Source of the DNA: Trichoplax sp. H2
Lineage: Eukaryota
NCBI GenBank assembly: GCA_003344405.1
Contig: NOWV01000011.1
Coordinates: 496,001 to 560,000, forward strand
Length of the DNA: 64,000 nucleotides
Direction: 5' to 3'
The notes beneath the pieces are model-generated. The model had not been told where the DNA came from. It was given only the letters and a program-made list of their open reading frames with translations, and ran no database searches. This document shows, in pieces, positions 1 to 64,000 of the stretch. A program made the position numbers and the translations under genes. Numbering within the stretch: the first letter of the stretch is position 1; each line of letters opens with the position of its first letter.

Positions 1-3000
1 ATACATATTGTCTGTATGCTGTACACTGTACAATGCGACAGCAATCTTCTAAGTCCTAATTACCATACAGTACCATGCAATGCATACAGTAGTCTCTTTT
101 CGATTACAATTGCTAACACTATATCGGTAATAAAAAGTCGCAAAAACGACCGTATTGACTTTTAACCCTGTATCTACAGTACACTGTACTGTAGTCTAAG
201 AAAGGGGAAAAAAAGAAAAACTTTTTTCTTGGCTACTATGGCGTACTGAAGTTGGCGTTTTTGCAGAGAGGAATTTTTATACTTGTCTTTTATGAGCACT
301 TTGCCAATCGTTAACAACGATGAACATTTCCCTTTTTTTCTCTCCCTCTTTGACTACAATAGCATAGAACGTGAAGTCACGGTAAAATACAACATTGCAT
401 CAGTACAACACATAGTATAGCGCTGTACAGGACTGCAATGTCTACTGAATAGTGTCACCAAAAAAACGAAACCATTGTAGCAGCTGTTCACTTTTTGACC
501 AAACATCACAAAAGGTCGGAGATGAAAATCTTTTCATTCGTAATTTCGACATCAGTGCTACACGCTGTTGGGTATAGACCTTAGTAAAGAATCAGTAATC
601 ATAATATTTCATTTCTTTTGGCTAATTGAAACGGCACAGCCAACCTCAGTACTGTATACTCTCTTGAAAGAGTGCAAATTGTGCATGGTGCTGGATGTTG
701 TTGACTAAAAATGAAAAATTCAATCCCTAGATTTACGCTATGTGGTATAAGTAAGATCTCAAAGCTAACTTTTTAATGATGCGACTTAGTAAGCGAAACA
801 TCGGTCAATACGATCCGTGTCATAAGACTGGTTACAGCGCTATGCTACGATATATAATCATAAATAAAAATGCTATTGCATACTTTTTACCATGCTTTTA
901 CTCCAGTTCTCTTCAACGACTCTGCATGACAAGTGTACGGTACTATGCTGTCGTGATACCATTTAAAGTCTATCGTGGAAATTATTGTAATTGCTATTTT
1001 CGATGCCGGCCGGCCAAATTCGAAACCAAGTGTGCAACATATAGACGAGTATGCACAGCGAATTTGAATACTATTGCACCCTGATTGCAATGGATTTATA
1101 CTGGTAATCAGGCCTCTAAAATAGACTGAATAATCTGTACAACTCGTTATTAATTCAGAAATAAATATCAAGAATACTATGTGCTCTACTGTCAAGCAGA
1201 ATACGCATACAACAGTATTACAACACTCAAAGCGCAATATCATTGCATGCGATATTAGCAAGCCAAAAATACAATAGTAGATAATTTATTAAAATTAAAA
1301 TTAATAAAATAAATGAAGGATAAAATGTTGAACACCAGGTCTTAATTAATAGCAACAACTTGAGCAAGAACATATAGTGCGCGTGGATAACGATAGAACG
1401 GCAAGATGAAGTAAAGCTAAATCATTGAATTCTATCTGGCCAAGAACAGCATTTACTGAATAATTATAATTACTTAATAATCACCAGTATTAAACACAAA
1501 ACAACATACGCCTGTAGAAAGTTAGAGATTACATTAATACAATTAACCAATTATTTATCTCTGGTTTTGATATTGCATCAAAATGAAGTACTATATGTAG
1601 CTGTTGTATTCAAAGAAAGAACATTAACGGTATATTGCTGCCGATAAACGTGATAATTGAAAAACAATCAGTTTGCTCTAAATTACTTTTGTTAAGAGGT
1701 GCCGATCTTAAACTGCTCAGTGACAGTAAAAGTGTGAAGTAGCTATAAAAATCCCATTAATTACATCTGTTAGGCTAGCTTGGCTGATAAAATAGTAACA
1801 TTATAACTTGTAACTTCTACGGAGTCACAGGAATCCACTTATAAAGCTGCTCTCAAGAGACTGAATCGACTGCACTTACTAGCTGTAAACTATCACGTTG
1901 TTGATCAGCCTACAGATATATAATTATAATTTGAAACTATTGAGTTCTTATTACATCATTTACATGTCCTTATTTCACCCCATATTTTATTTAGTTCAAT
2001 ACAACGCTCGTAATCTGAATGTATTTACACTAACCATTCTTACAATAAAATAATGGACTAAAGACATATTTTGACTGGCATTTGTAAAATACAAGGGATT
2101 ATTCCTAGAATATTTGTACTGGTATCTATCGTATACATGCATGCAGTACAATAGATTATAAAAAATTTTTTTAACACACATTAACAATCGCCTAAGTACG
2201 TACAAATTATGTAGAATAAGAGATTTACAGTACTTCAAAAGAAGTCCAACTGCATTCTTTTGTTAGGATAAATAATAACGGACTCTATAAAATCAACAGC
2301 AAATTGATAAAGTTTTGAAGTTGCTCATACATTGTATGAAACTAGAAGTATAATTATGGATATACACTGTATACTGTATGTGAAACACAATTTATTAAAC
2401 TTAGAACTTCCATCAACTGTAATTGAGCTATCTAAGCGAATGACTATTTTTTCTCCGTTATGCTTGTCATTAATTAAAGTACCAGTACACGATACAGTAT
2501 TTAGAAAAGATTGATCGAAAGAAGTACACTGGTGGACTATGAATTTTCTCAAAATCATTTACGATAAATCAAGCCTACTCCACAAAAATACTGAGTTCCT
2601 TAGACTAAATACGCTCTAATTTGCTATCAAAATATTATAAAGCTATAATCTTCATATCTTCGATCTCAAACTATATCCTTTACTAATTTTGTAATTTTAA
2701 TATACGTCCTGCTCAGCTATAGCTGCTATATAATTTTCGCAACTACGAGAGGAAATAATCTATTGATGTAATTGATGATTTACTTTATTACAATAATTAA
2801 CTATTAACAAAATATGATATACATTTATGAGTGACTGAGTGTGAACCTTTGATGCCTAATGTGAAAATGTGTCGGACGGACCTCAAAAACTTTCCTAGAT
2901 TTAGGTTACTGTTTAAGATAAAGTATTTAATACAGTGTATACAATATCTCTGTTTAACTTGAGAAATCCATACTCGAACATGGATTTGTAAGAGCACTAT

Positions 3001-6000
3001 GCGGAAAAAAGCTAAAATTTCAAGTGATCTCTATCATACGCTTAATAAAAGGACATGATTGCTATATTTTCAAATTTCTAGGCACAAAAAATTCTACAAT
3101 AACCACCTCATTTCGTCATATTTATTAATACAAAGCTGAATTTGTTAGTAGTATACACAAGTTTTACGAGAAGATCCAATGCTGACGGTAGTTAAACTTT
3201 AAAGGTTACGCGTATACCGTATCGAGTTGTAGAGCTTAAACACTGTTAGATATAAGCATATACCAAGACAGCATAGAGATAATACCACTAGTATAGCATC
3301 CTATTATTGATACTATCTGGTTCCAAGATTGTTGAAAAGCAATGTTGGTATATGTTTGATTAACCATACTTATAGATCGTAATATTGAGATTGAATTATG
3401 ACTAGATATTTTATATATATACCTATAACAAGAGATGATTGGAATATATCGTCCAAAGTATGATGATATTTTAATCTGCTACTTGATAGAAGTAAATATC
3501 TTGAATTACCGATTATTTATTTAAACTAATAGTATTTTCTTAAATTTATAGTATGTCATATATTCACACTCGATTCTAAATACAAATAATAATATTTAAT
3601 GAGTGAATAAATACTTCGTACATACATATCTGGTATCCCAATATCGAAATATTTTAAAATTATCAATTTTATGGTTATTACAATATGACAAAGGATGACC
3701 TAGAATAAAACAACAGCGTTGTATTGGATATGCAGTCCGCGATAGGTGTCAAATACAGATTAATTAAATTTTTTTATTAATGTAACATTTAACATTGTGT
3801 GACGTGTAAGTTTGACGAATATGCAAAACAACACGGCAACTAAAACTTATTAACCAGATCTTAATTAAAATGGTCAGATATTTCGATAGCTTATTGTAAC
3901 TATTTAGGTAGACATAGCAGCTTAATTGTTTATAGTCAATCCAACGGTAGTTTAACATGCAGCATTAAAATATTGTTAATGTGTTTACCCAAAAAGATAT
4001 TTTACAAGCATTGGCTTAATTAACGATGAGCAAGAACTGCGAGTCAAAATGTTATTAATTTAATTAAAGTAGTATGATATAAAACAAGAAGGATCCAATT
4101 CCTTTTCTATATGACTTTCCTTTACAACTACAGTATTTGCAATGTTCGTTCTAAAGCTGTCAGATTTCAAGGCTGGAGTTTATCCTTACTTTGACTCGAA
4201 ATTTTTCTTCAACTGATACTTATCCAAGCATCATTGTGGAGCGCTATTTAACTATAAAGAATATTAAATTTCTTTTTTGAGCTTATTGAGTAGCATTAGT
4301 GGGTTTGGTTTAATATTTATCCTAAGTTTCTTGAGCGAACAAGCAGTATTTCATTTACATCTGCACTACATGCCATTATATGTAATGGCCATTCATAATC
4401 TGTAATTTACAGTATCTTTTCGCGGCGCGAAATTTCGTATGCAGGCAGAATCAATAGAAAGGTAGATTTCATAATACATATATTAAAGTATAATTGTGCT
4501 AGGGCACTGTTACTGCAACTCTTTATGAATTACTCATACTCACAATTATACAATCTACAGTCAGCAATGCACACAATGTAAGGGCTCTACTACAACATAT
4601 TCGAAGCGCAGTATTGTATTAACTACTTTGATCATTCACTATTGCTTATTGTTTTCGTATAAGATAGGAATGATTATGCATATAGTGGAATAAACAAAGA
4701 GCCAATTAGGCCAGCGGCGCTACATATTTTAAAAGTTAAAATTCATTAGGAATTGTTGCTTTGTGTTAAGCTATTGTATGTCTGGCGTCTGGGCTCTAAT
4801 TCATTGATATTATAATTTACTACCCCTCAGAAAATACTTTAAATGCTCCTCCTTACCTATTATTGTACTGTCTCCGAAAAATCAATACAAATTTTCTTTA
4901 GGCGCCTCAGAAATCAGTTTATTTGAATTTCTTATTTAGCACCGATTGGCATGATTTTTAATTACTCTATTAAATGATACTGTAGGAATTAAGAATTAGA
5001 CAATACACAGTATGATAATACATCTTTAAATTTTATTAGTGAGATACTTTGTGTATATACATATGTTATATACTGTACAACTGATATGCAACAAAATATT
5101 AACATAGCGCAATCTGAGACTGCCTAATGATGCGCTTACCAGTATTAATTCGAAATTAACATCTCTTCAATTTAACTCGCCCACACATTGGGCGATGTGG
5201 TGTAAACTTTAGGTCTAATTAAATTGATTAAACATTTAATTACCTTATCACTACACAAACTGAGTAAGTACAATAATATCCTGCATTCTTTAAATGATGT
5301 TGTGATATCATTATGTGCATCAATTAATGCACAGTAGCTGCTAGTTAGGCGTGTAGTAAAATAAAAAATAAACAGGCAAATGAGAGTATTTTCTAAACTT
5401 TACGGTTACTTTTAACGCAATAATGACTTTAAATCCCTAATGGCTAGAATATTGCAATGATCGTGGATAATAATCAAATTTTAAAAACTTTTGCACTCAA
5501 AATATTCTAAGAATTTTTATTGTGACTCATATAAGCATTAAATGGAGGTAATTAGTCTCATGAATGGATGATTGATTGCCATCTTTTTTAAATCACTTCT
5601 CTGAAAGACATAGTAGATATGACCATGACGCGTACACATTTCCTTTGACGTTATACGCATCCTTAAAGTTAAAATTTATACTACAGTGAGCAGTCTTAGG
5701 TCTGTTTAGCGTACAAGCGTGTGCCTGAGGTTATAGTTGCCTTAGTGTAAAGCATATGCCTTACCGAGTTTTTTGAATCAATAACCAAATCTACGAGTGT
5801 ATTAGTCTTTAACTGTAATACGAGAATCATATGCATGTTGGCCAAAATCATTTTTTGTTTAGCCACATTACGTAACGGTTAAATTTTGTCTGTACGTTCA
5901 TGAATGCGAACGTAGGAATAGTACCCATAATTAGATAGTATAGTAATAAAAGAATGAATGATGACAAATACGCATTAAGACCCTCACACTGCTACCTCTA

Positions 6001-7949
6001 CTTTTCTGCGTATATAGTCCATTCTTCGCCCTTACGTACATATCACTATCCAGACTGCTACTTCATAAATGATCCTACATTATTACGTACATTGAATTGA
6101 ACAACTGCTAATGCTGCAATTTCATCCACATTCCTATGTCATGATGTAAGAGTTACTTAAATGACATAGAGCCAGACAAAACAAGACTTATTTCTTATTT
6201 TCAAGCTAAGATATTGAGAATCTAATCATGACGATGTGGATTGTGTATTTAATTTACTTCCTTATATGATTGCGAGTAAATTATTTTGATTAGTACTACT
6301 TCCAGAAATCTATAAACTACCATGAGAATACCCCTTTAGCTGTATGGAATGCAAAAGAATCTATGCATAGCTACGCCATTATGATGCACTAATAGAATAA
6401 TCTATGTATAGTAGTATATCGCCTCGGTAGTGTGTTATTGCAATATTATATAATAATTTACATCTTCATAAATACTCGCACTAACGCACAGTTAGATGTG
6501 ATTGATCTGTATTATTCTTGATTATATTTTACAGTATATTAAGAGTTACTTCTATGCATATCAAAGCTACTAATCATATGTTCTATGCAGTTCTTATTTT
6601 GCTATAATTAGTGTATATGCGCTTTTATTGAGCTTTTCATTTATATAGCCAAATTTTATTACGTACATGGAAGCAACGCTGAGTAGAGGTGTACAATCTT
6701 AGCTACGCAGCTTGAAAATATACCGCAAAACAAACTAAAAAAAGTAGTAAGGTAACACTAGATGCTCTGTAGAGCTTGCATTGATATCTATCGATTTGAC
6801 CATTACGTGTAAGGTGTTAGATATTTGCGATAGCATTGTATAGAGCTTGGATATATTCTGTAGTACGTAAAGTACAGTTCGTAAGTGCATGGGATAAAAT
6901 TTTTTCGAAATCTTTATGAATTAATTACAAGTGTTACGGTTGGCGAATGACTACGATATCGAACTATGATGAGAGATTCTAGTGAGGGCATAATCTGTAA
7001 TATTACATTCCTGTTGCACTAAAATTTCGCTACAGTTAAATTATTAAAGGTAAAATAAAACAAAAACTTGATTTGATTAGTCATAGAGTACTAAGTAATG
7101 TGTTTTCAAATCTCGGAAAGTACAGATAAGAGGACGTACAAAATTATTGTTTTGATAGGATACCCATTTGGGCTATTTGCTTTTAATACAACTTTACAAT
7201 AATACGTATATCCCAATAGATTATCTTGACTATTAGTAAGTTTCAGTAAGTTAAATTGTAGCCGACATTTAACATACGATATCGATTTCCAAAATTCGAA
7301 CGACGAAAGTTGCATATATTTGTACAGTATAAAAGACATCGTGAAATCAGCTTCTAAGGAGTAATCTGTTTCCTATCATATGATATAAATATTTTATCGT
7401 CATCTGCATCGAATTTACTTACGCTACAGTGACTACAAATCGTCATATAAATAGTGGGTATGCTATTTTGAAAGCTTAGGTATATAATTTCATAGATTCG
7501 TATTAACAGATTCGAAGGATATGCATACCCATATAACTGTAAAAAAGTTAAGCGTTTTACCTAGACGAAATAAGATAGGACTGTAATATGCAATAGCGAA
7601 TTACGGCAAAGTTGTCGCAGTAATTAGGCAATAAAGACATAATATCCAAGCAAGATGCACTGATGAAGGTTACATCTCTAATGCAATTATAATAAATTAA
7701 CAGTCGCATCACTTCGTGCACGTATATCATTATATTCATAATATTTCAAATTTAAAAGTACTACGAAACTGATAGTTTTTTGTTAATTAAAAACTTCAGA
7801 CAACAGTTTTTATTTACTCTAAAATATAGACGTTATTATATTTACAGTAATTCTTAGAAGTATTTGTATAATATTTTATAGAAACTGTCTCATAGAATAT
7901 TGTAGATTACATCGAAGGCGAGTATTCCGTTCGAATACTTATAATTATG

Positions 7950-10688
7950 CTACATATGACCAACAAAGTTGTGGTATATGTTTTGCAATTCTTCCATACT
8001 AAACTGCTGTAGAACAACAAAAGTACTGACATGTTTACTTGTGCCATTTTGAGCACATTTTTTGCAATAAACTAAACAAGGTTTGTCTACGGTAACGAAT
8101 AGAATATTAAAGACTTCACATTTACATTGGCAACAACACGGAGCAGGCTCATTTTCGCGATATTCGTGCCATTTAACTTTAGTATTGGAGGCCTCTAATT
8201 CAGCTAATGTCTCTTTACAATCTTGCATCGATCGAAGTAGAATAGATTCGATATGCCCTTGTAAGACTTCCTCTTTGATCTTTATATTCTTTGCCAAATT
8301 CCAACTCAGTAATATCATCGGAACAATAGAGTGAAATCTTTCTATTTTATTACAATTGTATCGTTCCATTGCCCATTTGTATTGATTAGCTGTTATCGGG
8401 CCGACGTTCCAGGCGATGTTATTACACCATCCTAAAGATTGCACCCAATGAACGGTACCGACATTAACAAAGACGATATCACCTGGTTTTTGAATAAATC
8501 TGTATAATGGAACATTTAGATCAAATATTTCTTCAGGAACTGGCCACCACGATCCAGTGAGAAAGTCTACTTTGTTTTTTTTACATAACTTTTCGATAGA
8601 TCTCCAATTGTGAACGGGTACTCCAAACCATTCACAATCACCAGGTCCGACATTAATGTTGACAGAGCATAAATTATTGTTTTCTTGATGGCCAGGAGTA
8701 CGGCATCCTGGTACTTTCATGTATAACTGGACTGAGTTCATACCTAGAATTTCGTAACCGAGGTAGGTTAACATATTTTGACGTGATGCCACTTTAAGAA
8801 ACTGGGGTAATTTGTCCATTTCTTTTAGTTGCATCTTCCATTTTTGTTGGTTTGATAGGTCAACATTTGTGCCAAATTTTACCATTTTATGTTGATTTAA
8901 TTTTCTCCTCTTAGCTCCTCTGTTACTGCTTTGGCCAGAGTTGCTGCTACTATCGGAGTATGGTGATTCAGCTGATGATTCGTCATTTTGTAGCAATTCT
9001 CGTATCGAAGCAGCTTGATAGCGCGCATATTTAGCAATTGTAGTATAAGCCCGATTACTTTCACAAAGCCAAGTTCTTTTTCGATAACGTGAATCCCAAT
9101 TTTCGTCTGACGTTTGTTGGCGTTGACTTCGTACCTCAATTTGATCATCGGCGCTATTATTTGCTAATGATCTCGATGAGAACAGATCAAGGTTCATGTC
9201 GACCGCTTTGGCCATGCCTCGAATAATAGTAATAGGATTCTCTGGTGAAAGACACCATTCCTCTAAATTATTCGAATAAGCTTCTTCGACGTTATCAATC
9301 TCAATTATAGGCGCGGCTAGTTGCAGTTTAGAGTAATTTGTACGCAATAGATTATTGTAATTATTTTCTACATCGCTATCTATTGTTCTACTGGAAGAAT
9401 TTAAAGTTTTTACAAATGTATTATCCTCCACATTAGCATCGATAGAATTTGAACATATTGTATCTGATTTTACAAGATTGAAGCGCTTATCTAGAAATTC
9501 TGGAAGAGATTGAGGCTTTACGCTACTTTCATTGAAAAAATAATCGAATTCAGGTAGTGAGTTTATACCTTGTATACTATTATCGATCTTTTCTAGTACA
9601 TTAACGTAATCTATGGCCATATCTTTGACATCAGCATTGACTGTAGCCTTTTGATAGCATTTTATAGCATCCTCTACTTGCATAACCGACGAATAAAGGC
9701 ATCCTAGATTAAGCCAAGTTTCTGCATGATTCCAGTTAATCTCAAGTGCACGTATATAACATTTGATTGCTTCATCATTTCTCTCCAGTTGGTGTTGTAA
9801 AACACCTAAACAACACCAGATTGTAGGATCAGTGGCATTGATCTCTAATGACTTCTCATAGTATTTTAACGCTTTATCATTTTCATTGTTAGCAGCATGA
9901 CATCGACCAAGCGGATAGTAAGCACGAGAGTTGTTTGGATCGTAGCTTATAGATTGTTGAAATGCGTCTATAGCTTTATACACATCTTTTTGCTGTCCAT
10001 CATAGTAAAGCAAACCTAAGCTATAGCTCGCTGCTGCTTTAATGGAAAGTTCGCAGTCATCGTCATCTAATAAAGATTGGAAAGTTTTTTCACAAGTTGT
10101 TGAGTTGTGCATTGCTTGATGACACAGTCCAATATGTAACCGAATGTCTCTATTTATACAAGCAGGTTCAGTATTAGCTAAAGCTTTATTGAGATGCTTC
10201 AATGCTGCATTATAATCTTCTTTAGATTGAAGTATTATTCCTAACATATAATGAAGATATCCAGCACGAAGAAAGCTGTCTCCATGGCATTTATAGACTT
10301 TGAGTAAATATCGTAGCGCTTTATCTAAAAAGCCCAGAGCAAAGGCACAAATACCCATGCCGAATATGATATCGATTTGCTCTAAAAAGACTTTATCGCT
10401 ATCTATCAGTCGACGATATAAACGGATTGCTTTGGTATAGTTACCAACTAACAGGTATAAATTGGCAAGCTGGTGAATTATTTTAACATCTTGCTGTTTC
10501 TGCAGATCTTGCTCGCAATACTTAATTGCATGGTTAATACGCTCGAGCAGTTGATTGCTACAATTGAGATTCGATTTTTGTACTGAAGGTTTACATAGAT
10601 CAATTGTTTCAGTAGTTTTGTAATCCAAACTGGAATATTTTAATAACTCGTCGTAAAAGCTTTTATCTCTTGCCTCGGCTTCATTCAT
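7950..10688 (-). CDS. KDM6A: Lysine-specific demethylase 6 (UTX/KDM6A-like): N-terminal TPR repeats, JmjC domain, C-terminal Zn-binding domain; single coding exon, 912 aa from first ATG
   Basis: Uninterrupted ORF. The track opens it at TTG 10706; the first ATG is 10688. TPR-like repeats (AIDAFQQSISYDPNNSRAYYPLG, AIKCYIRALEINWNHAETWLNLG), KDM6 JmjC signatures (KFGTNVDLS, GMNSVQLYMKVPGCRTPGHQENNNLCSVNINVGPGDCEWF, GTVHWVQSLGWCNNIAWNVGP) and Cys ligands (CCQCKCEVFNILFV...CKKC). Confidence 0.93.
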   Translation of the reverse strand: MNEAEARDKSFYDELLKYSSLDYKTTETIDLCKPSVQKSNLNCSNQLLERINHAIKYCEQDLQKQQDVKIIHQLANLYLLVGNYTKAIRLYRRLIDSDKVFLEQIDIIFGMGICAFALGFLDKALRYLLKVYKCHGDSFLRAGYLHYMLGIILQSKEDYNAALKHLNKALANTEPACINRDIRLHIGLCHQAMHNSTTCEKTFQSLLDDDDCELSIKAAASYSLGLLYYDGQQKDVYKAIDAFQQSISYDPNNSRAYYPLGRCHAANNENDKALKYYEKSLEINATDPTIWCCLGVLQHQLERNDEAIKCYIRALEINWNHAETWLNLGCLYSSVMQVEDAIKCYQKATVNADVKDMAIDYVNVLEKIDNSIQGINSLPEFDYFFNESSVKPQSLPEFLDKRFNLVKSDTICSNSIDANVEDNTFVKTLNSSSRTIDSDVENNYNNLLRTNYSKLQLAAPIIEIDNVEEAYSNNLEEWCLSPENPITIIRGMAKAVDMNLDLFSSRSLANNSADDQIEVRSQRQQTSDENWDSRYRKRTWLCESNRAYTTIAKYARYQAASIRELLQNDESSAESPYSDSSSNSGQSSNRGAKRRKLNQHKMVKFGTNVDLSNQQKWKMQLKEMDKLPQFLKVASRQNMLTYLGYEILGMNSVQLYMKVPGCRTPGHQENNNLCSVNINVGPGDCEWFGVPVHNWRSIEKLCKKNKVDFLTGSWWPVPEEIFDLNVPLYRFIQKPGDIVFVNVGTVHWVQSLGWCNNIAWNVGPITANQYKWAMERYNCNKIERFHSIVPMILLSWNLAKNIKIKEEVLQGHIESILLRSMQDCKETLAELEASNTKVKWHEYRENEPAPCCCQCKCEVFNILFVTVDKPCLVYCKKCAQNGTSKHVSTFVVLQQFSMEELQNIYHNFVGHM

Positions 10689-11849
10689 TGCTTGGCGATA
10701 GGTCAAGAATTTACTGCTTCAAAGGTTGTAAGTATAATTATAAGCTGTACCGATAAAATTAGTTCTTCTGTCATAGGACAATGTAGTTTACCGTGAAAAA
10801 TATAATATGAGTAAAGGTTGTAGTTAGAATAATAAGGTTGCGGACGGCCGTTGGCTAATTTCTTTTGAATTGAGCTTTTCTAGAGGCTTGCTTGCTTGGT
10901 CTATCTTTGTAAATAAATGATATAATATAGACGATCTACAATGACCGGTTTGAAGTAGAGAAGGGTAGAAGCAAGATTAAAATCATTGCATTGAAAACGA
11001 TATTGAGATTATGGCAGTATCACATTGATCAGCAGAAAAGCGATATTGAATACAATGTGTAAAAATAAGTTTAAAATAGCAAATTGGCATGTACGCATTG
11101 ACTAAAGTATCGATGTCGATATTATATATTGTACAGTGTTGTGCAAAACCCTATTATTATCGACGAGGTGAAGACGTGTGCGTTAACTTGAGATAAATAC
11201 GTGTAACTCTTACTTGCATCTTCAATTAAACTATGTCCTTCTTGACTAGGACTACTCCCTGTTATTGACTGTAAGATAAAATCAATCCCATTTGCTACAG
11301 GTTATTAATCTTGATACCCTCTAGTAGATGCTGTAAGTTGTATAACTACTGTAAACTAACTCCATTCTACGCGTATTATGTTTTTTTAGTCATTATTGAT
11401 TTTGTTATTCCTTTTTATTGTAGTAGAGTACAGTACTGTCTCCTACAGTATGCAGAGTAGATACTGTAAGTCCATTGTAGTGGTTAGTAGTGGCGTCGAG
11501 TTGACATTGCCAATAAGAACTGTACTGTACAGCACAATACTTTGTACCTAGATGCTTGTTAAGCAGACATTAAGGCGAGGGATAAAGCAATCGTTATTAT
11601 TATGCTAAGTACAGCAGTCTGGAGATAGACCGCCCATCATTACTGCCGATGTAAGGCAACTATGTCACACATTACTATGCAGCATTTGAATTCCGCAAGA
11701 CATTTTGTGGCAGTCTATGCCGTGTAGTATACAGCAATTGACAATTCTATCGAAAAAGTTCAGGCTGTTGTACGATAAGAACTGCCAGACTTGCTACCTC
11801 GATTTTGATGTTGTTTTTAAGTAGTTCATTCGTTATTCTAACAGTGCTC

Positions 11850-12525
11850 TACATGCTGTACAGTACTGTACAGTATGTTTATATACTGTCCAGTATACTC
11901 GTACAGAATACAGTACTGGACACTTGCAGAGCAACGGTACAATGTGCACATTGTACCGTACTGTATTGTACTGTACAGTCTGTACTGTACTTTCCGCAGA
12001 TCAGGTCTACAGTACAGTACTGTACAGTAGTCCTTTTCTGTACAGTACAGTACAGTACTGTACAGTACAGAAGACGTACAGTACAGTACTGTATTGTACT
12101 GACTACAGTGCATAGTACAGTACTGTACTGTATCGTACGTACTGTACACTGTGGACCGTAGTTTGTAATTATCATACTTTTTACTGCAGAGGTAATGTAA
12201 AGCAAAGTAAGAAAAAAAAAGCTAGTAATCACTGATTCACTGCTCATTTGATCATTGATAATAAGAATGAGAATTAAATGGCATAGATGTAATTATAAGT
12301 GACCGTACCAGTTCCAGTGGTGGGAATCGATACACGGTGTTCTAGTACCGACGTACACTACAGTATACAGTACAGGTATCCAACATTTCTAGAAGTGGCT
12401 AGAGTGCTGTACAGTACTGCACTCTAGCCGATTCGAATAGTTTCGTTGACATAGTACTGTACTTCGTACTGTACATTGTACACTGTAGTACAGTACTGTA
12501 CACTGTATAGTGTATAGTACTAAAC
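11850..12525. repeat. (CAGTA)n/(TACTG)n pentamer-rich array upstream of KDM6
   Basis: For example TACAGTACAGTACAGTACTGTACAGTACAG near 12041-12070. It produces the spurious YCTV/QYST-rich ORFs on both strands. Confidence 0.9.
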
Positions 12526-13524
12526 CGGTGAGTGGAACAATCCTCGATTTACGTACACTAAGAATGGTTGTTGTTTAGCGAGAGTAAAACATTCGCATGC
12601 TATTTACTAGTAAATATTAACTGACACCGTCGTCGTGGTAAGAATATTACCTCGATACGGCTTGAATACATCAAAAACTGTTATACATTGAAGAAAAAAG
12701 GTTATGGTACTGAGCAAATGAGCATTAGGAAAACCAATCAGCGCGTACACCTATACTACTGTAGTGGATTGAAGCACTCACTGTATGAGAATGATACAAA
12801 ACAAGAATATTACTCTACTCCAAAGAAATAGCAACAAATTGGACTGCATAGATATGACGTTGATAGCATTTATCCTAATGATGGTGTACATACACTTGTT
12901 AGGATCGGTACAAGCTTCACATCCAGTGTTGGTCATACACGGCCAGTAGTCAGGACGAGTGATTACGTGAGTTCACTGAGAAATCAATGCGTAATAATGG
13001 TATAAACTGTAGCGCTCTGCCGTAGAGACAGTAGGATAAATCCAATAGATAGCGTACTAAAAACATTTACAAATACACGTATATTCAGTTGTTAGTCGAC
13101 TGCCATGGTATGGATTAATTACTAGCTATGGCGTTAATACCTGATCGATCGAACGATCCTAATAATTGACGACATGTACCTAAGTTAACTTAAAGTAATG
13201 TACGTGTTTTTGGTACTTTCATGACAATGAATGATTGTTCAGAGAGCCTGAGATGGACTATTGTCAGTTTACAATAAACAAATTGGATCAAGACTGAAAA
13301 GTAATATTCACTTATCGTAAGGCTATAGCATCTTACCTCAGTTCTGGGCGCTATTTTCAATTTATCTTGTTAAAATTCTGAATTTCAATCTTAGTCAAGA
13401 ACAATTTTTAGTCTGGTCCCTCGTTACAGCTGATGTCCATCATAACATCTTTTAAAGTATGTAGGTGTCAAAAAGTGCAGCAGCGAATCATTAGCGACCC
13501 TAGTTTTAAAAGGCACACACACAG

Positions 13525-13730
13525 AAATGTACTGTACAGTGTACAGTACATTTACTGTACAGTACACAAAAGTAAACAGTACAGTACTGTACTGTACTGT
13601 ACAGTATGCATACAGTACTGTTCAAAGGGTATGTAACACCTTAACACGCTTACCTTGTACTGTACAGTACAGTATCATGCTGTGTTGCATTATGTCTACA
13701 GTATGCGTATTTGCGTCCAGTACGTACTGT
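13525..13730. repeat. (CAGTA)n/(TACTG)n array
   Basis: ACAGTACAGTACTGTACTGTACTGTACAGTA at about 13576-13606, with flanking copies. Confidence 0.9.
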
Positions 13731-14584
13731 CAAACAACCAATGGCAACAATGGAAACATGTTCTAACAATGGAAGCGTAGGAAAAAAACACGAATATGGC
13801 TCTTTAGTCTATTGTGTTTCCAAGAACAATCAAAGAACTTGATGTTTTCTTCAAGTTATTTTTACCCTTTATTGCAAGTATAGTAACCAAACTGGATGAC
13901 TAAACAATTATTCTTTTACACTGTACAGTAAGGTGAATAGTCAATGCTGGACTTCTTGGAAATGTCTGTCGATCTCCTAATGATGCAGTATAGACGCGTA
14001 GTACGTACGCTACTATACAATATGTCCATTGTAAACAAGGAAGCATAGTAGCAGTAGCATACCGTGGTATTCATAGTCCATCATGTCCATAGTTCAAAAA
14101 GGCTGTAGAGCACTGGGCTCTGGGGAATTCGTATAGTAGTCACTATTGTGCAGAAGAAGAACATTCGACTGTTTCCATAGTACAATCTACAGTATGAGGT
14201 GCTGTGATGTCTCTTAATAGAGATAAAAAAAAAATTCGACGAATGTGATCTGTACGGAACGTCCGTTCTGTATAGCATCGAATGGCAAGGTTATTCTTCC
14301 TGTTATTAAAGTACAGTATCCAGTACTGTATGTATCTCCATGCAGTTTTCATAGTCAATCAATTGGGTAGTCCATGACTGTGGATTAGACCCTACGAGTA
14401 TAGCAAAGGTTGTTTAAATCATTGCTTACCCCCTCTCAACTAAGATGTTCACCATTACACACCGATAATATTGAAAAATTTTGTCAATTGACATACTTTT
14501 AGTACTTGCGCAAGATGAATTGACGCAACGTCCAACAGATATTCTAAATTTGGCCATTTGTTTTTGACGGACTGAAATAGGTGC

Positions 14585-14835
14585 CACGTACAGTACTGTG
14601 ACATACTGTACTGTGTGACGTGCAGTACTGTACAGTACACTACAGTACGTCACTCGTATGGTCTACAGTGTGTACTGTACACAGTACACTGTACTCTAGG
14701 ACAGTTCACCAGACCAGTGTACTGTACTGTACACAGTATGTACTGTACATTGTACTGTACACTACAGTAAAAGCCTGGAGTACCTTACTCTACACTACAG
14801 TAGATGCTCATACGCGCCATACAGACAGTACAAAC
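14585..14835. repeat. (CAGTA)n/(TACTG)n array immediately upstream of TAF9
   Basis: Dense TACTG/CAGTA units about 60-310 bp before the TAF9 ATG. Confidence 0.88.
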
Positions 14836-14898
14836 ATTGAGACTTACTACGAGTTGGCGAGTACTGGCCAGGCATACTGAGCCATCGAGATTTCCAAT

Positions 14899-17655
14899 AT
14901 GGCGAATGCCAGCAACGAGTTTAATAGCAGCAGTAGCAGTAATACAAGTAAAAATTATCCCAAGGATGCTTTGGTGATAGCAACAATATTGAAAGAGATG
15001 GGGGTTCGGGATTACGAGCCGCGTGTTGTGAGTCAATTACTGGAATTGATATATCGTAAGTATGCAAGTAGATTACAAACGTATTTTCCAGTAGGTCAAT
15101 TACATTCCATATATGTTATGTTAATACTGCAACATGGAGTGCAGTAGCAGCCATTTGTGGCTCAATTCCTTTTCTCTTTGAGACTGTAACGAAATAATGT
15201 AGTTTTACTAGAAGACTATGATCTTCTGCATCTTTTCCTGGTCAACATGTTAGCGTATTTAGAGGAACTCGATAGTGTACGGTGTCGCCAATACGAAAGA
15301 CCGTAATGGACCAAAATTGTAAAAAAAATGACTTGTACAGTGCAGTTACAGTACAGCATTTGCTGGATTTCACTCGAAATATCATTAACGATGACATGAA
15401 AAGTGTACAGTGATTATAATAAGTATACTTACCTATTTCATATTTCTCTAAATTTTGTCCTCTAATGTCTAATAGGCTTGAATCATTAAAATTGTTGCTT
15501 TACCAATATACTTTATTCAACGACTTTGGATACTATGGTATTTGAGAATTGCATAGAATTTGCTGATTAAAATTTCGAGACACATGGCTAGAAAGATGCG
15601 ACTTCAAATTTTACGTCAAGTTATTTCTGCCTAGTTACAGTGTGTCACAATTTTAAAATAAAATGGATTAGCATTGGCGAACCGTAGCCATTTACCATGC
15701 TACATCCAAAATAGGAAAGAGTATAGATCATAGAATGTAAAGATTCATCTAAATTATTCATCAGCTATTGATTACTACATAAGCTCACGTACAAATACTC
15801 GTACATGTAAATCTACACTTTACGATATACTGTACTCGTAAACTTTTATCTACAGCAAGTGATTCCTTTATATGTATTGCGCAGTCTTAACGATGATACT
15901 GCAGTTATTAAGCTATTATGAGCATTCGAAATGAAATCTGTTAATTATTCTGCAGATTATTATAGTTAACTCCACTGCTGACTACCGGTGTTCTTGACAC
16001 AGTTAAAATATACTTATTTGCTGTCTATGGGCAATTTTTCAACATGACTATTTACTGCCAACGTTCTTGATAAAGTCAATGAAAAATTATGAATCTCCCA
16101 CCGAGGTGATAAATCAATGAAAGCTGGCTAAAGCACTCATTTATGATATTTATATAGAACTCACTGAAATTAAAAAGTAAAGTAAGTTAGTTTACATCCA
16201 ATTCTACCCTTGACGTGAGCTGATATGTTGCACGAGTATACCATAAAACCATTGCATCCCGTGTATCCAGCAGCACTCTACCTATCATCGGTGCATGTCA
16301 AGTGACCACGTAACTTTGTGCATATTCGTATCATACATATTTATACAAGCGTAGGTAAAATATAATATTAGTGACAACCTAATTATTATTATTCAAGGGT
16401 CCCTATTTCGATATGATTAGAAGATTGATTTTAATTTATGTAGTGACTGATATATATACGTTGTACAATGTAACTATCAAGATTACTCTTAAACTGTATT
16501 TTTAATTTTTAAAGCGATAATATGTATACTGTTAACTTATTCATTCGGATATACTAATCGATGTTACAAATATTGATAGGTTATGTAAGTGATATACTTG
16601 ATGATGCTGCCATTTATTCCAATCATGCTCAAAAGAAGCAGTTAGACGCTGATGATACGCGCTTGGCCATTAAGAATTTCATTGATCAATCATTTACATC
16701 TCCTCCACCACGTGATGTATGACCATAATTAAGTGAAGTCAAAATTAATGCTCTATCTTCGTATATCTTTATATTTCTTTTCCTATTGTAACAGTTTCTA
16801 GTTGGTATTGCACGTCAAAGGAATGATACTCCTTTACCGATAGTTCAGGTTAAAAATGGCTTAAGATTACCGCCTGAAAGATACTGCATGTCTTCCGCCA
16901 ATTACCACCTGAAGCCTTCTGCCCGAAAGGTAGCGCAGTGCACGTTGCTAGTGTACTGTATATATATGTTATCCTACAGTGTTTTGCAAGTTCGCTTTTA
17001 ACCTTTACTATACATTTTATCTTCTATCGCATTATATGAAAGTCTTCTAGTCGACATGGCCATAATCAAAATGCTGCGCCTTCTGGCTCTAAATTACATA
17101 ACACCAATCCTGTACCTACAAATGCGAACAGCGTCAATTCATCTAAAAGCTCAGCTGCCGCCACTGCTTCCAGTTCCAATAATCGTCCCAGCGGCCGCGT
17201 AGATAAGCATAGTAAGATAGTTTTGCGTCATTAAATCTTATTTTGAGAATTTAAGGAAATTTACTGTGTTATACAGTATTTGCAGCTAATCAGTTCCGTC
17301 ATGTCTAAGTTTCACGCATTAATGTTGCCTAATGTATGGATCTCATTACTTGAATATAGAAGACTCATCAAATGTGCCCGGATCAAAGCATCCGATCAAA
17401 ATGCCTTCTACCTACAATAGCATACCTAATATTGTTAGAGAGCAACCGTTATCTGTTACTCCTAATGCAGAATTGGCACCAACTATTAGCGATTCATCCT
17501 CTAAAACAAAAAATTCAGCTACAACAATTGCAAGTACTGAGCAAAATGGGTCTAGTTTAAAAAGAGGCTCTGAAGAAAACTCCAGTGAAAGTGCAACGGC
17601 CGATAATAAGCTAGCAGTTGGCCCACCTGCGAAAAGGAAAAAGGATGATGTCTAG
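14899..17655 (+). CDS. TAF9: TFIID subunit 9; 5 exons: 14899-15055, 16580-16716, 16795-16929, 17043-17211, 17360-17655
   Basis: Spliced translation gives [63 protein letters not shown]...[26 protein letters not shown]...[10 protein letters not shown], the TAF9 histone fold and following conserved block. GT-AG junctions; basic tail PPAKRKK. Confidence 0.92.
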
Positions 17656-18374
17656 CCTTCACGGTTTACATCTGCGTAAAACTTTTGGCCTTGTACATTA
17701 TTTAGTTGTTTTTGTACTATAGCTTACGGTGTACTCGTTAGTTTGCCGTATTGACGGTACTTGCTAAGATGTACTCTTATATAGCGGTACAAGTTCGATA
17801 ACCTGATTAGGTTAAACTATTCTGAAATTATATTTGTACATGAGACGGGCAACTGCTTTATACTGTTTTGCCAAAAATGTAACTCTAATAATGTTAAATT
17901 TAGGTTATCGTGATTTAAACGCTGTGAAGAGTTGATTTTTTGAGTATACTGTACAAACACAAATTCATGTTTTCGCTAGCTTACTAGTACTTACCTGCCT
18001 TTCCGAACATAAATAAATACGATAATGCGTCATGATTCGGTATAGATGAACAAGCGCGTACTTTGGAAATCTTATTACCGCAATGTTTATAGAATTTTAC
18101 CTGCATACTACAGATACTGGTTACCGACTATTATTGATTAAATTACAATTATTTATGTTCAACTGCCGTGGAATAACAACTAATAAGTTGGAAATATTTT
18201 CGATTTATGCGTAAACCCAGAATCAGAATTTTAAAATAGGTTATATCTCTTATTTAGTAATTTTATGGCAGCACGGCATATATTGGTTGATATTTTTATT
18301 GTAATGAAGTAATAGCTCAATATTTTAGTTCCAAATCAGATTAGAATGGCTTATTATAAAATCTAGGTCCATTG

Positions 18375-21300
18375 TTAGTTTTGTTGCATGTCATTAATGG
18401 CTTTTAAAAGTTCTGACGTTTTACTGAGGTTATTGTCGATCAGATCGTTGATACACTCCATTTGAAATTTCTCGGTATTCACATAATTCAAGTCTTTCAC
18501 TGTTGCAAGATTTTCAGTTATGTTTGCCGACCATGGTTGCCATATTGATAGTGAAGCTAATATGCTGTAAAGGAAAACACACATTCTCGACTGTGTACAT
18601 TCGTACAGTATTGTTTGGATACTAGATTTGCAAAAAATCAGCTGTAAATTTGGGATTAGTTTCTATACTTGGACTATTTTTACATTAAGAGCTCAAAAAT
18701 TGATAGGATACCATTGAATCGTTTCAATTCTTGCTGCTTTTGCATTATAGCACTGTAAAGTTGATCGAATAGCGAAAATGGTAAATAAGTGGAGTTTCGT
18801 AGTTACGACTATTTCAATGAACAAAGTGTACTGCGTTACAGAAATGGTAAGAAGAATGACCTGTGAACATTGTTGTCCCATATTGTATTGTTATAGAACC
18901 TGCTACATCTTTCCTTGCTATTAGAAAATGCCCACTTACACCAGTTGCTTGCATGTTTGGCATACCTAGCAAATGATTACATCCCTTTTAAATTGTAATG
19001 AAGTAAGCGCAGTATCAGCTAAAGAATGAACTAAAGTCTGATACTAAAATTAAAAAATGATAGCTGTTAAATAAATGTCGCGCGATCGAGTTTACCTATA
19101 ATAATTGTAATGTGCTTCGGTCTCTGCAGGAATAAGTGTAACATTTCCATTTGGAAGTATCAATTCATACTGCGGAGAAATTATATTTTCTTTCAGCAAG
19201 TAGCGTCCGTTGAGCATGATCCCATCGTTAAAGTGAATATGTATTCGTCCTGTACTATACGCAATAAATCTGCCCAATTCGGTGATTGTGATATCTTCTT
19301 TCATAGGCTGCGTTTTTCGTAGTAATGCATTCGCAGAATTGGATTTCTTCTATGTAATATTACATTTCATTAGGAAATAAATTTAAACACTATAGTGCTA
19401 CATTCAATTAAAAGCTTAATCCTTCTTACTAAGGTCGGTTTTGCGTCAGGATATTTATCCGGAGTATAAGATACAGTGACTTTTTGCCTTAGCGTTGAAG
19501 GCAAGCGCTTAATTTGAAAGAAGAACTTTAGGGACTGGAAAATAATTCTTTTCAACTCTGCTTGTGCACTTAACAAGTCATTCCAGAGCTGCAGTTTATA
19601 CTGCGTCGAATAAGTCAACTGTTGGAGCTTTCGAATTTGGGCAAAAATTTTAACAATTTAAGATGCTGCATTTTGATAACATCTCATCAAAGATGTGTAT
19701 TACTTCATTAGCTTACCAAAATATATTATATGAAGTATCACACGTAAATGTACGCAGTGGCGTTAGTCTACCTGTTTTAAGGAAGTGTCATATGAATAGA
19801 AATCAAAATAATTGGCAAATTCTCCTCTAGAAACCAAATAAGCTCCATTTGGCAGTAAAACTTCTACTCGAAGGTGGTCATAAAAAAATCTGCAGTCACA
19901 GACATAGATATAGAATAATATATTAGCATGTAGTAGACTCTGTCTATACTTGTAGTTTTACACATTAAGATAGTCATTTTCTAAATGATTATAATAGATT
20001 TAATTTTATTTATTTTATTATATATAATTATAGATGTGTAGGTAATTTTCAATACCAGTTTGGATCTAGTAGAAGATTCGTACGTATACTGATCGTTATA
20101 CGAACGAAATTTTCTACTAGATGCAAAATTAAATTAATTATAATCGTTATAATTACCGGTAGTGGCAGTTGTTCGCAATAATAATACTTATTAGCTTGTT
20201 ATCTGTTAAATTTTGTGTTGGTGGCTCCGAATCCCTATTGAATATAGGGAATGGTACGTGTACCAACAAATCATCGTTATCGCTGGCGCATTCATCAGGT
20301 GTCTTTTCGTCATTATCTGTATCTTCCTTTCGATTCGCTATTAAAAAATAATGAAATTGAGATTGTGAACTGTCGAAGGTTATCTGATGAAAGTTATGTA
20401 ATTTGAATGGTATCGCGTAATCTATTTACCGCTACCGATAACGTCTAGAGCTAAGTGCATGGGATGTCGCCAACATTCTAAAGCGGAACGAATACTATAT
20501 TGTTGAACTATTTCGGAGTATTCTTCGTCTCCATTTGAATCGATACATTTAGCAATAAATTTCACGGTAAAGCTTTGCTGGTGATTTTCCAGAATTAATG
20601 TGGCTGCATTGTTGAGAGCAGTGACAGTTACTGAACCATTTGAGTTTCTTTTCACATGTGGATGTCCGGAAGCTTTGGGCCAGATTGCAATAGGTGAGTA
20701 CCGGTTTTTGATCTAAATACGCGTATACAGTATATCAATATCGGGATAATTCATGCAGTTGTGCGTGAGTACGACTGTACGAGTGCAGTAGTTGTTAGTT
20801 GTAACATAGATTCCGTAAGATAATTGATTTAGAAATGGATTTACATACCGTTATCTATGACGTTTTACATATTTTTAATAGATAACTGTATAGTTTTATT
20901 AGTTTTATAATATTATTATCTATAAACTGATAATTATATAATTCATGTTGAAATCGATTTACTATAAATTGACTGACTTTTTCAATAAAGTTTGGGTTCA
21001 GTTATGTCTAAGGGAGATTAGTGTTGTGCTACTGTTCCTCCAAGCGATAGGAGATCGTCAGTATTTAAGGTCGTACTGTACAGTAGGTTAATGTCAGGGA
21101 GGACAAACCTGACAATAGACTTATAGTGTGGAGTTTCTATAATAGTTTAACATTTTCCTCATTACAAATTTCGATTTGTACCACTGTTAATAACTTTCAC
21201 AGCAGTCTATATCAGTACGTGTACTTCCAACACTAATTACTTTAAAGTAAGATTGATATTGGTATGTGTACGGTTTAGACTTTAGTAATATAATCTCTGA

Positions 21301-21756
21301 TAATATGAAAGGTCCTACTTCTGTGCATATATAATACTATCCAAATGAATGTTGCGTAGTTTTGCATTTGCTATTAACAAGTGTTTGTATTTATACGGCA
21401 CAATGGTAGCAGTATACGTGCAGTAATACTTTAAGGTAGTCAAGCTTTCTCACCTCTTTATGTTCTGGATTAGATATCCCACAGCACGGATATAAAGTAT
21501 ATAGATTTCTTGTTTTTATCATGTAGTGAATTTTTTTCTGATTTCGAGATGTTGCAAAACGTGTCATTTGTTTAATCGCTTTATTGTTGGAAAATGGCAT
21601 AGAATGATTTAGTATCGTTGTATAGTTTCCACATTTTGAGAGTGTCATTGCTAATCCGTCACAAAATCTAGCTTCCACCATGCCGTTGCAATAGACGATC
21701 GTCTGCCAAGGATAATCATCTTTGGCGTTGATATCATGACTATCCTGATAAGACAT
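18375..21756 (-). CDS. C5orf34: C5orf34-like uncharacterised protein, multi-exon; internal exon boundaries only partly resolved
   Basis: Exon peptides IVYCNGMVEARFCDGLAMTLSKCG...KQMTRF...KTRN, VTVTALNNAATLILENHQQSFTVKF...ECWRHPMHLAL and GRFIAYSTGRIHIHFNDGIML resemble, in the same order, blocks of vertebrate C5orf34 as I recall them. The exons have GT-AG flanks. Confidence 0.7.
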
Positions 21757-22319
21757 TTGGATACCTTGAATGCTATACGCATATATATAGATGTACTCGT
21801 ATTTGTATTAATAAGTTAGTGTCTATGTTTACGAATTAACGTCCAGTAACAATTAATTAATTAATAAATGATAAAATGTAGTTTCCTTCATAAGGGCTAC
21901 TAGAGTAGTCCTTGGTGTTGAAGATGAAACCAACTGACTAGAGCCAACTATAGTAATGGCAAGATGATAGATGGATCTAAACGAATCATTATTGGAAATT
22001 AGAAAGATAAAATAAGTATTTACAGTACAATTATTGCAAACATCAATTTGTTATTATTGACCCCTGACCAGTACATTGGCCTACAGTACAGTATATCTAG
22101 CGCATTCCAATCAGTTCATCAAGACTATACTATGCAACTGTATACGCTGTAAATCAAAGTATTCGATCGTTGAAAGAATCCACACTTTATACTTTGGCCG
22201 ATGGCTCTTTTAACCTCGAAATTAGGGAGATGTTGGAGCAGTTTGCAATGGATGCCAACATTTACTCATTGACTGGTCGTTAGAAATATTTTTAAACCTT
22301 GAGCTAGTTACCGCGCTTT

Positions 22320-23300
22320 CAGTCCAGTACGGGCTACTTGTACCGTACACTATGTACTGTACAGTACTGTATGTGTTAGTACAGTACAGTACAGTACATT
22401 GTACCATATTTGGTACAGTATCTTGTACTGTAATAAGTCCACTGTGTTGCTTAAGGTTTTCTAATGGAGTCTACAGTACGTCGAGTACTGTAGAGTACAT
22501 CATAACAGTCACGGTGGCATGACATCATTTTTGCTCTTAATGGGCTCAGGCAGTACTGTGTCACTCCATAACGCAAGTCAGAGTTCAAGGAGTGACTCGT
22601 TGGTACAAATCACTTTACCACCGACAGACGACAGCACACCGTGTACTGTACAGTCCGTACAGTACAGTGCACGTGTGACGTGTCATGCTGCACCCTGTGG
22701 CTTACTGTAGTGTGTCTATTTGAAGGTGCGCATTCCTTCACGCTGTCGTTTACAGTGTACAGGACTGTCAGTTCTCTTGAATAAATTCGAGGCAAAATAA
22801 ATTGCAGTAAAGCTGTAAAATTGGCCTAAAATTTGATATAGACAGATCGATGAAGGAACGATCTATCCACTTTTAAAACTGTAATGCAGTAAATATCGTC
22901 CTGATTTGAAATATACAGTACGTTAGCCTGGTTTTACAGTTGACGCTTTTAGAAGCAATCGGTTAGTACAGACGTACAGTACAGTAAAAATAACATCTGA
23001 CGTCATGGGCAGATCGGACGTTAGGGCTGGTGAGTTGTAGTCAAGTCACTCCGGTGTGCTGTTTTGGCAGAGTACTGTACAGTACATTCCACTAGAGTAC
23101 AGTACCATGACTACAGTCTACAGTATAGCACAGTACTGTACGATACATCTGTCCATCTGTAGTCCCAGTCATGTCCTGGATTTTTTCCCGTACTAAAACC
23201 ACTCTACAGTACCATGAACTGTGCTAGAAAAATACAGTACAGTACTACACTGGATTAGGCTTTCCTTCTACTGCACAGTATCGTAGCACAGTACTGTGGT
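22320..23300. promoter_or_regulatory. Probable divergent promoter region of the C5orf34-like gene and Rab6, CAGTA/TACTG-rich, with a CRE palindrome TGACGTCA at 22998-23005
   Basis: Lies between head-to-head genes; pentamer clusters at about 22340-22430, 22640-22670 and 22960-23300; locally higher GC. Confidence 0.6.
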
Positions 23301-23372
23301 TCGATTAGTGGTCTTAAGCCAGTGCCAACTGATCGAATCCCTCACCAGTTTGAAACAACTATCACTCATTAA

Positions 23373-26354
<2,982 letters not shown>

Positions 26355-27401
26355 TCGGACTTGAAAAATCATGAATTGATCCAACGAAACTACAAGTTTA
26401 CTATAAGCGGTATTTAACTACAGCAGTTTTGATATTGCATCTTGGTATTAAGAATTCGCAACACGTTGTTCTAGTACAGTATTAGTATCGATTGTTTGGC
26501 AATCATCGATAATTAATTTGTGAAGACTTTATTTCAGAATAACGTGAAACTTATTATATGATTTATATCCTTCAGTTCGTATTTGACAAAGTTAGCCGAT
26601 TGCCAGTGGATTGGATAACAGTCTGTAATACGTACTATAATAACATGCTAAATATTGTGATAGAATAGATTAATGCTTCGGTATTTTACTCGAGGTTAAT
26701 GGTATTTTTCATTGCTGTTGTAATATAACCTTTAAGATGTAATGCCTAGTGTAGTGATGCAACTCTACTTACTAACTTACAGTGAATACAAAATGAGACG
26801 ATGTTATTATTATGGATATAATTTAAACCTCTTTGGGCGATCGATAGTACTGTTGGTTAACTAGTCCTCAATTACCATTACCATTAAAAAACTAGATTTC
26901 TATACGAGAAAAGTACAAAAATTTTGTTTTTGGCGGCTGTACCTTATATTATAACTGGTACTGCCGTATAGTACATTTTAAAGTACTGTACACATAAAAT
27001 GCAGCGTTGCCTGTTATAGATCGAATGTAAATTGCATGTCTTGTCCAATAAATTATCCCGTTGTTGGAGCATTTTAAATCTTGGATATAATTTGTTGCTC
27101 AATTGAACTAACATCTGTAAACAGCTACTTCACTTCAGTGTTATAAAGTTTTCATACGGAAATTGAAAAATAGTACAATAAATTCTAAAAAAATGTACCG
27201 TAGATTTTCATAACTTAAATGTAAAATTAATTAATCCGGTAACATTTACGAATATGGATTAAACTATAAATTGTGGAGCTGATCCATAAATATTGATTGT
27301 AATGAATAGCAGCTTCAACGAGCAAAATTGCAGACTGTAGATTAGGTTCCTTATTCATAAAGTGATCGTTCTTTTATTTACTGATACGGATATTCCACCA
27401 G

Positions 27402-30400
27402 TCATTCTCCAGCGCAAACTTGTTGCATGATATGACTACATAATTTCATCATTTGTAAATATTCGTCAGCACCGTCCATTAAGCATTTATCAATTTCCTA
27501 TTGTTCCGAAATACACGTACGATATTATAACTGCAGTTGTTGTATCAATTTCTGCATCATTTCGAAGATATCAGTAAAAGATCTAGTATACGTAAAACGA
27601 TTTTACTTTACTGCACGAGCATTACTTACCGCCATCATCTGAGCTAAAAATGACTTTTTCTTATCAGACAGTTCATCTGCGTCAACGATTTTGTCATGGA
27701 GCTTCGAATTGTAAAATAGTAAACTCATTAGTAAGTGCTACTTTAATGAAATTGAGTTTAACTTTCCGCGAGCTGTTTGCAAAATAAGATATTAATAACT
27801 TACTTGAGATAGTAGTTGATATGCGGAGTAACTATCAGCAATTATATTCTGACACGAGAACATGAAAAATAGCGAGATTTAACAACTTTTAATGCTGCTG
27901 TGAATATCGAGCATTAGAAGCCATTTCATACTTGGTAAGAAAGGTTTCAAGAATAGTTTACTACAGTATATTAAATCAAATTGTCCTTAATGTAAAGAAA
28001 GATACTTTTAAGCTTGTTTTATCGAAAGCTGTATAAAAGCTGTTATTCTACGTTCTTAAGTAAAATACAAGTTGTTGACCGAGGTTCGAAAGTTTTCATC
28101 TTGGTGTACCTGTATTATTTTATCCAACTTTTCGTAAGAATTCAGGCGGCAAGTTTCGAGAATAGAGTCGATTAGTGCATCAGGTATAACCTAATATGGT
28201 AAAATCAGAATATTTTAAATTGGTCTTCCTTTGTATTACTGACGTAGCACTAGCTATCGAGAAGTACAGTCCAGTTACCCCAGCGCTTTCGATTATTCTC
28301 TCAGAAGTAATACGCTTATCGTTATACAATCGTGATACACTTTGTATATAGGTAATAGCCTACGATGAAAGCAACAACAGGCAGAGATAAAACCTATCAA
28401 GTAATTGGTTAGGTACTATAATTTTTTATATTTTAGGAAGTCTCGAATATCTGCTATGGGAGTCTATAAAATGTTTTATTCCTACCTTTCTCATGTCACC
28501 TTCTGATATAGATATTATGTTCCGTAAGGCCTACAACGACAGATGGGTACATTTTATATATGTGTTTTAGCTATTTGGAATATTTCTTCAACTATCCTTC
28601 ATAATAATAAACAAGTAGTATTGTAACAGCACCTACTATGCTAAATAACACATCGGAATACTATCTTACATCAACTATTAGTATTATGGTTTACTTACTT
28701 GTTTATCACAGTCTAGGTTTTCTTTTTCGGAAATTGCACTTAAGTGGTGTAATAATATATTTTCCGGTAGTGGCTTGAAGCGAAATTTGGAACAGCGAGA
28801 AGTCAAAGGCTCTATAATTCTATAAAAGCGAAGCCAATTTTTTATCAATCTCAAATGACTATCGTCAGAATGCTATTTTGTGCACTGTATCCGTAGATCT
28901 TATGTAAAGTATAGTAGTCAGTTGCAATTGGCAGCTAGTGTGCGTTAATAACTGAACAACCTATCTCATGCCATTTGATGTAGCTTACCTACTAACATAG
29001 TTACATATTAAACAAAATCTAGTAGTTTTCGAATACTTTTCCATTGTTCGCCGAAGTGCAGCCTATGTAGTAGTGAGTAATGTAATGCATAGATAAGGTA
29101 ATAAGCAAGAAATTGAAAGCTATAAATGCAATATACTGTATATGTTTGTGTACCTGTGCAGCATGGGTCATGGAATCGGCTTCATCTAATATTATTATTT
29201 TAAAGGGAGGGCAAGGTGTACCACTGCATTAACAAATTAAATAGTAATGCCGATAAATTTTTGTAGTCATTACAAATTGATTTCAAATACAAGCATTGCA
29301 ACAAACAACTGATTAAATTGATGTAGAATGCTATATATATTATACTGGTATGAACAATTAAACCATAGAATGGTATATCGTTGGGTCACAATTGACCGAG
29401 CAAAGCAATGACTTACTCAGGCCGTTGATTGGCAACCGATAGCTGTGCAAATGTCTTTATTTTCTCACGAATGACCTTTCATTATTATACGAAAACATCA
29501 AAGATTACATAGACTAAGTATTCTTCGTGAATACGAACGCAGATTTAACCTTTAATGTAATGCCCACTACATGTACAGACGGATATACGAAAGAGCGTCT
29601 ACTTTAAATACTTGTACTGTATTGACTGTGTGGGTAATGTTCTCAAAATACAAGTATACTTTCTGCACGCATTAAATTTTACTATATTCAAAGTATAACA
29701 AACAAGGGTTCGATTACTAAGTAAGTATTGTAACTATTGGTAGTACTGTACAGTAGTGCATCATAACTAGTTATTGCGTATTCAATCAATTAATTCGCAA
29801 CAAGATGCTAGATATGAGGACGTATAATTTTAATTATAACTATATGCTTTACCTGGATGCCACGATCATCGGATGCATTTAATTCCAGGACTCTCGATCT
29901 ATAAATATCCGATCTAATCGGAATAAATCAGGACGCTTTAAAAAGAGTTTCAGCAATAGCAAAGAAAACAGTTGCTACACTGTGCCTTTTACCCTTTCGC
30001 AAATAACACGTTGGATATCTCGTAGTATTTTAGATAATAATCTTACAATAAAGTATTATTTTACATATTTTTGAAACTTCTACTGTACGTATGTGTTAAA
30101 AGAGTTACTTTGTCCAAGCGCTACGTTAAATTTATCGTGAAAGACAAGGAGGAATTGATTACAGTTTCTTAAGTACTGAGGAGTACCGTTACTACAGTAG
30201 TACTTGTGGTACTACGTACAGTAGAATGGCATTGCTTGCATGCACTTACGCGTCTATAGCATAGCAGTCATGCATATATGGGCAACGTTATATGAATATA
30301 AATGATAAAAGTAATAGCTGCACAAATCGGATATAATCTATTTTCTATTGCTGTAGTTCTGAGTAAAAAAAGGCATACTGTATGCTTTTACAAGACGTAT

Positions 30401-31028
30401 CGTCTTGTAATGGCAAGTAGATGTAGAGAGTGCAAGGAAAGTACAAAACTGTAGAGCTACACTATAGCAGAAACAAATATTGAACAGTATACAGTACGTT
30501 ATGTAATATATAATTTTACAAAATTCTCTGCATAGTGGTTATAAAGTACTGTCTATTCAATGCGTGCAATCAAGGTGTACCCGTAGAGATGTCTTGCTGC
30601 AGCTAAAATAGTAGAAGTTTTGCCAGTGCCTGGAGGACCATAGAACAAGAAATTGGGTAGCTGCAAGTAGAATATCCGTATGAATACATTTAAAAATTAC
30701 CCTTTGATTACAAGACGTTGCATTTCAATTTGTCCTATTGACATATGAACTGTACAGTGTAGAATCATGACATCATGCAGGTAAGTGGACCTACATCTGC
30801 ACCTTGCAGGCATTTCCTCAAGACGGATACCACTTCATCTTGATGTGCAACATCATCGATCGATCTTGGCCGGCTATCATAACCAAAATGGAGTCAAAAA
30901 ATGGAATACCAAGTATAATAACATTGTAGTAAAGTATGTTTTTATACGTACTATTTTTCAACCCATGGGACGCTGACATTACTAGAGGATTTTCGTTCAC
31001 CATCGGTTGGCATTATTTCCGAGCTCAT
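27402..31028 (-). CDS. RFC4: Replication factor C subunit 4; about 14 exons (first 31028-30952, last ends at TGA 27404-27402)
   Basis: [21 protein letters not shown], Walker [25 protein letters not shown], Walker [34 protein letters not shown] motif ([14 protein letters not shown]), SEGDMRKAI, C-terminal DGADEYLQ. Confidence 0.95.
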
Positions 31029-31668
31029 ATTTATTTTCTTTCCCGCCAGCTCTGTTGTGGTTTGTTGCGTACGGGGACTTGTAAGTTCTAGTGGCCCGCA
31101 ACACGAAGTCCCTAGCGCTGTCCGTCCAGTACTACAGTACCGTATTGTAGCCTTTACAGTGCACAGTACGATGTACTGCACTGTGATGTACTGTGCACTG
31201 TAGACTAGGGTCTGGACCAGACCGAACCAGACCATACAGCGAAGACTGTAGATACTGTACGATTAGACCTGTCATACGATCAATACAACTCATACAGTAC
31301 ATGTTTGAGAGTCGTGCAGCACTGTTAGTATGAGTCATCGTGTACAGTACTGTACAGTACTGTAGCACTGACTGTCAAGACTACTGTACTGTACACTGTA
31401 CACGATGACTCATACAGTACTAACACTCATACAGTACAGTATATGTATGAGTCGTATGATCCTACTGTACTCTTCGCTTTCTGGTCTGGTTCGGTCTGGT
31501 CCGGACCCTAGTCTACAATGTACAGTGTACAGTACCATGACTGTCGGATTTTTGTACTGTACCGTACTGTACTGTACTGTACTGTACTGAAGGCTGAAGC
31601 CTATCTGGGTGACTCCAAGACACTCTTGATCTACGGGTAGTAAACACAGCCGAGAGTGCTTCAACAAA
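31029..31668. promoter_or_regulatory. RFC4/Ric8 bidirectional promoter (640 bp between ATGs) containing an inverted repeat and CAGTA arrays
   Basis: Head-to-head ATGs at 31028 (-) and 31669 (+). Inverted repeat arms at 31199-31245 and 31471-31517; (TACTG)n run at about 31553-31589. Confidence 0.75.
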
Positions 31669-34600
31669 ATGGAATCTACCACCGATGTGATACAACCGAT
31701 ATCAACCAAGCAAAAGATTGAAAAATGTATCCAAGTATTGAAAGACAAAAATTTTGGAGACTGCCAGGCTTTACTAGAGGACATATGTGATAAGGTATAT
31801 TGCATTCTTTGTAAATTGATCGTAATCTTCATCGATAGGACGTGAAAATGAAAAATTATCGCAGTTGTCTTGAATGGTCCTAGTAGTGTCCGTATAGACT
31901 TTTCTATTGAGTGGAGAATAAAGTCGATTGTACGAGGATATACCGTAGGCACAATAGTATACGATGCATGATATCATACAGTAGCCTATCAATGATCGCA
32001 CTGGATGATACGATACCTTGACTAGACAAGTCATCAATGAAAAGATTGCGACTATCAAGGAAATTCATCAACTTTATCCATTCCTACTCTTCCTCTACAG
32101 TACTATATCGACACATAACATGATAGGAGACAGGATTGAAATAGCGGATCTGCAACTACATACTGACTTATTTCAAGCTGTAATTGATGGTCATTTTTGC
32201 ATCCTTTTTCTTCTATTAGCTAGATAAGCAATTCACTTTTGATCAAGTGACAGGAAAACTTTATCAGGTAAATTGATTCATCATGTTGTTATGAACTGTA
32301 AATAATTCTAAGCAAATCGATCAACACTTTAATCATATTAAATACACAAAAACATGATGAAGATAGATACTGTGTTATACAATCAATGTATTGCTCTAAA
32401 AATTTTCAAGATCGTCGTCATTTTCTTCCATACTTCAATGTAATCAATCATATTGATGCAGTACAATATAGCACTACAGTAGCCATTGTAAGATGTCATG
32501 TTGTCATGAAACTATAAATTGACCAATATGTATATATATCTATCTATTCCTTTCTTCTATTATCCACTACAGTAATATTGGGCTGATTTAGCTTTGCATT
32601 ATACGGGAATACTTGTAATACAGAGCATGCGATCATCACGGTTAGTTTAGAGAATAGAAATAGATGTATATTTCATTTCTTGAAGTTAAACCTATTGTAA
32701 GCGTACACCATTCGCTGTGTATTCGTCACTCAATGAGGTCCCGAATGACAAGGTATTCTAAGATGGACTCGTACATGTATTAGTATCATGCCGTACATAG
32801 TACAATCGATTCAAGGTAATGGCATGCTATTCCTAGTCAACTGTATTTCGTGGATTGTATTCATGATAAATGACAAAAATATTAGAAGATGTACTCTCTC
32901 GCATATCGTACGTATATATTAACATACTACGATAGGCAGTGATCGCACTCGATTCACTATGAGGTTTACTCCGTTCATCGGCTGATTGTAATCATGATGG
33001 TGTAGTTTAACACGCGTACATGATTCTCTTGATTACTCTTACCCAACAAGGTACGGATTGGATAGTATTACTATTATAACATACTAGGATATACATGTTA
33101 GAATGTTACCATAGACAGTACACTCTCATTCAAAGTAATAGGCTTCTATACTCATCGACTTTACCCTTGAATTGTAATCATGTAGCGTAGCTTAATATAC
33201 GGTTGCACATCATATTCTTAATGACTCACTTAATAAGGTACTGAATGGCAGAGATATTATAAGATCTTTACCTCGAGGCATTATAATTTTACGTTAGACA
33301 GTAGACTATATTCACTCTTGATCGCATTCTACACTAGTTAACTTTGTACCCTTGATTGTAATGATCATAATAGACAGTAATCTACAGTCACAATGGCTGA
33401 GATCATATCCTTCTTACCACTACGGACAACAGACACAAACGTTATGCATTATTACTTGGCTATTATATTTATTATTTATAGATAAATATAAAATAGACAT
33501 ATGTAAACTTGACTACATATTACAGTATAATGTAGTCCTAAGCACAATCTACTGTAGTGGGCTATAAAATGGCATCATTATCATGATACCAAATATAATT
33601 TATCGCCTTTGCATTAATTAATTAATTAATAAAAGATAGTAGTCGGTAATACATACACGACTTCTATATTCTTACCTATTGTATTCATCATCGAATACAC
33701 TAATTTTCGGGCTCTTCTAAATTTTTAATATTATCCAAATGCTATTACCATGTTATCTTTTTTTTCGCCAGATTTATCGATCATGAGTATACAATGAGTA
33801 CAGTAAACAAACTATCAATGTAGTAAGCAGGCTCCTGTTTATCTTGACTATTGCACTTGATGGGGTATTATATATTTATCACACCGTTTAGTGCTTGCAT
33901 CGCTATGTTATGCTTTTAAAAATGAATTTAATCTTAAACTTACTATTTCTGTGCAAATTAGAACTATTAACATTATTTAGTATATGGTACTTTTTAACCT
34001 TGACTACAATGTCATACTATAACATCATTATTACAGTAATAATCTATAATGATTGCTCTACAAGACGTAAAAAGTATCAAACATATGCAACCTTTTGCGA
34101 CTCGATATACATGGATACCTAATAATAAGATTATAAAGTTGGCTTAAGTAACTATTCAGGCAAAAAATTAAACGATACCTTACCACATCAACTAATTTTC
34201 AGCCGTAACAATTTTTGCAATCGAGTGCTTCTATCAGATTCAATCAAAATATCATGACGATTACTGTATTAATCTACTGTAATCTTTGAAAGTTGATCTC
34301 GACATTTATTAATTATTATCAGCTATTTATTTACAATGGTATCATTTCGATATCTGATAAATGAAACTCAAGTGTGTGATCACGTATGTGTTAATGATTC
34401 ATTAATTTAGCTTAAGTCGCTAAATAATGAAATGTTTAATTTTTAAATTGTAGGATCTGGTTATAACGCTATGTAAGGAATTAACAGCCAGCAATGACCA
34501 TAACGAAATCTCGTTAACGTTACGTCGTCTGATGCTAAGCACACTACGTATATTTAGCCGTGATAGAAGTGTGGCCATGAAGTTTAGTGATGAGACCGTT

Positions 34601-37553
34601 ATCAGTATGCTTATACAACAAATTGGATATCATACAGTAGCAGAAGATAATGTTAACACACCCTTGGACAGCAATAATGAACTAGACAACAGCGGAGCAA
34701 CAACTTCAGAAGAGCCAAATCATGCTGGCATTAGCGACGATCAAATTCAGGGTATGTGAAAGTTCTTTTATTTAGCGATTAGAACTATCACTAACTCGGA
34801 ATCATATTTCTTGCATTATCGAAAATTGTCAGCAGTAGCTAAATTGCAAAAAATAATTTTCTTAGACTAATGGCTAATGGCTACTGCTATTTTTTTACAG
34901 TTATTATAGAAGCTCAGAAGTGTCTATGCAATCTCATTTATCAAAATGCTAGTGCACGAGCTGCATTTCAGTAAGAGTCTAACTACCTATTTTGTTGCTG
35001 TATTCAGTACCGCTTTATTTTTTTAATCTAATTTATGTTTTAAATTAATAAATTTTATACAAGGGCAAGAAATGGGTTGGAAGGCATCTGTAATCATGTA
35101 CATCAACATGACAAGTTCCCTTATGCTGTGAAAGTAATAAACTTATTATTAAGTCAATGATGATACGATAATCAATTACTCATTGTTTGCTATAATTACT
35201 TTTTCTTTCCTAAATCAGCTATATGATCTTCGTTTATTATTCTTATTATCTGCTCTCCCTCCTCTACAGAGGTAAACTTTTTTACGATGTTGGTTCATAC
35301 ACGTGTAGATATAACTACTGTATATATATCCAACCGTTACAATAGGCAAATCTGTCTAAAAATACTTCACATGATTTTTAGGAGTACGCTATTAGAGAAG
35401 TACCAAGGGTTGAAGTTAATAATTAATCAAATCTTGCGCTACATAAGTGAAGATGCAGGCGTGAAGAACGATAACCCAGTGGATCATGATCAACAACAAG
35501 ATGTAGCCAATGCATATACAAGGTTTGTTCTCGGATACTTTAAGAGATGCTTAGTACATTATTTAGATACTGTAACCAAATCCGAGTGTACAGCATGCAT
35601 TTATAAAATCGTTAGCAATTGCGAATGGACTAGCTCATTATATATCTCTTCACTAGGAGCAAGATCCCGCTTAGTGACGATTGTATGTCCTTGGTCTCTG
35701 AAAGTTTACGAATACTGTTCAATATTACTTTAGAATTGCAAAACCAAACATGTAACGAGGTGAAAATTGTTGTAACTAGCTGTAGTTCATCATATTTCAT
35801 AAGATCATGATGATATTTTCATTGTATTTGAACCTGATAGTACTAATCTTTGCTATACTTTGAAAACTGCAGGAAGATCTCAAACAAATAGCTAAGCTTG
35901 TTGAGACTGTTCGAAAGTACATTATACATATATTAACAGACCTCCCTGTTGTATCAGTCCTCCAAAAGTATGCCTTTTAGGTTTATTAAGATATTTCGTT
36001 ATTAAAACATGTTATTTCTTTAAATGTAATCTAAACGTAAATATTATAATTTTATATAGAGATATTGTGAACATATTTGTCAACATACCTCCAAAACTAT
36101 TATCAGAGCTGCTAATATTACCATTAAACGGTGATGAGGATAACAATGAATACGAAATTAAGGAAACTGTTGCTTTCTGCAATCGTAATATGATAGTTGT
36201 TCAAGGCCTCTTGGATTTCCTCCATAGTCGGCTTCCAAACGTTGTAAGAACTCTAAACATGGAAGATACTTATAGCAAAAAGTTGCTTTTATAATTTTCA
36301 AATATTTGTCTGAATAACATGCGTAAATTTTTGATTGATTTACCGTATTTACGATTTAACTAATTAGGAATTGTTGTCGCAGCAATCAAGAGATTCTTTA
36401 AAGCCAATTCTAACCTTGTTATGTTCACTGTCTCGTGCCGATAGCCATATACGGAAGTACCTGAAATTAAAGGTTAATTAAAGCTTATGCATTCGGTTTA
36501 TTGAAATAACAGTAGTAATAATAAAAATAATCGTAACTTACAGTCTATTGACTGCGTAGTTATATTTATATTATTTAGGTACTCCCGCCCAGAAAAGATT
36601 TTACTAAGCGTCCTGAAGAAGGCAATTCATTAGAAAGCCGGTTTGCGTTGATTAATATATTTAATTGGGAAGCAATTTATTATCATTATTGTTTCTCTAT
36701 TTTAATATCTATGACTAATGCCTGGATTAAATTTACTGTATTTGTGCAAAGTAAAGATTTCTCAAGTATGAAATTTGCCATATCGTAATTATTGTAGATT
36801 AATTGCGTTACTGACATCTCCTTGGGATATCAAAAATTTGGTTGAAGATTTCTTATTTGTTTTATGCAAAGAAAATGGTAGACGCTTCAGTGTTGTTTTA
36901 AGAAAATTTAATATTTCACGGATACCTAAATTTCAGTTTTTGTCGCAATTAACCGACTCTAATTAAATATTTCTCCTTTCTTCAGCTGATCGCTTCATCA
37001 AACATACTGGTTATGGTAATGCAGCTGGAATGCTGCTCTCACGTGGTCTACTTGCCGGTAATCAAACTGTCGAAACGGTCAATTACTCGTCAGATGACAC
37101 CGATAGTGACACCGAAGAATACAAGGAACAACATGATAAGTTAGTATCTCTCGATTCCCTGAGCTGTTTTCATTGATTTTACGTGATATCTTGTATGCTA
37201 CCAACAGTAATAATTTGTTTCAACTGTAGGATTGATCCAGTTACTGGTGCTATTAAAGCAGATAATCAAAACATATTTGAAGGAATGACAGAGGAAGAAA
37301 TTGAGAAAGAAGCAGAGCATCTATTCACACTGTTTAAGAAGCTAAATGAGTAAGCGTGTTGCACCGGATTTATTTAATATCACATTGATAAGAAGGTATG
37401 CTCGTAGGAGACATTTACTGAATTATATTTATTTTTACTTGTAGCCACGGAATTATACGACCGGTTGATAGATCTGGACAACCTATTAATCTACCTGACC
37501 CCAGTATATTTAAGAAAACCGAAAACGAGGATTCGGATCAATCTGATAGCTAG
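31669..37553 (+). CDS. RIC8: Ric8/synembryn G-alpha GEF and chaperone, multi-exon
   Basis: Spliced peptides [124 protein letters not shown] match Ric8 motifs in order. The start ATG is the least certain part. Confidence 0.92.
32940..33370. repeat. Degenerate tandem repeat of about 185 bp (2-3 copies) in Ric8 intron 2
   Basis: ATTGTAAT anchors at 32985, 33171 and 33355 with similar flanks (TACCCTTGA, AAGGTAC, TAGACAGTA). Confidence 0.6.
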
Positions 37554-40054
37554 AAGCATGATGTAGCAGAGTCTATCTATTAATAAATAGAATGATTCTA
37601 TTTTAAGGTTGTACAGTATAAAAATGCTTTGTAATCTAAACAATTTCCTCTAAGTAACTGATTTTCAGTTTATGGATAACAATGCGCAAGAAATTGTACA
37701 GTGTCGTTAATATAGTTTATGATCGTGAATGGCTATGTATATAGTGGCATAAATGATCATTTTACCCAAATTTTAACTTCATCCTCTAGCTAATGCAGGG
37801 ATTTTTCGATATTCTGGTACTATTTCCCAACTTTACAGTGTATCTTCTAAATCAGATAACCGGTAATACTAGAAAAACTGTTTTAAGATTGAGTGAAGAT
37901 ATTAATACTCAAAAGATCTAAATTTTAGTCTCTTTACGTTTCAAACGTGAAATATCTAGCGATAAGTAATGATAATATTCTTAGAGATTGTAACTACTAT
38001 CATATTGCACGCATATTGGCATACACGTAATTGTTTATTATTGTGCACAAGGGCGACTGCTGCCTGAATACTGGCATTTGGTACAGTATTACAGAGCTTC
38101 ATTCTGGTTTAGGGTTTCTTTGATAGAGTGGATAAGCTAAGCAATTGTCTTAATTATGTCAAAGTTTTAATCAAAATAAAACATTAGATGCTGTTTGCAT
38201 TGGTATTGCCATATTTAAGCTAAGTGACGTATACTTCTAACCCCAGAATAAATACAATTCAATTGGTGCACACTGCAAATTTGAGCTATTTTACGTAGAT
38301 TTGTTCAATACCATACTTTAGTCAAATTCTACATCGTAAATGGACTGTTAGGTAGTTGTCAAGAAGCGAAGAATATGGTGCGGTGGTATAAAGTAAAAAT
38401 ACATAAAGACATGGTCCAAACTAAGAATAAATTTGGGCTGTATGGATATGCAAGTGCTACATACTCTCGATTCTTGTGAAAGCTAAATAAATAAGATCTC
38501 GATGTCAATTTTTCTGCACTCTATCAATTTGATATTACTCCAAGTTAAAACTTGCAAGCTAATTAATTCTATATTACACATTCGGCTGTATGATAGGATA
38601 CAATAGCTTCGCTGCTTGCTATCTGCGTTTTCAAAATTGTTGCTTGATTGAAATAGGTTTCTAGAACTTGAATCAATTTCAGTCCAGTACTGAAAGATTC
38701 AAGTTTTCGCTAATTATATTCGATAGTTTCTTATTATAACTTATGCGGGTAGCTGATGCTCTCACTTCGTTAAAAATATAAAGCAGTATCTATATCGCGA
38801 TTATACTGATAGACTGGTAACGTCAACGCTATTACCACATATGGTGTAATTAAGAGCGCCACTTTAAAAGTTAATATGCCGCCATGTACTAGTATTGATA
38901 TAGCTTTCATATTACTCCTTAGAGTATATCACAACAATAACATATAGCTGTTTTATTTTTATCAGTAATTTAGTTCTTAAATGTATCGAGGATATATAGA
39001 ATTACTACTATATACCATTTTTATTTTAATTTATGCTTCAATGCGCAATTGCATTGTTGGTATATGCTTCTAAAAAATTTGCACGATATCCATTACGATA
39101 ATTGTAAAGTACTGTATAGAGCTATGAGAAGGATAAAATACTGAGTATGAGATGTACATTGTTATATTATCGTAGCTTATCCTCTGTTCGTCTAACTTGA
39201 TATGGCCACAGGCAACTATGATATCTCTGCTATTAAATTGGCTTATTCCACGTATCTTTATTTCACTGTTTCACACTAATTTAATCTTTTGTACAAAAAT
39301 TCCTTTATTTACTTAACTAGAACATAGTATATCATACATCCGATCTTCAATCCAATTTTTAGATTGTAGACTACATCTCTTACTGTAGGAATAGCTATTA
39401 CAAAGTCATGTCGAATTTTTATTCTTTTTAGACAATACTGCATCTTTTTATATTGTTTTCTATTTCAATCAAAGGAAGTTTTTTCCAGAACGTTTTATAA
39501 TTCATATGTTGTTTCTTTCAATTCAGATGCAATGTACCATTATTAATAGGAGTAGCCTTTATTCTAACTATTATTGTCGCCATTAGACTACATTCTTAAC
39601 ATTACAGTATGCACATAAATAAGTATAAGACAATAAATTATGAAAAAATATAATATTTGCTATTGTTATGAGTATGTTCGGATTCATAAAATTACCCTAC
39701 CTTATGACGAAAGGACATTATTGCCATAGTAACTGTCAATTCTCAGTCAGATAATGTTGATTCATAACATTCAAGAGGAATGCAAGAACAAGAGTGATTT
39801 TATGTTAATTTTATATGAGAATTAACTTGGTAAAGTTTGACGTAGCTGGCGGAGAACAATAACAGCAGGATAGTTTAGTTTAATAGAGGATTTTACGTAG
39901 TGTTAACATCTTTTTCTATCTGTGTAATCTGGAATGAATTCAAGTTCAACCGATTTGCAGAATCATTATTGTGAATTGTTTTCTAGGAAAGTGATTAGTG
40001 CGATTATCCCAAAAAAGTAACCTTATAATTATTGGTGGTGTAAATTAACTAATC

Positions 40055-43000
40055 ATGGCCAAGTCCGTCTGCTTGGGTGATGTTGTGAGCATCTATTCTG
40101 AGGAGAGGCAAGGTTATGCCTTTGCCGTCGAATCAAGGTAATTCCTTTTATCAATGAATTTTGGCAAATTGATTAATATTACTCTATATTGATTTGACAT
40201 ATTACTTCAATAGCTTATCAAATAATATCTGGCCAAATTTTATTCATGAGTTAGACACGATTCAACTAACTTATTTTAAGTAAAATTTATAACCACATTG
40301 ATCCATAGCCACAATGCTACCTAGAATGGGATAGCATAAAGTTGGAAATGTGCGATAACTTCTTTTTCGACAATAATAGGTTTACACGATCATTTTAGAA
40401 AGTGTTAACTAACATATTCGTAGTGACTGATAGTAATCATAGTGTATAGTAGTTAAAATTGACTTTTTGTCGTACTGTTTACTTACTACGCTGATAGGGC
40501 CTTTCACAGATAGTTTTAGGCATACATGACTGCAAAGATTCCGTTTAACTGAGATTGTAAGATGTGTACTCGATCTTTCTGTAACAGTATCATCATGATC
40601 AATTCACTGTAAGAAACGAAGTCTTAGTAGGATAATCTTTGGTATATCATAATACGTTGGTGGATAGGAAAGAATAGATTATTGAACGTAATAAAAAGTG
40701 TTGATTTGAAGATGAGCTTCGTCAAAGCTCACAGCATGATTCCTAAGCAACCATACCCCTGTTAGCCTACTACAACATAACAATCTATTTATAAAAGTTC
40801 AAATCTTATTTTTAGATAATGATGATACTTTAAATATAGTAGGATAACCTTTTGAAGGAGAGATTTCGAACTGATGAATGATTGCAAAGATACAAACTCA
40901 AGTCAAGCTATGCTTAATTATTAAGTAACTTTTGCTTAAAGTAGAGGGACGAGGCTAGATTGAATCGAAATAAGTTTCTGAAACAGGCCTGCTAATAAAT
41001 AGCCAGTAAAATAAGCCTTCTTGTCGACTTAAAACGAGATCGATAGTCTATTGTAATAAAGGTGACATAGTAAAGGAAGTAGAAACAATTCTCTGTTGCA
41101 AAAATAGACGACATGGCTTATGTAGCATAGGCGTGCATGCACATTATCGGTACTTTTTCAAATGGCGAAAGACCCGCTTACCAATTACACTACATGATTT
41201 CAAAATTATCCTAAATTGATCTGTGAAAAGATACTTATTCTTAATTAATGATTATTATTTCAGCAATTTCACGAATAATAAGCCTAATGTAACGAGTAAG
41301 GAGATTTTTGTTACGCAATCACATATCCATTAAGATTTATAACTTCTAAATTCGCCGCACGTTGATGAACAGAATATATATTCGAATCTCGTCCGATTTA
41401 TAATGACGATATGGATAATTTTACGGATGATTTTGTTACAGACCAAGAGATTATACTAGACAGTCTCTTTTCGTTAATATTTATAATTGAAAAAATGAAT
41501 AGTTTCAGAAAATACTAAGAAATTACAGTGATAAGGGAGTGCTTATAGTCCTTTTAATATCATGATTATGTCATTACAGTGGTATTTCTGTCTGACATTA
41601 AGAAATCTCACCGGTAGCGATTAATATTATCCGGTAGCGTGTTTTTATCGGATATGCTTATTATATTTCTATTTGTTACTAGTTCGGCTTATGCCGGGGT
41701 TTGTATAGGGTCCAACCAGGATCGGCTAAATCCTCAGCTGCCCAATTCGCAAGGTAAGTTAAAGTCAGATATTTACACCGGTATAAACATTGCTTACCAT
41801 ATTTTCATTCGAGCCTACCGAATAAAACTCGTTCGATATTTTGGATTGAGGAATTCATGATGGCATTAATGATATTTGTTTTTCTACGAGCATGATTTAA
41901 TATTTGAATTGGAAATGATCTTTCCTATTTTTACTCTTTAGTCGCTCAATTTGTGATATGCACCCAAAATCGGTACAAAAATAACAAGAAATATCGGAAA
42001 GCTGTAGAAGCTAGCAGGTACAATGTGGTTATCAAGTTAACAGTAATAGTACTGTAGTTTCTCTATTTTACTTGTGATACTTGTCTCCAAAAAGCTGCTG
42101 TCTATATGATTTAAACTTTAATTTAGCCAGTAAACTATTCACCATTCAGTAGGCTCTATGTTAGGATTAACTGCATAATATCTATATATTTGTCGTAGAC
42201 GTATTTCATGGTCTCTTTAACTATACTTTGTCATCATTAATCATTATCTAAAATAGTACCCCTAATAATAATTGCATCTATATTCTAATTCGTTAAATTG
42301 TTAGTAATCTGATTCTTGCTTAAGCAAATTTTTGTCGAATGTTTTTTCCCACACAGAATGAGATTACGCTACCTATACTTATTTAGAGTTTTAATTTTAA
42401 TCTAGTCCTACAAATCATACTATTACTAACCATCCATTTATCTTTTACTGTCAAGAATAAAAACCAATAATTGACATTTTCCCTTATATTAACGTAATTC
42501 TGTTTTAATATTCTTACTCTAGTCGTAATCCCGGTGATCTGTCGGCGAGGTTCCAGGTTTCAACGCTTAAGGTGAATAAGATTTTCACGTCACTATTTAG
42601 ATGAGTGCTGTGTATAAAAATACACCACCATCGGTATGATATCTAGATAGGTTTTATTACTTTCCTATAAATTAATATTACTCTTAATATCGAATAGAAA
42701 TTAGCCGACGCTGAGGCAATGGATAATAGCCAGGAGCAAAAGCGACAGACTGGCAGGCAACTAACCTATGGGCAAGTTGTTCAGGTATATCATTTACAGC
42801 TCATTTGAACAGTCCGCCTATCGCAATTTCCCTCATGACTAAATCAATATACTTCTAACTACTAACGTTGATTTATTTACTTTGCAATCGGAACTAGCTG
42901 AAACATGTTTTCACTAATAAGTACATTAGTGCTAGCTCAACACATACTTCTCAAACCGAAACAAGCAACATGTTGGTAAGTTTGTAAGCACAAGCCAGAT

Positions 43001-46000
43001 TCTATTTCTGATTCTAGCTGTAGCAGCAACGATAATAACTGTTTCTAAATCTGTAGCTGTAAAAGTAATGATAACATTTCAGTTAATTAGCTAACCATAT
43101 AGGATCGATTAAGTTCGATTAACTTTATCTGTAATAAATTAACTGATAAACTACTTATATACTAATTTATGATTGCATCGTTTAGAGACCTAACTAAACA
43201 ATTTCTCGCCTAACTTTATTAGGTTCAACTATCTGAATATGAGGCTAAGCATTGTCAATTTCGAGTGATGCCAAGATATAAAGTCAAATCTGAAGGCGAT
43301 ATTGTATGTTTAACTAGTTTCATAGCCAGAATAATTTGGATACTAGATAGATACAGTATTGGAATGTACAGTATATTGGTCAAGATAATCTGTCACTAAA
43401 ACGGACAGGATTGATTTCTGATAGATCCATGAAGGTGACCAAATTGTCCTTGAAAGTGTTAAATCTGCAGGTCAGTATTTGCACTGCAGCCAAAGGCGCT
43501 TTGGAAGTTTAGGGGCCCAAGAGGACAGGTAAAACAAGATATATAAATAGTTTACTACAGTAAATTGCGAAATATTTAGCCTTGGTTATGATATTAAGAT
43601 GTGTTGAGATACGGTTATAATACCTAGATTTGTAAAATCGTCAATATATCCAATTTAATTAGTTACCAATGCGCAACTGAATGCGAAACTAAATTAAAGC
43701 CGATATGTTACGAGTAATAAAATCTATCCTATTCCATAACTCTACACTAGCTCTCTCTGGCTTAGCTTACACTGCCTAAATAAATATTATTTATTTACGT
43801 ATTCATATTCAAGTGCAAATCACTAATTTAAGACAATGAAGCTTCGGAATTGATGATAGTTTACTTTTGTAGTTAATAATTTTCCTTAATAATAACGTTA
43901 GTCATTACATCAGCAATAACTACTATACATGTATATGTAAATATAAGATGAATGAGTTATTTTATGGTACTAGCAAATATCCTAAATAGATCATGATATT
44001 GAAAGAGTCCATCACGTCTGACATTGAGGAGCCTGTCATAATTAAGAATGAAAATAATCGATTTTTATTTTGAAAATGTTTAGCTACGAAATGAACTTAT
44101 CAGTCCGATTGTCTGGTTTTACAATCTATTCTAACCAAAAACCAGAGGCCAAGGGAGAGGAATTTCTGAAGGTTATTAGCTAAAATTTTAATTGCTCAGG
44201 TTGCATGAAAAGACTGTTGTATATAATACGTGAGCATTTCTAAAGGTGTTGATGATTCTTTCAAATTTTATTAGGGAGTTTCCGTTGTTCGTTTATTCCA
44301 TAGAGAGTTGGAAGCTTATGTTACAGCTGAAGGATTGTTCGATGATCGAGTAACAGAGACAGGTGAGATGGAAGGCGACAAAATTAAGCGTACATCATTG
44401 CTCTTAACCTTTGTATAACTTAGTACAGATCTGTTAACGCAAAAATACTCCTAGAATACTAGGATACTTGCTTAATGATATTTCATTAGCAAGAAGAGCA
44501 TGTAAGATTCATTAACTTAAATATCCTAGAATGGTATGCAAAAATACTATCTTCAATTAGTTGAAGAACTCTATTGATCGCTAGTTAGCTTGACAAGCTT
44601 ATTCGATTTCACTTTGTATTCTATCTTATCTTGCTCTTGTTGTCAGAGAAGCCTCTAAAAATATATTTAGAAATGTAGACGTACCGATTTCCATCTCAAT
44701 AAGGTTACTTATGCATACAATTAAACTGATTAGTTCATCTACGAGTTCGGCCTGTGGACCCTAGCAGACCAAAGTCTCTTAATCCTACATCATCTGCTAT
44801 AACTTATTGGCAAATTGAATTACTGGATGAGCCTATGAAAGGTAATTTGTCTAGATCCCATTTAATCACCTCACTTTAAACTATTTTATGGTTATATTTT
44901 CGAGATTTATTTGAATTGAAATATTTTAACCTTGGTCATAAGTTGGAGCTTTTATTAGATCGACTACAGGCATAAAATATGGCTCAATCTTAGCAACAAG
45001 TAATGAGTTCGATTAATGACTTACCCTTTCTAAATTACTTTATTCTATAGGAAGCATAATAAATTGGGGCGATCAGTGTCGTCTTAGACATATGGTAACG
45101 AGGAAATATCTAATTGTTCAGCCAGTTGAACAATCTTACGTAGTAAGTGAACAATATTCATATCGTTGTCATTTATAGTTAATTTATCGTAGAATAAAGG
45201 AGTTATAATTCAGAGTCTACCACAATGATTATGTGTACTTACTCCTCAATTAGTATTAATATTTTGGATGTTGTTTTAGATTGATTTAACGGATGATAAT
45301 AAAGATCCACTGACAGTATTCCGCCTCCATTCGTTATTTGAAGTACATATACTTGGATATAGCTTATGAAATATTTTAACTTACCGATTCAATTTTCTTG
45401 TGATCTATTTAGCCATGAGACTAACAACATTAATGCTTTTATTGACCTATGTAGGAAAATGCAGAGATTACCTACGAAAGCTATTGCAGAATTGAACATT
45501 CGCTAACTGGGCAATGGTTGCACGCTTTGCAAGGTCTACAGTCATGAAAGAATATCTTAAATTAATTCTTAAATTATGATAATCGCATTCTCGAAATAGT
45601 GATAGCTTACTCTAAGAACGATGAGATTTCTATCGTATCATTGATCTTGAGAGTTGATTACTCGTCTTTCCATTTGGTACGCTTGCTAAAGTTTCATGGG
45701 TTTTTGAAGGCCAATTATAATCAACATAAATTGAAATTTTAGCAAGTGACGATATTTTATCATTACTAGACAGTCACTATTCTAATATCTATTCTTAATC
45801 TTGAATATTTCCAGGGACATATTATAGGAAGTCAGGTGCAAGACCCGGAACTGCCGAGAGTAGAACATTAAAGGGTTTAGCTTATGATGGAGGCCAACTA
45901 AAGAAGGTAATAAGCTTCTAGAACACTGCTATTTATTTATTGATATAATATAGTATATATCTTGAAGATAGGAAAATAGTATTAGACATCATAGTTATCA

Positions 46001-49000
46001 ATAAATATGAGGAAGTAGTCAATCGCGTATCGTAGCTACAATGAATGATGAAAATTATTTTTCCAGATGACTGTGGTAGGAGAACGCATGTATGACGACG
46101 CTTATACAATTCAAAAAGTAAGAGAAACTGCTATTTTACTGCAACAATTCCAGGATAGATTTAGCTCGATTATTATATACTGAGCTTTGCGTACATATAG
46201 CAGATCTTTACAAATTCTATGTTATCCACGCTATGTAGGTGGAAGATGAATTTCTAGCAGATTTTAATTATATGGCCGGAATGGTTGCCAGTATTCAGAA
46301 ATTTATACGTAACGTATGTTCAATAAAATTGAGTAATATTGGATAGAACGGGATAGCTTTTGTGCTACCTCTAGTATATTTTACATCCAAAGTAATATGA
46401 TGTATTGACTGCTAATTCGATATTCAGTAGCTCTGATAGTAATGAAAATAAATGATTTAATATTGGATCAAATATACATTAACTTTGAGCTGTCTTACAA
46501 TATATTAACAGCGTGGCAATAATGTCCAGTTAAGGCATTCATCAACATCAAAATTTGTTTCGGTAAGCACTAAAATTGAATAAGATGTTAATGCTACTTT
46601 ACCTACAGGTAGTGATTCTAATTTGACTTTATCACCTTCTACCTTTTGCACAGACTTTAAAAGAAATTAGTGACTTCATGATCGTTAACGGTGAACCATG
46701 TAAGCATCGCCAGAAGCTAATGAGAAATTTAAAGGTAAATAGAACAAATATACCTTCGTTCGATATATGGTTTTGTTTACGTTTAAGTGATTCTATAGCA
46801 GCTAATTATTCTAGATGATGTTAACACAAATTGAGAAGTTTAATAGACTGTTATTTAGCTTCTATAGCTAAAGTTATTTCAATATACATGATGTTATCAT
46901 TTCTATTATTGGATTATTGTTTAGATCATTGAATTAATTGTGCAAATTTTGGAACCATCGGATAATGATAAGTTAGTATATCATCTATTTTCTGATTACG
47001 GTTAAATAGAACTAAGATAGGGATTATAATAGTATGACCATCTGTTTCTCATCCTTATGCTAATTTCCTCATATTGCCCATAGATTTATTCAATCAATCT
47101 ATTGTGAATGCTATAAACTGTTGAATACCTATGTTATGGGAGATAGCAGGTATGAGATAGTATTGATTGATGATCAATTTGAGACTTGTTCCGCCCTTGA
47201 ATAAAGTCTAATATACATGGAATTTACAGGCGATGAATAAGACTAATAATTATAATCGCTTTGACATATTTCCAATCAATCTTTTACATATGTAATAGCT
47301 TAGGAATAATATTTAAGAATACGAGATGCATAATATCTTAGCATCGTGGTATAAATAGCTCAAAAGACTAATGATAGATTATTTATACAATAATCAACAG
47401 TAAAAGTGGAATATACTACGGGTTGTCTTTAACTTGATTGAATATACGCGTATTAGCAATATTATCCAAAATACACAAGATAGAATGCAAACGATTATAT
47501 GCCGTCATGAAGGAGACTCAATACAGATTTCGGCAGTGCACAAAACCTATACCATTAATGATAGGACCAGTAATCTAGAATCAATTCTATGCATGATCAT
47601 GATTTCATATTGAGTATGTTGGAGAGTTTAATTAATAATTCATTTATCCATTGAACAGGAAAAATGAACTTTACATTGCTAGACATATTGATTTCTTTCA
47701 AACAAGAATCGGATTAAACGTGAGTTTTATCCCTCTATCAAACAATTATTCAGAATATATCGATCATATTAATATTTCTATCCTATATCCTATATCAAAT
47801 ATTGTCGAGCTTTCATTTAATATCCATTATCTTGCCAATATTAGAATAAAATTGCTTTAACTGCTGCCGAGATGACAACTGAACTTATTCGAGATAACAG
47901 GTTAGCTATACTAAAAATAATCACTTTTATGCTGCATCCTGGCAAATTCTATACTTGATATACTCCTGAAACTAGATAGAACTTTATGAAAAAGGTTCAT
48001 GACTCAGTTACAGTATTGCCAAGTTTTATACTAATATATTTTCAACCTTTCCTTTCGTCCATAGGAAAATTATTGATCGCATTGGTCATAAATATATCGA
48101 TCAATTTATTGCTTTACTAACCAGCAATAAGGTATTATAAGGATAGTAATTTTTATTAGAGAATTAAAATTATACTATGTTATCTGTCAAACACATTCAC
48201 TGCAAATCTGGCTATCACTTTTGATAGAATTTGTTCAATATCGAGTCCAAAAGAGTTTTCATTACAGGTTTTAAATTTGATATCCTGCCCTTACTACCGT
48301 TCTGATTTCTATTTTATAGTACTATCAATATCTGGATTTATTGAATGTTCTCTGTGTTTGTAATGGTCGAGCAATACCTAACAATCAAAGTTAGTCTAGA
48401 CATTAAAATAGAATTATGCTGAAGTAATTAGTAGATTTAGAAAGAGTACATTAATTGAAGTTGCCAATTCTACTTTGCAGCTTACATCACTGAAACTTTA
48501 TTGAAAAGTGGCAAAGGAGAAAGGGTAGGTAACTGTAAATTATCCTTCGTGCTCTTAACATAAGACTATAAAATTTTTTAGTGAGATGTAAGAAAAATTT
48601 CAGGATACATTATTTACGATAAATTGATTTTGAGAGTGGACGTATTCTTCATTTGGGCAATGATACAGTGATAATATTGGACAATTCGCAACTTAGGATT
48701 ACCTCTTTATCTTTCAGAATGTTGTTTACTTGACCGAGTTAGGCCAACGTGTTAACTTGAATAAAGATATCGTTTATGTGTCGACATCGTTAGGCAGAAA
48801 TTGGGTTCCACTTCATCGTTTTATACAAGTATTAAAGCTTTCATAATTGCATTTCAATATGTTACTTCACGATGCTTATCAGTAGTTACTTTTTTATTCA
48901 ATGCAATAGAGTGAACGCGATCCAGAATTCCTATTCCTTGATCATCAACTTGATTTATTTAATAAGCTCTGTTGGGTAAATGACTATTGAATAAGCTGCT

Positions 49001-52000
49001 ACGATAAGGCTATTGATTAATCACCAAATTCGACATGAAACAACGATTACATTTTGTAAAATCTTGATATCATTCCCTTTCTCTTTCAGGGTCGCAATGA
49101 GTTTGCTATTAAAACCATCACTCAGGTATAGTTTCCATTCCTTGCTACAGGGCTCCTAATTTTAACGACCTTATGATATAATGATCATGAGCAAGATAAA
49201 TATTCGTATACTGCGACCATGGCTTAGAAGTCATACAAATTTACTCTTAAATATTCTAGGATCTCGAATATTTAACATGGCAGGAAGCATTTATATGTCT
49301 TAGAAATGAAGATCTGCCAGATCGATTACGTGCTCGATATTGCGATCTGATAACAGGTAAAGGATTATTTCCAATTTTTTAGAACTAGCTTGGAAGAGTT
49401 TCGTCATATATTACAATTATTTCAATGGAATAAGAGATGAAAACTTTTATTCGTTATACTTAAGAGTTGATTAAAATAATTTTCTAGGAATGTTTATCAA
49501 TATACCTGGCAATCATTCAGTTCTTGATGAGCTACAGTTATCATTTGTAGGTCTATCTATTAATATTCTGTAATAGAAGAGTACTTATCTTACTAATGAT
49601 CGATAAATTTTATTGAAATGGTTATAGATTTATAGTGACTTGGTCAAGGATCGGAATGGAAAGAAAAAGGTACCATTAAATTAATAAGAATTTATCTTGT
49701 GTATCTATCATGTTGAAGATATTATACGATCATGGTTACATTTAATGTGGTTCATTAATTCAAGAAGTCCTTTCTGTACATTCATAGCTCTGTATACAGT
49801 ATTTTATAAGTTAGCAAATATTTTGATCGCCAGGCTAACATTTTTTACTCATAACAGATTCAAAATGTTCCATTATCCTTCATGTCTGAGCTAAAGCAAT
49901 GGATTGCTTCGTTCTTAGATGCTAATAAGGTTAGAGAATAGGCTACCCTGGAATTGAACTTGAAATTAAGATAAAATTGTCTACAAAATAGGAATATTTA
50001 TGCTTAGTATACTTGTAAATATTAATGTAATAGCTACCGTACTACGCTAGAGAATAGGGCATTGAACATGAAAATTTGATAAAATTGAGATCAAAATAGG
50101 AATAGTAATGCTTAATATACTTGTAAAATATTAACGTAGTATAATAGTAGCTAGATTAGATAATACGATATTTAAACGAAATTATGATAAAATTGATGTC
50201 AAAATAGGAATATACATATTTAATACACTTATAAAATGTTAATATAATGGCTGCAAGAAACTTATGGTATTCCAAGATTGATTCGATTTCAAGATTAGTT
50301 AAATAGAATATTAGATATACAGTAAAGGCTATAAATAGATCAATCGTATCCCAAATATGTTAAGTTTCAGCATATAAATGGAACAATTGTATATCTGTCT
50401 TGATTATTAGAAGTAGTTTTTATCATGTTTAAATGATTGTAATATAGGATTCAAGAGTAGAAATTGAGTACATTATCGTTTCTAAATTTCTCAGGCAGCG
50501 ATATTACCAAAATTATAATAATTATCTGACAGTGGTTAAATTAATAGCTGAGTTTACATCAGCTATAATTTAAGAGCCGTATAGTTTAAAATTATATCCT
50601 AGAAATGAAATTCAAAAGATAATTGTTTCCGAGAGTCATTCTATATCGCGTTTGAATTTTATAATTTAGGATATGACTGCTTCGTTAATTGGACATAATA
50701 TGCTGATCGAGCAAGTACGTACTCAAAATTAATGGAATCATTCAATTTAATAAAGGATAGTAAAGCCACTACTACCATTTAAGATTGCTGATGACTTGAT
50801 ATTTAATCTATGTATATTCTATGGTCACTACATGATTAGGTTTTAAGATTAGTCCAAAATCTAGTGAGATTTGGATATTATGAAGATCTAACAGATATGG
50901 AAAAGCTAATACCGCCATTGTTATCCTTGCTGGATGGTCGCAATGATAAGCCTGTTCCGTTTTATACCTGTAAGAGACCGAAATAATTTTCTTCTCGTGA
51001 CTTATTCTAAGCTTCCCGTTACATTATAAATTATATCAGTGTATAGAGAATTATCCGATGTCTGATATTAAATTATAAGTTATTTCTTACCTATAATCAC
51101 TTTAGCATTAAATTCTGACGAGACTGAGCAATTATTACGCCAATATCGTGAAGTCGATCGATTTAAAGAAAGTGCTGAGACGAAAGCTGTGGTAGACGCT
51201 AAATACCAGTAAGAAAATTAATTTTATTTGTTAAATTGAATTCATAAAATAAATGCCTTAGAAACGCAGCGATGAGACTGATTTGACAATGATCCTATTC
51301 TAAACTATTATTTTATTCTGCAAACTAAAGGGCTATGGAAGCTGTAGATTTGCTGTTTAATTTTCGATTTAATAAACGTTTAGAGGTATAAATATTTTGG
51401 AACGGATCTATTATCCTATTATGGCAGCATACCTTAAAATTTTATTCTACATTTCACATATACTGTAGCAGCTGATCGGTTATTGAATTTCTGTTTTCAT
51501 TCATGTGTAGCTCTTTATAAATGAATTCAAGCACATTTATGAAACTAGCGATGATCTCTATTTTATTACAAATGAGAACTTTAGTTTAGAGGGCAACAGA
51601 AGGTAAGTTTAACCTTTTAATTTACATTTTCATATGAAAATAGCCATTAAAAGTAATTTTAAAAGCATGCAAGGATTCGTCGATAGGATAATGAATCTAA
51701 ATCATTTTGTCATAGCCTTTGTAAGAAAGCTCGAGAAAGGCTTAATGAAATATTTGAAGCAGCCCAATATTTCGATACAGAAAGTCTACGCGATATATTT
51801 TTGGTAAGATATCTTAGATTTGGTTTCGACCAAGATAGTATAAGGCTATTTTATCCGGACCTTAGCATCAAATTTGCATTATCGATCCTGATGAAATTTC
51901 AATTACATCAATAATGGCAGGATCTATCCAAATATGAATATAATCAAATGGTGGTAAAATCCATGCACTTATTACATCGTCTATATTCTACAAACTATAC

Positions 52001-55000
52001 ACTATTCGATCGTGCTGTTCAAGCCCAGGTAAGATAACTTTGGGAATGGTGTTCCATTTTATGGCGCTTCTAGAGAGTAGTGTTTAGGTTATATCGCTGT
52101 TCTTCCGATATCGTAGGTTTTAATCAAAGATTCATCATGTGAAGTTTTTCGCCATGCTCAGAAAGCGGTGCCAGTTATCCGTCGAATTCTTGCAACCAAT
52201 ATGAATAACGATCAAGCAACAACATTGGGTGAAATACTCGACACTTTTACAGGGTTAGAATGAAAAATCCTTTATAAATTTACCCAGTTCAATTTGTTGC
52301 GCTTCATTTTTCTTATGGTATCTTTAAGGATTAATTTTCTGTTTGATTATTTAAATTTGCTTGATTTTGATCTTGTAGCTTTTGCTCACTGGAAAACGAT
52401 CCTACCGAAAGGCATTCGATGAATCAAACTATTCTGTACAATTTTGGTACGTTCAATAATTTTTCTTATCCTCTAGCTTGCTTACAACCTCTGCACAGTA
52501 AAATTCAGTTGGATTAACGAATTTGATTACACTTCGAGCTTGTTGTAAGGCAGCCTTATAAATAAAGATTCCATCGGATTTTTACTTTCTCTTACAATAA
52601 TTAGAATTAGTTTAAGCTAAATTTATTTGGTTTTCACATTGAGCTAGACTAAGAGAAGAGTTTTTACTTGCTTTTGCATTGATTTAAGCTAGTCCTAGCT
52701 AGATATACCGTAAAATTCGATTGAAGTTGCACTTTCTTTGACTTTAGTTTGACTTTGAGCTGATTCTGGAATCAGTTTACAGTTAATTGAAATGGATTGA
52801 TAGCTTCTTTAACTTTATTTTAATCACAGCAGTTGCTAAAGTTATCGTAGTTTCTTAGCTATATAGCTATGTTGTAGTCTTATATGGTCATTTTTTCTCT
52901 AGCTACCCTATCAGATATTTTCATTACTCAAACTTCTTTTTACCTGCAGCAGCCTCTAACGTTGCCGTAGATTCTTAGTTGCTTTGTAAGCTCACATGGT
53001 TATTTTTTTTTCTAGGTATTCTATCAGACATTTTCGATATTTTGGGGCAAGAATTTGATGCAAAGTTGGCGGTAAGACAATTGAATAATTTCCCAATATA
53101 AACAATATGGCTGATAGTAATAAATACAGACCATCATTTCTTATTCGCTTTGATCAATACTACTACAGGATCAATATAAGGGAGTTCAGATGATATTTCA
53201 AAAAAGTTTCAGTCTATTACAAGCTTTGTCTAGGTAAGTTCGTGATTTATTCTTTCATTTACCGCATTCACGGTTAGTAGTAAAACTTTTTGAGGCCTAA
53301 CTAAAGTGAATACTGTTTCTTTTTGCTGGCTCTCAATATTAAATGACTAGTCTGAGATAAAAATGAGAAATAATTGCTTAATTTTCTACCTTAATCAGGC
53401 CAATCTCTACCGTTAATTTAGTGTATTCCAAAATATTTTCTAGGATTAAATGTATTTCATGCCATTCATTTAACGTTAATATGTATTCCATATGAAATTA
53501 AAGGGGCAATAAAACGATCCAAGATCGCGTCTATAAGCGATTAAATTCGCTGCTGAGAGTAAAAGGAGCTGTATCTAGCATGGCATTAGCTCTAACTGAG
53601 ATTTTTACTGGTAATAAAGATACTTGCTTGAAAATTCGAGCTTCAGAAGTGTATGCAATCATGAAATTAGTTGCCGAATATAAGGAAGAAGCGCCGGAAT
53701 TGATCGACTTATTAAATGCTATCGTTAAGGTAATGCTACAATAGCTGCATCCAGTTAGAGAAGTTCTATTTTCGTCTTCGGTACGTTAAAATGTACTACT
53801 AAGTATGATCACTAATATAAATTTCCTTACCTTTTGCACGCCTATCGGTAAACTAGGTCGAAGAATTAGATTTGCCTATTAAGCGCAACCAAGGTTTAGT
53901 TATGAAATATTTTATGGAATATCGAGATCGAATTGCGGAAATTATCGATAATGTCGATAAAAGGTGCTTGCAAAGGATTGATTTCATGACCTAATCATTA
54001 CTAAAGTACTTATTCAAGATAAATAGAGTGAGAATGTTCTATCTTATACCTTTTAATGAGTAATTTAATTTTTTTGAACGATATCATACAGGAAAGCGTT
54101 ATGCAATGATCAGGACAAGTCCAGTAAACTGCATCAATATTGCTACAGTCTGATTAATTTATTAGCCACATGTGCAGAGGTATGCTACCAATAACCTATC
54201 CAATCTAATCCACTTTAGAAGTTAAATGAAGAGTTGATATAGAACTTCTATGTCAATATTGTTCTCTACTATATGAATAATTCTGGTAATCTGTCCTTAG
54301 AGTTAATTAAAATAGATTAAATTTTCTAGGATTTGAAATTGATGTACAGATTAATTTTAACCTTATCAATAGCTATCAGTTATGCCATAGTTTATGAAAT
54401 TTTATTTATTTAATTTCTAATTTTCAGTTGTAATATAGTTTATAAAATAATTTCATTACTTTATTCTATGTCAAATTATCCAATTAATCAGAATTAATAT
54501 TGATACGTAGATAAACAGATTAGTTTTTAATATCATATGTCGTTAATAAGTATCTTACGCTACTTTGGTACTTTATAATATGAAGCTTGTAATTAGAACT
54601 CTCCCAATTCTTGACAGAGCGGATAATAATAGCTAATTCTGATGTAGAGATTAATTTTAGTTTGTATAAGATACAGTAAAAGCCCGATAAGTGCGACACT
54701 TTTGGTTTGTAATTAACTTTATGAAATTATTTCATAGGGAGAAAACAGATTTATTGAATCGATTTGCCAAACTATTTTGCCCATTGAAGACATCGTAGAG
54801 GTTTGTATAGACGTTATTTTCCATTGGATAGTGATAAATAAATATCACTAGCGATATAATACTTTGGCTGATAAGTATGAAACTTGATTCGTGGATTCTT
54901 TCTTAGGTTTTAAATCATCCAGGAGTTGATGATGATATGAAAAATGCCTACTGTCGCTTTTTCCTTTGGGTCTACTTAAATACAGCTGGAGGAATGTATG

Positions 55001-58000
55001 AATCTGGTGCAGCTGATCTAAACCATGATGAGTATGTTCATCTTAGCTTATTATTTTCATGATAGTATACAGAACTGGTCAAAATATTGGGTTCATTGCT
55101 ATTTTAGTTCCTAATATCGATATATTCCTGTTGAAGTTACTTAATTTTCAATTTTTTCTTCTTTACCGTAGTAAAATGTGGATATTTATCTCGAACATTT
55201 GCTCATCTATTGGAGCTTTTAACGACTTTGCAAAACTTAACCCTAATAAACTCAAGGATATCTTTAAGAAAAATATCGGCAGTATGGGGTAAATATTCTG
55301 GAATGATCGTGACTTTATTATCACTTTGCAACATACTAATTGATTGCTAATTTTTCATCTAAAATAATTAGGTACGAAATGGGGAAATATCGTAGTATGA
55401 AGAATTATCTATTAGAGGGTGTTATACCGCTATTACAGGTGAGATTCAGATAAACCATTCCTTTACTGTAAATTTCTAATTGCAATACGGATCCTATCTG
55501 TGGCTGCTTGTTAGATTGAGGTGGCTGAAGATTATCTAAACAGTTAGTAATTTTCGCATTTAGTGGTCTAACTATCCTACCGCAATGATCGAGCTTGATC
55601 TTCCTGTAGAGATGCAGAAATGATATAAATACGGTTCAGTATTAGCCGCTGCATCGGGCTAATCTGGTTGTCGATATAGAGTACCTATAAGATTAAACTG
55701 AGAGATTTGATTTATAGTTTAAAAAACAGTTCTCACTACTGATATGATGAAGATACAGTTTCAATTTATGCCATGTTTTAGAATATGAGTAGATCTATCT
55801 ATAGCCGTACTGGAGCGATTAAATCATCCACGAGCTAGATTTATGCCTTGACAAAATATACAGGCTGCTTTGATCGTTTATGAGTCTATATCCAAGCAGT
55901 GATTGAGCTTGGATACAGACTCATAAACGATCAAATCTCTAAGTTACTTCATTTGCTCTAGTAATTTATCTAGTATCAATTTTAGCTTGCGTTATTTCAA
56001 CTTTAGGCATTCTTCAAGCGTGTCTATATCGTAGAATCGGAAAGAGTTGATATGGAACAGAAACATATTGATGCTCTTGGCCAAAATTTAGTGGTTAGTA
56101 CTTACTCTTGAACTATCGCTAGTTTACATGAACGCGACGTTAAAAATTGTGTTCTCCTCGTAATTATAATTAGCTATTAGTTACCCTATAAGCAGGCGAT
56201 AATCTTTTCCCCTTGTAACGATGGTATTTTCAAAATTATGTTGAGTAGACCTTTTGTGGGCTAGTAGCTGAACATTTAACCAGCTCTTCCAATTTAAATG
56301 CCATGATCAACTGTACGACGACAGTTTTACCATTAACAACTTTACCTGTAACCATTTTGAGTGATTTTCAAGATCGTTTTTCCAACCAAAAGTCAGTGAT
56401 GATTGAAAATCCAGCTGTTAAAGTGAGTTAAATCAAGTTGCAAAATATCCTACCGTTACAAAAGTAAATAACGTCGGCATTATCTACCGCTAGGCGTATA
56501 ACGAGTATTATAAAGAAGAATCCCATTTAAATGTCATCTTGAATATCTTTGCCGTGAATTTTAAGCGAATTTACCAAGGCGAAAATACCGTCGAAGCGCA
56601 AACTGGATTTAATAGTTCCGAACGTAAGTTGCCAATAGAACTGTTTGTAGCGGTGATTTTACTCAGTGCTAAAATCTTACTCCACGTATTCGCTTAGAAA
56701 GATCCCATGTATATTCTATGCCTTTATTTTATCCCTAAGCATATTATATATTATTATTGCTTTTAAATTACTGCAGAAAACACACGTATTTACTTATGAA
56801 ATTCCAATCTACATTCTATATCTTTACTACATCCCTAAACATTGCTATTAAACTACAGTAGAATATTCCCGTATTTACTTATATTTAATCCAAATTCTAT
56901 GCCTTTACTTAATTCCTAAACATTGCTTATGACTTATTACAGAACACGTCCGTATTTATTTATAAAGATCCAATTCTAAATTCTTTGTCTTTATTTTATT
57001 CCTAAACTTTTCTATTGCTTTCAAATTATTGCAGAGTATACGCGTATTTACTTATTCCGATTAAGACACAATCTAAATTCTATGCCTTTATTTCATTCCT
57101 AAACTTTGCTATTTCCTTTCAATGATCGCAGAATACGTTGAAGAAGGTAGCGATGACGAGTTGCCTTTAGGGGAAGAATTTCAGCTATTTACCCGATGTT
57201 TTGCTAGGTTAGACTATTTTCTACGACATTTACTCAGTTGAATATTTGGCATTTTAGCCAGATCATTACCTTAATCGAACTCTATTTGATCGATATAATA
57301 CCTGAATTGTTATCATGACCTCAATTCTTTTACAGAGAGTCTCCGACGGGAGTAATTTTCACTAATGCTGAAAAATTAGTCAAGCTTTTAGAGTAAGGGA
57401 TTTCAATTCGTTTCCATCATTGAAATTGCTACCCTATAGAGTATTATTCTACTGCAAGGTTGCCAAATCACTTTCAACCAGTACCTAATGACTAGGGCAA
57501 TTTTTATAATTATTGTATAGAATTTCATCATCAATGACTCGTTTAAGTGAAAAAGAACGAATACGACAGGAATCATTAGATGTTAAATGTTTAATGGTAA
57601 AATACTTCATCTATCGACTTTGCAATCATACTTGAGCTTTCGACTGCTTTCTACGATATCTAGAAAATGATTAATCCTTGATTTTGATGTTAATAATCCT
57701 ATTCAAGACTTTACGTGCTATTATATATAATCAAGTTATTAAATTACCGCCTGATTGGGAAGAAAAACCAAATGAATGGGAAAGGTAAGTTGGAATATTG
57801 CCGAGGTAGTATATTGATCTATCCGACCTCAATATCCAAATTCTATTTGATTATTTAGCCTACTGCAAATCATTGAAAATACACAAAATACTCTAATTAG
57901 TTACGGAACGATGATTAAGGTAAGCCCATCGATGGCATTGAAATATCCTTGAATACTATCATAAAACGAAATATCAGTCGAGAAAGGTTTTCTTATACGC

Positions 58001-61000
58001 ATATCTACTCTCAAATTGGCATCCTATTTAGGTCTTACCTTTACTCTCCCGACGAAGTGATGACATCATTCGAGAATTACTATCATTTTTAGCTGCTATG
58101 CTCCTTGAGGGTAATAGTATGGCTCAAGCAAGTCTAGCGCAGTATTTTCTTGGCACTAGAGAAGAAAGTTTCTTTTTCGCTATTAAAGGACGTATGAATA
58201 TGTCGATGGTTGCTACTAAAGAAAAGTAAGAGCAAATTCTAGCGATTAATTCGTTCAATATGGTAATCTTGTTGGGAAGAATTCAAATAGCATAAATTGG
58301 TCTATACATTAAGTTAACTTAGACGTTTTGAAAATGATTATATATTATAACTAACGTTAGCCTATAGGAATATTTCCAGAGATGTATTATAACCAATTTT
58401 AGGGCATAACTTAAAATAGTCCTACTGTAGTAATGATATCAAAATATGAGCAGCTAATTTAAAGATGCCGTAGTCGGTATAAAGTTTCCATTGCTTTGGA
58501 TATTGCTAATATGCCTTAAGGAGAAAAGACTAAAGCTCAACTCTATCTATCTTAGGCGAGTTTTATTAGCTCAGCATAAAGCAAAAATGGACGAAAAAAT
58601 TCAGCAAGCTAAAAGCTTATCGAAAGCTGTCACAGCTGGTAAATCTGGAGGCAAGGTAAAGAGGACATTGGTGATAGTAGTTACTCTTTTATTTTCCTAT
58701 TTTCTATTAGTCAATGTATTCACTAACTCTGAACACTTCTCTACCGATGAATCCCTTGGCAATGATCTTGTATTTACTCGTCTTTACTTTATTCATCAGA
58801 AATTGGTGGAAGGAATGACGCATGGTAAGCGTAAATCCAACGCCGTTGCTCCTTTGGCAAGAGTTATGAAATCAAGAAGCGAGAGTGAAGTATGTCGATT
58901 AATATAAGTAATATTGGTTACAATTTAGAGTAGAATTACATCTAATTATCATTTGAGATTATTATAGCAAATCTGTCCAACTTAATGATGAACATTTCTT
59001 CACAGTCGCCATTGGATCAAGACGATAATGATGAAATCCCACACGTTAAGATCATGAAAAATGGAGAAAAACAAGTGAGTTAAAGTCTAATCAACGATTG
59101 CACGGACGATAGGCTGAATAGCTTGTTGTAATTTCGATAGCTTTCTACTAGGAATAAATTTGATATCTAATTCTGGAACTAAATCTAAATTATTACAGAA
59201 ATTAATATCTCAAAATTCGATATCACGATTCAGCCTGCCAATGGAGTCTGAAATCGAGGTATAGTAGAACAATTCCTGAATATGAATCCGTTTTACCAGC
59301 ATCCACGATAAACTTTAATAGAACGCTAATAGTTGTAAAATTTTATCCATAGATGAAGAGCGTTGCTCAAGAATCTATCGAAGAGCAATCAGAAAATGCC
59401 ATACTCAATCTTTATAAGGATGATGGCTATATAGAATTAGTTTTACGAGTATTAGCATCGATGTGTGACGGGCAAAATACTACATTACAGGTGAAAAAAT
59501 GTAATATCCATTTTTCCGTCAATATCCATTGACTTCTAACTTTGGTGTTATTTTACAACTCTGTTTCTATAGAATTATCTTCGAGAGCAGCTGGACAACA
59601 TTAAATCCGTCAATTTAGTTGCTGAAACAGCGAAATACTTACATATGCTCTACGATAACATCAACTCTAACAATATATCACTGACAACGCAAATCTTTGT
59701 TACATTAATAGAATATTCAGCGGTAAATAAACTGTTCCTTATTGAGCTAGATAGAAGTGAAAATGGCTGTAATAACTGCTGTTCTTGTTCGAGAAAATTG
59801 CAATTAGTGAATCCTTTACCTTATCATACTTTCATTTATCCATCGTTAACCTCATGCAATAACGAATTTTCTTGCATTATAGGGCTGCTTTGAAAATCAT
59901 CCGGTTATTTATGATAGCAAAATAATTGATTGTATCAATTTCATTTTACGCGAATCATCATTTCATGGCTGCTCTGAAGAAGAAGTAAGCTAACTGAAGG
60001 GATTCTAGGGCTAAGAGATTAATTATTGATTTAAAGAGTATTTCATTAACAGATCTCAAAGCATGAGAGCATCAGTATAATTTGGAAATTATTACGAATT
60101 AATCTAGAATTATTTATATATCGCGGATAATCCCGCTAGCACGGATAGCGTTTACTTATGGACTTGTACTTGCGTTTGCATTTAGATTTATACTCTGAAG
60201 CAAGCTATTGTAAAGCTAGTAGCTTGCCTGATTGAAGATAACTGTAAGCAGTCCTTAATGATTGCAAGAGTAAGTAGAATGAGGGGTGGAATTGATTATG
60301 TTCTACCTTTCTTTGTGCTAGCGATGCCATAGAGATCGTTAATGCTTTGATGCATATGCTTGTTTAGGAAATTAAAGAGACGATTGATGTAAATGCTGTT
60401 CTCGATGTAGCTACAGATTGCTATAGAAGACAGGTAATGATTAAGAAATTCGATCCTTCTTAAATGCCTTATCGCCAGCCAATTCACAGACTTTTTTATT
60501 TTCATTTTAGCAAATGGCACAAGGGAAATTTAAAGATCTAGTCGTTGATGTTGGCTTTGGTTATTTTCACATCCTTATGCGTTTACGTGATTTGGATGAA
60601 AATAAAGTAAACTTAGAAAGTAAGGCTGGAATAACTTGTTTGCTGCTCGTCGATGAAAGTCTAGGCCTAGTTACTCATTTATTTTTTTCCTTACTTGATA
60701 TTGATAGCTATTATTGGTTGTGATTCATCTGTGCTACTCGACAAGACCAAAGAAAGAGAAAAAGGTCAGCATAGGAGAGAGAGAATGATGCTCTGATATC
60801 AATGATCAAGAGTTATATTTCATTACCGTATAATCTAAAGCCCTTAAAAACCATTTGCAATTTCTAATGCTACAAGTTTCTCAACGTTCCTTTTAAAATT
60901 ATGATAGATGAGAAATTTATTCGATGGAAAGCCATGGAATATTATCAATACAATTCATTATCTATTGAAATTTTACGTGAAGGAATCTTACAGAAAGTTC

Positions 61001-64000
61001 ATTTTCGAGTACTGGATAAGGTAGCGTAATTAGTTTAAAATTGATCTTTGTTCTATATCGCGGAAGGAGTAAAGTTCATCCACAATTATGATTGACAGAA
61101 GACGATTCGAATAGTTTAATGCTTCTATTTAGAGATGAACCTAATACTCTGGCAAAGTTTTCTCATTTGTATTTCTAATTATGATAGGGAAAGTTAAGAG
61201 AAGGAGTCAAAGAAAAAGTGAAATGGAACGTTAATAGAACATCACCGAGCAATAAACTTCGAGATTTTGTCGATTGGTCGAAAGATATTCGAGAAAACAT
61301 TCGATATCAAGTGAGTAAGATCATTCATAAAAGAGTTACGCACTAAAGAACAAAAACAGTATTCTAGAAGCATGAGAAATACTATATATGCAGTATAATC
61401 TTTTCTTTTCTACTTAGAGAAAGTAAATCATTTATAACGCGGTTACAATGATTTAAGTTTAGCTGGCCTTCTGTAGGGCATGACCAGCTATAAGACATTA
61501 GTTACATACAAGCTCGAAGAATACTGTGATTAGTGTTCGCCCCTAGTTCTTTTTCCAGCTACGGATAACTTATAACATGTTATGAATGAATTACTGATTT
61601 CTGGAATGTATCTTTATCTTTCAGTCAAAAATTTTAAGTAACAGGATTGCAGCCTTTTTTGTTAAGAGAGCGTAAGTATCTGAAATTCACGGATCAATTT
61701 ATAAAGTAAACGAGGTGTCTGGTATTACTACGAAATAATTAGAGAATAGTTTGAGGTTCTGTCCTGGTGGACGTTAAAGTAGTAGCTTGTTATTGTCTCG
61801 ATAGCTGTAGGGCACCGGATAGGTCTTCATTAAGGAAAGAAATTTCCATAATCATTTGTCATGACAACCTTTCATAAAATTTTGATCGCTGTCTCAATAA
61901 CGGCTTTCATTTGCTATTTGCTAATGTAATAGAGATGTAGCGAGTTAATCGATATGTTACGGCTAAAACCCGATCCGGCTATAATGCATAATAGCCAACT
62001 ACAGCCCGAATTAAGAGTACAATCTTCTGAATTTCGAGCTTAAGACGTCTATATAAGAGCCTATAAGTACAATGTTCACCATATCTAAGATTACAGTAAT
62101 ATTCGTCTAGTGTTTATGCAGTTTATCAGATCTGTTCTAGTGAGAATTCAGGAAGAATACTTATCATCATACTTGAAATAACCAATACGGTACCTAAAGT
62201 AAATCTTGGTTAGCTATCCTAACAATTTTCTACCCATTTCATTTGTTACAGAGATATTTTTACACTGGTTTTAAATATATTAACGCTAGCTATTAATATT
62301 CTAATGATTGTGGATTGGAGAGCAGCTGAATTTGGCGTTGCTAATCCGTATGTAGAAATATTATTAATCTCTATTTTATCCAACTAATTATTTCAGAAAT
62401 ACTTCAAACTAGTGTATCGAATCAATTAGCGAAATACTTTTATCATTCATTAAGCGCAATTTAAATCAACATCTCGTAATTAAATTTTATTCTATTCTGT
62501 CTAAACTCTAGTAATGCAACTTTATTTGCAAATCCTATACCCGTGGTTACCTTACCTATCTATAATATATTACTGTTTACGATGGGACCGCTGCATAGTG
62601 TGGCTTGTTTATTCATCATTATAAGCTATTTTCTATCAAATCAACCCAAATTACCTACAATTGATATTTGGGGATCAAGGTGACAAGATATTGCAGTCAA
62701 ATTCTTCACATAACTCAAATATAAATGTTAAACCGTGCAGCTTATTTATTTTTGCTATCTTGGATCATAGGAAAAGAGAACAAGTTAATATTTTTGCCCC
62801 AGCCAAGCGGCAACGAACATCCTATTTAGAGCATAAATTTCTGAGCTTTAAAACCTTTTATTTATTGGTAAATTCATTTATCTACAAATCTATATTTAAA
62901 TAACTTGATATAAGTTAAAGCATTGTATCTAGCATCCTTCACCAGTTAATCAATTGATCTACACCACGTTATATCGATAGTAGAGTGATCCACTTTAAGA
63001 AATTATAGCGTTTACCAGTCCTTTATGAATTGCTAATAATTCACGAGCCAATTCTGATAGTACAGTTGCTAAGAAATACCTAAATTTTTTGCTATTTGAT
63101 CATTGTTTGTTTTAATTAGCTAACCTAAGGTTTCGTTTATGTCATGATGATTAGATATTGCTAGTCTTTTCTATCTTGGGCACTTGTTATCGTGGCTACT
63201 TTTTTGCCTTGCATCTCTTACACACGGTGGCCAACAATAATCTCTTTAGTCGAATTATTAAATCTGTGACATTAAATGGTAAGATTTGTTTATATTTATT
63301 GCATTGATCTTCATTAATTGCCTCCTTAATTCGAATTAAATCATAACTAATAGAGTTATTATTCTAATTATGGAATTGGGTTGTGTAATTGAGAGTTACA
63401 ATTATGATGTTGAAATTATGAAATTTGCCTTAGTAACTAGAATTGGATCATAACAGGGGTAGTGTTTAATAATCTGATTGCTAAATTGGGTCATATAGTT
63501 GAATTAAGAATTTAGTTATCTATAATTTTCCTAATTTAGATTAAATCGTTACGATAGAGCTATTGAAATCAATCTAGCTATTAAGTCGAAACAGGAGAAC
63601 TGGAATTAGCCAATTTTACCAGAAACAGCCTTCTTGATTGAAATTATTTTAACGGATGTACAAAATGATTCATCAGCTGTACTGAGTTCTTTAGTTTAAA
63701 AATGATCAGATTTACTTTTAGTTGTATCCTTAATTAGGATAAACATAGTATAGTATGTAGAATGGATGGTCTACAAGTCCCATTTAATCTTTTACATTAC
63801 GCTCTATTTTATCTTTTAAATCTTAAAATATATTTATCCATATTTTAACTTGACATTTGGCGGTCTACTCATTATTAATACATTTAGCAGTCTACTCTTT
63901 GGTAATCCAGTTAATAGCCCTCAATTAAAATTATTTCATCCTTTCGTTTTAGGGAGATCACTGATCGTTGTCGGCATTTTGGGAGTGATTATGATTTATA
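40055..64000 (+). CDS. Inositol 1,4,5-trisphosphate receptor-family Ca2+ release channel (divergent IP3R-like); about 80 small exons, 3'-truncated by the window inside the transmembrane region
   Basis: N-terminus MAKSVCLGDVVSIYSEE; YGQVVQLKHVFTNKYI; FRVMPRYKVKSEGD; CRLRHMVTRKYL; HRQKLMRNLK; SRKNELYIA; ELIRDNRKI; YLDLLNVLCVCNGRAIPNNQ; NLVRFGYY; LLATCAEGENRFIESICQ; LRVLASMCDGQNTTLQNYLREQ; SIEILREGILQKVHF; IKSVTLNGRSL. These MIR, RIH and TM elements occur in the expected order. Confidence 0.9.
49950..50250. repeat. 108-bp tandem repeat, 3 copies, in an IP3R intron
   Basis: GATAAAATTG...CAAAATAGGAATA...ATACTTGTAAA-like units with anchors at 49984, 50092 and 50200. Confidence 0.8.
55869..55935. 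repeat. 67-nt hairpin (29-bp arms, 28/29 complementary, 9-nt loop) in an IP3R intron
   Basis: TTTGATCGTTTATGAGTCTATATCCAAGC-agtgattga-GCTTGGATACAGACTCATAAACGATCAAA. Confidence 0.9.
56685..57140 (+). repeat. Tandem repeat of about 80-100 bp, 5 copies, each ending in a 3'-splice-site-like sequence; the last copy is the real acceptor of the IP3R exon at 57132
   Basis: Unit: CGTATTTACTTAT...ATTCTATGCCTTTA...CCTAAAC...YAG-A. AGs end at 56776, 56861, 56942, 57034 and 57131. Confidence 0.85.

Follow-up and report, generated by a model that had tools for sequence, protein, structure and literature searches.

One intron of an IP3-receptor-like gene in the placozoan Trichoplax sp. H2 raises the question of whether short segments bounded by AG and GT, made by duplication, have become exons. 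Within the window (the whole stretch of 64,000 nucleotides analysed here), this intron holds four segments of 9 nt that lie in tandem copies of its own 3′ end. The original prediction read them either as a combinatorial cassette of three-residue microexons in a calcium channel or as the birth of introns and exons caught in progress. Our analysis favors a quieter reading, with a probability of roughly 0.55: the array would be an old duplication relic of the 'mirage' kind, skipped in splicing and tolerated.

Anatomy of the array and its host gene

The host gene runs on the forward strand from 40055 to 63999 and extends past the window. About 2300 of the 2551 amino acids of P0160, the protein named Trichoplax sp. 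H2 IP3R type 1, map to it residue for residue, and this places 79 exons and 78 introns within the window. The exon at 59573–59725 matches RIH_assoc (PF08454, E 4.7e-11), and P0131, the T. adhaerens protein TRIADDRAFT_55241, shares 99% identity with P0160 across the region. RIH_assoc and other IP3R domains, together with homology to named IP3Rs, place the gene in the IP3 receptor family; its homologs are invertebrate IP3R-like proteins. Its smallest mapped exon is 36 nt.

The array lies in the intron at 56624–57131 (508 nt), which is excised whole in the dominant transcript and would be about 150 nt long if the array were collapsed to a single copy. Two constitutive exons on the same strand flank it, 56494–56623 (130 nt, ending in phase 1) and 57132–57207 (76 nt, beginning QYV); both had been predicted, and both are confirmed by joints in RNA contigs and by exact P0160 mapping. 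Repeat comparison shows five diverged tandem copies of the 3′ end of the intron, 74–81% alike, each spanning the intron end and the exon head, and four of the five terminate in AG-9 nt-GTATTT. Together with the P0160 mapping, this supports the proposed origin by tandem duplication of an IP3R acceptor. The repeat has one match in the genome (G000); a second match there (L003, E 0.08), tried as a paralogous intron, is weak and uninformative.

The copy that the original prediction overlooked, spacer S0 (56686–56776, 91 nt), has a GT without a 9-nt unit before it, the nearest upstream AG lying at 19 nt, and it ends in the acceptor of unit 1. Unit 1 (56777–56785; acceptor score 7.7, donor score 3.6) would add QNT and is followed by spacer S1 (56786–56861, 76 nt), the most diverged and most polymorphic copy. 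Unit 2 (56862–56870; acceptor 6.8, donor 1.6) would add QYS; S1 supplies it with a tandem CAG-TAG acceptor, either choice of which is in frame. After S2 (56871–56942, 72 nt) comes unit 3 (56943–56951; acceptor 6.2, donor −0.2), which would add QHV and in which a variant of run X6 changes QHV to QHI and also abolishes an internal out-of-frame GT. S3 (56952–57034, 83 nt) leads to unit 4 (57035–57043; acceptor 8.3, donor 2.0), which would add QYT, and S4 (57044–57131, 88 nt) ends in the real acceptor. Coordinates, spacer lengths, phase 1 and the four tripeptides, set beside QYV in the real exon, are all as first described. With a size in the 3–27 nt class, a preserved frame, no stops and flanking AG and GT, the units have the anatomy of microexons.

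Two further features of the spacers were read correctly in part. Their size is within the range of introns in this gene (minimum 71 nt) but at its short end, since the median is 130 nt and only 9/78 introns are 88 nt or shorter. The CCTAAAC motif, taken for branch-like, is present in the repeat but absent from the gene's 77 further introns; therefore it is a motif inherited with the repeat and only putative as a branch consensus.

Splice sites were scored with matrices built from the 78 introns of this one gene, in an annotation-derived model. The four extra acceptors score 6.2–8.3, against a median of 6.15 for real acceptors and 7.6 for the acceptor in use. The unit donors are in the weakest class: just 6, 1, 1 and 1 of the 78 real donors score as low as units 1 to 4, respectively, while scores this high are reached by 14–61% of decoy GTs within introns. 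GTATTT occurs at 0/78 real donors, and only 2/78 lack, as the unit donors do, both −1G and +5G, which bears out its description as a weak donor. The donor of the upstream exon is strong (9.0, with 64/78 real donors at or below it). Read-through from any extra acceptor runs into a premature stop.

Splicing of the array intron in assembled RNA

Four of the 22 listed runs were examined (X4, X5, X6 and X11), all as assembled contigs. X6 is recorded as RNA; the RNA status of X11 and X4 is a guess, but both are spliced, and the three represent three studies. Run X5 has no splice joints and was excluded from the RNA evidence.

In X6 (depth 95.9), X11 (88.7) and X4 (168), 56623 is joined directly to 57132 with no letters between. 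No joint to any unit appears in the contigs of the four runs, so that 3/3 spliced runs are without an inclusion joint, in contigs from which minority paths are dropped. Assemblers remove a lower-depth 9-nt detour as a bubble. Since contigs hide minority isoforms, only major inclusion is refuted: the units are not included in the majority of bulk RNA. Both annotated proteins, P0131 and P0160, skip all four units as well, and the proposed cassette thus fails as a major or constitutive one. A working cassette would yield isoforms longer by multiples of 9 nt across this junction; the direct joint is the sole one seen, in contigs without power for minority isoforms of the +9 type. Regular splicing is undisturbed to the extent that contigs, blind to minority products, can display it.

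Intron birth in progress is likewise not shown. The spacer copies are old, lying 12.5% from their consensus against an allelic SNP rate of about 1% in the available text of PMC6057997, and in the contigs only the 508-nt intron is removed, with no new intron spliced. Variants in X4, X5 and X6 spare every unit AG and GT and leave copy number unchanged, which has little power because allelic divergence is so low. Only one contig, from X4, spans the intron; its copy number is unchanged, it carries a deletion of 9 nt and differs at seven further letters, and it may be a mosaic of alleles. Four of the five clear single-letter X4 variants of the intron fall in S1, which makes up 76 of its 508 nt (P 0.002). 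Three of X4's variants in S1 bring the spacer closer to the array consensus, a pattern that points to conversion or rapid decay of S1.

A skipped relic could have come about as follows. A segment made up of the final ~85 nt of the intron and the first few bases of the exon would have been duplicated head to tail, and the repeat would have grown to five copies. The first duplication presumably brought the copied AG to a point 9 nt before a GT that the intron already had, and the copies made afterwards would have inherited this spacing. The strong upstream donor joins the last acceptor, as the contigs show, and this acceptor may win by being the only one that fronts a full exon with a normal donor. 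The four units would be skipped, or used at noise level only; as read-through from an extra acceptor meets a stop, mis-spliced products would probably be degraded. The array would be tolerated, without selection for protein diversity. Low exon skipping is reported for T. adhaerens in the accessible part of PMC6142364, and amphioxus mirages are described, in excerpts of PMC3087553 and PMC3902484, as carrying AG/GT signals while splicing is undisturbed.

Possible minor microexons and weaker alternatives

The leading rival, a serious contender that we nevertheless hold to be somewhat less probable than the relic, is that selection maintains the units as genuine minor microexons. The GT 9 nt past an extra acceptor would close an exon of three codons, and the next spacer of 72–88 nt would be spliced out as a short intron; every spacer is at least as long as the shortest intron of the gene. 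Inclusion would insert Q-x-(T/S/V) in a variable loop, immediately ahead of its conserved Tyr. This could take two forms. Inclusion may be regulated and cell-type-specific, allowing as many as 16 combinations, or the units may serve as an in-frame escape by which mis-splicing at duplicated acceptors is rescued.

The spacing is exact in all four units. The copies descend from one ancestor, so the four values do not count as independent, and common descent explains them. Given one ancestor, all AG and GT survive with P about 0.11–0.14, and the units stay free of indels with P 0.6–0.7. In a neutral simulation (20,000 draws of duplicated acceptors from the gene), the full pattern of AG, GT and spacing in four copies arose in 1.9% of duplications and, where the ancestor had an in-frame GT, was kept in 6.7%. 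Since the finding was picked for this pattern, the result is weak evidence: constant spacing is unusual, yet not beyond chance for a feature picked from a genome scan.

Acceptor duplication itself recurs in this gene, where 3/61 introns tested stand out (z 12.6, 8.4 and 5.5). A second case, at 52805–53035, takes in about 120 nt from the end of the intron and about 25 nt from the start of the exon; the copies are 71% alike, and the duplicated AG at 52902 is strong (8.0), with no GT for the next 58 nt. A third and more decayed copy, at 54330–54737 in intron 54180–54737, lies about 290 nt upstream of the real acceptor (z 5.5) and, read by eye, has apparently lost its AG. These other two duplications have no AG-GT units, and the persistence of a donor-less duplicated acceptor at 52902 speaks against in-frame escape. 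Elsewhere in the gene, 26 intronic AGs are strong, and an in-frame GT stands 3–27 nt behind 4/26. Single in-frame AG-GT segments with fairly good scores lie in two other places in introns of the gene, 52477–52497 (21 nt, scores 8.2/4.8) and 63738–63752 (15 nt, 6.1/5.2), as candidate microexons.

A scan for chains of duplicated acceptors covered 864 kb of 94.9 Mb, unannotated; many of its chains are not true acceptors, and it recovered 4/5 acceptors of the array itself. The 81 chains in these 864 kb show no frame bias (first GT at 3n in 14/51 with a GT; 30 without), so in-frame escape finds no wider support there. At the same time, among the 10 distinct arrays with at least three copies in the 864 kb, the IP3R array alone shares an in-frame GT, a point for the microexons. 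On the same contig, acceptor-like AGs also recur in the tandem arrays at L063 575–1264 (reverse strand), L054 8815–9670, L085 342–647 and L082 980–1154, and those in L063 and L085 resemble further mirage-type or exon duplications. Other repeats in the window are a 108-nt tandem repeat at 49948–50252 (2.7 copies, 77% matches), which lies in intron 49930–50669 and spans no splice site, and degenerate 5/10-nt palindromic microsatellite patches at 11840–14760, 22340–22400 and 31340–31590.

The 9-mers differ at 10/36 sites, more than the spacers do (P 0.024). In the true frame five of the ten changes are synonymous, against a null mean of 2.3 (P 0.009–0.04 over four assumed ancestors), and in the shifted frames 1/10 and 2–3/10. 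No stop arose (P 0.2–0.3), and the alternative residues are conservative (N/Y/H and T/S/V, with V to I as the variant). Behind the units, donor positions +3 to +12 changed at 1/40 sites (P 0.02); the same positions changed at 3/10 in the unit-less copy S0 (P 0.02), which is not more diverged elsewhere (6/58), so the donor block is conserved only behind units. The two tests that are independent of the way the finding was selected combine to P 0.007, post hoc and with a star phylogeny assumed. On the other side, pN in the 9-mers (0.17, with pS 0.75) is not below the spacer rate of 0.125, and the 10 nt ahead of each AG are equally variable (8–10/40); the selection signal therefore rests on about seven synonymous sites. 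Escape of end copies from homogenisation, described for mirages in the available portion of PMC3087553, could also explain the decay of S0. Clustering of conserved columns along the spacers is not significant (P 0.06–0.34).

Further signals would suit microexons. Besides the strong acceptors, there are AG-free zones of 65–80 nt ahead of units 2–4 (zones of at least 60 nt precede 10/78 real introns' acceptors) and a TGC near every 3′ site of the units, though all of these are inherited from the real acceptor. The other sequence seen in X4 likewise keeps the spacing and the signals, a comparison of low power. An exon-by-exon search of G000 for PF15230, which we take to be an eMIC-related family, gave no match, at a cut-off that no control genome passed.

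The loop appears, from its homologs, to tolerate insertions. Of 55 motif-matching protein rows (near-duplicates included), 14 are longer than the skip form by 1–7 residues (1–8 in the comparison of insert positions), and in 13/14 the extra residues stand just before the conserved Tyr, the would-be insertion point of the units. The remaining 41/55 rows have the length of the skip form, the commonest one, and skipping thus seems to yield the ancestral loop length. Searches for an insert-bearing protein returned little. A 43-aa query from the upstream exon found no candidate homolog among proteins of 77–2000 aa; residues 1440–1600 of P0160 matched P0131 and one protein at 48%, with no insert-bearing isoform; protein searches found no named placozoan ortholog beyond the two-member Trichoplax cluster; and a PDB search gave no alignment of the loop to solved IP3Rs. 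The one match of a metagenome scan (21 residues at 57%, 43% GC, bacterial-like) was judged to be chance. Two Patella IP3R-like isoforms (P0007 and P0066) differ by a 9-residue insert at residue 2013, away from the array loop.

Rare variants are lost from contigs, and the 9-mers change in a codon-like manner; minor in-frame inclusion of the units may therefore still occur. Its fullest form, a mirage turned into a working combinatorial cassette of four 9-nt exons with low or cell-type-specific inclusion, placing Q-x-(T/S/V) in an IP3 receptor loop, is in our judgment unlikely.

Far less credible is an action of the array at the RNA level, in which competing acceptors slow removal of the intron and a detained intron tunes expression of the channel. 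Unspliced contigs do run over intron 56624–57131 in X4 (depth 11.7 against 168–182) and, over part of it, in X6 (10.8 against 96–102), and there are none over neighbouring introns of 71–155 nt. However, X11 has none over the array intron, and library DNA could be the source. Long introns may survive the contig cleaning of assemblers, and an X4 contig also enters the 568-nt intron 55439–56006, with a loose end at 56002 (matched by eye); selective retention of the array intron was therefore not accepted. The intron shows no stable fold, its RNA folding no better than shuffles (z 1.6). Lastly, annotation might have overlooked constitutive or majority exons among the units, a completed gain of exon and intron. 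This view has only the frame-preserving anatomy in its favor and is refuted for bulk RNA by the direct joint retained in three studies, skipping moreover restoring the ancestral loop length.

Known systems and what the array may mean

The skipped relic has its closest counterpart in the mirage minisatellites of amphioxus, described for Adh3, troponin C, the globins BflGb6 and BflGb9, and PGBD5 in the available text of PMC3087553 and PMC3902484. There they are tandem repeats over exon-intron boundaries, of unstable length, and a proposed source of new exons and introns. The Trichoplax array shares the boundary-spanning repeat, a unit length inside the reported 10–160 bp, many units with cryptic AG/GT signals, and normal splicing as the main outcome. 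It differs in being placozoan and older (74–81% alike against 81–100% for BflGb6), in having exon-like parts of microexon size, all four of them in frame, and in showing no change of copy number in the one other sequence seen (X4). Intron gain by tandem genomic duplication (the Rogers model, as cited in PMC3087553), of which potato RdRp is a reported case (PMC4974935), is alike in newly juxtaposing AG and GT; in Trichoplax, by contrast, the intron pre-exists and is the only one removed in the contigs.

Microexons dependent on eMIC/SRRM3/4 (bioRxiv 2021.02.24.432780, in the sections available) are likewise of 3–27 nt, frame-preserving and hosted by ion channels, and fly eMIC exons, like the Trichoplax units, combine a weak own 5′ site with a strong upstream one, a long AG-free zone and a UGC near the 3′ site. 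In contrast, the Trichoplax units owe these features to a duplicated acceptor, the branch motif differs from CUAAY, and the contigs show no inclusion. The same source dates the regulated neural program to the base of the bilaterians, where the eMIC domain arose, which argues against such microexons in a placozoan. The Schistosoma micro-exon genes, too, contain series of short symmetric exons whose omission keeps the frame, and a duplicated 9-bp micro-exon is described for one of them, MEG-3.1 (PMC8293314, in excerpt); TNNT3 exons 4–8 are short, symmetric and combinatorial (PMC2447309, likewise in excerpt). The exons of both systems are seen in transcripts, whereas the Trichoplax units are not seen in the contigs. 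We found no paper on the array locus itself in the open-licence literature and bioRxiv, supplements excluded.

Thus, the array is a real feature that arose in a known way. The main mRNA skips its units, and the chance that an array of microexons is taking shape here is modest. If the units are silent, interest is modest: mirage duplications would extend to placozoans, with three in one gene, and four strong decoy acceptors could be ignored in a genome of short introns. If they are spliced, the locus would offer a concrete mechanism by which microexons are born, and the mirage-to-exon model, which the amphioxus work could do no more than propose, would gain a test case. Should the cassette prove true, it would be a direct example of the origin of a microexon array, in an animal without neurons and outside the bilaterian eMIC program.
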